Assembly: GCA_951406725.2 (NCBI GenBank)
Contig: OX597828.1
Location: forward strand, 26,164,001-26,228,000
Length of the DNA stretch: 64,000 nt
Direction: 5' to 3'
DNA from: Octopus vulgaris
Lineage: Eukaryota
In this document: positions 1 to 64,000 of the stretch, one piece after another
Layout of the letters: each line of letters begins with the position of its first letter
How positions within the stretch are numbered: position 1 is the stretch's first letter
Notes under the pieces: generated by a model
Seen by the model: only the letters and a program-made list of their open reading frames with translations
What the model was told of the DNA's origin: nothing
The model's database searches: none
Made by a program: the position numbers and the translations under genes

Positions 1-15
1 AGCGGTAGACAAAGG

Positions 16-82
<67 letters not shown>

Positions 83-181
83 TGTGTGTGTATAAAAAAT
101 ATATATAAAAATTATATATAAAAATACAAAATGGGACAAGAACGCAAAACATTCAAATAGACGACACGAAAACGGACGGGT

Positions 182-240
182 CATTCGAAGCCTCTAATCT
201 TCAGTCAAGAACCGGATCATCCTCACAATTTCGACTGATT
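182..240 (-). ncRNA. 3' half of a permuted hammerhead-like motif (same repeat family as 32824-32966 and 52545-52644)
   Basis: Minus strand reads cagtc-GAAA-ttgt...tcttga-CTGAAGA-ttagaggcttcgaatg; truncated by (TA)n at 241. Confidence 0.55.
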
Positions 241-494
241 ATATATATATATATAAGCAAAATAGCTAGTTATAGAACCTCCTATTCTCCGCCAGCTGGT
301 TATCGGTGCAACATTCTGCACTCTTTATAAACAAGATATTGCTCGGAGGAGCGGGGCGAACGCTTACTACCCTCTCGCAGTTAACAAGCTCGCGAGACTG
401 AATTAGTTTCGAGCTATTTGGCTGATCTTCAGCCGCGAGCACCTGCACACCAGAGCGATACCCAGAATCTGCCACCGTTAACAATGTAGAGTTT

Positions 495-637
495 CACTGG
501 TGCTTAGTTTATCGACCCCGAAAGGATGAAAGGTAAATTTGACCTCAGCGGAATTTGAACTCAGAAGGTAGGGACGGGTGAAATATCGCTAAGCGTTTCA
601 TCCGACTCACTAACGCTTCTACCAGCTCGCCGCACTT
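495..637 (-). mobile_element. SINE family B, diverged copy
   Basis: Reverse complement of gcggcgagctgg...ttctgagttcaaattccgc...cctttcatcctttcggggtcgataaa, matching the full copy at 36673. Confidence 0.8.
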
Positions 638-638
638 A

Positions 639-1968
<1,330 letters not shown>

Positions 1969-2004
1969 GGAGGAGGAGGAGGAGGAGGATAACAATAATA
2001 ATAA

Positions 2005-2521
2005 CTCAAGGCTGCTGATCATAACTGATTGGAAGTGTTATGTACATTGTTTTGCCTTGGTATAAAAGATAGGCTACAGCAAATATTCTGCTCAATACCG
2101 CAGATTTGTTTGTCAGTTGTTTGACCAGTTGAGCACGTCCCTTAGTGGCTGATGATATGGGCATCTCTGATAACAAGCAGAAGTAGTGGAGGAGTGTCAT
2201 AGCCGTGTGTTTAAAGGAATTCTTAGAGGTTTGGATAATTCACCTTTGGAAACATAGGTGGTTCGTTCAATATCCTTAAAAATCCTTATTCAGGGATCTT
2301 TTAAGCGGGATGGGCTACTCGACCAGAAGAAAATTCTAACTGGGCCCCACCTGCAAGTCCATGCGCTGCTTATCTTGATATGAGATCACCATGTCGCGCA
2401 CATATGGTTGTGATACATGTGCCTGGTGTACCCTTATCAGACAGGTTATCATGATGGATATACTGGGCTTCGTATATTTTACTCCAATGTCACTTTGATG
2501 GCATGCACTACTCTCTCACTC
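2005..2521 (+). mobile_element. ~520-bp non-coding retroposon segment embedded in (AAT)n, copy 1
   Basis: Colinear with 20501-21049; same 3' end ctctctcactc(AAT)n, different 5' start. Confidence 0.8.
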
Positions 2522-2583
<62 letters not shown>

Positions 2584-2807
2584 TGATGATGATGATGAGG
2601 AGGAGGAGGAGGAGGGGAGGATGAAGGGAGGAGGAGGGGTGGTGGAGCTTGAGGAGGAGGAGGAGGAGGAGGAGAAGGTGGTTGTGGTGGTGGAGGAGGT
2701 GGTGGTGGTGGTGGAGGAGGAGGAGGAGGAGGAGGAGGAGGAGGAGGAGGAGTAGGAGGAGGAGGAAGAAGTGGTGGTGGTAGTGGAGGAGGAGGAGGAT
2801 GAGGAGG

Positions 2808-3073
2808 ATATCAGTGCTGATATCAGAATGGAGTTCGGACTGAAAAAACTGTGGTGTGTTAGTATTGAAGAGAGGCAAAATCAAATGTATGTACGGGCTA
2901 CCGATACCGTCGGGGAAGTTTATGAAGCAGATAGAAGAGACGGCCCGTAAGTACTTGGGGATATTGGAAGTGGATAAATTGATGGCGAAAGAAATAACAT
3001 AAAAATTTAAGGTGGAGTACTTGATCCTTAAGTCGAAATTAAACGGCTGGAATAAGATTGAAGCTGTCAACAC
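2808..3073 (+). pseudogene. Reverse transcriptase fragment (C-terminal RT/thumb) of an R4/Dong-like element
   Basis: With one frameshift and a stop: SADIRMEFGLKK-CGVLVLKRGK...KYLGILEVD...ILKSKLNGWNKIEAVNT, matching the DIxMEFGLxKC / YKYLG / LNxxNKIxAIN motifs. Confidence 0.75.
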
Positions 3074-3762
3074 CGTCATCAATACCGCCGCTATTATGAT
3101 TATCCTTGCGCTCTTCCCCAGTAGCCAATGTGGTACCTCGCAGCCCGGGGGTCCCACCGCTTTGTACCATCATATTAGAATTCTTACACTTTTGCTCCAT
3201 AGAGTATATTGGCCAAGATACTGGGGTAGGTGGCCAGGTCTTTCCCCAGTCTAGAGCCGTTTAACCAGCATACTTACCATATGCCGTTGCCACCTCCAGC
3301 ACCACGGTGAGGAGAACGGTTGGGCTTTGAAGGGGTAGATAAGGAAAAGCACAAGTTTCTTGTCTGGAGATGCACAAATACAAATACAAATACACACACA
3401 CACACACACATACACACGTGTGTATAAATGTAAGTACATATTTATGTGTGTGTGTGTGCCTGTATCTGTGTGTGCGTGCGTGTGTGTATGTGTCTGAGCA
3501 CAAAACGATCGGTGTTGCTCTGTTCACATACTTGTAACATAGCAGTTCGCTAAAAGGAAACCGATGCAATAAGTACCAGACTGAACTTGTTACTCTCCGA
3601 TTTGCTGGAATGCGCCATTCAATGGCGTTGCTCCAGCTTAGCCGCAGTCCGCTGACTGAGACAAATAAGAGGACATACACACACAGACGCACACACACCT
3701 ACACACTCACACACACATACACATGTTTGTATATGTGTATCTATCTATCTATCTATCTATCG

Positions 3763-3800
<38 letters not shown>

Positions 3801-3803
3801 ATA

Positions 3804-3855
<52 letters not shown>

Positions 3856-4031
3856 TAGATGTTTATATACGTGTATGTTTGCACATATATATATATATAT
3901 ATGTTAGTGTGTATGTATATATCTTATAACTTTGACAGTAACAAGATGTACATAAGTGTGTGTGTGTATGTATGTATGTATTTGTATATATATATATGTG
4001 TGCGTACGTGTGTGTGTGTGTGCGTGTGTAT

Positions 4032-4082
<51 letters not shown>

Positions 4083-4543
4083 TAAATTTACATTTTGTTT
4101 CCTTTTAATGATGGGTAAACAAGGATTGAACTGTAAAGGTGTGTCAACAATTTATTGTAAACAGACTGTTTTATTGCAGATATACAAATTAAAGATGAAA
4201 GCGGTTGAAATTAGCTATAAACCTCAGTCAGGTCCTCTCCCGCCACTAGCGCCATCACCGACCTTACACTGCCTGTCTTGCTAATGACACTCAGCAACAA
4301 CACTGGTCTACTTCTACGAGTAATATTTTAGAGCCAATGCGGTAACTTGACATGCTTGAATTAGCAGCTAAATCACCATCAAATGACACCGTAGTGTTTC
4401 AAGATATTGAAAAAAAAAAAAAAAAAAAAAAAGAGCACAGAAAGTGAAAAGAAACGGATGGAGCCGTTTCTGAAATGAAATTACGTGTCCTTCCCGTCGA
4501 GAAGGTCTTTAATCAAGTTTGACCTGACGTTGAGCAACAACAG

Positions 4544-4598
<55 letters not shown>

Positions 4599-4626
4599 CA
4601 CTACTACTACTACCATAACCACCACC

Positions 4627-4697
<71 letters not shown>

Positions 4698-4882
4698 CTA
4701 CTGCTACCTTTCATTGCGCACCTTTTCATGAAATTAGGGTTAAGTTCCAGTATTCTGGGTCCTATTGAAAAGACAGCGAGAGGGAGAGAGAGAGAGAGGA
4801 AGGAAGGGAGGGAGAGAGAGAGAGAGGAAGGCAGGGAGAGAGAGAGAGAGAGAGAGAACAAGAAACTAATTATGTATTACCG

Positions 4883-4919
<37 letters not shown>

Positions 4920-5323
4920 GCTACTGCTACTGCTACTGCTGTGGCTGTTGCTGCTGCTGCTGCTACTACTACTACTTGCTTGTAACATAAGATTTGAAAC
5001 TTTTGGGAGTGGGTTAGTCGAGTAAATCGACCCCATACTTATCAGGTACTTCCTTTTATAAACCACCCCATCTCCCGGAGAGTTAAAAGCGGGATAAAAC
5101 TGGGCAGGTTTTGAACTCAGAATGTAAAGAGCCAGAACAAGCACATTCTATTTTCATAAGAAACTGTCGCGCAATGGCGAGATGTCCGCGTTTTGCAGTT
5201 CTCCACAAAAAGGTTTTGGGAACAATTTTAAAACTGAAAAAATCATCAATACCGGATTAAAGATTAAGAAAACAATAAATCCTGATTGTTTTCATAATAT
5301 AATATTTTTTTAAAATTCTATCT

Positions 5324-5427
5324 TATTCTATCGGTGTCTTTTTCCGAACCGCTAAGTGACGGGGACGTAAACACACCAGCATCGGTTGTCAAGCAATGCT
5401 AGGGGGACAAACACACACACACACACA

Positions 5428-5469
<42 letters not shown>

Positions 5470-5631
5470 TACGACAGGCTTCTTTCAGTTTCCGTCTACC
5501 AAATCCACTCACAAGGCATTGGTCGGCCCGGGGCTATAGCAGAATACACTTGTCCAAGATGCCACGCAGTGGGACTGAACCCGGAACCATGTGGTTGGTT
5601 AGCAAGCTACTTACCACACAGCCACTCCTGC
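5324..5631 (-). mobile_element. SINE family A (tRNA head, internal (TA)/(TG) tract), tail partly lost
   Basis: Near-identical to 6553-6960 in reverse orientation. Confidence 0.9.
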
Positions 5632-5659
5632 ATTTTTACATGTAGTATATTTATTTTTT

Positions 5660-6055
5660 AACTTTAATTTGTTTCAGTTGTTGATCTGCGGCCATGCTGG
5701 GGCACCGCCTTGAAATGTTTTAGTAAAACAAATTGACCTTAGTACTTATTTCTTAAAGTCTGGTGCTTATCCTGTCGATTTCTTTTGCCTAATCCCTAAT
5801 TTACGGGGTATAAACAAACCAACACCGGTTGTCGAGTGGTAGGAAACAGGCACTAACACAAAGGCACACTTACACACATACACACACACATATACACAAG
5901 TATATATGCACACATATACGACGGATTTCTTTCTGTTCCCGCCTTACCAAATCGACTCACAAGGCCTGGAGTTATAATAAAAGACCGACTGGGACTGAAC
6001 CCAGGGCCATGTGGTTGGGAAGCAAGCTTCTTACCACACAGTCATGCCTACGCCT
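5660..6055 (-). mobile_element. SINE family A, older diverged copy
   Basis: Contains gcggccatgctgg, gggactgaaccc and cttaccacacag landmarks. Confidence 0.75.
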
Positions 6056-6506
6056 AAAAAAAAAAAGAAAAGATGAATCGCTGGCAAAGATGTGTGTTTA
6101 ATTGAGGTTTGTATTCTGCTCTTATTCTAAGGTTCCGTAAATATTCTTCTAAGTTTTCGTTGACATCTACACAAAAATTGTAGCTTTGTCAACTGTTATT
6201 TTTGCTATTCAATATGTATAATTATTTTGAACGCTGCATTATAATTGAGTAGCCATGGCTTCTCATTGTCAATTCATGGTCAACCGGCGTGAAAATGTAG
6301 TACTTTTGTGTTCAATATTTGACTTATTAAATTTACAGATTGCATGTTTCTATATTCCATTGCTTGTCTGAAATATGTTGTATGGTTTAACAGTTTTGTA
6401 GATTCGTGTTAATAAGGAAATTTTTTCTGATGATTTTATAATCTATTCTATGAATTTGTAGTTAGCTGTGCTAGATTTTTTGAGTTTTAGATGTTTTAGA
6501 TGAGTT

Positions 6507-6552
<46 letters not shown>

Positions 6553-6554
<2 letters not shown>

Positions 6555-6724
6555 GCGCAGGCGTGGCTGTGTGGTAAGTAGCTTGCTAACCAACCACATG
6601 GTTCCGGGTTCAGTCCCACTGCGTGGCATCTTGGGCAAGTGTCTTCTGCTATAGCCCCGGGCCGACCAATGCCTTGTGAGTGGATTTGGTAGACGGAAAC
6701 TGAAAGAAGCCTGTCGTATATATG

Positions 6725-6759
<35 letters not shown>

Positions 6760-6960
6760 TTGTGTTTGTCCCCCTAGCATTGCTTGACAACCAATGCTGG
6801 TGTGTTTACGTCCCCGTCACTTAGCGGTTCGGCAAAAGAGACCGATATAATAAGTACTGGGCTTACAAAGAATAAGTCCCGGGGTCGATTTGCTCGACTA
6901 AAGGAGGTGCTCCAGCATGGCCGCAGTCAAATGACTGAAACAAGTAAAAGAGTAAAAGAG
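6553..6960 (+). mobile_element. SINE family A, full length
   Basis: A-box-like TGGCTGTGTGG, B-box-like GGTTCAGTCCC, ttgggcaagtgtctt body, internal microsatellite, (GTAAAAGA)n tail; many copies in the window. Confidence 0.93.
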
Positions 6961-6974
6961 TATACATTCCATAA

Positions 6975-7045
<71 letters not shown>

Positions 7046-7817
7046 CATATATTTAATGTTGACTTTGGTTGCGGACGATCACAGTCTGACATCTTAAAAT
7101 AAGAAGGATACATTGGCTAATGCACATCCAGCATGTTTCTAAAAAAGCACAAAAAGACGGGATGGTCATCGCTAGAATGGCTTTTTACGATTGTCCTACT
7201 CGATCAGGCTTCATATGGATCAACTGCAACAACGAAATATCTGTATTTGATCTGATCTCGAACTCATGAACCAAAGAGCTGATTGCCACTTTCTTTTTTC
7301 TTTTGTTGTCCGATATTTTATCAAACTCCACCATTTTACCTTTACAGTATTTAAGTTCAAGTGTAAAGTAAATAAATAAACATTCAAAACAAAAAAAAAA
7401 AAAAGGAGAGAAACTTGGATAACTTCTGTCTGGGAACTGTCAGCTGGTAACACCGTTAACGATGTATGTTTTTCAGTGTTGTGTAACCAAAGACAAGCAT
7501 TTCTCAAACATTTATCAACATAGTTCGTCTCTATATATACAGTAGTCTGAGTAACGTTAATAAATCCCGGAAGTATCAAAGGAGATACCGGAAATGGCCG
7601 AGCTTCTTTATACCGAGAAAAGGCCTACAATTACTAACAAAATCTCACGTTCACAAACAAGACTCAAACACCAGAGAGTGATCACTTGAAACAGTTCGTG
7701 TGGTAATATTTCTAAAATCAACAACCCTGTTTACACATTATTCACATATTCTTTCCTTCTTCTTCTACCGTGTCTATATGCAGATGAATAAGCATATAAA
7801 CATACATGTACAGAAAT

Positions 7818-7899
<82 letters not shown>

Positions 7900-7950
7900 A
7901 TATGCACACACATACATACATGTATGTATGTGTGCATTTGTATATACATA

Positions 7951-8005
<55 letters not shown>

Positions 8006-8132
8006 ATGTATGTGTGTGTGTGTGTGTGTGTATAGAGAAAGAAAGAAAGAAAGAAGGAGAAGGAGATTCCTGTTTGCACTTTTGTTGATATCTTTTTGTG
8101 TTATGTGTGTGCATGAAAACTTCCGCAATATA

Positions 8133-8200
<68 letters not shown>

Positions 8201-8395
8201 TGTTTCTCTTCATATACACTCTTTTGTGTTTGAGTACGTATAGATATATATATATATATATATATATTTCTATAAACATACGTATATGTGTATGAATGTA
8301 TGTCTATACATGTTTGTACGCGTATATGTGTGTGTGTGTGCGTGTGTGTGTGTATGCGCATAAACGCAGTTCCGTGCAAGTGGAATAAACTCATT

Positions 8396-8464
<69 letters not shown>

Positions 8465-8819
8465 GTGTGCACATACGCTTTTACGCATGTCTTTTTTTTT
8501 CTTTCCTTGATTCCACAGTTTCTTATTTCGTCTTTGACACTTTCGTTTCAGCTCTAATCCTTTCACACAAACATTAGCCTTTCACACCTTCTCCCGCTCT
8601 CTCTCTCGCTCTTTCTTTCTTTCTCCCTCATTCTTTCCTTATTCTCTTTCTTTCTCTCTTGTTTACTAACGCATTTATATCTTCTCTCTTTCCTCTCACT
8701 TGTTCGCATTCATTCTACATCTCTCCACTTTATTTTTTTCCTTCTCCTTTTCTTTAACTTATTCTTTCCAATAACTCTCATTCTCTCTTTCTAGTTTTCT
8801 ATCTTTTTTTTCTTTGCCA

Positions 8820-9700
8820 GATCTCTCTCTCTCTCTCTCTCAACTGTATACAGTCTCTCTCTTTTCCTCTCTCACACTCTCTCTCTTACTCTCTCCCTTT
8901 CTATTTCCCTTTGTCTCTCCCTCCTTCTCTCTTACTTTCTTACTCTCTTCTCTCTCGTCCCCTCAATCCCTACATCCTTCCCCCTCATTCTTTGTCTCTC
9001 CCCGCTCTCTCTCTCTCTCTCTCCCTCTTTCTATATGTCAACTGTATACAGTCTCTCTCTTTTCCCCTCTCACACTTACTCTCTCTCCCTTTCTATTTCC
9101 CTTTGTCTCTCCCTCCTTCTCTCTTATTTTCTTACTCTCTTCTCTCTCGTCCCCTCAATCCCTACATCCTTCCCCTTCTTTCTCTCTCTCTCTCTTTCTC
9201 TATCTCTCTCTCTCTCTCTCAACTGTATACAGTCTCTCTCTCTCACTCTTACTCTCTCTTTCTATTTCCCTTTGTCTCTCCCTCCTCTCTTACATTCTTA
9301 CTCTCTTCTCTCTCGTCCCCTCACTCCCTACATCCTTCCCCTTCTTTCTCTCTCTCTCTCTTTCTCTATCTCTCTCTCACTCTCTCTCAACTGTATACAG
9401 TCTCTCTCTTTTCCCCTCTCTTACTCTCTCCTTTTCTATTTCCCTTTGTCTCTCCCTCCTCTCTTACATTCTTACTCTCTTCTCTCTCGTTCCCTCAATC
9501 CCTACATCCTTCCCCTTCTTTCTCTCTCTCTCTCTTTCTCTATCTCTCTCTCTCTCTCTCAACTGTATACAGTCTCTCTCTTTTCCCCTCTCTTACTCTC
9601 TCCTTTTCTATTTCCCTTTGTCTCTCCCTCCTCTCTTACATTCTTACTCTCTTCTCTCTCGTTCCCTCAATCCCTACATCATTCCCCTTCTTTCTCTCTC
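8820..9700. repeat. Pyrimidine-rich minisatellite, 5 units of ~170-200 bp
   Basis: Marker caactgtatacagtct at about 8841, 9040, 9220, 9388 and 9560; gtccctcaatccctacatcc-like motif in each unit. Confidence 0.9.
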
Positions 9701-9933
9701 CTTCCTCTCTCTCTCTCCTCCTCCTCTCTCTCTCTCTCTCCCGCTTTCTCTCTCAGTGATTCAGTCTTGTCAAGCATGTAACTGTTGTTTTTACAGCAAT
9801 GTTGCAAAACACTGCAATATCCTGCAAAGCACTGCAATCTATTGCTGCCCCTGCTATTTCCGGTTTTGAAATTTTTTTCGAAAACGAAGAGACTGGAACT
9901 GTATAAAAACGAATTATGTCACATGACAAAAAA

Positions 9934-10018
<85 letters not shown>

Positions 10019-10076
10019 GGTGGTGGTGGTGGTGGTGGTGGTGGTGGTGGTGGTGGTGGTGGTAGTGGTAGTAGTG

Positions 10077-10131
<55 letters not shown>

Positions 10132-10132
10132 A

Positions 10133-10165
<33 letters not shown>

Positions 10166-10303
10166 GGTGGTGGTGGTGGTGGTGGTGGTGGTGGTGGTGG
10201 TGGTGGTAATAGTAGTAGAAGAAGCAGCAGCAGCAGCAGCAATAGTAGTAGTAGTAGTAGTAGCAGTAGTAGTAGTAGTAGTAGTAGCGGTGGTGGTGGT
10301 GGC

Positions 10304-10351
<48 letters not shown>

Positions 10352-10362
10352 GGTGGTGGGGT
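9934..10362. repeat. Compound (TAG)n/(TGG)n/(CAG)n microsatellite
   Basis: Directly visible. Confidence 0.97.
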
Positions 10363-10367
10363 GGTGT

Positions 10368-10640
10368 GTATGTATGTATGTATGTTTCCTTTTCTCTTTG
10401 TTTTTTTTTTTAAATTTAGAGCCATCCTTTGATTCTTAAGAAGGTCTGGCAGATTTTTTGGTGTCCCAGACAGCGTGACCATTTATCGCGTAGGCTCCAA
10501 CTTCAACTATTCTTTGCTCCAGGCCCTTTGATACGAATTTTGTCGCTCCGACGATAATCGACAAAATGTCTCTTGGGAACTGGATTTGCAAACACCTTAT
10601 CAATGATCCATAGACGTTTTCTTTCTCCGATATTTTTCTG
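10368..10640 (-). mobile_element. 3' remnant of RLE non-LTR element (family 2) with (CATA)n tail
   Basis: KISEKENVYGSLIRCLQIQFP...IIVGA resembles SEKENT..GLLRN...VIIAALG at 54.5 kb; followed by catacatacatac on the minus strand. Confidence 0.55.
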
Positions 10641-10644
10641 AGAA

Positions 10645-11035
10645 TAAGGCGGCGAGCTGGCAGAATCGTTAGCACGCCGGGCGAAATGCTTAGCGATATT
10701 TTGTCTGAGTTCAAATTCCGCCGAGGTCGACTTTGCCTTTCATCCTTTCGGGGTCGATAAATTAAGTACCAGTTACGCACTGGGGGGATGTAATCGACTT
10801 AATCTGTTTGACTGTCCTTGTTTGTCCTCTCTGTGTTTGGCCCCTTGTGGGTAATAAAGAAATAGAAATAGGTATTTTGTCTGTCTTTATGCTCTGAGTT
10901 CAAATTCCGGCGAGGTCGACTTTGCCTTTCATCCTTTCGGGCTCGATAAATTAAGTTTCACTTGTGTACTGGGGTCGATCTAATCGACTTGGCCCCCTCC
11001 CCAAAAATTTCGGACCTTGTACCAAGAGTAGAAAA
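10645..11035 (+). mobile_element. SINE family B with partially duplicated body
   Basis: aaggcggcgagctggcagaa head, GAGTTCAAATTC B-box, gtcgactttgcctttcatcctttcggggtcgataaattaagt core present twice. Confidence 0.9.
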
Positions 11036-11654
11036 AAAAATATTTTTGAGAATTATGGTGTCCAGGGGCAGCAAATTTCTGCATCAGAGCATGTTTCGTT
11101 TCTATCTATCTATGTGTGCTTGGTGAGGCGGGTGATTTTTGGACACTTTGGAGGATGAAAAACAAGACGCATCAAAGGGTGGATGAGCTCAGGAAAGTCA
11201 ACGGCCATCCAATTAAGACCACCACCAGCAGTGAAGGGCCTCCTAGCTGTCGTCACAGCATCTTTCTGAAAGAGGGACAGTCTGATGTAAAAACTGCGGT
11301 TTCACATGATTACTGGTCATCTCGCTTCGGCCTGTAACTTGATAATAATCACAGACACTCAGAGAGTGGGATTTGTACTGCAGAAGTGTCCATTACTATA
11401 ATCTAATGACGTACAAATGTCTCTTTATGGGGACTTCATTTGTCATCCAATGTACTGTTAGTCTTATGACGAAGGAAGAGTGGCGAGGTGGGCAGAATCT
11501 GACCAGTTGGAAACACCTAGTAATGCTGATCTGCAGCGTGACTTAATAGCTATCTTAGAGGTCATGGATGGAAAGTCGGAAATGCCATTGACAACGAGAA
11601 TGCAGAAAGGGACTGTGAAGGTGGAGCAATCACCATATATGTAATGTAAGTCTG

Positions 11655-11790
11655 CATGTCTACATGTGTATCGTCTGCATATCTGCATATATGTCGTCTG
11701 CATGTGTATCGTCTGCATATCTGCATGTATGTCGTCTGCATGTGTATCGTCTGCATATCTGCATGTATGTCGTCTGCATCTATGCATGTA
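11655..11790. repeat. 38-bp minisatellite, about 3.5 units
   Basis: atgtgtatcgtctgcatatctgcat(a/g)tatgtcgtctgc at 11664, 11702 and 11740. Confidence 0.9.
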
Positions 11791-11990
11791 TCTGAAGGCA
11801 TACTGTGCAAAAGTAGTGATTGTTTTCTTTTGTCCTTTCTTTTCCCACAGACAAACAAAATATACCGACCGCGTCTCTCTCTCTCTCTTGTCTGTCTCTG
11901 TCTCCCTTTATCTCTGTCTCGCTGTCTCTCATCTCTCTCTCTCTCTCAGTCTTTCTATCCTTTTCTTTTTCTGCCCCTCACTCTCTTTCT

Positions 11991-12021
<31 letters not shown>

Positions 12022-12395
12022 GGTTTTCTCTCTCTCTATGTCTTTCTCTCTCTCTCTCATATTTCTCCCTTGTATTTCCTTTCTGATATCTTTACCGCCT
12101 TCCCTCCCTCCTCCCACCTCCTTCTCACAGAAGCCTATCATTAAAACATGATGAAACATTTTTAGTGTGGTCGTTATTTATCTTTTATTCTCCTCCATTT
12201 TTGCGGCTGCGCATTAACGAAACTTACATTTACTTTCCGGCAGGATACACAAACACAACGTAAATGTACAGAGATATATAATTTTAACTTTCTCCCATTC
12301 TCTCCTTCTACCTCTCCCCTCACTCACTCACTCCTTCTCTCTTTCTCTCTCTATCTTTCTCTTTCTTTCTCTCTCTCACACACACACACACACTC

Positions 12396-12501
<106 letters not shown>

Positions 12502-12807
12502 TATTTCTCTACCTGCCTACATACCTATCTACTTACCTACCTAAATACACACACGCACACACACATATACATATATGCATATATACATACACACACACAA
12601 ATATATACCTTCCTACTGTTTTCGCTTTCTGTCTCTCTCCCTCTCTCTGTATACATGCATATATGTATATATATATATGTATACATGCATATATGTATAC
12701 ATGCATATATGTATATATATATATGTATATATATATATATACACACATACATACATGCACACACATATACATATGCGCGCGAGTGTGCGTGTGTGTGTGT
12801 TTGTGTA

Positions 12808-12857
<50 letters not shown>

Positions 12858-13499
12858 AGTATTAATTTTTTTTGTGTAAGTTAAGTGACGTCGAAACCCA
12901 GATATTTCCTTCATTCTAAAAGTGTAAGTGTCGATATTAAAACGGAATCTCGTGATTTCTCGAGTGATTTACTCACGAGATTATGTTTTATCTCCCAGCC
13001 ACTCATTGTTTTCGTTGTCAATTATCTTTCATTACACAAATAATTGCTTTTTTTTTTCATTTTTATTTTGCTTTGACACTTCTTCTCCCCTTCCGTTGAT
13101 ACGCTAACGAATTTCCAAGTCTTTTTCCCGTGTCTCTCTCCGGAATATTTTACACCAGGTTTCAGTCTTTGGACTCCAGCCATGTTTTGGTACCACCTTC
13201 GAATGAGGTTTTTTTTTTTTGGGTTTTGCTTTGTTTTTGTTTTAGTTTTGATACCAATTATAGTAATTTGTATGTTGCCTAATCTAACGACCCTATAAGG
13301 AGGAAATACAAAAGTGGTTCTGATCATGATTTGAACGCAGAACGTAAAGGGTCACACGTACAAACACTTTATAAACACCTCCTGAATCTATCAGAGACAC
13401 AGAACGCCACCTCGGCAAACTTAGAGGACAGGCATCTATTTTCATTGATAAGTTTAAACCTTCATTAAACGGCAAAAAGTACACAAAGCAATTCGTTTA

Positions 13500-14305
13500 C
13501 ATACACACATTTATACAAACATATATACATACATACATACATACATACATACATACAAACATACATATATACATACATACATACATGCATACATACATAC
13601 ATACATACATACATACATGCATACAAACATACATACATACATACATACATACAAACATACATACACACGTACATACATACATACATACATACATACATAC
13701 ATACATACATACATACATACATACATACATACATGCATGCATACATACATACATGCATACAAACATACATACATACATTCATACATACATACATACAAAC
13801 ATACATACATACATACATACATACATGCATACATACATACATACATACATACACACATACACACATACCTACAAACATACATACACACACATACATACAA
13901 ACATACATACATGCATGCATAAATACATACATACATACATACACACATACATACACACATACATACACACATACATACATACATACACACATACATACAT
14001 ACATACATACATACACACATACACACATGCATACAAACATACATACATACATACACACATACACACATACATACATACATACATACATTCATACATACAT
14101 ACATACATACATACACACACATACATACATACATACATACATACATACATGCATACATACATACAATAATACATACATACATACATGCAAACATACATGC
14201 ATACATATATACATACATGCATACATACATACATACATACATACATACATACATACATACATACATACATACATACATAGATACATACATACATACATAC
14301 ATACA
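13500..14305. repeat. ~800-bp (CATA)n tetranucleotide array
   Basis: Directly visible. Confidence 0.98.
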
Positions 14306-14815
14306 TGTAGGTATGTATATTTCAACAGCAAATATGCTTTAAGTACCATATGCAGATTACTATTTTAAAGTAAAACTACTTACGTCGCTAAAAACGAATA
14401 TTTATTTCAACTTGTCGACAAAATGCTGAAAAAAGTAGAAATCTGGATTTATCAATGTCATTACTGGATGACTTCGATGTTGCTACGTTATTATCTTCTT
14501 CTGTTTTTGAACTCTAAACATCTATGAGAGATGTATTCTCGAGACTAATACGCAGTTTAAAGGTTTTTCAACAGTATATATGCTTTAGATATGGTATACA
14601 GATGACTAATTAGGACTAATACTGCTATTGTTGCTAAAACGAATGTACATGAATAAGCGTGTGTGTTTGTGCGTGCGTGCGTGTGTGTGTATATGCATGT
14701 ATAATATGTTTGTGCATATGTTTGTAATATGTTTGTATATATGTGTCCATGTCCATGTATATAAATGTTTGTGTGCGTGTGTGTGGGAGCAGGCAGAAAT
14801 CAGTACAAGGAGATA

Positions 14816-14913
<98 letters not shown>

Positions 14914-15889
14914 TATATAGCCTGGTTATTAAAACAATGTGAAATCTAAGCTTCGCAAAAACTGCATCGAAATTCTCCCCCCAAAAAGTCTTTTTTCCCC
15001 GTCTTAATCCTTGCAGCAAAGTGCTCCACAAACCCCTTTTTTTTATGTATGTATGTATGTATGTATGTATGTATGTATGTATGTATATATGTATGTATGT
15101 ATACACACATACATACATACATAAATACATACATATATATATGTATGTATGTATGGATGGATGGATGGATACACACGCGCAAATTCACAAACATACATAT
15201 ACACTTACATAGACACGTGTGTATATGCATGTATACACATACAAATATACACACCAAAGCATGTATAGTAGTGGGGGTGGCGGGGCGGGCCTCGCGTGCA
15301 TGTGAATGCGCACAGTATATTGATTTACACCCCATTTTCTTTGAATGTCACTTTGTCAGACTTCCAATAAACTTTTGGAATCGATCAAAATCTTATACTT
15401 CCATGAAAACTTACCATTTTGTTGTTGTTTTTTTTGTTTGTTTTTTTTGCACTGTTTAGTTAGTTTTATTGTGTGTTTTTTTTAACCTGAAATTACTTTT
15501 ACAACAAATTCTTGCCGCTTTTGACAAATTTGCACGTAAAAAGTCGCAAGGTGGAATCGATCTTATAGCTGAGGGGCGACACACGCCATCGGTGAAATCA
15601 ACCAAAAATAGCACCAAGTTTGATCCTTAAGCTAAAACAAAAATCCCTTGATGATAGTTAAAAGCTGGTGGGGGTGGGGGGTGGAAGGATTGTAGTGTTG
15701 GCGGTGGTGATTGTGTTGGAGGTGGTGGCTCTGGGGGTAGTGATGGTGATGAGGGTGGCGGCGCCGCTGCTGGCGATGCTGGTGGTGCTGCTGATTGTAG
15801 TAGTAGTAGTAGTAGTAGTAATACTGCTGCTGCTGCGACTACTACTACTACTACTACTACTACCACTACTACTACCACTACTACTACTA

Positions 15890-16023
<134 letters not shown>

Positions 16024-16136
16024 GCTGCTGCTGCTACTACTACTACTACTACTACTGCAATTCACAAAGTCTTGCCCTGAAATTTACGGCATACGACTGT
16101 ATAAGCTACACTTAGACAGGAGTTAAGCATCCTTTG

Positions 16137-16250
16137 AGACGGTGCTTGGCCTAGTGGTAAGGCAACTGAACTCTCGATCATGGGTTCGATTCCCGGGCCA
16201 GGAGATGCGTTGTCTTCTTGGACAAGAGTCTTTACTTCATCAAAGTGAGT
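16137..16250 (+). mobile_element. Degenerate tRNA-headed SINE remnant related to family D
   Basis: TGGCCTAGTGG A box, GGTTCGATTCCC B box, then ttcttggacaagagtctttac (compare ttcttgagcaagacactttat at 36.2 kb). Confidence 0.6.
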
Positions 16251-16287
16251 ACTACGACAAAAAAAATATCTCCCGGACCAGCCACTG

Positions 16288-16381
16288 CTTCACCGGTACT
16301 ACGGACACGTGATTAGAATAACGCAGTAGAGAATTGCAAAACGGATTCTTCAAGCCGAACCAACCGGCAGGATACCTAGGG
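16288..16381 (+). pseudogene. RTE-clade LINE C-terminal fragment
   Basis: LHRYYGHVIRITQ*RIAKRILQAEPTGRIPR matches the RTE GHVxRM...GxRxRGRP motif. Confidence 0.6.
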
Positions 16382-16848
16382 TTAAACCACTCGAATAATC
16401 TGTGACTTATCAAAGGAACGCTTTATATTACTTAGAAAGCATGAAAACAAACACCAACATTTAGGACAAACTTGTGAAAATGCTTTGGTCAAGCAAAGGT
16501 TTTAGATAGTGGGCTGGTATTTAAGAGGGATTCAGCTGCTATTTCTAAAGAGGTAACCACGTGAGATTATCTTGTTGTACTTGGCAGCAAAAAGTATTCT
16601 TTTAATCAAAGATGAACCACATCAAGCAGCCTTATGATGAAAGTAGGACTTCCGTTCAGTGGAACGGCTGTATTGTGTGCCACTCGGAACAGCCCCTGAA
16701 TTCCCACCCCACCCCACTCCATCCCAGTCCAGCAGACCTATAGGGTCTTATACAACAGACCCGAAAGGGCCATCCCCATAAGAGCGTCACCCGAGCGATT
16801 TAACAACAGACACCGTTAGAAAAAGACCCAGAGTTTAAAAAAAAATGA

Positions 16849-17002
16849 AGAGTGGCTGTGTGGTAAGTAGCTTGCTGACCAACCACATGGTTCCGGGTTC
16901 AGTCCCACTGCGTGGCATCTTGGGCAAGTGTCTTCTGCTATAGCCCCGGGCCGACCAATGCCTTGTGAGTGGATTTGGTAGACGGAAACTGAAAGATGCC
17001 TG

Positions 17003-17040
<38 letters not shown>

Positions 17041-17265
17041 TTGTGTGTCTGTGTTTGTCCCCCCCCCCCTAACATCGCTTGACAACCGATGTTGGTGTGT
17101 TACTTCCCCGTTACTTAGCGGTTCGGCAAAAAAGAGACCGATAGAATAAGTACTGGGCTTACAAAAAGAATAAGTCCCGGGGTCGAGTTGTTCGATTTAA
17201 AGGCGGTGCTCCAGCATGGCCGCAGTCAAATGACTGAAACAAGTAAAAGAAAAAAAAAAGAATAA
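16849..17265 (+). mobile_element. SINE family A, near full length
   Basis: Matches 6553-6960. Confidence 0.92.
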
Positions 17266-17756
17266 AAGAAAGAACTGGATGGATTTGTTCAACTAAAATC
17301 CTTGAATGAAATCGTTTGTTTAAAAACAAAACAATTTTTTTTAAAGCTGACAGTGTGTCGTAAGATAACACACTTTCAATATCTAACTCTCGGTGTCAGA
17401 GAAAACGGTGAAAATCGCATCGGTAGAAACTCCCGTGTTGGCCCGAAACAGTTCAGAGCGACAAGCAAAGCTCCCCTCGCTTCTCATCAGTTAAACTGTT
17501 TGTTATTCTTTTTTTTCTTCTTCCTTTCTTTTTGTTTCAGCCTTTATTAATGAACTGACGACTAAGTTCCACTCTCTATATTTTGGGTTTTTATTATTGT
17601 GTGCATGTAAGTTATTAAGTTTATGAATATATATTTATTCTTCGCCTTTTTGTTCATTCTCTTGGCATAAATCGATTTTTCGTCTTTAATAATATTTCTT
17701 ATCAAAGAATCAAACACCAGAGCAAGAAGAATATACGACTTCTTGTATTTGGTTGT

Positions 17757-17902
<146 letters not shown>

Positions 17903-18917
17903 CTGTCTGCTTGTCTCTATCTCACACTATTTCTTTTGTTCTCTCTCTCTCTTTCTTTCTCTCTCTCTCTTTCTTTTTCTCTCTTCCTTTCTTCTTCTCT
18001 TTTTCTCGCTTTCTTCTTTCTCTGTCTTCTTTTCTTTCTATCTGTCTTTCATCTCTCTCTCTCTCTCTCATCTCTCACTCTGTGTTCCTCTCCCTGTACT
18101 TTATGAAACGATGTAACCGAGATGACCTCAGCGGTTCCGTTACTTCGTACGATTGGAGAGGCAAAGGTCAGGCGTTGTGGATATGATATATTGGATTGCG
18201 GGTGAACTCAGGTTCGAAAAACAACCAACAAAAACAACTAAGAAAGAAAATATGAAAGTAAACAATTACTTATTACTCGGAACATTGCAAAATTAGGCGT
18301 CATTTTCTTGTTTGTTGGCTTTGAGAGTTTTAATGTTATTGTTTTTGCGCTTATTTATTTATTTGTCTTAAGGTGATCGAAAGAACGGAAGAATAAAAGA
18401 ATATAAGAATGTTTTGGTAAAGAATTAAGACTAAGGCAATAGAGGAAACGTAATGTTTTACTATAGTCCATCGGAGAATGTTGCTTTGGCCAAGTTAAAA
18501 GAAAGCAGGTGCAAGTTCTTACTATCGCATTATTCGCATTATCAATGTTTTTTTTCTTCTATGTGCATGTAATTTAGACACATTACCTGTCTCAGTTCGA
18601 GGAGGGTGTAGGGTAAGGAGAAGCGAAGGAAGATCGATAGAATCCCTACTGAACAACTAACCGAGATATCATCGGTTCGATACCTGCCACTAAGATCTTT
18701 AGTTCGCCACAATCAACCGCAGCGCAATGGAGATGATAAACCAAGAATCAACGCCTCTGCCAATATCTCTGTGAATGTAGTGTTTCTGAGATCTTTCTAG
18801 AATATATCAGTCGGGCAAGGCGGCACTAACCTTTGTGACATTACCGTGGCCCATTTCTCGTTTTATTTAAACTGACTTAAACTGAGTCACACCTTTTGTT
18901 CTACACTCTCTCTTTTC

Positions 18918-19126
18918 CTCTTTTACTCTTTTACTTGTTTCAGTCATTTGACTGCGGCCATGCTGGAGCACCGCCTTTAGTTGAGCAAATCGACCCCAGG
19001 ACTTATTCTTTGTAAGCCCAGTACTTATTCTATCGGTCTGTTTTGCCGAACCGCTAGGTGACGGGGACGTAAACACACCAGCATCGGTTGTCAAGCAATG
19101 CTAGGAGGACAAACACAGACACACAA

Positions 19127-19162
<36 letters not shown>

Positions 19163-19313
19163 ATATATACGACAGGCTTCTTTCAGTTTCCGTCTACCAA
19201 ATCCACTCACAAGGCATTGGTCAGCCCGAGGCTATAGTAGAAGACACTTGCCTAAGATGCCACGCAGTGGGACTGAACCCGGAACCATGTGGTTGGTTAG
19301 CAAGCTACTTACC
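18918..19313 (-). mobile_element. SINE family A, slightly 5'-truncated
   Basis: Reverse complement of family A. Confidence 0.92.
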
Positions 19314-19374
19314 ATAGAATATCGCTGTTATTGTTTGTGCTGTCATTGCTTTTCATCTTATGTGTGTGAGATTT

Positions 19375-20225
19375 AATAAAACTCCAACTATGGCTAATCA
19401 AGGAACCCACCTGATCCATGGTTAACCAAAGGCACGAACCCTCTCCAACTGAATGCTTAGAGTAGGGCCATTCACCATTTTGCCACGGTCACCCGTTTAT
19501 CGCAAATTCACTGGGAAGTAGCACTTCCCTCCCCACACTTACTTTCCTTTCCAAGTGGAACTGAAAAAAGTCCATTAGAGCTTGACCGAAGAGGAAGTTG
19601 TCTTTCCTCTACCCTTTCAGTCTCATCCACCGCACAACCTCTTTCCCCTACAGCCATTTGACAGGGGAACATCGCCTGCCCTGCCTTGTTAAAAGTGGGT
19701 AGTGGGACGATCTTCATGATGGATTCAGCTGGATTCGTCCTACACGCGATAACAGGGTTGGCAAAAGCGTTGTGGTGGACAACGAAATACCTGGCTGATG
19801 ACGGTCAAGGCTGATCTGGAACCCAACCTAGGCCCCCATATCTACGGCGTTCGCCGCTGGAATAAGGAATGGTTGGAGATCACGCGGTCGTTAGCCTCAA
19901 ATCGCCAGGCCTGGTCGGCGTTTGTGAGAGATGCAGCATTGAGGATAAATGAAGCCAGCTCAACCCACCCTGGGTGAATGCTGTAAGAAGAAGAAGAAGA
20001 AGAAGAACAGTTGATCGACATAAATCCATAAGTCGGCAATACTCGGACACTGTACAAGCGAGTGTAGAACGGCTCCGTCGCTCTGCACACATCTTGGACA
20101 GACCCACTTGGCAGCGCTACCGTGCCTGTAGAGTTCATCTCGAACAGCAGTGCTCCTCGGTAACACTGATTGGCTAGAGATTTCTGGAAGCTGTCCATGG
20201 TAGTACCAGGCCCGAAAGTCCTCCG
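19375..20225 (-). mobile_element. L1/Tx1-like LINE 3' fragment (CCHC zinc-finger region), interrupted by an RTE insertion
   Basis: VRDELYRHGSAAKWVCPRCVQSDGAVLHSLVQCPSIADLWIYVDQLLSRV...FLFGQALMDFFQFHL; homologous to 49263-49950. Confidence 0.75.
19756..20005 (+). mobile_element. 5'-truncated RTE LINE 3' end with (AAG)n tail
   Basis: Open frame GWQKRCGGQRNTWLMTVKADLE...YGVRRWNKEWL...ASNRQAWSAFVRD...PG*; aacag duplicated at 19751-19755 and 20006-20010. Confidence 0.8.
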
Positions 20226-20407
20226 AAAGAGACCAGTTAGTTCATTCTCGTCAACGCCGAGATTTTCTCAGAGAACGCCATTACTCACACCCACCACTAG
20301 AGTTCTATATATGGCTAATGTATAACTTCCACCGACCACATTCACCGACTGATAGAAGGCATTGGGTGCCTGATGACGTTTCGGATACCAATAGTAGTAA
20401 TAATAAC

Positions 20408-20500
<93 letters not shown>

Positions 20501-20502
<2 letters not shown>

Positions 20503-21049
20503 TGCAGTACCAGGCAGTGGCTCTCATGGCTTCTGATCTTAACTGATTGGAAGTGTTATAATGTACATTGTTTTGTCTTGGTATAAAAGATGGGCTACAG
20601 CAAATATTCTGCTCAATACCACAGATTTGCTTGTCAGTTGTTTGACCTTAACCAGTTGAGCATGTCCCTTAGTGGCTGACGATATGTGCATCTCTGATCA
20701 CGAGCAGAAGTAGTGGGGGAGCATCATAGCCATGTGTTGAGAGGGATTCTTTGGGGTTTGAATAATTCACCTCTGGAAACATGGGTGGTTCTTTCAACAT
20801 CCTTAAAAACCCCTCATTCAGGGACCTTTTGAGCGGGATGGGCTACTCAACCTGAAGAAAATTCTAACTGGGCCCCACCTGCAAGGTTATGTGCTGTTTA
20901 TTTTGATATGAGATCACTATGTCGCGCACATATGGTTGTGATGCATGTGCCTGGTGTACCCTTATCAGACAGGTAGTCATGATGGGTATATTGGGCTTCG
21001 TATATTTTACCCCAGTGTCACTTTGATGGCATGAACTGCTCTCTCACTC
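20501..21049 (+). mobile_element. ~550-bp non-coding retroposon segment embedded in (AAT)n, copy 2
   Basis: Homologous to 2005-2521; (AAT)n on both flanks. Confidence 0.8.
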
Positions 21050-21111
<62 letters not shown>

Positions 21112-21229
21112 CAACAACAACAACAACAACAATAATAATAATAATAGTAATAGCTTATATTTGCCACAGGGGCAACAACTGAAACAACACCAAATTACAA
21201 GTCAGAAGACAGCAAGAAAGAAACAAGCA

Positions 21230-21295
<66 letters not shown>

Positions 21296-21633
21296 GCTAC
21301 TACTACTACTACTATATTTTATTTTAAAATTTGCCCGAAAACAATATTGCTAATTTTACTGTTGAAAATAATTTTGCTTTTTTTTTTTTTTTGGCGGGGA
21401 GACTTTGTTTTTCGTTATTTTTGTTTTAAAGAATGTGTTTTTGTTGTTATTCTTTAATTGTTGTCATTCCTGTGTTTACTCTTGGAGAATTTTTCTTTCT
21501 TGCTGTCGAAATTCTTGAGGAAGAAAACATTTATTTACATTTCTATGTTCCTTTTTTTTTTATTATTTATCTTTGATGGTGCAATTGTTCTTTATTGTTG
21601 TTGTCGTTTTTGGTGACGATGGTGTTGTTGTTG

Positions 21634-21665
<32 letters not shown>

Positions 21666-21801
21666 AGTAGTGGTGGTGGTGGTGGTGGTGGTGGTGGTGG
21701 TGGTGGTGGTGGTGGTGATGTTGTTACTGATATTATTTTCGTTGTTGTTGCTACTGCTGCTACTGCTGCTGCTGCAGCTGTTACATTTTTGCATGCACAC
21801 G

Positions 21802-21836
<35 letters not shown>

Positions 21837-22065
21837 ACGCGTGCGCAATCACCCATCTATTTCTAGCGATATAGATTTCACAGAATACTTCAGTGACGTT
21901 AAGATAATGTCATGTGACACAATGATATAAAAGGTAAAAAGTGAAAAATATGTTAATAATAATAATAATAAATAAAAAAAGATATCACAAATAAATAAAG
22001 CATGAAAATTTTATTAATTAATTATTTATTTTGCCCTTGGCATAAAACTATTAATAATAATGACG

Positions 22066-22129
<64 letters not shown>

Positions 22130-22319
22130 CGATGATGATGATAATGACAACGAGAAGAACAACAACAACGACATCAACAACCACAATAAAAGCAGCAGCA
22201 GCAGCGATAAGAACAACAACAACAACAGCAGCAACAGTGACTTCAACGGCGACAACAGCAATTAATATTTGTAAATACTGTCTAAAGTGTTGCACTTTGG
22301 AATGGAGTCCGCTACACTG

Positions 22320-22490
22320 ACCCTCCCCCAGTTACTGACTGGTACTTTATTCTATCGATCTGGAAAGGACGAAAGGTAAAGTTCACTTCGGTGAAATTTG
22401 GATTCAGAACGGGAAAAAAAGTATGAAGAAATGTGGCTAAGGCTAAGCATTTTGTCCGACGCACTAACAATTCTGCCAGCTCACCACCTC

Positions 22491-22522
<32 letters not shown>

Positions 22523-22603
22523 CGATGACGATGACGATGATGATGATGATGATGATGAGGAGGAGGAGGAGGATGATGAGGATGATGATGGTGATGATGA
22601 TGG

Positions 22604-22661
<58 letters not shown>

Positions 22662-22845
22662 CCTTTCTACTATAGGCACAAGGCCTGAAATTTCGAAGAA
22701 GTCGATTACATCAACCCTTGTGTTCAACAGGAACTTAATTCATCGGACCCGAAAGGATGAAAGGCAAAATCAAATCGGCGGAATTTGAACTCAGAACGTA
22801 AAGACGGACAAAATTCCACTAAGCATTTTGTCCGGCGCGCTAAAT
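22320..22845 (-). mobile_element. Two diverged SINE family B copies separated by an (AAT)/(GAT)/(GAG) tract
   Basis: gaaaggatgaaagg...ggaatttgaactcagaacg landmarks at about 22365-22410 and 22750-22800. Confidence 0.7.
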
Positions 22846-22923
22846 AATGTGCTGAGCTCCATGTTGTGACTTGACAGATAATTAAAGACTCTGGTGCATT
22901 TTTACCTACACTGTGTTTCGAAG

Positions 22924-23038
<115 letters not shown>

Positions 23039-23086
23039 AAGAAGAAGAAGAAGAAGAAGAAGAAGAAGAAGAAGAAGAAGAAGAAG

Positions 23087-24359
<1,273 letters not shown>

Positions 24360-24746
24360 TTGGTGGAAGCACTCCGTCGGTTACGACGATGAGGGTTCCG
24401 GTTGATCCGAATCAACGGAACAGCCTACTCGTGAAATTAACGTGTAAGTGGCTGAGCACTCCACAGACACGTGTACCCTTAACGTAGTTCTCGGGGATAT
24501 TCAGCGTGACACAGAGAGTGACAAGGCCGGCCCTTTGAAATACAGGTACAACAGAAACAGGATGTAAGAGTGAGAGAAAGTTGTGGTGAAAGAGTACAGC
24601 AGGGATCACCACCATCCCTGCCGGAGCCTCGTGGAGCTTTAGGTGTTTTCGCTCAATAAACACTCAGAACGCCCGGTCTGGGAATCGAAACCGCGATCCT
24701 ATCACCGCGAGTCCGCTGCCCTAACCACTGGGCCATTGCGCCTCCA
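24360..24746 (-). mobile_element. SINE family C (tRNA head), tail type 1
   Basis: Head ggaggcgcaatggcccagtggttagggcagcggactcgcgg...gtttcgattcccagaccgggc, shared with 52758 and 59085. Confidence 0.85.
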
Positions 24747-24893
24747 AATTTACGGTTATACCAATAATAATTGGAGCAATTGGTTTTGCAAGTAAATGCC
24801 TAACCGTTAGTCTGGATAAGCTTGGATTTTCAGAAAAAGCAATCAACCGCTTCGCACATACAAATACAGTCTGTTCGTGGAAGAGTTAAAACA
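24747..24893 (+). pseudogene. RLE C-terminal fragment, family-2-like
   Basis: KFTVIPIIIGAIGFASKCLTVSLDKLGFS compared with YKFMLIPVIIAALGYVTHYLNTKLEVLGFS at 54.5 kb. Confidence 0.6.
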
Positions 24894-24896
24894 AAG

Positions 24897-25425
24897 CGAA
24901 ATGCGTAGCCGTATTTCTGAGTTCAAATTCCGCCGAGGTCGACTTTGCCTTTCATCCTTTCGGGGTCGATTAAATAAGTACCAGTTACGCACTGGGGGCG
25001 ATATAATCGACTTAATCCGTTTGTCTGTCCTTGTTTGTCCCCCCTGTGTGTAGCCTCTTGTGGGTAGTAAAGAAATAGGTATTTCGCCCATCGCTACGTT
25101 CTGAGTTCAAATTCCTCCGAGGTCGACTTTGCCTTTCATCCTTTCGGGGTCGATTAAATAAGTACCAGTTATGCACTGGGGTGGATATAATCGACTTAAT
25201 CTGTCTGTCCTTGTTTGTCCCTCCTGAGTTTAGCCCCCTGTGGATAATAAAGAAATAGGTATTTCGCCCATCGCTACGTTCTGAGTTCAAATTCCGCCGA
25301 GGTCGACTTTGCCTTTCATCCTTTCAGGGTCGATGAAATAAGTACCAGTTACGCACTGGGGTCAATGAAATCGACTATCCCTCTCCCCCAAATTTAAGAC
25401 TTTCTGCCTATAGTAGAAAAGGAAT
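24897..25425 (+). mobile_element. Head-to-tail array of three headless SINE family B bodies (~180-bp period)
   Basis: ttctgagttcaaattc at about 24915, 25099 and 25279. Confidence 0.88.
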
Positions 25426-26168
25426 AACCAAACAATGCGAGACTTTCAACTTTGATAAAGTGACATTGTTTTCGTTCTCTACATTTCAGCGATGGAGCTT
25501 TGTCTCTTTGTAAGAAATCAGCTCAAACGAAGAATTTCAATAATCAAAAAGAGAAAAGAACTATACACACACACACACACACACACATATACACTGACAG
25601 ACAAAAAAGTATACATACATACATGCATACATATACACATGCGTATATGTGTATGTATCTTTGTACTTGTTCCCCACCGCCGTTTGACAATCGGTACTGG
25701 TTTGGTTACGTCCTCGTAACTTAGCGCTTCGGTAAAAAAGCAGCTGATAGAATAAGTAATAGGTTTAAAAGAATAAATAAGTCCCGGGATCGATTCGTTC
25801 GACTAAAATCCTTCGAAAACCCATAGTCCAATGACTGAATCAAGAAAAAATTAAAAGGTATTTAGTTTTATTGAACTCCTGCAAAGACGTTAACCATTGC
25901 TAAAAGTTGAAGAGACAAAATGAAATAAAGGGAGATAATTACACAGTGCATGGCATTACGTGCTGGCCACCGCGGTTTGTGACTGGTATCCATTTTATTT
26001 ACGAAGGGAGGAGGGGAGAGAGGGAGGAGGGGAACAGAGGTCGTTTGAACGCAAGATAAAAAAAAAAGATCACAGCTGTTGAGATTAATGGCAACGTGGG
26101 AATGTAACATAAAAATATTGTAATGATTTGGAGAAAAATAGAAAGACGAGAGAGAACGAGAAAGAGAA

Positions 26169-26208
<40 letters not shown>

Positions 26209-27002
26209 AGGGAGCAGTGGAAATGAGAGAATGAAAGACATGTAGAGGAAAGTTAGATGGGAAGAGTTAGAGCGAGCGAGAAGAGAGAGAGAGGGGAACT
26301 GTGTGGGAACAAAAGAACTGGCGATAGGATAGGATAGGAAATAGTTCCAGATTAAGAATTTAAAGACTTGTTTTCCATATTAATACCTTCATGTATATCA
26401 CGGGTCCAAGTGGATGTGTGTGTGTGTGTGTGTGTATACAGTAGTGCGAACACGCTATCTTTAAGATAGCATGTTTTACATTGGTTTGGTATTACTGTAT
26501 CATAAATTCTTGTACTGTACCTACGTAAGTATAGATAGGCCATGCATGAGGGAAGATGCTCCAGCATCGATAATGGAAAGCATAAAACAGAACTATAAGA
26601 TGAAATACAATTATACTAAAAGAGTGTGTATTTATAAGGCAATGAAAAATTAATACCTAAATACTGCCGATAAATTTTAATATAAGCACTACAGCTGTTC
26701 CTTACGTAACTTTTAATGAAGAATGAGAACATTACATCATTATAAAAGACCGTAATCATCAGATAAGAACATGATTTTTACAGAACGAAGAGGTATCCCT
26801 GGAATGCAGCGGAGATGTGTCTGTCGAGGCCGAGCTATAGAAAGGGAGACATCACTCAACCCTACCTTGAACATACCTTTCAAGTATCTGATTTTATCGG
26901 AATCCTCATTTTAATGATACACACACACACACACACACACACACACTACGATGCAATTTCAATGCAGTTAGTGTTAGTTACTAAACACAATATCATCATA
27001 AA

Positions 27003-27353
27003 TACCTATTTCTTTACTACCCACAAGGGGCTAAACACAGAGAGGACAAACAAGGACAGACAAACGGATTAAGTCGATTATATTGACACCAGTGCGTAAC
27101 TGGTACTTATTTATCCACCCCGAAAGGATGAAAGGCAAAGTCGACCTCGGCGGAATTTGAACTCAGAACGTAAGGGCAGACGAAATACGGCTATGCATTT
27201 CGCCCGGCGTGCTAACGTTTCTGCCAGCTCGCCGCCTTTAAGGAAGAAAGGCAAAGTCGACCTCGGCGGAATTTGAACTCAGAACGTAGCGGCAGACGAA
27301 ATACCGCCAAGCATTTCGTCCTGCGTGCTAACGTTTCTGCCAGCTCGCCGCCT
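27003..27353 (-). mobile_element. SINE family B, full copy plus a duplicated 5' half
   Basis: ctgccagctcgccgcctt occurs twice (about 27221 and 27337). Confidence 0.9.
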
Positions 27354-28177
27354 TATCATCATAAATACAGTTATCTTATTTACGTTTAGGTGTCGTCAAA
27401 AATTGAGCTGATTTCCTTCTCATTATTGTCATCCTTCTGCTGTAAACCGAACGGAAGAAGTATATTCATTGTTTATATATAACATGCAGTTATATAATTA
27501 AATATTGTTATATTCAAAATAAAAGACAAGCGAAGCAAGTTGATATGGAGATATATAGTAGCTATGTAATGTTAGTATTACTTATGGTAGGGCAGTGGAC
27601 ATACATACATAAATATGCCCCACTGAAATGGCTTCCTCATAACTTGCATAAAAATGCATATTTTTTTATGAAAGTTTCTATAAATATGCTTCAATTGGTA
27701 TAGATTTCGATAATATATGAATTTGTTGTGAAAAATGTATTTGAGGGTGGGGGTGCGTGGGAGTAGAGATTCGAAAAATTCACACGGTTCGAAGAAATAG
27801 GTATTTTTAAATGAAGAATTCGACAAATGCTTTTCAGAGTGTGCCAATTATATCAGAATTCGATAACTAAATAAAAATTGGTGGTGTAGCACACAAACGT
27901 ACTGACACACATCACCTTTTTGTTTCGAAAAATTTATGATCACAACAAATTCCAGTATAACCCGAAATCTACGCCATCGGAAGCATATTTGCAGAAAATT
28001 TCAATAAAATTCATATCCATGTTTCTGAAAGTTATAAGGAAAGAAATTCGCTGGGGCACATATGCGTAGGTATGTTTCAGCAATCCCTGGTCGATTATTG
28101 TGTGTCATTTCGCATGGGTTACACGAAGTCCATAGTAAACATATATTGTTTTAAATAACAACAACAACAACAACAAC

Positions 28178-28227
<50 letters not shown>

Positions 28228-28344
28228 AGTGCCTATGCAGCCACAAGGCGAAACTCGGAGTTGCAAGAGGATGACTCGAACAAATTAAACATATTAAACT
28301 CTACTATGGTATTGAGAACTCTTTTTTACTGACACTCACTCACG

Positions 28345-28395
<51 letters not shown>

Positions 28396-28399
28396 CCAC

Positions 28400-28530
28400 A
28401 CATTGTATCTAAGAGAAAAACTAGACGGGATGGTCATCACTAGAATATCATCTTTGATCATAAATCTATTCGGCTGAACGGGTGGTGAGAGGGGGAGAAG
28501 GGCGGAGAGGGGGGGCGCCAAACAACATCT
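28400..28530 (+). repeat. Old dispersed repeat (gacgggatggtcat...tttgatcata...); related copies near 7150, 37080(-), 41630 and 58320(-)
   Basis: Recurring motif agacgggatggtcat.gctagaatg.ctttgatcatag.tct.ttcg.tcag; class unknown. Confidence 0.5.
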
Positions 28531-28644
28531 ACAACAATAACAACGACGACAAAATTAAACAGCATTAACATCAACAACAACAACCACAACAACAACAACC
28601 ACAAAAGCAACGAAAACAAATACAACAAAATGAGCAAGAAGCAT

Positions 28645-28684
<40 letters not shown>

Positions 28685-28802
28685 GGCAGCAGCAGCAGCA
28701 GCTGTTGGAACAACAACAACAACAACAACTACAACAACAAACAACAGTAGCACTAAAAGCAGCCTCAACAGTAACAACAACAACAACAACAACAGTAACA
28801 GC

Positions 28803-28847
<45 letters not shown>

Positions 28848-29269
28848 GTCAGCAGTCATAATCACGAGGTCCATTACATTTTCAACGGCACGTCTTGCCT
28901 GGCTGTGCTATTGTCAACTCGTTGATGGAGGATAAAGCGGACTTAGTAACAGCTGCAAAGCTTCTCACAGTCACTGAAAAAGAAGAAGAAGAAGAAGAAA
29001 AGAAAAAAAAACACCACCGCCGCCACCGCCGCCATTGCCATCGTTAATACTAACACTCCCTCACCTACCAACTACTTCCACCACCACCACCACCACCACC
29101 ACAACCACTACTACGACTGTCACCACCATCGTCATCACAATTGGCTCTTGCTCTTCTCTTAGCAATAACATGGCCATTAGTACAACACCATCACCACAGA
29201 CGCAACCATCCCCGCCATTAACATTATTACAACCACCACCACCACCACCAACACCAACACCACCATCAC

Positions 29270-29314
<45 letters not shown>

Positions 29315-30841
29315 GAGTAGTAGTAGGAGTAGTAGTAGTAGGAGTAGTGGTAGTAGTAGTAGTGACCATACAGCTACCGTATAACGTTGCCAGGACCACG
29401 ACGACCACCACTACCACCACTACCACCACCACACTACACCGTTACCACTACTACCACCTCAACCACTGCCACCATCCCCACCCAGCAACACCGCTGACCA
29501 TTAGAGTTACTACCAGCACTGTCATTGCAACCATAAACATCACCACTGCCACTAAACAAGTACCATCACCACCACCACCACCACCACATCCACCACTAAA
29601 ATCACTGGCACCAATACTACGACTACTACTACTAATAATAATACTACTACCACTACCAGCATTATTGGCCACCGTTACCAATAATATCACCATGATCGCC
29701 AGTGCTTCTACCGCCGTTACCATGAACACCACCACCAACATGCTACCATTTCAGCCACTGCTGATCTCATCAAGCCAACGGTCATCAACTGCCAGCACTT
29801 ACCACCAACGCCACCAACGCCACCACAACGGCAGCCCTAACTCGGCTATCGAACAGACTTGCATTAATTCCGCCATTTCAACTTCCAAGAAAGGACATAA
29901 TTTCGGGAATTTGAGAAATCTTGAAATTCATTTAATTTTACCTCGTTTAGTTGTTCCACTCATTGTACTGCGGCCATCCTGGAGCACACCACCTTCAAGG
30001 GTTTAGTCGAACACAATGGCTTTAGTATAGATTTTTTAAAATCTAATACTTGCCGGTCACTTTTGCCAGACTGCAAATTTAGGGGGATGTAAACAAACCA
30101 GCACCAGTTGTCAGATGCTGGATGGGACCAAACACAAATACACACACACGCACACACATAAATACACACACACGCACATACATACATACATACATACATA
30201 CATGCATACATACATACATACATACATACATACATACATACATACATACATACATACATACATACATACATGCATACATGCACACACACGCACATACATA
30301 CATACATACATACATACATACATACATACATACATACATACATGCATGCATGCATACATGCACACACACGCACACACATACATACATACATATATACATA
30401 CATACATACATACATACATACATGCATGCATGCATACATGCACACACACGCACATATATACATACATACATACATACATACATACATACATACATACATA
30501 CATACATACATACATACATCAGCGTCAAGCAATGATTACGACTAAACGAACCTTAGGTTAGTTAAAATATGTTTGCGACATATTTTAGCTTCCAAAGGCA
30601 AAATTGCTGCAGTTACCGTCGTGGAAAAATACTCTCTCATGATAAAAAAAAAATGTGTAAGAACATCACAAGAGGACTTTTTCTCTACAGTAACTGCAGA
30701 GAATTTGCCTTTAGAAGTTAAAATGTATTTTAACTAACTAACAGTTCATATATATATATATATATAGTATGTGACCTCGTGAAGACCACTTGCATTTTTT
30801 TTCCCTCTGTCCTCCCACCTCGGGATCTTTCTTTCTCCTAT

Positions 30842-30876
30842 GTTTCCGACGAAGAGCTCCGCTCGAAACGTCATAC
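30842..30876 (+). ncRNA. Minimal type I hammerhead motif in a Penelope-like short repeat (30767-30972)
   Basis: gttt-CCGACGA-a-gagc(tcc)gctc-GAAAC-GTC-atac. Confidence 0.7.
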
Positions 30877-30968
30877 CCTCCTTCTTCCCTTTTTTCCTGA
30901 GCGCCCAATAATACTTTATTTGTTCCACATCCTCGCGTTGTTGTCTTTTTGTTTTCTTATTTGGATTA

Positions 30969-31051
<83 letters not shown>

Positions 31052-31052
31052 G

Positions 31053-31121
<69 letters not shown>

Positions 31122-31124
31122 GTA

Positions 31125-31748
31125 TTTCGACTGCTATTTCGGCATGTTGGTGTCTTTTAGACACCCTCATTTTTAATTGTTAAAAAATTTTTTTACCTTT
31201 GTAAGGTATTTCTTTATATGATATTTCGACACTTAAATATCGATATTATCCTCATATATAAATTTATATAATATATATATATATATTTCACTGCGGTGCT
31301 TATTTTAACCATATCGTACTTATGCGGTGATTTGGCGGGCGATTCAATCTGGCTGTGTCCATACGTGCATATGTATGTATGTACGACGCTCGTATATGTA
31401 AGTATATCGTTTGCTGTGCATATATATATCTGTATTGATGTACCCTTGATATATTCAATTGATGACGGTAAAGCTTATCTAAAGCAGAACCAGAAATCCT
31501 TGGATCTTGAATTATTCAATAATTTTTGCTTGTATGTTTGTCCCTCCGCTTTACCTCATGGTGCGATATGAACATTTAACGTGGTACTATAGTCAGTGTT
31601 TCGACTGCTATTTCGGCATGTTGGTGTCTTTTAGACACCCTCATTTTTAATTGTTAAAAAATTTTTTTACCTTTGTAAGGTATTTCTTTCATGTGGCCAC
31701 TTGATAATTTCGACACTTAAATATCGATATTATCCTCATATATAAATA
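31125..31748. repeat. ~140-bp direct repeat (31125-31265 and 31599-31748), pLTR-like arrangement in (TA)n
   Basis: tttcgactgctatttcggcatgttggtgtcttttagacaccc... identical at a 474-bp period. Confidence 0.85.
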
Positions 31749-31754
31749 TATGTA

Positions 31755-31847
<93 letters not shown>

Positions 31848-31923
31848 TCATTTCAAAATGTAACCACATGTGAATCGGTGTCGATTTTCTTCCTCCCTCT
31901 TCCTTTCTATTGGACTTCCCTCT

Positions 31924-31959
31924 GTTTCCGAAGAAGAGCGTCTGCTCGAAACGTTAAAC
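31924..31959 (+). ncRNA. Minimal type I hammerhead motif in a Penelope-like short repeat (31845-32043)
   Basis: gttt-CCGAAGA-a-gagc(gtct)gctc-GAAAC-GTT-aaac; stems I and II fully paired. Confidence 0.75.
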
Positions 31960-32042
31960 TTTCTTTCCTTCCCTGAGCGTTTGCTAATACTTTACATGTA
32001 CCACATCCTCGCGTTTTTGTTTTGTTCTTCTTTTTGGGGATT

Positions 32043-32086
<44 letters not shown>

Positions 32087-32823
32087 GGGACTTCCATAGT
32101 TTCTGTATATGAAATTCACTTACAAGGCATCGATCAGCCCAGAACTATAGCAAAAGATATTTGCCTAAGGGGCTTCAATTATTTACACCGACTTTTCTCC
32201 TTTTTCTTTCTTTTTTAGGCCTGTGGGTATTCGAATATCTGCAAATGTACTATTCTTGCTTCTTATAAATGGAACATGAAAAATTTCGTCTTGACATCAT
32301 ATGGCTGCAAGTAAACGTCATTGACAAGGCTCACAATGTCGAAATGCATCCCATGGATTATAAAATATTTCGACCTTCACCACGTCGCCATTATGCCGAG
32401 TTTGTTCTCTCTCCATGTTTGATGAAGAAATTTCCATATTTATTTCTCCTTTGTCCTTTCTGTTAATCATTTCCATCTTCCATTTCGATTTCTCGCAATA
32501 TATGTCTTAACTAAAGAGGGTCTTGCGTAAGGGGATGTATTTCCTCTTATATACTACACAAGATCTAAAACATACGAATTAACTGCTTTCAAACTATCAT
32601 TATTTGTTCAATTTCATTATCACAAACTATATATATATATAGCATCTCTTATATTCCTTCCCATGACTTTCATGTCTTATATTCCTGCCGTAAGGCTTCA
32701 CTTCCACACACGCCAGCTTAATTTAATTCGTCTTTAATCGAAAGACACTTGTTGTTAATGTACTGTTGTTTGTATTTGTAATTGTGTACAATTTCTCCGG
32801 TTTTTTTTCCTTGTTTTCGTATA

Positions 32824-32966
32824 CATTCGCTTGCTTTCTTCGAAGGAGTCTAGTGCTCTTAGCTTAGATTTTCTTGGGGCCAACCAGATCGGAACAGTTT
32901 CGAGTGTAACTGGCCGAAACTGCAAAGATGATCTGGAATTCGACTGAGGATAGGAAGCTCCGAATG
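32824..32966 (+). ncRNA. Candidate non-circularly permuted hammerhead ribozyme, family X
   Basis: cagt-T-tcgagt (32895-32905), tggcc-GAAA-ctg (32911-32922), attcga-CTGAGGA (32938-32950); all stems pair; see findings. Confidence 0.65.
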
Positions 32967-33183
32967 ACTCGTCCTTGTTTTTTTCCTGTCCTTTTTTGTG
33001 CCGTCTAACTCTCCGGATATTTTGTTGTCGCCTGTTACGTTCTTGTTCCATTTTTTGTTTTCTTTTCAGAACATTTATAAATAGAAGGTCTAACAGAAGT
33101 TTCCAGGATATTTTATATATCCCTTCATCGGAGCATTACCTCACACCTTTGGGTCTTCTTGACACCATTACCTCTCCTTACCT

Positions 33184-33255
<72 letters not shown>

Positions 33256-33266
33256 TATATACATAC

Positions 33267-33297
<31 letters not shown>

Positions 33298-33747
33298 CAT
33301 ACATACACACACGCATACATACATACATACATACATACATACATACATACATACATACATACATACATACATACATACATACATAATGTTTCGCAAGTGA
33401 CACGAGTACGTGACATTGACATACCGCAAGATGGTAAAATACATGTCTGCGACGGACAGGAGCAGTTTCGGGACAATTTCGTTTCACCAGGCTTTGAAGT
33501 ATTTTGTTTCTTTTAAACACTCTATGTTTTTAAAGGGATTTTCTCAGGACAAAGTATGTAAGTATGAAAGTATGGAAAACAATTAAAGTTTTGAAAAATA
33601 TTATTGTTTTCCATACTTACAGTTGAAAAAGTCTCAATGACTGAGACCGGTACTGAAATGTCTTTTATAAAATTATTTTAGTATTTTCTACCTTGTCTCT
33701 TTTTTCCATATATACCAACTCGTGTGTTCCTTTTCGACCTTCTACAC

Positions 33748-33813
<66 letters not shown>

Positions 33814-33989
33814 GTGTGTATATATATATATATATAAACAAGTGTGTGTGTGTGTGCTTGTGTGTATGTTTTGTGTGTGTGTGTGTGTGCTTGTGTGTGT
33901 GTTTTGTGTGTGTGTGTGTGTGTGTGTGTGCTTGTGTGTGTTTTCTGTGTGTGTGCATGTGTGTGTGTGTGCATGTGTGTGTGTGTATC

Positions 33990-34378
33990 CATTCATCTCT
34001 CTCACTATTCCTGGATGAGTTGTCAGGAATAGAACCCGCAGTCACCTTCTCCACAGGTTTCTATCAGAAGCAACCGTCTTTACGCTTTGCGACTGGATTC
34101 CCAAGCGTAACCAACGGCGATTATGGGTATTATCCAACCATCTCATTCTTGATCTACCTCTAGACCTCCTGCCAGTTGGTTCGGTTTAAAGAATCTGTTT
34201 GTTGGGGATTCTTTCCTGCCACATTTTAATCTCATAGCTGTAGTATCAGACCTGTGACCTCTGAACTCGGAGAAGTAGCGACCCCACTTGGTGAAACATA
34301 CTGATGTCCGATCAATGCACCCTGTCGAGCAACGTTACTCCACAGATCCTTCGGCGTTACCTCATTTCGACCGCTTAG
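33990..34378 (-). mobile_element. Decayed RTE-clade (Expander/Rex3-like) LINE 3' end
   Basis: AVEMR*RRRICGVTLLDRV...LLLRVQRSQ...EPTGRRSRGRSRMRWLDN. Confidence 0.75.
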
Positions 34379-34574
34379 ATGTATATGTATATATATGTAC
34401 ATACAAAAAAAGGTCCGTATGTTCAACCGACTACATTACACTCAATTACAGCGCTAACTTAGCATAGCCTCAGTGGATTATTCTGTCCATTTTGACAATA
34501 AGTATTCAGTTGGTTGAATCAAATAAAATCCTACAAGTGATATAAGCGTATCAGCGAGAGCACACGTTCAATTA

Positions 34575-34628
<54 letters not shown>

Positions 34629-34724
34629 CGGGAAGCTTTATGAAAATAAACAAAAGACGAAGGCAGGTGGAATACAAACAAACAATTGTATTAGTATGGC
34701 GCTCAGGAATATAAATAAAACAAG

Positions 34725-34762
34725 TCTTTTACGTTTCGAGCCTACGCTCTTCAACAGAAAGA
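34725..34762 (-). ncRNA. Minimal type I hammerhead motif in a Penelope-like repeat (about 34627-35185)
   Basis: tcttt-CTGTTGA-a-gagc(gtag)gctc-GAAAC-GTA-aaaga; A6 is replaced by U. Confidence 0.7.
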
Positions 34763-34906
34763 TACACAGAAAAGAAACACGGAGAGAAACAAGGAGAGAA
34801 AAAAATGCGTGCAGAAGCTAGCGAATCAACATGACGATCTGATTCCGGCCAGAAGTCAAAGATCAAACGTGAGACACAAGAGCGAAAATAGGGGAGATAA
34901 CAGGGG

Positions 34907-34946
<40 letters not shown>

Positions 34947-34956
34947 TGTGTGTGTG

Positions 34957-35002
<46 letters not shown>

Positions 35003-36121
35003 TGTGTGCATATATAGGTACAGGACGTCACCGACTGTGTAAACTGCATGAAGTACGAAAACAAACGAGTTAAATACGCAAACAACGAGAGAGAGAAAAA
35101 GAGAGGGAGGGGAGAGAGATAGAAAACGGTAAAGGGAAGAAAAAGGGAATTAGAGAAGACTGGGGCAGAAGACGTCCTGTACCCATATATGCTTATATAT
35201 ATATATATATATATACACATATATATATAATTCATATTATTATTTAATCGAACGCCATGCATCCATTTCCAAGTAAGTTTATCTTAACCTTTTTGAATCG
35301 ACTCTACACTGTTTTCCCCCTTAAGACCACGCTCATGATGCTTCAAGTACTTAATAATTTATTTTTGAGGTTCTCCGAGACGGCCTAAAACCAGAGGCCT
35401 AGCCTAAATGCTTGCAACACGGCGAACCCTACCAAAAGAACCAAACGATTAGAAGGCAGTATTAAATCGGTTGGTGGATTAAAAGTATACTCTAAGAAAT
35501 GAGAACTTAAGGAGTACGAACTTAAACCTGCGAACGGCTCGAGCAACGATTTAACACAACCATGTACAACATGCGGCCTGCCAGACTTTCCGAATGGCAC
35601 ACCTAACGCAAGATTATTTTGAATTTTGTTTTCAGTAGTGCGGTCACCTGATGATGAGTCATGTCCAATGCGTCCCACTTTTCGAAAAAGATTGCCATGC
35701 ATCATACATCTTGCAATTCCGCCAAAGGTTCGTGCTTTATTTTGTCGACCCCTAAATCGCGGAAGAAGACCTGAACCTGGTGGTATTTGAACCCAAAGAA
35801 TAACGAGCAGGAAATATTACTGAAAGACCTTTTGTCCCATATTCTACCGGTTGTGCCAATACACTGCCTAAAGGCAATATTATTTCGTTATTAACGACGG
35901 AAGCAATATTAGATCAAATTAGCATTCTGTGCCTAATATTTAAAGCACTGTTGAAAGCCTTATTCATCTCGAAAAAGCATCTCATGTAGATGTGCTGTGT
36001 TAAAAAGAAAGAAATATATCGTGTTTTGTAACACCATACATCTATACGAGACGAATCAGCAGTTTCAAATCTTTCAGTAGTATATCTGCGTTAAGTATGA
36101 TATAAAGAATGCTATGTATAG

Positions 36122-36449
36122 TGAAGGCGCATGGCTCAGTGGTTAGAGCGTCGAGCTTACGATCGTGAGCTCGAATCCCGGACCGGGCTGCGTGCTGTGT
36201 TCTTGAGCAAGACACTTTATTTTCACGTTGCTCCAGTTCACACAGCTGTAGAAATGAGTTGCGACGTCACAGGTGCCAAGCTGTATCGACCTTTGTCTTT
36301 CCCTTGGATAACTCTGGTGGCGTGGAGAGGGGAGGCTGGTATGCATGGGCGACTGCTGGTCTTCCATAAACAACCTTGCTCTGACTTGTGTCTAGGAGGG
36401 TAACTTTCTAGGTGCAATCCCATGGTCATTCATGACCGAAGGGGGTCTT
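36122..36449 (+). mobile_element. SINE family D (tRNA head) with 9-bp TSD
   Basis: TGGCTCAGTGG A box, TCGAATCCC B-box remnant; tatgtatag at 36113-36121 and 36450-36458. Confidence 0.88.
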
Positions 36450-36672
36450 TATGTATAGCTTATACTCCTGTCACAGATAGCAAGTTTCTGAAAGGCAGTC
36501 GGCTAATTGTGTTACCAGTGACTTGTCTTGGCATGCAGTGCTAATGAATGCTTACAACTGCCGACGTTCAACAAAGCAGAAATACGTATTTATCAATACC
36601 ACAGCTACTACTTTTAATCTGCTACAGACACAGTTCTATGTTTAATACTATACGAGATGCTTTCTCGTATAC

Positions 36673-36905
36673 AAGGCGGCGAGCTGGCAGAAACGTTAGA
36701 ACGCCGGGCGAAATGCGTAGTCGTATTTCTTCTGCCGTTACGTTCTGAGTTCAAATTCCGCCGAGGTCGACTTAACCTTTCATCCTTCCGGGGTCGATAA
36801 ATTAAGTACCAGTTACGCACTGGGGTCGATATAATCGACTTAATCCGTTTGTCTGTCCTTGTTTGTCCCCTCTGTGTTTAGCCCCTTGTGGGTAGTAAAG
36901 AAATA
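36673..36905 (+). mobile_element. SINE family B, full length, 14-bp flanking duplication
   Basis: gagatgctttctcg at 36654-36667 and 36906-36919; central domain resembles the Meta/Sauria-SINE-type ccttccatccttccgaggtcg motif (from recall). Confidence 0.92.
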
Positions 36906-37330
36906 GAGATGCTTTCTCGAGACGAATACCGCAGTTCAAGGCTTTCAACACCATATCTGCGTCAAGAATGATATGCAGAATGCTAACGAAGTTATTTAAC
37001 TTTGAGGGTAAATGAAAGATGCCATCATCTAGATAGGAATATATGTTCGTGATATCGTGTTCATAGATTATGTTGAACCCAGGTCAATCCAGACCAAGAT
37101 GATTTACGATCAAGCTCATTCAAGCCTTGACCGTCTTCTCAATTTTAGGCAACGACTACAATATCCAACACGTATTAGTTATATATTAGAAAGATTTGCC
37201 TGCTATTTCTAGCAAAGAAAAAAGAACGACAACTTAGAGAGTCTCTTGTGCTGCTATTGTTGCTGCTGCTGCTGCTGCTGTTGTTGTTGTTGTTGTTGTT
37301 GTTCAGGTCATGTCAGTAGTAGTAGTAGTA

Positions 37331-37386
<56 letters not shown>

Positions 37387-37742
37387 TTCAGTTGGGCTGA
37401 GGCACAGGACACAGATGTTGCTATTAATGCTTGCTGCTGCTGCTGCTACTGCCACTGCTGCTGCTGCTACTGCTCTCAAGTAATTCTGCTCGGTTCTGGC
37501 TATGCTTTCACGTGACGTATATGTAGTTGGGATGTGACCCATAAACAGAAAAGCATAAGAATATATAGCTGTATGTGTGTGTGTCTATGTGTGCGTATAA
37601 GTGTGTGTGCATATAAGTGTGTGTGTGTGTATGAATTTAAAGAGAAAGAGAGGAAAGAAGGGAGACATAGAGAGAGGTATGGCTATGAAAATATGTATGT
37701 GCGTGTGAGTGTATGTGTGTTCACACATACACATACATATAT

Positions 37743-37825
<83 letters not shown>

Positions 37826-37917
37826 TGTGTTTGTGTCTGTGTGTCTGTGTCTGTCCGTGGTTATATGTATCGATTTTTCAGTAAGGCAGTTGCCGCTATT
37901 ACAAGGTTCTGTGTGTT

Positions 37918-37973
<56 letters not shown>

Positions 37974-39399
37974 TGTGTGTGTGCGTGCGTGTGCGTGCGC
38001 ACGCTCGTGTGTGTTCAGTTAGCGTCATATCCAATAATACACAGAAATTTCTGGGTCATAATTTCAATAACAAACATTCTCCATTCATTATTTTTGTATT
38101 TTCTTCTTCCACTTCATAGTTTTCACAGCCCCATTATTGCCACGAGCTAAGGAAAGAGGATGCCTCGGCTTGGTCTCTGTAGCTGAGAGAAATAACGACT
38201 AAATCTCCCTCTAATTACTACCTACAGTGTAGCGGATAATGTTAGGGTTCGAACGTACATCTATCGTCGTTTGTCATGGATTCATTCTGGATACAACTTT
38301 AAACTGCATCCCGTTGTGAGGCCTTGGTTGGAGAGTATCAGGGTTTTGAGGAGAGTGGAAGCATCGCTTGGCCATTATTGTTCCCAGGGGTAACCTGATC
38401 TGGAACAGTAGCACCTGTTAGGGTCCAAAAGATTAGTTACTTAACAAATCGGTCAGACAGTTTGGACTCCTTAGCCTATATGGGATGGAGGGTGGATCAG
38501 CCCTTCAAAAGGAAGGAAAACCGTGATCCCAAACCTCCGCTGCCTTGCAGTCAAACTCAGCCATGGGAATGGCTTCAGGAGTAAACCCTGCAGGAAAATC
38601 GGGAGTTGCAACCCCTGGGGTAGTTCGACGTTGTCTATAACCTCATTAAAGCAAACCACGAGGCGACGCTTGTGCCAAACTGTAACAGACGTGCACTTCC
38701 TTTAGAAACAGCTGTGACGTAGAGAGGGCGAAAAGGTTGCATGGACAACATCCCGTCCTTCATATCACACTGCAGCGGATTATTCACGGTCATTAGTTAC
38801 AGAGAGAGAGAGAGAGAGGCCTCATTTATCACTAATTCAGGATAACACGGTACGCCCAATTGTGTTACGCTTATCACCAATAGCTGTGTGGTAATACGGA
38901 TCGGGGATCAGTCACAGAATTCGTTTTGAACTACAAAATCTCGTCCCTGCGATCCTCTTCAAGGTTCAGGACTACTTACGTTCTTGGGATGAAACCTATT
39001 TTTCCCCTACGATTCATTTTTCTTTTGTCACTGATTCATTCAATGCGATATTTTAATTTTTAGTCAAATATCTACTACTTCTACTGCCTTCTGGTCGATG
39101 TATACTTTTGATGGTAAAGAGTGTGTCCGAGACATGTTTTTGGTTTTCTTGTTGTTCAAGTGCTGACTTCGATGACCGGTATCTGAAGGTCTTAATGTAT
39201 ACATGACCAATTCATTTTAATAGGTTTAGTATATACAGATCAACCGGATCGCATATGTCCTCACTCTTCTATGAATCCATACGAGCGTCAATTGAGCCTG
39301 TTTTTTTTTCTGTTTTCTTCATCTCAGCCGATTTTTCACAAAAAGGAAGGTTTATCAGACGTACATGATTATTACAAGGTCTACTGCCTTTATATATAT

Positions 39400-39548
39400 C
39401 TGTTTCTTTATTACCCACAAGGGGCTAAACATAGAGGGGACAAACAAGAACAGAGAAACGGATTAAGTCGATTACATCGACTCCAGTGCGTAACTGGTAC
39501 TTAATTTATCGACCCCGAAAGGATGAAAGGCAAAGTCGACCTCGGCGG
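39400..39548 (-). mobile_element. SINE family B, 3' half
   Basis: Reverse complement of the family B core and tail. Confidence 0.85.
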
Positions 39549-39999
39549 ACATCTTATTGGGATCTATATATCACGGTACAGACACCCATAAAATCTAACA
39601 GAGTGAATTTAGCCTTAACCTTCTTACGGTATTTAACAGCATCCGAGACGCTTATTTTCCCTAAAAAATAACTTTTAAAGATCATCCAGGTCCGATATCC
39701 AAAGATAAGCCACTCATAAGCTTTAATGCACTCAGAACTTTCCCCACCACCAACACCTAAACATTCGCTACCGATATTGGGATGCGTCGAACGTGCGTCT
39801 TTTATATGCCATCAAATACCTATTTTCATGTATAAGGTGACAACCTCATTTCTGATTTCATTCATTTCTTGCCACAACACAGTAATCCTTTTTTATTTTG
39901 TTATTTGTTTCAGTCAATAAACTGCGGCCAGGTTGGAGCATCACCTCAAAAAGTTTCGTCGAATGAATCGAACCCATTGTTTTTTTTTGTCTTTTTCTA

Positions 40000-40241
40000 A
40001 GGCGCGGGAGTGGCTGTGTGGTAAGTAGCTTGCTTACCAACCACATGGTTCCGGGTTCAGTCCCACTGCGTGGCATCTTGGGCAAGTGTCTTCTGCTATA
40101 GCCCCGGGCCGACCAATGCCTTGTCAGTCGATTTGGTAGACGGAAACTGAAAGAAGCCTGTCGTATATATGTATATATATATATATATATATGTGTTTGT
40201 GTGTCAGTGTTTGTCCCTCTAGCATTGCTTGACAACCGATG
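40000..40241 (+). mobile_element. SINE family A, 5' two-thirds
   Basis: Matches 6553-6795. Confidence 0.9.
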
Positions 40242-41245
40242 ACTGACATGGTTGGAAAACATGGAAATTTCAAGAGCTGGAAAGCTGCGGAGACAGCAGA
40301 AGTTGTTTCACGTTGATTGTGAATCAAGAGTGTGATTTATGTATGGATAGTGTTGCCTAGAGAATTTGATATTTCGACACAAACTAGGACATTGATATGT
40401 ACCCTGGCTGAATTATCCAGGCGAAGGTGTTTGATTGTTGAATGCTCCCAAATCACAATGACATCGGATAACAGTGCTGATGATGCGTCTAGATCCATGG
40501 CGAATTTATATATGTATATATATGAAAGATGTGTATTTATAAGAGAAATTGTAGAATTTACAAGTATTTCTTCGGGTTTCTGTGCCGCAACCCCCAAAGC
40601 CTCCGTTACCCAACGACCCTTCATTGAAACAAAAGGTGTTGAAACAAACTCAAAGAAAATTTTGATCTCCAAAAATATCAAATGTTTCGCCGAAACACCT
40701 ACTCCTTAAATTAGCATATAACCGGCTGAGTTTTACTTCAATAGGTGAGTCCTTAATGTAAATCTCGCATGATGAGACTGGACCTTTGAACTAGAATCCG
40801 TTCGACGGGTTCCACACAGTTTCTGTCTACCCAGGTTTCACTCACAATCCTTTGGTCGACTCAGAAAGCTGTTAAAGGACACTTACCCAAGATGTCATAC
40901 AGCGGGATTGAGCCCGAGACCCCATGATGCCAAAGCGAATTCCTTGACCATCCGACCATGCTTACGTCTATTGTGTGAGAAACTATCATTCATTTGAAAT
41001 CTATCTAAACCAGACTAGTTACCGTTCGTTTCAACATTCATATTCACAACCAAAGGAAGATCTTTTATATGGTCAGATGACCACCTAGAAGTAGTAGCTT
41101 AATCGCCTCCAAAGTATTCCTTATGTCCTAAAAAAGGGAGAGACACACAGTATGGTAGAGCCTTTGATAAGCAATGCTCCGGAAAACAATGGGGTTTGTT
41201 AAACTGGAATTGCTGCTGATCATAGGTCTCTCAGAGTGTATGAGC

Positions 41246-41388
<143 letters not shown>

Positions 41389-41431
41389 TATATATATATA
41401 TACACACATATATATACACACACACACACAC

Positions 41432-41490
<59 letters not shown>

Positions 41491-41855
41491 TGAGTTTATG
41501 TATATATGTATATGTGTTTGTGCGTATGAGTGAGTATGTATGTATGTATGTGTGTGTATAAGTGCATGCGTGTACACAGACTCATACACACACACACATA
41601 CACAGAGGCACGGTAAATCTGGATAAGGAATATAGACTGGATGGTCGTCGATGAAACGCCTTTAATCTTAGATATGTTCAGTCAAGGCCGAGTTGAGAAT
41701 AAACAACCAGAACAACATCGACAATTGCAACTGCAACAACAATGACAACAACAACAACAACACCAACAACAGCATCGCAATACCAACAACTAATAAAAAT
41801 GTAAAATGGTATTTTTTTAAAATGAACATTCAAACACATTTAGACATCCATCCAT

Positions 41856-41911
<56 letters not shown>

Positions 41912-41925
41912 AATATATGTATATA

Positions 41926-42091
<166 letters not shown>

Positions 42092-42402
42092 TACATATGT
42101 GCTTACACACAGCATACACGTACAAACAGCTTTATGTTTTACAACGTTTTTCTTCATGTTTTCTCAATGTTTTTTTCTTTATTTAAAAGCAACAAAACTC
42201 CAAAGGAGTGTTAGGATTGTTCTATTGAACCGAATGTCTGATTGCAGAACAAAATACGCCACAAACCGAAAGACAAGGCAAAGAAAATAATAAAATGAAA
42301 TACATTCTATTTTGACTAACACATACACTCTTACACACAACATGCACACACACTCACACACACACACACACACACACGTACACATACCTGTGTGTGTATG
42401 TA

Positions 42403-45085
42403 TCTCTCTCTCTATATATATAAAACTGAGAATGTGTGTCTGTCTGTGTGTTTCCCTAAAATTTGAGAACTCAACAACCAATTTCATTCAAATTTTACAC
42501 ATGCCTTACTTTAGGCCCGGGGAGTGTCATCGGCAAAAAAATTTTAACTTTTTCCCTAGGGCGACCCCACAGCATTATCATATCTTCTCCACTATTTCAG
42601 TATTACGTGTTAAAAGTGAAACAAAAACATCTCTCTATTGTAATGCAGACATTCACTTTAATACTGAAACTATTAAAGTGAAAGTATTATATAACAGGGA
42701 TGAACCATTAACAGTGGTCATCCATTTTGCTAGAAGAAGATCCGCTATGGTCTTATATGCTACACCACTGGTTTTCAATTCATATTAATCAAATTAATAT
42801 TCAATTTTTCACCCTTATTATGTGTGTGTGTGTATTATCAATTCGTATAAAATTGCATCAATGACTTGAACTTGAATAAGTGGTTTCAGATAAATGGGGA
42901 TAAATTAAAAAGGTTTGTTATTATTATTATTACTGTTTGACTATTGTAATCACATTTGTTGGTTCCTCGTAAGGGAAACGTTGTTGTGTTGCATTTGTTA
43001 AATAATTGTAAACCGTAACCCTCCCCCTTTCGGAGAAGGGGCTTTGGTTATTGTTTAAAAATTGAATTGTGTCCCTGTTTGGGGAAATTGACAATATTTT
43101 CACCGTCTTTACGGAAGCATTTTTGTTAAAATGCCTTCGATAGAAGAAAGTCCAAGAATGAATTTCGCTGCAGCCGTACACTCAACAAGAGTGCTTCTAC
43201 CTTCGTCTACTACTGCATGAGGTCAGAGGGCCAACGTCTTTCCAAGCCCTAAAAACCGTTCATGGACATGTCTGCACAACATACAGAGAAGCCTGCTATC
43301 GACAAGGTCTGTTAGAAGATGGTGCACAATGGGATGCAACTTTAGGAGAGGCTGCTTTATCACAATCACCTAAAAGTCTCAGGGCACTATTTGCAGTATT
43401 ACTACAGGCATGCAAACTGTGTGATCCGGCCACTCTATGGCTCAAATATAGAGACAACCTGGCTGAAGACATTCAGCGCCAAGCTCAACTGCTCTATCCT
43501 GACATGGAGGGTATCAGCAATGAAATCTATAACAAAACACTTATTGACATTGAAGACAGAATTGCTAAACTGGGTGGAAACGAATTGTCGACGTATGGCC
43601 TGCCACAAGCATTTAGGTCAGGGTCAAATAGCCTTCCCACCGCTGTCATTCGTGAAACAACCTACGACACTCAAGCGCTTTCAAAGTACATTGTTGAAAA
43701 TGAGCCTAAATTACTTCCGGACCAGCTGCAGGCCTACACAACTATTCTTAACAGTGTACGCCAACGCGAGGGACGAATATTCTTCCTCGATGCTCCTGGA
43801 GGGACAGGAAAAACATTTATTACAAAGCTTCTCCTTGCAGACGTTAGGCAGCATCAGGACATTGCAGTAGCTGTAGCCTCCTCTGGCATTGCAGCTACTT
43901 TGTTACCCGGTGGCAGGACAATCACACTCAACTTTTAAACTCCCTCTCAATTTAGCAGCATCCGAAATGCCTTCATGCAACATCAACAAAAGTTCAGATC
44001 AGGGACAAGTAATAAAAATGTGTAATCTAATTGTCTGGGATGAGTGCACTATGGCTCACAAGAGAGCTTTGGAAGCATTAGATAGGCTCCAATGGGAGGC
44101 AAACTCTTCCTGTCATTCCGAAAGGCACTAGAGCAGTTGAAGTCCAAGCATGCCTAAAGTCCTCTACCCTGTGGCATCATGTTACAATCCTCAGTCTCAC
44201 CACTAACATGAGAGCTCAGCTACACGGCGACAAAATGTCCACAAAGTTTGCACAGGACATTTTGACACTTGGTGAAGGCAAGATGCCTCTCGATGCTGCA
44301 GGACAAATGGAAGTGTGGTCATTTTCCTCTGTTGTTAATTCTGTAGATGACCTCAAAAACGAAGTCTTTCCCAACTTCACACAAAACTACCAAAATCACA
44401 ATTGGCTGTGTGAAAGAGCAATATTAGCTCCAAAAAACGTCGCTGTTAACAAAATTAATCAACAGCTAATGCATTCTCTTCCCAGCACTATACACACTTA
44501 CAAGTCTGTTGATACAATTCCAGATATAAATGAAGTTGTGAACTATCCTCCTGAATTTCTCAATTCACTGGAGCCTTCTGGACTACCTCCACACATATCA
44601 GCACTTAAAGTTGGAACTCCTGTAATGCTACTCCGCAATCTGGAACCACCAAGACTTTGCAATGGAACACGACTGGTGGTAAAGAAAATGATGTCATACA
44701 TTATCGAGGCGATCATTCTTTCTGGATGTGGAAAAGGTGATGACGTCTTTATTCCAAGAAATCCTCTTACTCCATCGGGAGCAGAAATTCCATTTACATT
44801 CAGAAGACTGCAATTTTCCCCCTTCGTATCAGCTTTGCCATGTCCATTAACAAATCTCAGGGTCAAACCCTCTATGTAGCTAGTCTTCTCTTGGAAGAGC
44901 CCTGCTCCTCGCATGGGCAACTGTATGTTGGCTGCTCAAGAATAGGAACCAAAAGAAACCTTTTTGTATATGCTCCACAAGGAAAAACAAGGAACATTGG
45001 TATAATCTCAACAGCCAGGAGGTATGTACAGGATCCCCCTTTTTTAACAAACTTCATGTACTTTTATGTATTTATATTAATATAC

Positions 45086-45123
<38 letters not shown>

Positions 45124-45189
45124 CCATATATATATATATAACAGAAAAATCTAATTCTTCAATTGAATGTAACCGGGCAACGCCGGGTA
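42403..45189 (+). mobile_element. Helitron, internally deleted and non-autonomous
   Basis: 5' TC...tatatatataaaactgagaatgtgtgtctgtctg terminus; 3' GC hairpin ccgggcaacgccgg (45173-45186); PIF1-like coding remnant; terminal CTRR not seen. Confidence 0.85.
43180..45000 (+). pseudogene. Helitron RepHel C-terminal region with PIF1-family SF1B helicase, frameshifted
   Basis: ECFYLRLLLHEVRGPTSF, DAPGGTGKT (Walker A), VASSGIAATLLPGGRT, IVWDECTM (Walker B), MLLRNL..LCNGTR, INKSQGQTL, HGQLYVGCSR. Confidence 0.93.
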
Positions 45190-46000
45190 TGTATGTATGT
45201 ATGCATATATTTTATTTATTACACTATTGTATGACTGAGCGCCCTCGCGTCGATTCGATTCGATTCGTTTCTTTTCGTTTCTTCTTCTCCAAGTACTGCT
45301 TTTATATATAATTATGACGCGAAACTCTATACTCTTTGCTTGACCTTCCCTTCTTTCCCTATCTCTCTCTCTCTCTCTCTCTCACTCCTCCTCATCTCTC
45401 TCTCAGCCGCCTCTCTTCCTCTATCTCTCTCTCTCTCTCTCACTCCTCCTCATCTTTCTCACAGCCGGCCGAATACTTCCTTTCGCCTGCGGCCTCCTAA
45501 CTGTAAATACACGGTTTTTCTTGCGCTCTTTTATTTGTATCGTTTTTACGTCCTGTTTGTGTCACATTTTTTTCTTTCCTTGTTTTTACCACTCTGCGAA
45601 GTAATTTTATTTAATTCCTTCGCAGGAAGGGCTAGTTCGACGAGTCGTATTCTGTCCTCACCTTCGAAACACGCGGGAGTTGAACTAGGGACAGCTGATG
45701 AAGGGGATTTTTCCTTGTGTAGTTTGTCTTGTACTCTATTTTTTCGTGGTAAAAAAAAATGGTCCGTTCCATGCTTGTTTTTACGTTTTCGTTTCTCGTT
45801 GAGTTCTACATCTATTTGTGGTGTCCTGTACTCACGTATATATATTTATATATGCATGTATATATACATGTAGATGTAGGTACGTGCATATATGTATGTA
45901 TGTATGCATATATTTTATTTATTACACTATTGTATGACTGAGCGCCCTCGCGTCGATTCGATTCGTTTCGTTTCATTTCGTTTCTTCTTCTCCAAGTACT

Positions 46001-46005
<5 letters not shown>
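45188..46005 (+). mobile_element. Penelope-like non-autonomous element bounded by ~115-bp direct repeats
   Basis: tatgtatgcatatattttatttattacactattgtatgactgagcgccctcgcgtcgattcg...ccaagtactg at about 45190-45300 and 45892-46001; hammerhead-like motif inside. Confidence 0.65.
45613..45709 (+). ncRNA. Candidate non-circularly permuted hammerhead ribozyme, family Y
   Basis: cgtat-T-ctgtcc (45646-45657), ccttc-GAAA-cacg (45661-45673), ggacag-CTGATGA (45689-45701). Confidence 0.62.
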
Positions 46006-46050
<45 letters not shown>

Positions 46051-46390
46051 TTACACATACATACATATACATATATGTATACGCATATATATATACATAT
46101 ATACACATATATAAATACATACGTGCTTATACATATATACATATGTATATAGATATAAATGCATACATGCATGTATTTATACATATATATACATACTTAT
46201 ATATACATATATATACATACATATATATACTTATGCATACATATATATACATATATATAAATTTATGTATGCATATATATGTATATCTATACACATGCAC
46301 ATATGCATATACATATGTCATTTTATATATAGATACACATATATATATACATATACACATGTGTCTGTAGTGTGTGTGTGTGTGTATATA

Positions 46391-46428
<38 letters not shown>

Positions 46429-46440
46429 CACACACACATA

Positions 46441-46516
<76 letters not shown>

Positions 46517-47000
46517 CTAAAGTTTCTATTATATATGTACATGCTTCCAAATTCATTCGGCTCTTTATTTATCTGCTTGTGCAATTTCTGTTCCATCTTT
46601 GTTTATTTTTGCTGTTGTGTTTACTTGCCTTTTCTTTTTTTTATTTAAATCTTTGCTTCATTCCTTCGACGTCAAATAGACAGGTCAGACACACGACCTT
46701 TTCAGAACAGGCAGAAAAAAATGCAATCCTATAATTTCATTTATATATTTATTCATACATGTATTTCAAATGAAATTTCCTTCCATTACGTTTCTTTCTT
46801 CTTTTCTTTTCTGTTTTTTTTTTATTTCATCCTTTCTTTCTTTCATTCTTTGTTTCATTCTTTATTTATTTCTTTCATCCTTTCTTTCCCTATGCCTTTT
46901 GTTGTGTATTGCTGAATTATTATTTTAACTCAGTTTATCGAAATTTGTATACTATACGAGTATGGATATACATATATACATACATACATACATACATACA

Positions 47001-47034
<34 letters not shown>

Positions 47035-47055
47035 CATATATACATATATACATAC

Positions 47056-47167
<112 letters not shown>

Positions 47168-47225
47168 ATATGTATGTATCTATATATGTATTTATATATA
47201 TGTTTAAATTTATAATACAAATATA

Positions 47226-47271
<46 letters not shown>

Positions 47272-47427
47272 CACACACGTATATATGCATACAAATATAA
47301 TATACAAATACAATCATGGATATACATGTTTGAATGTGAATGTATGCATATGTTTGTACATGTGTATATATATGTGTGTGTGTGTGTGTGTATGTTTCTG
47401 TGCACGTGTGTATGCTGTGTGTGTGTG

Positions 47428-47565
<138 letters not shown>

Positions 47566-47680
47566 ATACATACACACATACATACACACGCGCGCACACA
47601 GACGCACATACATAAGTGTGCTTGCATTGAAATATTTAAATGGGAGTATTTTGATAAGTATGCACTAAGTTTGTATATAT

Positions 47681-47771
<91 letters not shown>

Positions 47772-47872
47772 CGTGTGTGCATACGCATACTTTCAAATGT
47801 TTATTTGCCTGCTATAGAAAGAAGAAAAGGTTACGATAGTGTAAGTCACATTATTTTAAGTGAATTCTTTCA

Positions 47873-47915
47873 CTCTTTCCTCGAGTTTCAAGCCAGCGTG
47901 ATCTTCAGGCAAAAG
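47873..47915 (-). ncRNA. Degenerate hammerhead-like motif
   Basis: cttttgc-CTGAAGA-tcacgctggctt-GAAA-ctcgag-g-aaag; palindromic stem III but U16.1 missing. Confidence 0.35.
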
Positions 47916-48637
47916 CTGTTTTTTATTTATCATTTGTACAGGTTTTCTATACATTGTGATGATTTCATTCTTTTGCTTATTGCTATCGTTTTCATTGACT
48001 GGTTTCTAATCTATTTTTAAGTCGTTGTCAATGGTTGTCGCCGTCGTTATTTTATTTTCTAATTCATTGCTAATTCATGTTCTTCATTAGCCGAGGTCTC
48101 TGTTGTTTATTTGTATAACCTAAAGTTGTTTTCTTCAATTTGTTAATCTGTTATATCAGTTCCCATTGATTAATAGCCATTCTATGATTCTGAATCGATT
48201 GTGTATTCACGTGATCTGCTCAGATGTATTTTGATTCGTAGAACTGTTTATTTGTAGATTCCCTTATTCATTGGTCGGTTCACCAACCGTCCTCTATCTT
48301 CATGTTTATTACATCCTTGTTTCTTATGTTTTCGTCCTGTCTACTTCATAATTTGCTATTTTATACATAAAGTCGCTATATATTACTCCTGTTAAGGGTT
48401 CGTTTTCCATACCAGTCTCTAAATCACCGTTCTAATCTATAGGCTACTTTGTTTCGCCATTCCTTTGTGTTGATATCATTCTTTTTCCCGTGCTATTTTT
48501 GCAGTTGTTGCATCATTGGGTGTGCCAGTTTTTAAAAGTGAATTTGTTCTAGCATTTGTAACGAGACATTATCTCATGTCTTTTGTTGAGCAAACATGTT
48601 TGAGTTTTGTATGTATGCACGTATGCATGCACGTAGG

Positions 48638-48713
<76 letters not shown>

Positions 48714-48738
48714 CAGACAGGTAGACAGACAGACAGAC

Positions 48739-48804
<66 letters not shown>

Positions 48805-49262
48805 ACAGACAGACAGACAGACAGACAGATAGGCAGGCAAGCAGGCAGAGAGGCAGGCAGCAGGCAGAGAGGCAGGCAGCAGGCAGATAAACAGACAGAC
48901 AGATAGATATATAGACATACAGATAAATAGATGATAATATATCGCGCTCAGAGGTCCTCCCCTACACTTTGCACTCATGATCTTTTAGTATTTGATGGTT
49001 TTAGTCATTGAAATTTTGCCTACAAAGCATTGATCAGTCTGAAACTAAGAAAGAAGGCGCTTCCCAAGTTGCAGACAAACCCGGAAATATATAGCTGCAA
49101 AGCGAAATTCGTAACAACAGGGCTCAGCACACGCCTGTTACAAATTCTAACTCTCATTCTCCTCCTCTTCCGCCTCCGCCTCCTCATCCTCATCATCATC
49201 ATCGTCGTCGTCGTCGTCGTCGTCATCGTTGTCGTCATCGTCGTCATCGTCATCTTCATTAT

Positions 49263-49950
49263 TATCCGGTTCGAGATAAGTCCTACAGACACGGAAGTGC
49301 TGTCACACAGACCTCTCCGAGATGTGCACAGGGCGACGAAACCGTCCTGCATGCATTCGGCCAGTGTCCGGGCATTACTGACTTGTGGAGCTTTGTCCAA
49401 CAGCTGTTGACGCTTGTAGGATGGATCCGGTTATGAGCCGAGTCCATTACTGAAGATCGCCTCGCCGCCTTCTTTTGGCCGGGAAGGAAAGGCAGCTTTC
49501 CTCTGTCTAGTGGCCATGGCGAAGGAGGTAGTGTGGAGGACAAAATTGAAAGAACTGAAGAAAGATACTTTCCTCTTCGGCCAAGCCCTCATCGACTTTT
49601 TTCAAGTTCCACTTGAAAAGAAAATGAGGGTGGAGAGGGAAGTTCTTGCCCCAATAAATTTGTTGAAAGGTGGGTGTGGCGAGGATGGCCCATGTGAATG
49701 GGCCTACTCTGAACATTCGCTTGTAAACTGGAAGAGTTGTGAAGGAGAAGCACCTGCTGAGGTCGGAACAGCCAGGACGCGTGGGGTTCCTCGGTTTCAC
49801 CTGGGATGAACCCCCACCTTTGAGGGGATTTTATTGTTTAATTGTTATTGTTATTTTTTACACGACTTTGTACTAAACCCCACTTGTGCCTTGTGCTGTA
49901 TTGTTCATTTTCTGTTTTATGTTCGGCTCTAGTTGCTCATAAAGAAATTA
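49263..49950 (+). mobile_element. L1/Tx1-like LINE 3' fragment
   Basis: PVRDKSYRHGSAVTQTSPRCAQGDETVLHAFGQCPGITDLWSFVQQLL...VAMAKEVVWRTKLK...FGQALIDFF; same family as 19375-20225. Confidence 0.75.
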
Positions 49951-50369
49951 TTATCATTATCAATAATATTAATACGCCAATTTTTTTTTTGTGCGTACCT
50001 GACGTACCTTTCTTTTGTGCGTACCTTTCTTTGTTTATTATTTTCTGAGATCATAGAATGCTATTTAAGACTGATTTGGCTAAGATATTTTAGCTGATCG
50101 ACCAACTATTTAAAGATGTTATTTAGTTATCACTTTTATTGCTGATACGATAATCCTTTCTAAAGTTTTACAAAACAGTTAAATCCTGTATCACCACAAA
50201 ATCACAAGTAAAAAGATTGAGCATGGTAGTTACTCAGGGGCGTTTTTGCCTGGCTTATTTCTTTGCTTACCTCTTTTCTTCTTGTCTTTCTGCTTTTCTC
50301 TGGGTGTATCCGACGAATTCTTTTCCTCCATCAAATTTTTCCCCTTCTTTGAGCGTCAACCGAATATTA

Positions 50370-50588
50370 ACTCTTTTACTCTTTTACCGTTTTACTTGTT
50401 TCAGTCATTTGACTGCGGCCATGCTGGAGCACCGCCTTTAATCGAGCAACTCGGGTCTTATTCTTTTGTAAGCCCAGTACTTATTCTATCGGTCTTTTTT
50501 GCCGAACCGCTAAGTAACGGGGACATAATCACACCAGCATCGATTGTCAAGCAATGCTAGGGGGACAAACATAGACACACAAACACAC

Positions 50589-50637
<49 letters not shown>

Positions 50638-50757
50638 TACGACGGGCTTCTTTCAGTTTCCGTCTACCAAATCCACTCACAAGGCATTGGTCGGCCCGAG
50701 GCTATAGTAAAAGACACTTGCCCAAGGTGCCACGCAGTGGGACTGAACCCGGAACCA
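50370..50757 (-). mobile_element. SINE family A, 5'-truncated
   Basis: Reverse complement of family A. Confidence 0.9.
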
Positions 50758-50831
50758 TAACTGTGAACGTTCCTTGAACTTTTGTTGTTTTTGCATTAGG
50801 TTTTGGTTTCGTAACTGGATCGCTCTACACA

Positions 50832-50901
<70 letters not shown>

Positions 50902-51021
50902 TACACATACACATATACAGACACACACACATACACACATACAGACACACACACAGACACACAGATACAGACACACACAGACACGCACACACATAAACTC
51001 TCACACACACAGATATATATT

Positions 51022-51666
51022 CTTTTACTCTTCTACTTGTTTCAGACATTTGACTGCGGCCATGCTGGAGCACCGTCTTTAGTCGAACAAATCCACCCCA
51101 GGATTTATTCTTTGTAAACCTAGTACTTATTCTATCGGTCTCTTTTGCCGAACCGCTAAGTTACAGGAACGTAAACAACAGCATCAGTTGTCAAGCGATA
51201 TTGGGGGCACAAACACAGACACACAAACATATACACACACACACACAAACACACATGTATATATATATATATGGCTAATAGGTTAAATGGGACATACCTG
51301 TCTTCACGGCCGAAACAGCTGTCAGCTACGATGTAATTGTATTTTCTATTTCTATTTCTATGTCTAGTTATATTTGTAATATATTATGTATAATGTCATT
51401 GCTGTTGTGTAATGGTTTAATAAAGTATTGATTGGGTATTATCTGATGGTTGATGATTGATTTAGGTATGTTTCTCCATTTTCTCATTTTGTATATATAT
51501 ATATATATGACGGGCTTCTTTCAGTTTCCGTCTACGAACTCCACTCACAAGGCTTTGGTCGGCCCGAGATTATAATAGAAGACACTTGGCCATGGTCCCA
51601 CGAGGTGGGACTGAACCCGGAACCATATGGTTGGTAAGCAAGCTACTTACCACAAGCCATTCCTGC
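51022..51666 (-). mobile_element. SINE family A split at its internal (TA)n by a ~220-bp insertion (51272-51491)
   Basis: Tail half 51022-51255, head half 51509-51666. Confidence 0.85.
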
Positions 51667-51734
51667 ACCTATATATATATATTTAATTATCTATTTATTT
51701 ATATATATATTTACACACACACACACACACACAC

Positions 51735-51795
<61 letters not shown>

Positions 51796-51797
51796 GA

Positions 51798-51853
<56 letters not shown>

Positions 51854-52249
51854 GAATGTATTTATATATATATACATATATATATATTCGAATGTATTTA
51901 TATTTATATATGCATTCAAATGAATGTGAATTTATTTATAACTCTATCTATTTCTTATTTTTACTTACGAATTTATACACACTTATTTCTTGAATTTTTA
52001 TAAAAATATACTCCAATATTAATATCATATTTAAATATATGGTTAATTACTATATATTATTTATCTCTATACTTTTTAATGATTACCCAGAGTATATTAT
52101 GTATTTACTTTCTCTCTAAATATGCACCATTCACTCCACCCCACCCCTTTTCATAAGGTCTATACCAAGTTTATTCATAAAGCAATACTCAGTTAGTTGA
52201 AATGTTCCGTACACTTAACACATAGAAATTTAATGCTACATGCTTTTTC

Positions 52250-52331
52250 TCTTCCGACGAGAATCTACTTTATAATGATTTAATTATTTCAATAAATATG
52301 TTTAAAGCCTGAATCGAAACAGCTGTTAGGG
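52250..52331 (+). ncRNA. Type I hammerhead motif with long loop II and palindromic stem III
   Basis: tctt-CCGACGA-gaatc...gaatc-GAAACAGCTGTT-aggg; one mismatch in stem II. Confidence 0.5.
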
Positions 52332-52544
52332 ATTATGTCTATTTTTGTAATTAATAAATATATTTATTAATTGATTAATCTCTATTTTCTTTATGTCTAG
52401 TCGAAAGACGCCTGTTTGTGATGTCCTGTTATTGTTATTTTATTATCATTATTGTTTCTACGTTTTATTATTATTGTTTTTACGTATTATTTTTGTATCC
52501 ATATTCGTGTAACATCGTCCGTTTTTCCGTCCTTGTTTTGTATA

Positions 52545-52644
52545 CATTCGAAGCTTTCTTCCAAGGAATCTAATGCGCTTAGCTTAGTTTTTCCTTGGGG
52601 CTAGCCAAATTGGAGCAATCTCAAGATTTATCAGCCGAAATTGC
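52545..52644 (+). ncRNA. 5' half of permuted hammerhead family X
   Basis: cattcgaagc...ggct...gcaat-C-tcaaga-tttat-cagcc-GAAA-ttgc; CUGANGA half deleted. Confidence 0.55.
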
Positions 52645-52695
52645 GAAATCGTCTCCTAAATGTTTTGCGTTCTTGTCCCAGTTTGTATTTTTATG

Positions 52696-52757
<62 letters not shown>

Positions 52758-53026
52758 GTGGAGGCGCAATGGCCCGGTGGTTTCGATTCCCAGACCGGGC
52801 GTTGTGAGTGTTTATTGAACGAAAACACCTATAGCTCCACTAGTCTCCGACAGGGGATGGTGGCGATACCTGCTGTACTCTTTCGCCGCAACTTTCTCTC
52901 GCTCTTTCTTCTGTTGGCCTACTCGCTTAGCCAGCGGGGTGATGTCACTTGATGGCTTAAGCAATGTGAAGCGCATTGTGACCAGCGATGTGTAGCAACA
53001 TCTGATAGCCTGGTCGGTCACGTGAT

Positions 53027-53034
<8 letters not shown>
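52758..53034 (+). mobile_element. SINE family C, tail type 2, deletion in head
   Basis: Head as 24360-24746; tail ends ggtcacgtgatcacgtgat. Confidence 0.85.
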
Positions 53035-53059
<25 letters not shown>

Positions 53060-53214
53060 AATGAAGTATTAATGCAGATTAGCAGTTACATTTCTCTGTG
53101 GATACTAGGTTTGTTGGGTATATAAAGAATTGAGAGAATTCATGCACACATTTCTGATGATACACACAATAAAGTTCGAAAATTAGCTAAATTTGCCCTA
53201 GGTTGTAATATATA

Positions 53215-53520
53215 TGTGTGGTAAAAAGTTTGTTTTCCAGCCACATGGTTCCGAGTTCAAACCCCCTATGTGTAACCTTGGGCAGGTACCTTCTACTATA
53301 ACCTCGGGTCGGCCAAAGTCTTATAGGTGGATTTGGTAGTGAGAAACTGAAAGAAGCCCTCGTCATATATGTTGGCGTGTTTACATCCCCCCATAACTTA
53401 GCAGTTCACCAAAAGAGATGATAGTATAAGGAAAAAATAAGTACAAGGGGTCGATTCATTCGGCTAAAATTCCTAAAGGTGGTGCTGCAGCATGGTCGCA
53501 GTCTAATAACTAAAACAAGT
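53215..53520 (+). mobile_element. SINE family A, diverged
   Basis: ccacatggttccgagttca, gaaactgaaagaagcc and cagcatggtcgcagtc landmarks. Confidence 0.75.
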
Positions 53521-53872
53521 GGATATGTATTTGCAACTATATTAGCCATTCATAAAAATTTATTAGATTCGACTTGTTACACACAGATATTATTTAAAGC
53601 GTGTGTGTGTATGTGTGTGTGTGTCTGTGTGTGCGTACGTGCGCATATATATATTGTGTGTGTGTGAGTACCTCAAAATGTGACAGGCAACCAAAAATCG
53701 GGTTCAGTGGTGGATTGGACCATCCATTCCAGTTGAGTACTACACTCAGTAAATAGGACAGGCTGATGTGCGGAATATGAGCGAAATAACAGAAATATCA
53801 ATAATAAGCTGAAAAACCGATACACGCGCACATATATATGCCCATGTATAGATGATATATTTACAAATACGT

Positions 53873-53933
<61 letters not shown>

Positions 53934-54019
53934 ATAAATTGATATATACATACATACATACATACAAACATACATACGGATATGTATGTATGTACATACA
54001 TACATGCTTACATACATAT

Positions 54020-54906
54020 GATGATAGTAACATTGATCATCGAAGTAGTCTATCATGAACCACTGGATTACTATCTCGTATTTTAAAGGGAATGCGTTTG
54101 CAGTCGAGGAACAGGAAACATCAACCAAATACTTGATGCACCAAAGGGATAGAGATGCAGGGAAGGCAGCAAAATGTGACAACCGATGCAGACTTTGTGA
54201 AGTTAACACCGAAGATATCATAATCAGTTGTCCGAAAATGTCACCACGGTATAATCTACCGACGAGACATGATGCTGTAGCTAGGACATTGTATAACGAG
54301 ATCCGTCGAAAGGATAATCCCGAGGACAAAGAAATAAGAATTCGCAGTATGGTGGAAACCATAGCCAATCATAATAAAGAGGAGTACTGGTGGAATGTAC
54401 CAGTGAAAACCTCAATAACCTGACATAATGATTTGGGATAGAGAAGAGAAACTATGAGAAACTGTATACACTTGTGGAAATCAGCTGCCCAGCTAAAGAC
54501 CAGCGAAAAAGAAAATACCGACGCTGGACTATTGAGAAATTACAAGTTCATGCTTATACCTGTAATTATTGCAGCCCTGGGATATGTAACACACTACCTA
54601 AATACCAAACTTGAGGTATTAGGCTTCTCAAAACCAGAAAGGCGAAGGCTGTTCTAAAGACTACAGATCTAATCCATCACTGGAACTGTAAAACCAGTAA
54701 AACGTTCCAGAACTTTATCATTTAAGTATATACGAACGTGTCTAGATATGCATGAGAATACATAAAACAAAATGTACAAATCTGCACATATACATACATA
54801 AAAAATACCTTGTTGATGTTGAAATTCCAATGAAGGAGCCTTGGATCTAGGTTAGAAACCGGCTCTTTCTCTATTGGCAAGAATTCTTGAAATAAAACTG
54901 AATAAT
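54020..54906 (+). mobile_element. 5'-truncated decayed RLE non-LTR retrotransposon (family 2) in (CATA)n
   Basis: FAVEEQE, CRLCEVNTEDI.IISCP, RHDAVA, YWWN, PDIMIWD, VEISCP, IPVIIAALG; 3' end aaataaaactgaataat followed by (TACA)n. Confidence 0.85.
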
Positions 54907-56297
54907 TACATACATACATACATACATAAATACATACATACATACATACATACATACATACATACATACATACATTGTATTTGTTGGAATTTTGTGACCA
55001 TTTCTACTTCCAGCAATTTCATAATGGCTTTAGTCGTTTAAGACAGGGAATTATCTCCCCTCTACTATTAATTCCCTAAAAAAACATCTTCAGTGTTCTT
55101 CTTTTCTACCAAAGCTATCATTATTCCCGAAACCTGCAACAACAGATAAGCTATAATTTTAGTACTTTGTGGAATTTCACTTTGGTATTGCTGTCTTGAG
55201 TTCGTTTTCCGGTGGAATCGACGTTGCACTTTTCTTTCTTTTGATTAATATTTAAAAAATATATTAAGTGCGATAAGTTTTCTGTAGGGACTGGTTTGAC
55301 AGCTCACCCAACCTGCAAAGATCTATGCATCCGTTTCTTGGTATATGTATGAGTGTATGCATGTGTGTGAGGGAGTGTAGACAGACAGATAGATAAATAT
55401 GTAGATAAATATATATATTCATCCATGTGTATGTGCGTGTGTGTGTGTGTGTGTGCTGCAGAAGCTGGAAATATCGAGGTTGAAATGTGTTGTGTCCAAC
55501 GACACAGAACTTGTGAGAGAAAAACAGTGTGGCTGCTACAAATGTATTCGTCTAACTTCGTGACAATGAAGTGGATACGCTTCCACTTTGTTGTAATGAT
55601 GTAGCCCTGGCGGTGATTTCGTGGTGCTAGTTTGATGGTGGAAGGTTTTCATGTTGGTGTTAGTGTTGATGGCGATCTTACTGTTACTGTTGCTTTTGGT
55701 TTAGGTTTCAATAAATGGGATCAAAGAGAACCAGCGGAAGCGTAGTACGCTCAGAGCTACGACTTCAGAGAGACGTAGAACACAGTGAATATAAAACATC
55801 GTGCTGCTTTTCGTTCAAGTTGCTAAAGGCCACAAAGCTCTGTTGAAACTACCAAAAGGTTTTCATTCCAACATGGTAGAAAAGATGAAGCAAAGAGCCA
55901 AAAAAAGAAAAGAAAAAAAAAGAGGAATGACGAAATAAAAGTTGAATTTCAGGAAGATAGTTTGCGATATTACAATTTATGGAAATTACGAGAAGATGAA
56001 ACGGAATTAATGTCAGATATCAACATGTGGTGAGCCGTTGTAGTAAGAGAGTTAAGCTCTTGAGCGGCTGATTCGACGATATGGTTTCGAGTCTTGACTG
56101 GTGTCAATGCATTTCTCTTTCATCACTTAGAGTTAATAACCTGAAATGCGAAGATCACGATGGGGACGGTTTCAATTCCTGACTGTGGAATCTATTTCGC
56201 TTACATTTTTCCAAAATGTTTTCGACATAAAATTATTGACACACCGTATTTTCCAGCATACACACCGAAACTTTCAGACCAAAGTCTACAGCAAAAA

Positions 56298-56298
56298 G

Positions 56299-56355
<57 letters not shown>

Positions 56356-56400
56356 TTAATAATAATAATAATAATAATAATGATGATGATGATGATGATG

Positions 56401-56437
<37 letters not shown>

Positions 56438-56528
56438 TAATAATAATGATAATAATAATAATGATAATAATAATAATGATAATAATAATAATGATAATAA
56501 TAATAATAATAATAATAATAGTAATAAC

Positions 56529-56608
<80 letters not shown>
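56298..56608. repeat. (AAT)n/(GAT)n microsatellite
   Basis: Directly visible. Confidence 0.97.
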
Positions 56609-56611
<3 letters not shown>

Positions 56612-56620
56612 TTTCCATGT

Positions 56621-57036
56621 AGGCGCAGGAGTGGCTGTTTGGTAAGTAGCTTGCTAACCAACCACATGGTTCCGGGTTCAGTCCCACTGCGTGGCATCTT
56701 GGGCAAGTGTCTTCTGCTATAGCCCCGGGCCGACTAATGCCTTGTGAGTGGATTTGGTAGACGGAAACTGAAAGAAGCCTGTCGTATATATGTATATATA
56801 TATATATAAGTGTGTGTGAATATGTTTGTGTGTCTGTGTTTGTTCCCCTAGCATTGCTTGACAACTGATGCTGGTGTGTTTACGTCCCCGTCACTTAGCG
56901 GTTCGGCAAAAGAGACCGATAGAATAAGTACTGGGCTTACAAAGAATAAGTCCCGGGGTCGAGTTGCTCGACTAAAGGCGGTGCTCCAGCATGGCCGCAG
57001 TCAAATGACTGAAACAAGAAAAAAGAGTAAAAAGAG
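56621..57036 (+). mobile_element. SINE family A, full length
   Basis: Matches 6553-6960. Confidence 0.93.
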
Positions 57037-57299
57037 TATGTAAAATGCAGCAGGATTTGGAAAGATGATGACAATGTTTGAATGTTTACACATGTTTATA
57101 CTCCGTCGATTTGTATGCGGAAAATTACGGTAAAAGTTTCCGGTATCTTTTTGCCGATCCAGGTAATATCTATTGGCAGAAACGTCCAATAAAATACTTT
57201 GCAGCATTTAGTTAAGCTTCTTGAAGTTTTGAGTTCAAATCTCACTAAAGTCCACTTTGCCCTTTTATCCTTCAAAGAACCATAAACGTTATCTTTCAT

Positions 57300-57682
57300 C
57301 TTCTTTTACTTATTTTAGCCAGTGAACTGTGGCCATGCAGGGGCAACCGCATTTAAAGGATTCGTCGAACAAATTGACTCCAGGACTTACTTTTTAAAGT
57401 CTGGTATTTGTTTTAGCAGTCTTTTGCCAAACTGCTATGCTGAGTGGAGTTAAACAAACCAATACCGGTTATCAAGCGGTGCTGGGGTGACAAAACAGAA
57501 CACAATGACACACACGTACATATATGTGTAGAGTGGGCTTCCACACAGTTTCCGTCTACTGAATTTACACTCAAATTGGTAGACCCAAACTTATTGCAGA
57601 TGTCACTTGCCCAAGGTGCAGTGCGGTGGGACCGAAACCGAAACCACATGGTCACAAAGCGATCTTCTCAACCACAGAGTCA
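57300..57682 (-). mobile_element. SINE family A, old diverged copy
   Basis: ggccatgc, cagtttccgtctac, cacttgcccaaggtgc and accacag landmarks. Confidence 0.7.
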
Positions 57683-57766
57683 CTAATCAACAACTAAAGG
57701 ATGATTTTTATCAATAATCCCTTCACACTGAAATTTGACATGTTTTGCCTGTTAGAAATCAATTTC

Positions 57767-58201
57767 GGATCTTTTCGGTTTGAACGGCAGTTTTTTCTAG
57801 CGGTGTTATATGAAATTGTCACTCATAATTATGACCCTAGTATCGATCTATTGCATTTCAATCTGTTTTAGGGTTAGGGTTAGAGTTAGGGTTAGGGTTA
57901 GGGGTGGGAGGAAGGGTATCTTTTTTTCTTCAGAAATGTAAATAAACCCAATCTGTTTCTTAAACGAGGGACATATTCATACGGCACAGAATGTCTTCAC
58001 CTCAATAGACGTCATTGATTGGTTGAAATTGCAGAAATTGAAGAAAAAGAACAACAAATATCTTACAAACTATAGAATTTTCTCAATAAAACCAAGAGAA
58101 AAAGATGTTTTATAAACACATTCTACCAGTATACGAAGTTTAAAAGTGTTTAGTCACGTGAAAATTATTTTAAAAATCTGCCGTTCAAACCGAAAAGATC
58201 C
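57767..58201. mobile_element. 435-bp MITE with 24-bp perfect TIRs, 8-bp TSD and internal (TTAGGG)n; Merlin-like by termini
   Basis: TIR ggatcttttcggtttgaacggcag and ctgccgttcaaaccgaaaagatcc; TSD tcaatttc at 57759-57766 and 58202-58209. Confidence 0.92.
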
Positions 58202-58786
58202 TCAATTTCTTGCATCGATCAAGAAGGATTGAACACTTATACACACAATATTGTTGCTGTTGTTGCTGTTGCTGCTGCTTTCATTGTTGTTGTTGCTGCT
58301 GCTGCTGCTGCTGCTTTCAACCCTGGTCTAGCAGATTATGATCAATGGTATTCCAACCAAGACCATCCTGCCTGCTAATAGTTATGTGAAATCTACATTA
58401 TCTTATGTGACGTTACCTCATTTTTGAGATTGTGGAGTGTCGTTTGAAGGTTATTTGGCAACAGTTTCTAGCAGATCGAGTGACCGCATGGAGGTTCCTT
58501 TTTGACTGGTGTATTGTGCAGATATTCAATGTTTGGTGGCCGCTAGGAAAACGGCTTCGCTGAGATAAAAGTTCTGAATTTTCAGAAATTTACATATTTT
58601 TTTATACATAAAGTCTTGTGTGTTTAGCTACTGTCCAAAAGAAAACGCACTAATGACACATGTGGCTGCTAGAAATAGAAGCTGCTTCTCCTTGAATCGC
58701 ATTCTATTTTTAATATTATATATATACATACATATATATATATGTATTATGTATCTGTGTATGTATGTATGCATGTATGTATGTAT

Positions 58787-59085
58787 GTGATCACGTGACC
58801 GACCAGACCATCAGATGTTGTTACACATCGCTGGTCACAATGCGCTTCACATTGTTTTAGCCTTCGAATGACGCCACCCCGCTGGCTAAGCGAGCAGGCC
58901 AACAGAAGAAAGAGAGAAAGAGCGGTGAAAGAGTACAGCAGGGATCACCACCCCCTGCCGGAGCGTCGTGGACCTTTTAGGTGTTTTCGCTCAATAAACA
59001 CACACAAGGCCCGGTCTGGGAATCGAAACCGCGATCTTACGACCGCGAGTCCGCTGCCCTAACCACTGGGCCATTGCGCCTCCAC
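58787..59085 (-). mobile_element. SINE family C, full length, tail type 2
   Basis: TGGCCCAGTGG A box, GTTTCGATTCCC B box; tail as 52758-53034; flanked by (TATG)n. Confidence 0.9.
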
Positions 59086-59157
59086 ATGTATGTATGTATG
59101 TATGTATGTATGTATGTATGTATGTATGTATGTATGTATGTATGTATGTGTATGTAC

Positions 59158-59369
59158 ATAAAAGTAATTTTAGAGACAGAACCACCTTCAACTCAATCAA
59201 CACTGAAAGGTTTTATATCCGACCACTCCATAAAATGTTAAAAATTAAATCTTAAACTAACTAAATCTATTCTGAATCCTGTATATTCCGTTTATATGGA
59301 GTGGTCGGGTATAAAACCTTTCAGAGTTGATTGAGTTGAAGGTGATTCTGTCTCTAAAATTATTTTTAT
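59158..59369. repeat. 75-bp inverted repeat with 62-bp spacer
   Basis: 59158-59232 versus 59295-59369, about 4 mismatches. Confidence 0.9.
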
Positions 59370-59510
59370 ATATACGAATTAAACATTGAGAGATGTTCGT
59401 TTTAGTACAGCTAATTTGAATGTCTTTTTCCTGTGAACTTGGAAGTAATATTCCCGGTAAGATAACAAAAGAAAGAAAGAAACCTCAATATTATGTAAAT
59501 AGAGGAAATT

Positions 59511-59736
59511 TATCTGTAAAATAATATGTGACAATTATTCGGTAGCCAAGATAAAACTCTGAGTTTCGGATGCCGAGGTGGAAATCCACGCCACCATCTC
59601 TTCGGTTATCTGGCCATCTCTCAGATGAGATGGTCAGATAACCGAAGAGATGGTGGCGTGGATTTCCACCTCGGCATCCGAAACTCAGAGTTTTATCTTG
59701 GCTACCGAATAATTGTCACATATTATTTTACAGATA
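59511..59736. repeat. Near-perfect palindrome: 110-bp arms, 6-nt loop, one mismatch
   Basis: 59511-59620 is the reverse complement of 59627-59736. Confidence 0.95.
59636..59698 (+). ncRNA. Type I hammerhead motif (mirror copy on minus strand at about 59549-59611)
   Basis: agataa-CCGAAGA-gatg...catc-c-GAAA-ctcagagt-T-ttatct. Confidence 0.65.
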
Positions 59737-59790
59737 TATATATATGTATGTATGTATATATATATATATGTGTGTGTGTGTGTATATGTG

Positions 59791-59851
<61 letters not shown>

Positions 59852-60353
59852 GGTGGTTCAATCCAGATGAGAGAGTGAGTGAAAGTATTGAGAGGAAAAG
59901 AGAGACAGTCAGACATAGAGAAAGTGATAGATAGACAGACAAACAGACAGACAGATAGACAGACAAATAAGCTGGATAGTCGCAGAAGTGAGTGGACAAC
60001 GTGAGATATCAGGGTTCTACTTAAGTTTTAATGCTCCATAAAAACATACAGCAGGAATAAAAAGAGATATAAAACTTGATAGGGTGTCGAGGGTGGGTGG
60101 GCATCATATGCAATGCCATGCATGATAATTCTTCAAATGGTTTTGGATTCAAGGAATAAAAGTGAACTATCATAATGAACAGACAAGATGTGTTCAGGTA
60201 TAATGGGGGGGAGGAGGGGAACATTTGGGAGAAATTATCAGATGTTGTTATTTATTTCGTATTTTTGTTTGAATTTTTTTTGTTTTTTGTTGATTAATAT
60301 TATCAATATTATCTTTATTTGTTTATTTATTTGTTGATATATATATATATGTA

Positions 60354-60496
<143 letters not shown>

Positions 60497-60796
60497 TGCC
60501 AATATAGCCAAACGAGAAAAAGATAGATGAATGTAGATTTATATATACAAAAAGAAAAATTTAGAAAATAAGTAATTAAATAAAATAAGCAAATAAATAT
60601 AAATGAATAAATAAAAGTTTAAAAAATGGTCTTTAGAAGTGTTGACCCCCACTCAACTCCAAAACCTCGAATAAGACAACGTCTGAAGAAAAAAAAACAA
60701 CAAAAGCCGAACCAAGAACTATTCAAAGAACCAGAAGAATGATCTGTGAGTGTATATGTGTGTGTGTGAGAGAGATTGACCGAGAGGGAGAGAGAG

Positions 60797-60847
<51 letters not shown>

Positions 60848-62124
60848 GAGTGAGGGAATGCGCAAATATTGTTGTTTTTACCTGTCTCTCTTTGTTGTTG
60901 AAATCAACCGGATCCGGAAGTTGTGTGATCAAAGATGTTTCGCATGTGTCCATCCTATTATTATTATAGTTTTGTACTTTCAATTTTGATTCCTATACAT
61001 GTTATATTCTACAGGTAGAACACTAATGGCCTGGAACCTCATAATCTGCCCCAGTTTACAAGTAGGAAATTCAAGTTCCCACATCCACCAATCTACTTTA
61101 CACAGACTAGTAACTTGCACAGAACAGTATTATTAAATTTGTGTTTTTTTATACTAATGCACAGGTGATAACTGTATTTTATTTAATTATTTGAATAAAT
61201 CTAATATTTGTTTGATTTTGAATAAGTTGACCAAGTTCATTAACCCGGGAAAAATCGGTAAACCGGAAAGGCTTTGAAACCGGAAGTTCCCGGAAAGCGA
61301 TGTTGTACCTGTAATACGTCGTGTATTGGATTAGTGTTGTTGTTGTTGTTGTTGTTAACCCCTGTTGTTATGTTCGTAACAATCCTTATGTAAAAATTGT
61401 ATATCAAATATGGTTTTATATATAATATATGCATATATGTATGGTGTATACATACACATGCGTTCACGTATACATTTACGAGTAATATACAGATTTATAT
61501 ACACACACATTCACATGCACGCGCGTATATATGTTTAATAACCCAAGCATCTGCTTAGGTTGTGATGTTGATATTAATATGAAGATCATTTGCGAGCTGT
61601 GGATATGTGGGTATATGGCATTTGGGCGGGGGTGAAAGTATAAGTAAAATATAAGCCACAACCGGAATCGAACCGGGATCGCAGATTCCGTTTCGCTTAA
61701 TGTGCCTATCGTCCAGCAACAGAATTAAAATGTGAACTATCCATCTCTCTCTCTCTTTCTAGCTCTCTCTCTCTTTCTCTCTCTCTCACTCTCAAAATCT
61801 TAATTGATGGGGATATGCCTACCGCGCCCTAACTGTAACGTCCGTTTTCCCAAATAATAATTACGAAGATATCAGGAATATATTTCATTTTGTAACCATA
61901 AGCGACCCCTCTAATCAAAATGCCTCCCATCTATAACCATTCCGTCTTTGTTGTGAATCAGGGAGGCAATCCAGATCAGAGGTATTTAGCTGCTGGTTTG
62001 ATTGGGTCAAGTAACCACGTTGAGGTTACTTTGTTTTCTCATCGAAGATATATAGTTATAATGATAACTATAAGTAATATGGGTGTATAGATATTTAAGC
62101 ATATAATTCTATAGGCTTATATTT

Positions 62125-62340
62125 GTACAGTTCTATATTTAAGAGATGAAGAATTATGTACATTATTTACATTTTTTACATTATTTACACTATCTATATT
62201 GGACGGAAATTTGTCCTCATCTTGTCTGTTGTTAACACAACGTTTCGGCTGATATACCCTCCAGCCTTCATCGGGTGTCTTGGAGAAATTTTGAACCTGG
62301 GTTCTCATTCCTAAGGTATTTTTTTATGTTATTATTATTA
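62125..62340 (-). mobile_element. Inverted copy of the HHR-bearing tail of the element at 62341-62655
   Basis: Reverse complement of 62505-62655, extending a little further. Confidence 0.8.
62234..62279 (-). ncRNA. Minimal type I hammerhead motif
   Basis: gacac-CCGATGA-a-ggctg(gagggtatat)cagcc-GAAAC-GTT-gtgtt. Confidence 0.78.
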
Positions 62341-62420
62341 TGCCCGTGGGCATATGGTGTAGTGCTTAAGAGCTCGTGCTACTAACCCCAAGATTCCGAG
62401 TTCGATTCCAGGTAGTAACC

Positions 62421-62490
<70 letters not shown>

Positions 62491-62655
62491 TAACAACAAC
62501 AGCATAAAAAAACCGTAGGAATGAGAACCCAGGTTCAAAATTTTCCCAAGACACCTAATGAAGGCTTGGAGGGTATATCAGCCGAAATGTTAACAACAAA
62601 CAAGATGAGGACAAATATCCGTCAAATATAAATAATCTAAATAATGTAAATAATG
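62341..62655 (+). mobile_element. tRNA-like Pol III head + (AAT)n + hammerhead-bearing tail (SINE/retrozyme-like)
   Basis: A box TGGTGTAGTGC, B box GAGTTCGATTCC (62398-62409); damaged HHR gacac-CTAATGA-aggcttg...cagcc-GAAA at about 62550-62590. Confidence 0.7.
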
Positions 62656-63084
62656 TTTATATTTGTGTTAGCATACCATATTTACTGGTGTATAAGACAA
62701 ATCCCGACATTTTTGTGAGAAAAAACAAGTTTCATATGATTCATGATACACTCATGCAGTCGGCATACTATTGTACAACAGTGGCATTAGATGAATGGCA
62801 ATCTTTTGTACATTTGAGAATAAAAACAAAAATGGAGGTATTATACACTGACAGACAAAAGGACTTCTTATAGATTGGTAACTGCAAGACTTGTTCGTGT
62901 GGAGATGACACTAACTCAGACCTCTCTACGTTAAAGGAAACACAGTTGAACCATTTTGGAACGGGGTGGGGGTGGGGGGTGAAAAATGAAAATGAAGTGT
63001 CAGTTGGATTTGAACACCAAACTGAGAAATATCGAGTTGAGAAGAAAACGCATAACTATCGCGACAACAATATTATTTTCTGCT

Positions 63085-63208
63085 CTAGGCACAAGGCCCG
63101 AAATTTTGGAAGAGGGGACCAATCGATTAGAGGGACCCCAGTATACAACTGGTACCTAATTTATCGACCCCGAAAGCTTGGAAGGCAAAGTTGACCTCGG
63201 CGGAATTA
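63085..63208 (-). mobile_element. SINE family B, diverged 3' part
   Basis: actggtacctaatttatcgaccccgaaag...gacctcggcggaatt. Confidence 0.75.
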
Positions 63209-63386
63209 TAGTGACAACAATATTGCTTTCATAACAATATAACGATGATTATGATGATGATTATAATAAGGATGATGATGACGATATACATTTAAAATCT
63301 TCTACTTTTTGTGTATCAGTGGGGGAGGAGGTAATTGTTTGTGTATGTGAGCGAGGCTGCGAATGTCTCTCCCTACATATATATAT

Positions 63387-63480
63387 AAAGTTGAAAACGC
63401 AAATCCTAAGCAGTCAAACAGTTTCTTCATTTAGGCGTTTGGGAATCTGTTTGACAGCCTAGGATTTGCGTTTTCAATTT
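63387..63480. repeat. ~35-bp inverted repeat hairpin
   Basis: ttgaaaacgcaaatcctaagcagtcaaacag versus ctgtttgacagcctaggatttgcgttttcaa. Confidence 0.85.
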
Positions 63481-63786
63481 CCTCTACTCTGTATTTTTTC
63501 GCATTGGCTCTCTACGACCACTCCGTAAATAGACCATACTTTTTATAACATAGTTAATATTATATATATATATATACACACACACAGACGCATATATATA
63601 TATATATAAATATTTATATATATATATGAATAAATGAAAGAATGAAGTCGAACGAAGATGTTAACAAAATTCCTTTACTCTCGACACACGTGAATTTGCT
63701 ACCCAGGTTTCGGTTAAACGAATTTTCCATGCTGACGATAAACATAGGATAATTCATTCACCTACTTAAATATATATATACATATA

Positions 63787-63827
<41 letters not shown>

Positions 63828-64000
63828 GCATACATGTGTGTCTGTGTATACATACACACACATATATGCGTATATGAATGAATAGCATTATGCATAAAGA
63901 CGGATAGAAATAGATATAGATAGATAGATTCTAGCTATCTAAAAAAGCCTAACCGTGAATAGGTTACATATATCTCATACATTTACATTTATGTGTCCAT

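Follow-up and report, generated by a model that had tools for sequence, protein, structure and literature searches.

A predicted hammerhead ribozyme with a non-circularly permuted, reopened core at the 3' end of Naiad-type repeats in Octopus vulgaris

Background

A 64,000-nt stretch of the Octopus vulgaris genome (contig OX597828.1; hereafter the window) contains the conserved strands of a hammerhead, arranged in a way that departs from the circular strand order and three-way junction of types I, II, and III as represented by the Rfam families. A preliminary description of the motif mentioned that non-circular hammerhead permutations had emerged from computational screens. These are real: Eckert et al. 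2023 (PMC10085705) divide the hammerhead into blocks C, G, and S, which are assumed to be uninterruptible, and validate one such order, type SGC. The tested SGC ribozymes cleave during transcription, SGC forms are slow (0.007-0.13 per min), and by that account none of the SGC RNAs lies in the genome of any known organism. Statements attributed here and below to PMC and bioRxiv sources pertain to the sections of those sources used for comparison.

Layout of the motif

The strands assigned to the hammerhead in the preliminary description are all present at the positions given there. Stem III is formed by CAGT (32895-98) and ACTG (32919-22), with U as H17 (32899); stem I by TCGAGT (32900-05) and ATTCGA (32938-43), the latter followed by the core CTGAGGA (32944-50); and stem II by GGCCA (32878-82) and TGGCC (32911-15), followed by GAAA (32916-19). 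The extra helices were likewise correctly placed (32884-90/32930-36, 32833-39/32952-58, and 32824-29/32961-66). One of these, CCAGATC/GATCTGG, had been taken for an extension of stem III; it is instead the counterpart of the helix between stems I and II in type SGC (helix X), and the position of its 5' strand matches the HRIMA-1 rows of Eckert et al. The order of the blocks, S-G-C, indeed equals that of type SGC, but the strand after CUGANGA is not a stem II strand, and block C is broken. This break, the conserved hairpin P4, and the link to Naiads, a group of Penelope-like elements (PLEs), were missing from the preliminary description. The parts are collected in Table 1.

Table 1. Features of the motif and of its repeat copies in the window
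Feature	Position	Strand	Remarks
Closing helix P0, 5' strand	32824..32839 (32824-29 + 32833-39)	+	pairs with own 3' strand; permutation test
Hairpin P4, between P0 and G10.1	32841..32877	+	13 pairs, 84-93% of cells paired
Stem II 5' strand, G10.1 first, detached from CUGANGA	32878..32883	+	3/6 pairs with double changes
Helix X 5' strand (stem I-II interaction helix of type SGC)	32884..32890	+	4/7 pairs with double changes
Block S: stem III 3' strand, U16.1 (32898), H17 (32899), stem I 3' strand	32894..32905	+
Predicted cut, inside block S	32899/32900	+	expected 3' of H17
Block G: stem II 3' strand, GAAA (32916-19), stem III 5' strand	32910..32923	+
Helix X 3' strand	32930..32936	+	descriptor and covariation
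Broken block C: CUGAGGA preceded by stem I 5' strand, stem II strand lacking	32938..32950	+
Closing helix P0, 3' strand	32952..32966	+	starts 1 base past A9
5'-truncated old copy of non-autonomous Penelope-like (Naiad-type) repeat	32640..33066	+	fixed 3' end, (TA)n on 5' side
Second copy, other subfamily, 3' part of motif lost	52539..52650	+
Third copy, lower bound approximate	150..241	-	5' end 7 nt past predicted cut, adjoins (TA)n

In the proposed architecture, the 5' part would run from the P0 5' strand through P4, the stem II 5' strand, and the first strand of X to the stem III 3' strand, UH, and the stem I 3' strand. After a 3-4-nt linker, the 3' part would comprise the stem II 3' strand, GAAA, and the stem III 5' strand, then the second strand of X, and then the stem I 5' strand with CUGANGA, which the P0 3' strand would follow after 0-2 nt.

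A structural descriptor of the permuted-order core with stems I to III of at least 4 bp, composed after the motif was known, matched once in the window and twice in 150 block-shuffled windows (0.013 per window); when helix X was also required, there were 0 matches in the 150 shuffles. The fold z-score of the motif is -2.47. An Rfam scan of the window motif and a young copy gave no match to the hammerhead families, and returned only sub-threshold microRNA matches driven by microsatellite sequence. Elsewhere in the window, CUGANGA-stem-GAAA motifs of ordinary order occur at 62274, 47908, and 432, all on the minus strand. Fragments of another PLE-like repeat hold two degenerate motifs that resemble a minimal type I hammerhead, with a core, a short stem II, and GAAA; they lie at 31928-31975 and 30846-30890, both on the plus strand, and the two regions are similar to each other. 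The tandem arrays at 24915-25376 and 27124-27354 are built from a SINE-like repeat, in units of 180 and 116 nt.

Covariation and core signature

When copies were collected and aligned, as the preliminary description had proposed, both covariation and conservation of the core were seen across subfamilies. The main alignment holds 34 octopus copies that were hand-picked from many subfamilies for a full 5' part. Within stems I, II, and III together with the I-II helix, 15 of the 24 pairs show double changes (4 of 6 in stem I). Double-change cells number 80, compared with 25.4 after shuffling, and 0 of 500 shuffles reach the observed value, a control that related sequences can beat even without structure; 90% of cells are paired, versus 18-46% in slid controls. 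The old family, to which the window copy belongs, and a young subfamily differ by four double changes within stems I, II, and III. For P0, the 5' and 3' strands of the same copy pair better than swapped ones (0 of 2000 permutations, 28 copies, with kinship uncorrected).

The search pattern itself fixed CUGA/GA and GAAA for most rows, and U16.1 and H17 lie outside it. U16.1 is invariant (34/34 copies), H17 is other than G in 33 of the 34 (C28 A4 U1 G1), N7 varies freely (A18 G8 U7 C1), and G10.1 is kept in 32 of 34. The motif thus has the hammerhead's CUGANGA, GAAA, U16.1-A15.1, non-G H17, and covarying stems I to III. It lacks the junction of A9 to G10.1, direct or through 1-2 bases; the bases that follow A9 pair with P0.

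In a coral-type family from metagenome contigs (24 of at least 120 loci aligned, 2 of them partial), 92% of cells are paired among the matches listed. Double changes in stem I, X, and P0 separate its two subfamilies, again among the matches listed. The number of double-change pairs did not exceed that of shuffles in the coral set (228/500) or in the old family alone (121/500). Three of 54 references were left out of the first alignment, and 6 truncated rows of 25 out of that of family B, a second octopus family, in which P0 appears weak by eye. The strict descriptor rejects the majority of old, decayed copies; it was passed by 14 of 60 loci, 3 of 25 family B copies, and 8 of 85 coral-type copies among the matches listed. 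Minimum-energy folds never produced the core, which is pseudoknotted, and preferred other hairpins. A covariance model of the window's family, built without the pseudoknotted stems, found two more copies in the window and missed family B (best E 1.2).

The host repeat and the copy in the window

The motif sits at the 3' end of a copy of a dispersed repeat, for which 3443 candidate matches, 40 of them scored, were obtained in the 2.8-Gb genome; the core pattern occurs at 12,856 places, compared with 82 for a reversed control. Thirty loci share a 3' end near 33066, vary in 5' extent, and are 87-93% identical over 200 nt. Monomers measure 700-860 nt, with tandem units of 772-783 nt in the young subfamily and 699-859 nt in others. 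The unit does not code for protein; its longest ATG frame has 72 aa. A short frame upstream of the motif was discarded, and the idea of a SECIS element was given up because there is no ORF. In the young subfamily, 39 of 40 scored matches are identical over 211 nt and are spread over many chromosomes, and a 20-mer has 570 exact genome matches. The old family and the young subfamily are about 73% identical, and similarity between subfamilies is mostly restricted to some 200 nt around the motif. At two loci (L051 and L091), a 3' piece of the young subfamily is fused directly to an old-family unit body, as either a chimera or a nested insertion.

The window copy differs from the family majority at 9 positions within the motif, including H17 (U for C) and stem III's outer pair. 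The GUU site of the preliminary description is present in this copy, inasmuch as 32899 is U, but it is not the family site: H17 is C in 47 of 51 aligned family copies, and GUU is therefore a mutation of the window copy. The same U creates an 8-bp hairpin, cagtttcg/cgaaactg, a decoy over GAAA with an energy of -10.0 kcal/mol, compared with -8.6 and -5.4 elsewhere (-5.4 in the young subfamily). The window copy is probably impaired as a ribozyme and would make a poor test construct.

The best 30 of 148 GIY-YIG loci are PLEs with a C-terminal endonuclease, apart from one other gene, and have no similarity to the motif; neither these loci nor the unit flanks contained an RT-coding partner of the window's own family. 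Two loci (L172 and L177) belong to a PLE family, likely active, in which many 781-aa frames are intact and GIY-YIG is C-terminal. Its 3' region consists of tandem repeats, and the pattern finds no hammerhead in the first 1.4 kb.

Relation to Naiads

According to Craig et al. 2021 (PMC8557442), Naiads lack a canonical hammerhead, with only 'core' or 'half-core' cases reported, and insert at (TA)n targets with 5' truncation, partial tandems, inverted 5' pieces, and a short tail. The loci of the window's family have all of these insertion traits. They differ from Naiads in being non-coding, without the Naiad-type ORF (N-terminal GIY-YIG, C-terminal RT).

The last 330-600 nt of 52 of the 54 published Naiad consensus sequences were surveyed by eye, a range that misses motifs farther upstream. 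Nine of the 52 3' ends carry the rearranged architecture, and their stem letters are unrelated. They are Bfor (weak stem I), 3_Chem, Amil, Anas, 2_Movir, Plae, Obim, Ovul, and Esco (stem II imperfect). These span Ctenophora, Cnidaria, Acanthocephala, and Mollusca. Two of the forms were checked on the DNA of individual loci: family B of the octopus genome, which corresponds to the end of Naiad_Ovul (504 exact matches versus 3), and the coral-type family of the metagenome contigs, with its at least 120 loci. Upstream of family B lie decayed C-terminal pieces that look RT-like by eye and have no Pfam match, and there are 4 same-strand co-locations with RT-like matches within 2 kb. By eye, the window's family is closest to Naiad-2_Movir. 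Anatomy and the shared motif together suggest that the family is of Naiad origin.

Other Naiad 3' ends in the same source (PMC8557442) carry other motifs. Those of Naiad-1_Movir, 4_Chem, and mussel and clam Naiads have twister-like motifs at the same place, and nematode Naiads have ordinary-order hammerheads with long stems (both by eye). A common conserved structured motif is found in oyster, ark clam, pearl oyster, and hemichordate Naiads and in Naiad-1/2_Chem; this oyster/hemichordate-type motif is a candidate for another self-cleaving RNA.

Insertion 5' ends at the predicted cut

A ribozyme that makes the template's 5' end would be expected to leave insertions that start at or just past the cut. 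For the young subfamily, an anchor 114 nt downstream defined 101 units, 18 whole and 83 truncated, of which 1 edge duplicate was dropped. Starts at 0 to +9 are seen in twelve of the 82 truncated units, compared with an expectation of 1.5 (p 8e-8), or 2.0 with a correction for start letters (p 1.5e-6); three of the twelve coincide with the cut. No unit starts at -1 to -24, versus 3.0 expected. Five of the 12 ends begin at one TA able to pair with a (TA)n target, and one of the three exact ends is an internal joint to a further piece of the element itself; several of the distant 5' ends are alignment artefacts.

Among the coral-type matches listed, 58 of 93 loci start at -2 to +10, seven of them at 0, and 5 of the other 35 start at -3 to -15; 27 of 120 loci, at contig ends, were left out of this count, and the sample cannot reveal ends past +10. 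In family B, 4 of 25 copies start at or just past the predicted cut, two of these being neighbours. The pile-up is likely a footprint of cleavage in vivo.

Proposed mechanism and alternatives

We assign a probability of about three in four to the reading that one unit folds the usual hammerhead core and is cut past H17, and that reverse transcription runs to the end so made. The preliminary description had proposed a rearranged hammerhead in a cephalopod retroelement family, and covariation, the core signature, element anatomy, and the 5'-end pile-up now argue for a non-circularly permuted hammerhead in a Penelope-like family. The ribozyme would lie near the 3' end (pLTR) of Naiads and of their non-coding 700-860-nt derivatives. 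P0 would stack on P4, so that A9 and G10.1 would meet across the nick and a single molecule could fold the usual core. The lack of a spacer at A9/P0/P4/G10.1, seen in the coral-type family (among the matches listed) and by eye in Naiad_Plae, fits a stacked P0/P4 that keeps A9 beside G10.1. The predicted cut past H17 (32899 in the window) would define where the RNA template begins at its 5' end. Reverse transcription that set out from the 3' end of the element would run off there, and would leave copies, and upstream pLTR pieces, that start at or a few bases past the cut. Read-through copies would derive from uncut RNA, and slow or regulated cutting is therefore expected. Whole units would likewise require that the downstream ribozyme stay uncut, in line with the slow SGC rates. 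Caution is warranted by the Poseidon study (PMC11167929), in which cleavage was dispensable in vitro and no read ends lay at the site of the Anolis element; reverse transcription of Poseidon starts internally, near the tail.

Alternatively, the same ribozyme may need to dimerise across tandem units, or to be helped by an element protein as chaperone, before it is active, the lone monomer being unfolded. Units do often stand in tandem, stem II strands of the old family are palindromic in places, and competing hairpins dominate the predicted folds. There is also precedent, in that minimal PLE hammerheads work as dimers (PMC4209133) and the Poseidon hammerhead needed protein (PMC11167929). The preliminary description, too, had called a monomer fold sterically doubtful, given linkers of 0-1 nt, and thought that a dimer might be needed. 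This doubt is weaker than it seemed: in the tests of Eckert et al., SGC ribozymes whose linkers are likewise 0-1 and 3 nt long cleaved as single-unit transcripts, and on present evidence a dimer is thus not needed. In addition, stems I, II, and III each reach at least 5-6 bp inside one unit, and units whose 5' ends lie at the cut are mostly solitary (13 of the 16 loci inspected). We therefore consider a requirement for a dimer or chaperone unlikely.

A smaller chance still is given to a conserved structure that is not catalytic, such as a binding or pause element for RT built from hammerhead parts, at which stalling in the pseudoknot would pile up 5' ends. It would explain why A9 is not joined to G10.1 and why most of the piled-up ends lie 3-10 nt past the cut rather than on it, and TA microhomology could add to the peak. 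Set against it are the edge of the pile-up, which coincides with the predicted bond in each of two unrelated families; the gap just upstream of the cut, though stem III and X strands lie there; the significance of the excess, p ~1e-6 even after start-letter correction; and the retention, across four phyla, of all catalytic letters and of the U16.1/H17/N7 pattern.

It is very improbable that the motif is an ordinary type SGC in which the stem II 3' strand has the post-CUGANGA bases as its partner. By eye, four post-A9 bases of the young subfamily could pair out of register with that strand, but this pairing is lost in other subfamilies, the stem II 3' strand covaries with the upstream strand, and the post-A9 bases covary with the P0 5' strand. 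A chance arrangement in a repeat-rich genome, for which the short motifs and the after-the-fact descriptor might speak, is refuted by cross-family covariation, the layout, with helix X required, being absent from 150 shuffles and recurring with unrelated stem letters at loci of three families and in other phyla.

Beyond the single-unit hammerhead that is cut past H17, a wider reading, which we favour with less assurance, would hold that the topology is beyond the six permutations considered possible, with an opened core strand held by P0 and P4; that it is old and active in Naiads from ctenophores to cephalopods; and that it cleaves in vivo and sets the template 5' end, and with it the starts of pLTR pieces. 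In this wider reading, Naiads would be swapping ribozymes rather than lacking them, among the rearranged form, ordinary hammerheads, twister-like RNAs, and the oyster/hemichordate motif, which may be one more ribozyme.

Novelty and significance

Full-text searches of the literature, taken as that outside subscription papers and the notes of Repbase and Dfam, gave no description of a permuted hammerhead in Naiads or of this form. The rearranged form is absent from the sections consulted of a retrozyme preprint (bioRxiv 10.64898/2026.07.22.740005), PMC11662667, PMC6962438, and PMC7229834. In the literature searched, which included sections of PMC2632901, no hammerhead put to the test has its backbone interrupted between A9 and G10.1. 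By its predicted strand order, the form is outside the six defined hammerhead permutations.

Per the literature searched, this would be the first non-circularly permuted hammerhead with many examples in the genome of a known organism, and the first whose core strand is opened between A9 and G10.1. Such an opening would call for permutation searches to be designed differently and would give engineered switches a new site. The motif would also give a concrete answer to the apparent lack of hammerheads in Naiads, which are dominant in many invertebrate genomes. The 5'-end pile-up makes the role of PLE ribozymes in vivo directly testable, and the construct can be taken from the young subfamily, whose near-identical copies number in the hundreds.

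Comparison with known systems

The proposed role has a counterpart in R2, a non-LTR element. Its template is excised from a longer transcript, and self-cleavage by a 5' ribozyme of HDV-like fold sets the template's 5' end. As for the opened strand, single extra bases between A9 and G10.1 are known in viroid hammerheads.

The minimal type I hammerheads of canonical PLEs resemble the octopus motif in their pLTR position and in a likely role in processing precursor RNA; they differ in their circular strand order, weak stem III, and dependence on a dimer or protein (PMC4209133; PMC11167929). Animal non-LTR retrozymes are likewise non-coding, ribozyme-bearing, tandem units (PMC7229834; bioRxiv 10.64898/2026.07.22.740005), and both they and the octopus repeat are probably derived from PLEs and moved by them. 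The hammerhead of retrozymes is of type I and their unit about 170-400 nt long, whereas the octopus units bear the rearranged ribozyme and are 700-860 nt long, dispersed, and 5'-truncated.

Type SGC shares with the octopus motif the order S-G-C, the linker of about 3 nt between stems I and II, and the helix that joins the other sides of these stems. Spacers of 0-1 nt flank the I-II helix in the HRIMA-1 rows (PMC10085705), most of which have an extra U past A9, and the octopus motif has similar spacers and a base, often U, at that point. The two differ in that CUGANGA of type SGC continues into a stem II strand, whereas in the octopus the stem II strand and its X partner stand on the 5' side, and helices P0 and P4 span the gap between A9 and G10.1. 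They differ also in that the SGC RNAs of that source are from no known organism's genome, whereas the rearranged form is present in animal genomes at more than 10,000 places. Lacking an intact block C, the motif would work like type SGC and is not a member of it as defined. Its predicted architecture is that of an SGC hammerhead whose ends have been joined and whose chain has been reopened between A9 and G10.1.

What the first reader, a model, noticed from the sequence alone, without database searches (positions are those of the whole stretch)
52545..52644. Half-copy giving compensatory changes in stems I, II and III
Seen: relative to 32824-32966, stem III changes from cagt/actg to gcaat/attgc (site AUC), stem II from ggcc/ggcc to ggct/agcc, the stem I 5' strand from tcgagt to tcaaga, and the side hairpin becomes ccaaggaa/ttccttgg. 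GAAA is unchanged. The CUGANGA half is deleted here.
Basis: seen in the sequence. Interest (0 to 1): 0.7.

Follow-up and report, generated by a model that had tools for sequence, protein, structure and literature searches.

The report
Split-core scrambled hammerhead in octopus retroelements
This stretch is a broken copy of a jumping repeat with thousands of copies, whose intact relatives carry all the parts of a hammerhead RNA in a scrambled order with the core interrupted by two extra helices; it likely cuts itself, which would explain why one group of animal retroelements seemed to lack this ribozyme, but cutting has not been tested.

Summary
Observation confirmed. 52545-52646 is a copy of a high-copy non-coding repeat (subfamily B) with a private 59-nt deletion of the CUGANGA half. 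Between subfamilies A and B, nine substitutions in stems I-III keep all 17 pairs (four double changes), while the core changes only at N7. Strand order follows the non-circular SGC/CSG cycle (Eckert 2023), but CUGANGA is separated from stem II by a closing helix and a side hairpin (four-way junction), with a kink-turn-like link. Two unrelated families share this layout; one is the 3' end of published octopus Naiad elements, reported to lack canonical hammerheads. Nematode Naiads in that supplement read as unsplit type CSG. In subfamily B, 25 of 36 truncated copies start at the predicted cut; small samples of families A, C and D do not show this. The half-copy itself is likely dead. Cleavage is untested. 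This scan reported the same motif before on other DNA of this and other genomes.

The parts
52396..52694 (+). 5'-truncated, internally deleted copy of repeat subfamily B, followed by a (CA)n/(TA)n microsatellite
   Evidence: alignment to sibling loci L038, L048, L058
52545..52558 (+). 5' strand of closing helix P0; its partner is deleted in this copy
   Evidence: helix 1: 91% of cells paired, 2 pairs with double change
52561..52598 (+). side hairpin, the second extra arm of the predicted four-way junction
52599..52604 (+). stem II 5' strand (starts with G10.1), detached from CUGANGA; one private mismatch here
52605..52614 (+). 5' strand of the stem I-II link helix plus GA of a kink-turn-like motif (kink-turn consensus recalled)
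   Evidence: helix 3: 89% paired, no double change
52615..52626 (+). S block: stem III strand GCAAT, predicted cut after C52620 (AUC), stem I strand TCAAGA
52627..52644 (+). 4-nt linker and G block: stem II 3' strand TCAGCC, GAAA, stem III strand
52646..52647 (+). junction of a private 59-nt deletion that removes the link strand, TCTTGA, CTGAAGA and the P0 3' strand
32824..32966 (+). complete 143-nt motif of subfamily A (CTGAGGA at 32944-32950; GUU site, siblings have GUC) in a copy spanning about 32641-33066
118..240 (-). second subfamily B copy holding only the 3' half (starts 8 nt after the predicted cut, behind (TA)n), with TCTTGA-CTGAAGA
45588..45706 (+). unrelated repeat family C with the same layout (side hairpin from 45594, stem II 45626, GAAA 45666, CTGATGA 45695)

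Best explanation
The finding is a deleted, likely dead copy of a non-coding repeat whose intact siblings hold all hammerhead core motifs in a non-circularly permuted order with the stem II 5' strand separated from CUGANGA, and which likely self-cleave after AUC and are likely mobilised by Naiad-type Penelope-like elements. Shown: order 5'-P0, side hairpin, stem II strand, link strand, S block, 4-nt linker, G block, link strand, stem I strand + CUGANGA, P0-3'. Also shown: covariation, tandem arrays of a ~724-nt unit, insertion in (TA)n, and the same layout at the 3' end of published octopus Naiads. Inferred: P0 and the side hairpin form a four-way junction that holds A9 on the G10.1-C11.1 pair in place of the backbone link. 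Inferred: a kink-turn bends stem III toward the I-II link helix. Inferred: cleavage cuts tandem transcripts into units and sets the 5' end of the RNA that reverse transcriptase copies, so truncated copies start at the cut. Inferred origin: circular permutation of a type-CSG hammerhead through tandem duplication.
For: Prediction test 29/29 and 30/30. N7 is A in 14, T in 14 and C in 1 of 30 loci, with 1 broken core. A-to-B majority comparison: 9 changes in stems I-III, 17 of 17 pairs kept, 4 double changes, only N7 changed in the core; random placement keeps all pairs in 719 of 1,000,000 trials. Alignment of 40 copies: 93% of cells paired against 21-46% for slid partners; covariation 0.200 against 0.135 in shuffles, 0/500. 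The upstream stem II gives 5-6 pairs in A, B, B2, C and D; the strand after CUGANGA gives 0 pairs without an insert in all five. G10.1-C11.1 is G-C in all five. Family D (301 exact 20-mers) matches the 3' UTR of Naiad_Obim/Ovul, and two of its loci carry the RT C-terminal tail. Naiad_Ovul is flagged HHR_half_core. B copies: 16 of 30 start at +1 to +29 and none at -39 to -1; 25 of 36 (TA)n junctions lie at +1/+2 against 11 at -2 to -11 (counted by eye). A one-base insert at A9/G10.1 is tolerated in a viroid hammerhead (PMC3705267 passage).
Against: No cleavage assay. Eckert 2023 states that known alignments have at most 1-2 inserted bases next to CUGANGA. Nested folding of B does not give stems I and III or the link helix as the minimum-energy fold (pseudoknots not modelled). 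The link helix has no double change between A and B and an A-C mismatch in about half of the rows. Two measures do not beat shuffles (pairs with a double change 148/500; pair types 489/500), and the double changes are few events inherited by many copies. The cut-site footprint was not seen in family A (0 of 2) or C (1 of 5); in D, 1 of 30 starts at the cut and about 6 start 15-40 nt upstream (by eye). Family C allows a weak unsplit stem II (4 pairs, 2 of them G-U, one inserted base). No autonomous partner was found for A or B. AUC is rare in natural hammerheads, though catalytically good (PMC1636495).
Confidence: 0.75

Rival explanations
1. The fold is real and hammerhead-derived but no longer cuts. 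It serves as a recognition or binding signal for the Naiad reverse transcriptase or a kink-turn-binding protein, and 5' ends cluster there because reverse transcriptase stalls at the knot.
For: Broken A9-G10.1 link. Footprint absent in the small A, C and D samples. A tail of starts from +4 to +29.
Against: The core is invariant except at N7 across unrelated families, and H17 is never G in the majorities. The peak sits at +1/+2, while -3/-4, which has better TA microhomology, holds few junctions.
Confidence: 0.13
2. It cuts, but only in trans or as a dimer, or with an alternative stem II made from the strand directly after CUGANGA, so no four-way junction is needed.
For: Dimeric minimal hammerheads are known in Penelope-like elements (recalled). 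Family C allows a weak unsplit stem II. Tandem arrays put many motifs on one RNA.
Against: The unsplit stem II has 0-2 pairs in A, B, B2 and D. The upstream stem II covaries and appears in the minimum-energy fold of B.
Confidence: 0.09
3. Chance pairing in an AT-rich repeat; the differences between subfamilies are neutral drift.
For: No Rfam hit in the window. The copies are related, so the cells are not independent.
Against: Simulation 719 per million and descriptor 1 hit in 200 shuffled windows. The same layout appears with unrelated sequence in families C and D and in coral Naiads.
Confidence: 0.03

Closest known systems
Type-SGC and type-CSG non-circularly permuted hammerheads (Eckert et al. 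2023, PMC10085705; read: parts 1, 3, 4, 5 of 8 and passages; supplements not seen)
   Same: Same cyclic block order S-G-C, three mutually crossing stems, a short linker from stem I to stem II (4 nt here, typically 3 there), and a helix joining the other ends of stems I and II.
   Different: Block C is split at A9/G10.1 by two extra helices that hold the RNA ends, which that paper assumed impossible. All three inter-block links are closed. There is a kink-turn-like join between stem III and the link helix. It lies in an animal genome; that paper found SGC and CSG in none of known organisms.
Naiad Penelope-like retroelements (Craig et al. 2021, PMC8557442; read: passages, supplement rows, part 24 and 3'-end excerpts)
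   Same: (TA)n targeting, tandem copies, 5' truncation. Naiad_Obim and Naiad_Ovul end in the same split layout; the paper flags HHR_core and HHR_half_core cases that fit no descriptor.
   Different: Subfamilies A and B are non-coding and share no shown sequence similarity with a Naiad. The paper concludes that canonical hammerheads are absent and does not describe this fold.
Animal non-LTR retrozymes (bioRxiv 10.64898/2026.07.22.740005; start of abstract and passages only)
   Same: Non-autonomous, tandem, hammerhead-bearing repeats derived from Penelope-like elements.
   Different: No passage on permuted or pseudoknotted hammerheads, octopus or cephalopods.
CChMVd plus-strand hammerhead with an extra A between A9 and G10.1 (PMC3705267, passage)
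   Same: Insertion at the same backbone position, and still active.
   Different: One base rather than a two-helix domain; classical strand order.

Membership tests
Hammerhead ribozyme | CUGANGA, GAAA and NUH core motifs | tested here: met
   met in intact siblings (29 of 30); CUGANGA is absent from the half-copy itself
Hammerhead ribozyme | Stems I, II, III around the core, with covariation | tested here: met
   2, 2 and 1 pairs with a double change in stems I, II, III
Hammerhead ribozyme | G10.1-C11.1 pair closing stem II (recalled as quasi-conserved; also PMC3705267) | tested here: met
   40 of 40 rows; all five family majorities
Hammerhead ribozyme | Site-specific self-cleavage after NUH | not testable with these tools
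   indirect only: junction pile-up in subfamily B, not seen in the small A, C and D samples
Hammerhead types I-III (Rfam models) | Circularly permuted order C-G-S; match to an Rfam model | tested here: not met
   order is S-G-C; 0 Rfam hits at gathering score
Type-SGC/CSG/GCS hammerhead | Cyclic block order S-G-C with a short stem I-to-stem II linker | tested here: met
   against the definition
Type-SGC/CSG/GCS hammerhead | Helix joining the distal ends of stems I and II | tested here: inconclusive
   89% paired, no double change in A/B; present with different sequence in C and D
Type-SGC/CSG/GCS hammerhead | Block C contiguous (CUGANGA directly followed by stem II) | tested here: not met
Naiad Penelope-like element (autonomous) | ORF with N-terminal GIY-YIG endonuclease and RT | tested here: not met
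   B unit of ~724 nt; no PLE ORF joined to the 127 A/B/C upstream flanks examined; family D is a Naiad 3' end
Naiad Penelope-like element (non-autonomous derivative) | (TA)n insertion, tandem copies, 5' truncation | tested here: met
Naiad Penelope-like element (non-autonomous derivative) | Sequence shared with an autonomous Naiad 3' end | tested here: inconclusive
   only the RNA layout is shared; no partner found for A or B
Kink-turn | Canonical stem, 3-nt bulge, tandem G-A/A-G pairs (consensus recalled) | tested here: inconclusive
   fits by eye in A, B, B2 and D; irregular in C; no structure or binding test

The most novel reading that the evidence does not exclude
Naiad retroelements and their parasites use non-circularly permuted hammerheads as their missing ribozyme: unsplit type CSG in nematodes, and in octopus and corals a seventh topology whose backbone is opened inside the catalytic core and re-clamped by a four-way junction and a kink-turn. 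The cut defines the 5' end of new insertions in vivo.
Probability: 0.6. Interest if true: 0.85.

Novelty: new variant of a known kind. Interest (0 to 1): 0.72.

Why it matters
If it cuts, a backbone link that was assumed indispensable in the best-studied small ribozyme can be replaced by a junction, so the six-permutation scheme is incomplete. Non-circular hammerheads, so far from environmental sequence, would be present in thousands of copies in animal genomes. It would also settle the open point that Naiads lack hammerheads, and it gives a cheap test (one transcription gel) plus a genomic footprint linking cleavage to how Penelope-like insertions get their 5' end. The particular half-copy matters only as a pointer to subfamily B.

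Tried and rejected
Rfam scan of the window: no hit. A classical type I reading at the 3' end of the motif (CUGANGA then GAAU, not GAAA) was rejected by eye. An unsplit stem II was rejected for A, B, B2 and D. A shared deleted subfamily was rejected, since the junction is unique. A GIY-YIG search gave 148 matches. Of the 50 loci scanned, the long ORFs were C-terminal-endonuclease elements, and only 1 locus held the motif, on the opposite strand beyond a microsatellite. ORF screen upstream of 127 A/B/C copies: no linked PLE ORF. RNA: no RNA holder listed on record. Only contigs could be laid, so neither expression nor ends can be judged; a tandem/circle joint also appears in a probable DNA run. 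One +1 start (L099) is an inversion through stem I complementarity and is not counted as a cut-site start; two starts scored -3 are read as +1. The side hairpin was left out because the alignment is shifted there. One search used 39 of the 84 extracted motifs plus the half-copy. Literature searches found no description of this topology. Weinberg 2015, cited in PMC13725137 for hammerheads with extra helices, is not held. Forgia 2023 and a 2017 review had no matching passage. Supplements of Eckert 2023 and of the bioRxiv retrozyme preprint were not seen and could hold such variants.

Full report
Setting. The window lies in a 2.8-Gb, 227-contig animal genome. One of its repeats matches published octopus Naiad consensus ends, so I call it octopus-type. 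Rfam finds nothing in the window.

Observation. The half-copy matches its best relatives at 96-98%. It carries a 59-nt internal deletion between 52646 and 52647, and the junction occurs once in the genome. It is one decayed copy, not a deleted subfamily, and without CUGANGA it is not expected to cut in cis.

Prediction test. I used two sets chosen without the downstream half. In the 29 other loci, all have TCTTGA 14 nt after GAAATTGC; 24 have an intact CTGANGA and 28 have stem I fully paired. In the first 30 of 2,027 exact matches to an S/G-block 33-mer, all 30 have TCTTGA and 29 have an intact core, with N7 = A (14), T (14) or C (1). Some of these 30 are neighbours in tandem or inverted pairs. 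The C-block 22-mer has 3,712 exact copies. The window holds a second B copy at 240-118 (minus strand) with that half.

Anatomy. A and B motifs are both 143 nt. The order is: P0 5' strand, side hairpin, stem II 5' strand, link strand, S block, 4-nt linker, G block, link strand, stem I strand with CUGANGA, P0 3' strand. Eckert et al. (PMC10085705) define blocks C, G and S, and six orders, and assume each block is uninterrupted. The cyclic order here is that of their SGC/CSG/GCS group, with their short stem I-to-II linker and I-II helix. The difference is that the RNA ends enter between A9 and G10.1. The strand after CUGANGA makes 0 pairs with the G-block strand in A, B, B2, C and D without an insert, and at most 2 with one or two inserted bases, except in C (4 pairs, 2 of them G-U). 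An upstream strand 35-40 nt before GAAA makes 5-6 pairs in all five. P0 and the side hairpin abut that strand, giving a four-way junction, with no unpaired base in family C. Stem III joins the link helix through a 3-nt bulge and tandem G-A pairs in A, B, B2 and D, which fits the kink-turn consensus as I recall it. This may answer the geometric puzzle Eckert raises for that connection; that is inference.

Covariation. On 40 aligned copies, 93% of cells pair, against 21-46% for slid partners. The covariation score and the cells with a double change exceed all 500 shuffles; the number of pairs with a double change (7; 148/500) and pair types (489/500) do not. Counting events instead, the A and B majorities differ at 9 positions in stems I-III. 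All 17 pairs remain, 4 by double change, and the core differs only at N7. Random placement keeps all pairs in 719 of a million trials, and with 4 doubles in 31. The link helix has no double change and one frequent mismatch. Nested folding recovers P0, the side hairpin and stem II for B (z -3.7), and P0, the side hairpin, link and stem III for A (z -2.5); no single nested fold can show all three crossing stems.

Context. B2 forms head-to-tail arrays of a ~724-nt unit, and copies sit in (TA)n. An unrelated family C at 45588-45706 has the same layout. Notes from this scan pointed to Naiads, so I checked. Craig et al. (PMC8557442) report no canonical hammerheads in Naiads but mark cores that fit no descriptor; Naiad_Ovul is HHR_half_core. 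The 3' ends of Naiad_Obim and Naiad_Ovul show the split layout. A 20-mer from them has 301 exact matches here, and two of 30 loci carry the RT C-terminal tail. By eye, three coral Naiad ends have the same split layout, and six nematode Naiad ends are complete unsplit type-CSG hammerheads, one with a single base inserted at A9/G10.1. Many other Naiad excerpts, bivalves among them, show neither within the 330 bases seen. A tandem duplication of a CSG unit, read from one stem II to the next CUGANGA, gives the octopus order; this origin is inferred. I found no autonomous partner for A or B.

Does it cut? Among the first 30 C-block loci, 16 begin at +1 to +29 from the predicted cut, none at -39 to -1, 3 at -40 to -65, and 11 extend beyond -146. 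Three begin at +1 directly after (TA)n; a fourth is an inversion. Among 36 distinct loci in the 100 rows listed, 25 join (TA)n at +1/+2 (one ambiguous) and 11 at -2 to -11. This is what reverse transcription of a cleaved RNA would leave. Against generality: family A 0 of 2, family C 1 of 5, and family D 1 of 30 with about six starts 15-40 nt upstream. RNA runs could not address ends. AUC is catalytically good but rare in nature (PMC1636495, passages). An extra base at A9/G10.1 is tolerated in a viroid (PMC3705267, passage).

Novelty and verdict. Eight searches of the held library found no description of this topology. Weinberg 2015, cited for hammerheads with extra helices, was not available, and Eckert's supplements were not seen. 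It works like a hammerhead (0.75) but fails membership of types I-III and of SGC/CSG as defined, so I file it as a new variant. This scan has reported the same motif at other places; those notes are leads, not support. What I tested myself is the subfamily-B prediction, the event-level compensation and the B footprint; the nematode CSG reading is by eye. Interest 0.72.

Noticed in passing
PMC8557442 supplement, 3' ends of Naiad-1/-2/-3_Nbra, Naiad_Hcon, Naiad_Hpol, Naiad_Asuum: Read by eye as complete unsplit type-CSG hammerheads with a long I-II link helix; type CSG was known from two metagenomic sequences only.
   Followed up: partly
PMC8557442 supplement, 3' ends of Naiad_Amil, Naiad_Aacu, Naiad_Anas: Same split layout with a four-way junction as in octopus, with unrelated sequence.
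   Followed up: partly
PMC8557442 supplement, 3' end of Naiad-1_Movir; bivalve and hemichordate Naiad ends: The first has a twister-like motif (signature recalled). The others share a different conserved structured motif just after the ORF; Naiads may swap ribozyme classes.
   Followed up: no
PMC8557442 supplement, ends of Naiad_Ptep and Naiad-1 to -4_Dst: CUGANGA preceded by a CCCC stem I strand, in a layout that seems to differ from both CSG and the octopus form.
   Followed up: no
L099 (G000:C1, near 4429250): A subfamily B copy fused to its own reverse complement exactly through the stem I strands.
   Followed up: no
L212-L216: Intact 771-781-codon ORFs with RT and C-terminal GIY-YIG, with many equal-scoring copies: a young Penelope-type family.
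   Followed up: partly
window 52758-53000 (+): Repeat inserted in the microsatellite right after the half-copy; its start looks tRNA-derived (SINE-like, by eye).
   Followed up: no
window about 24900-25300 (+), 26950-27350 (-), 36670-36910 (+), 39350-39580 (-), 490-640 (-): Several copies of one SINE-like family, some in partial tandem.
   Followed up: no
window about 44090-45150 (+) (L062:1-1062): Broken reading frames that resemble a PIF1-type helicase of Helitrons (recalled resemblance, no family search).
   Followed up: no
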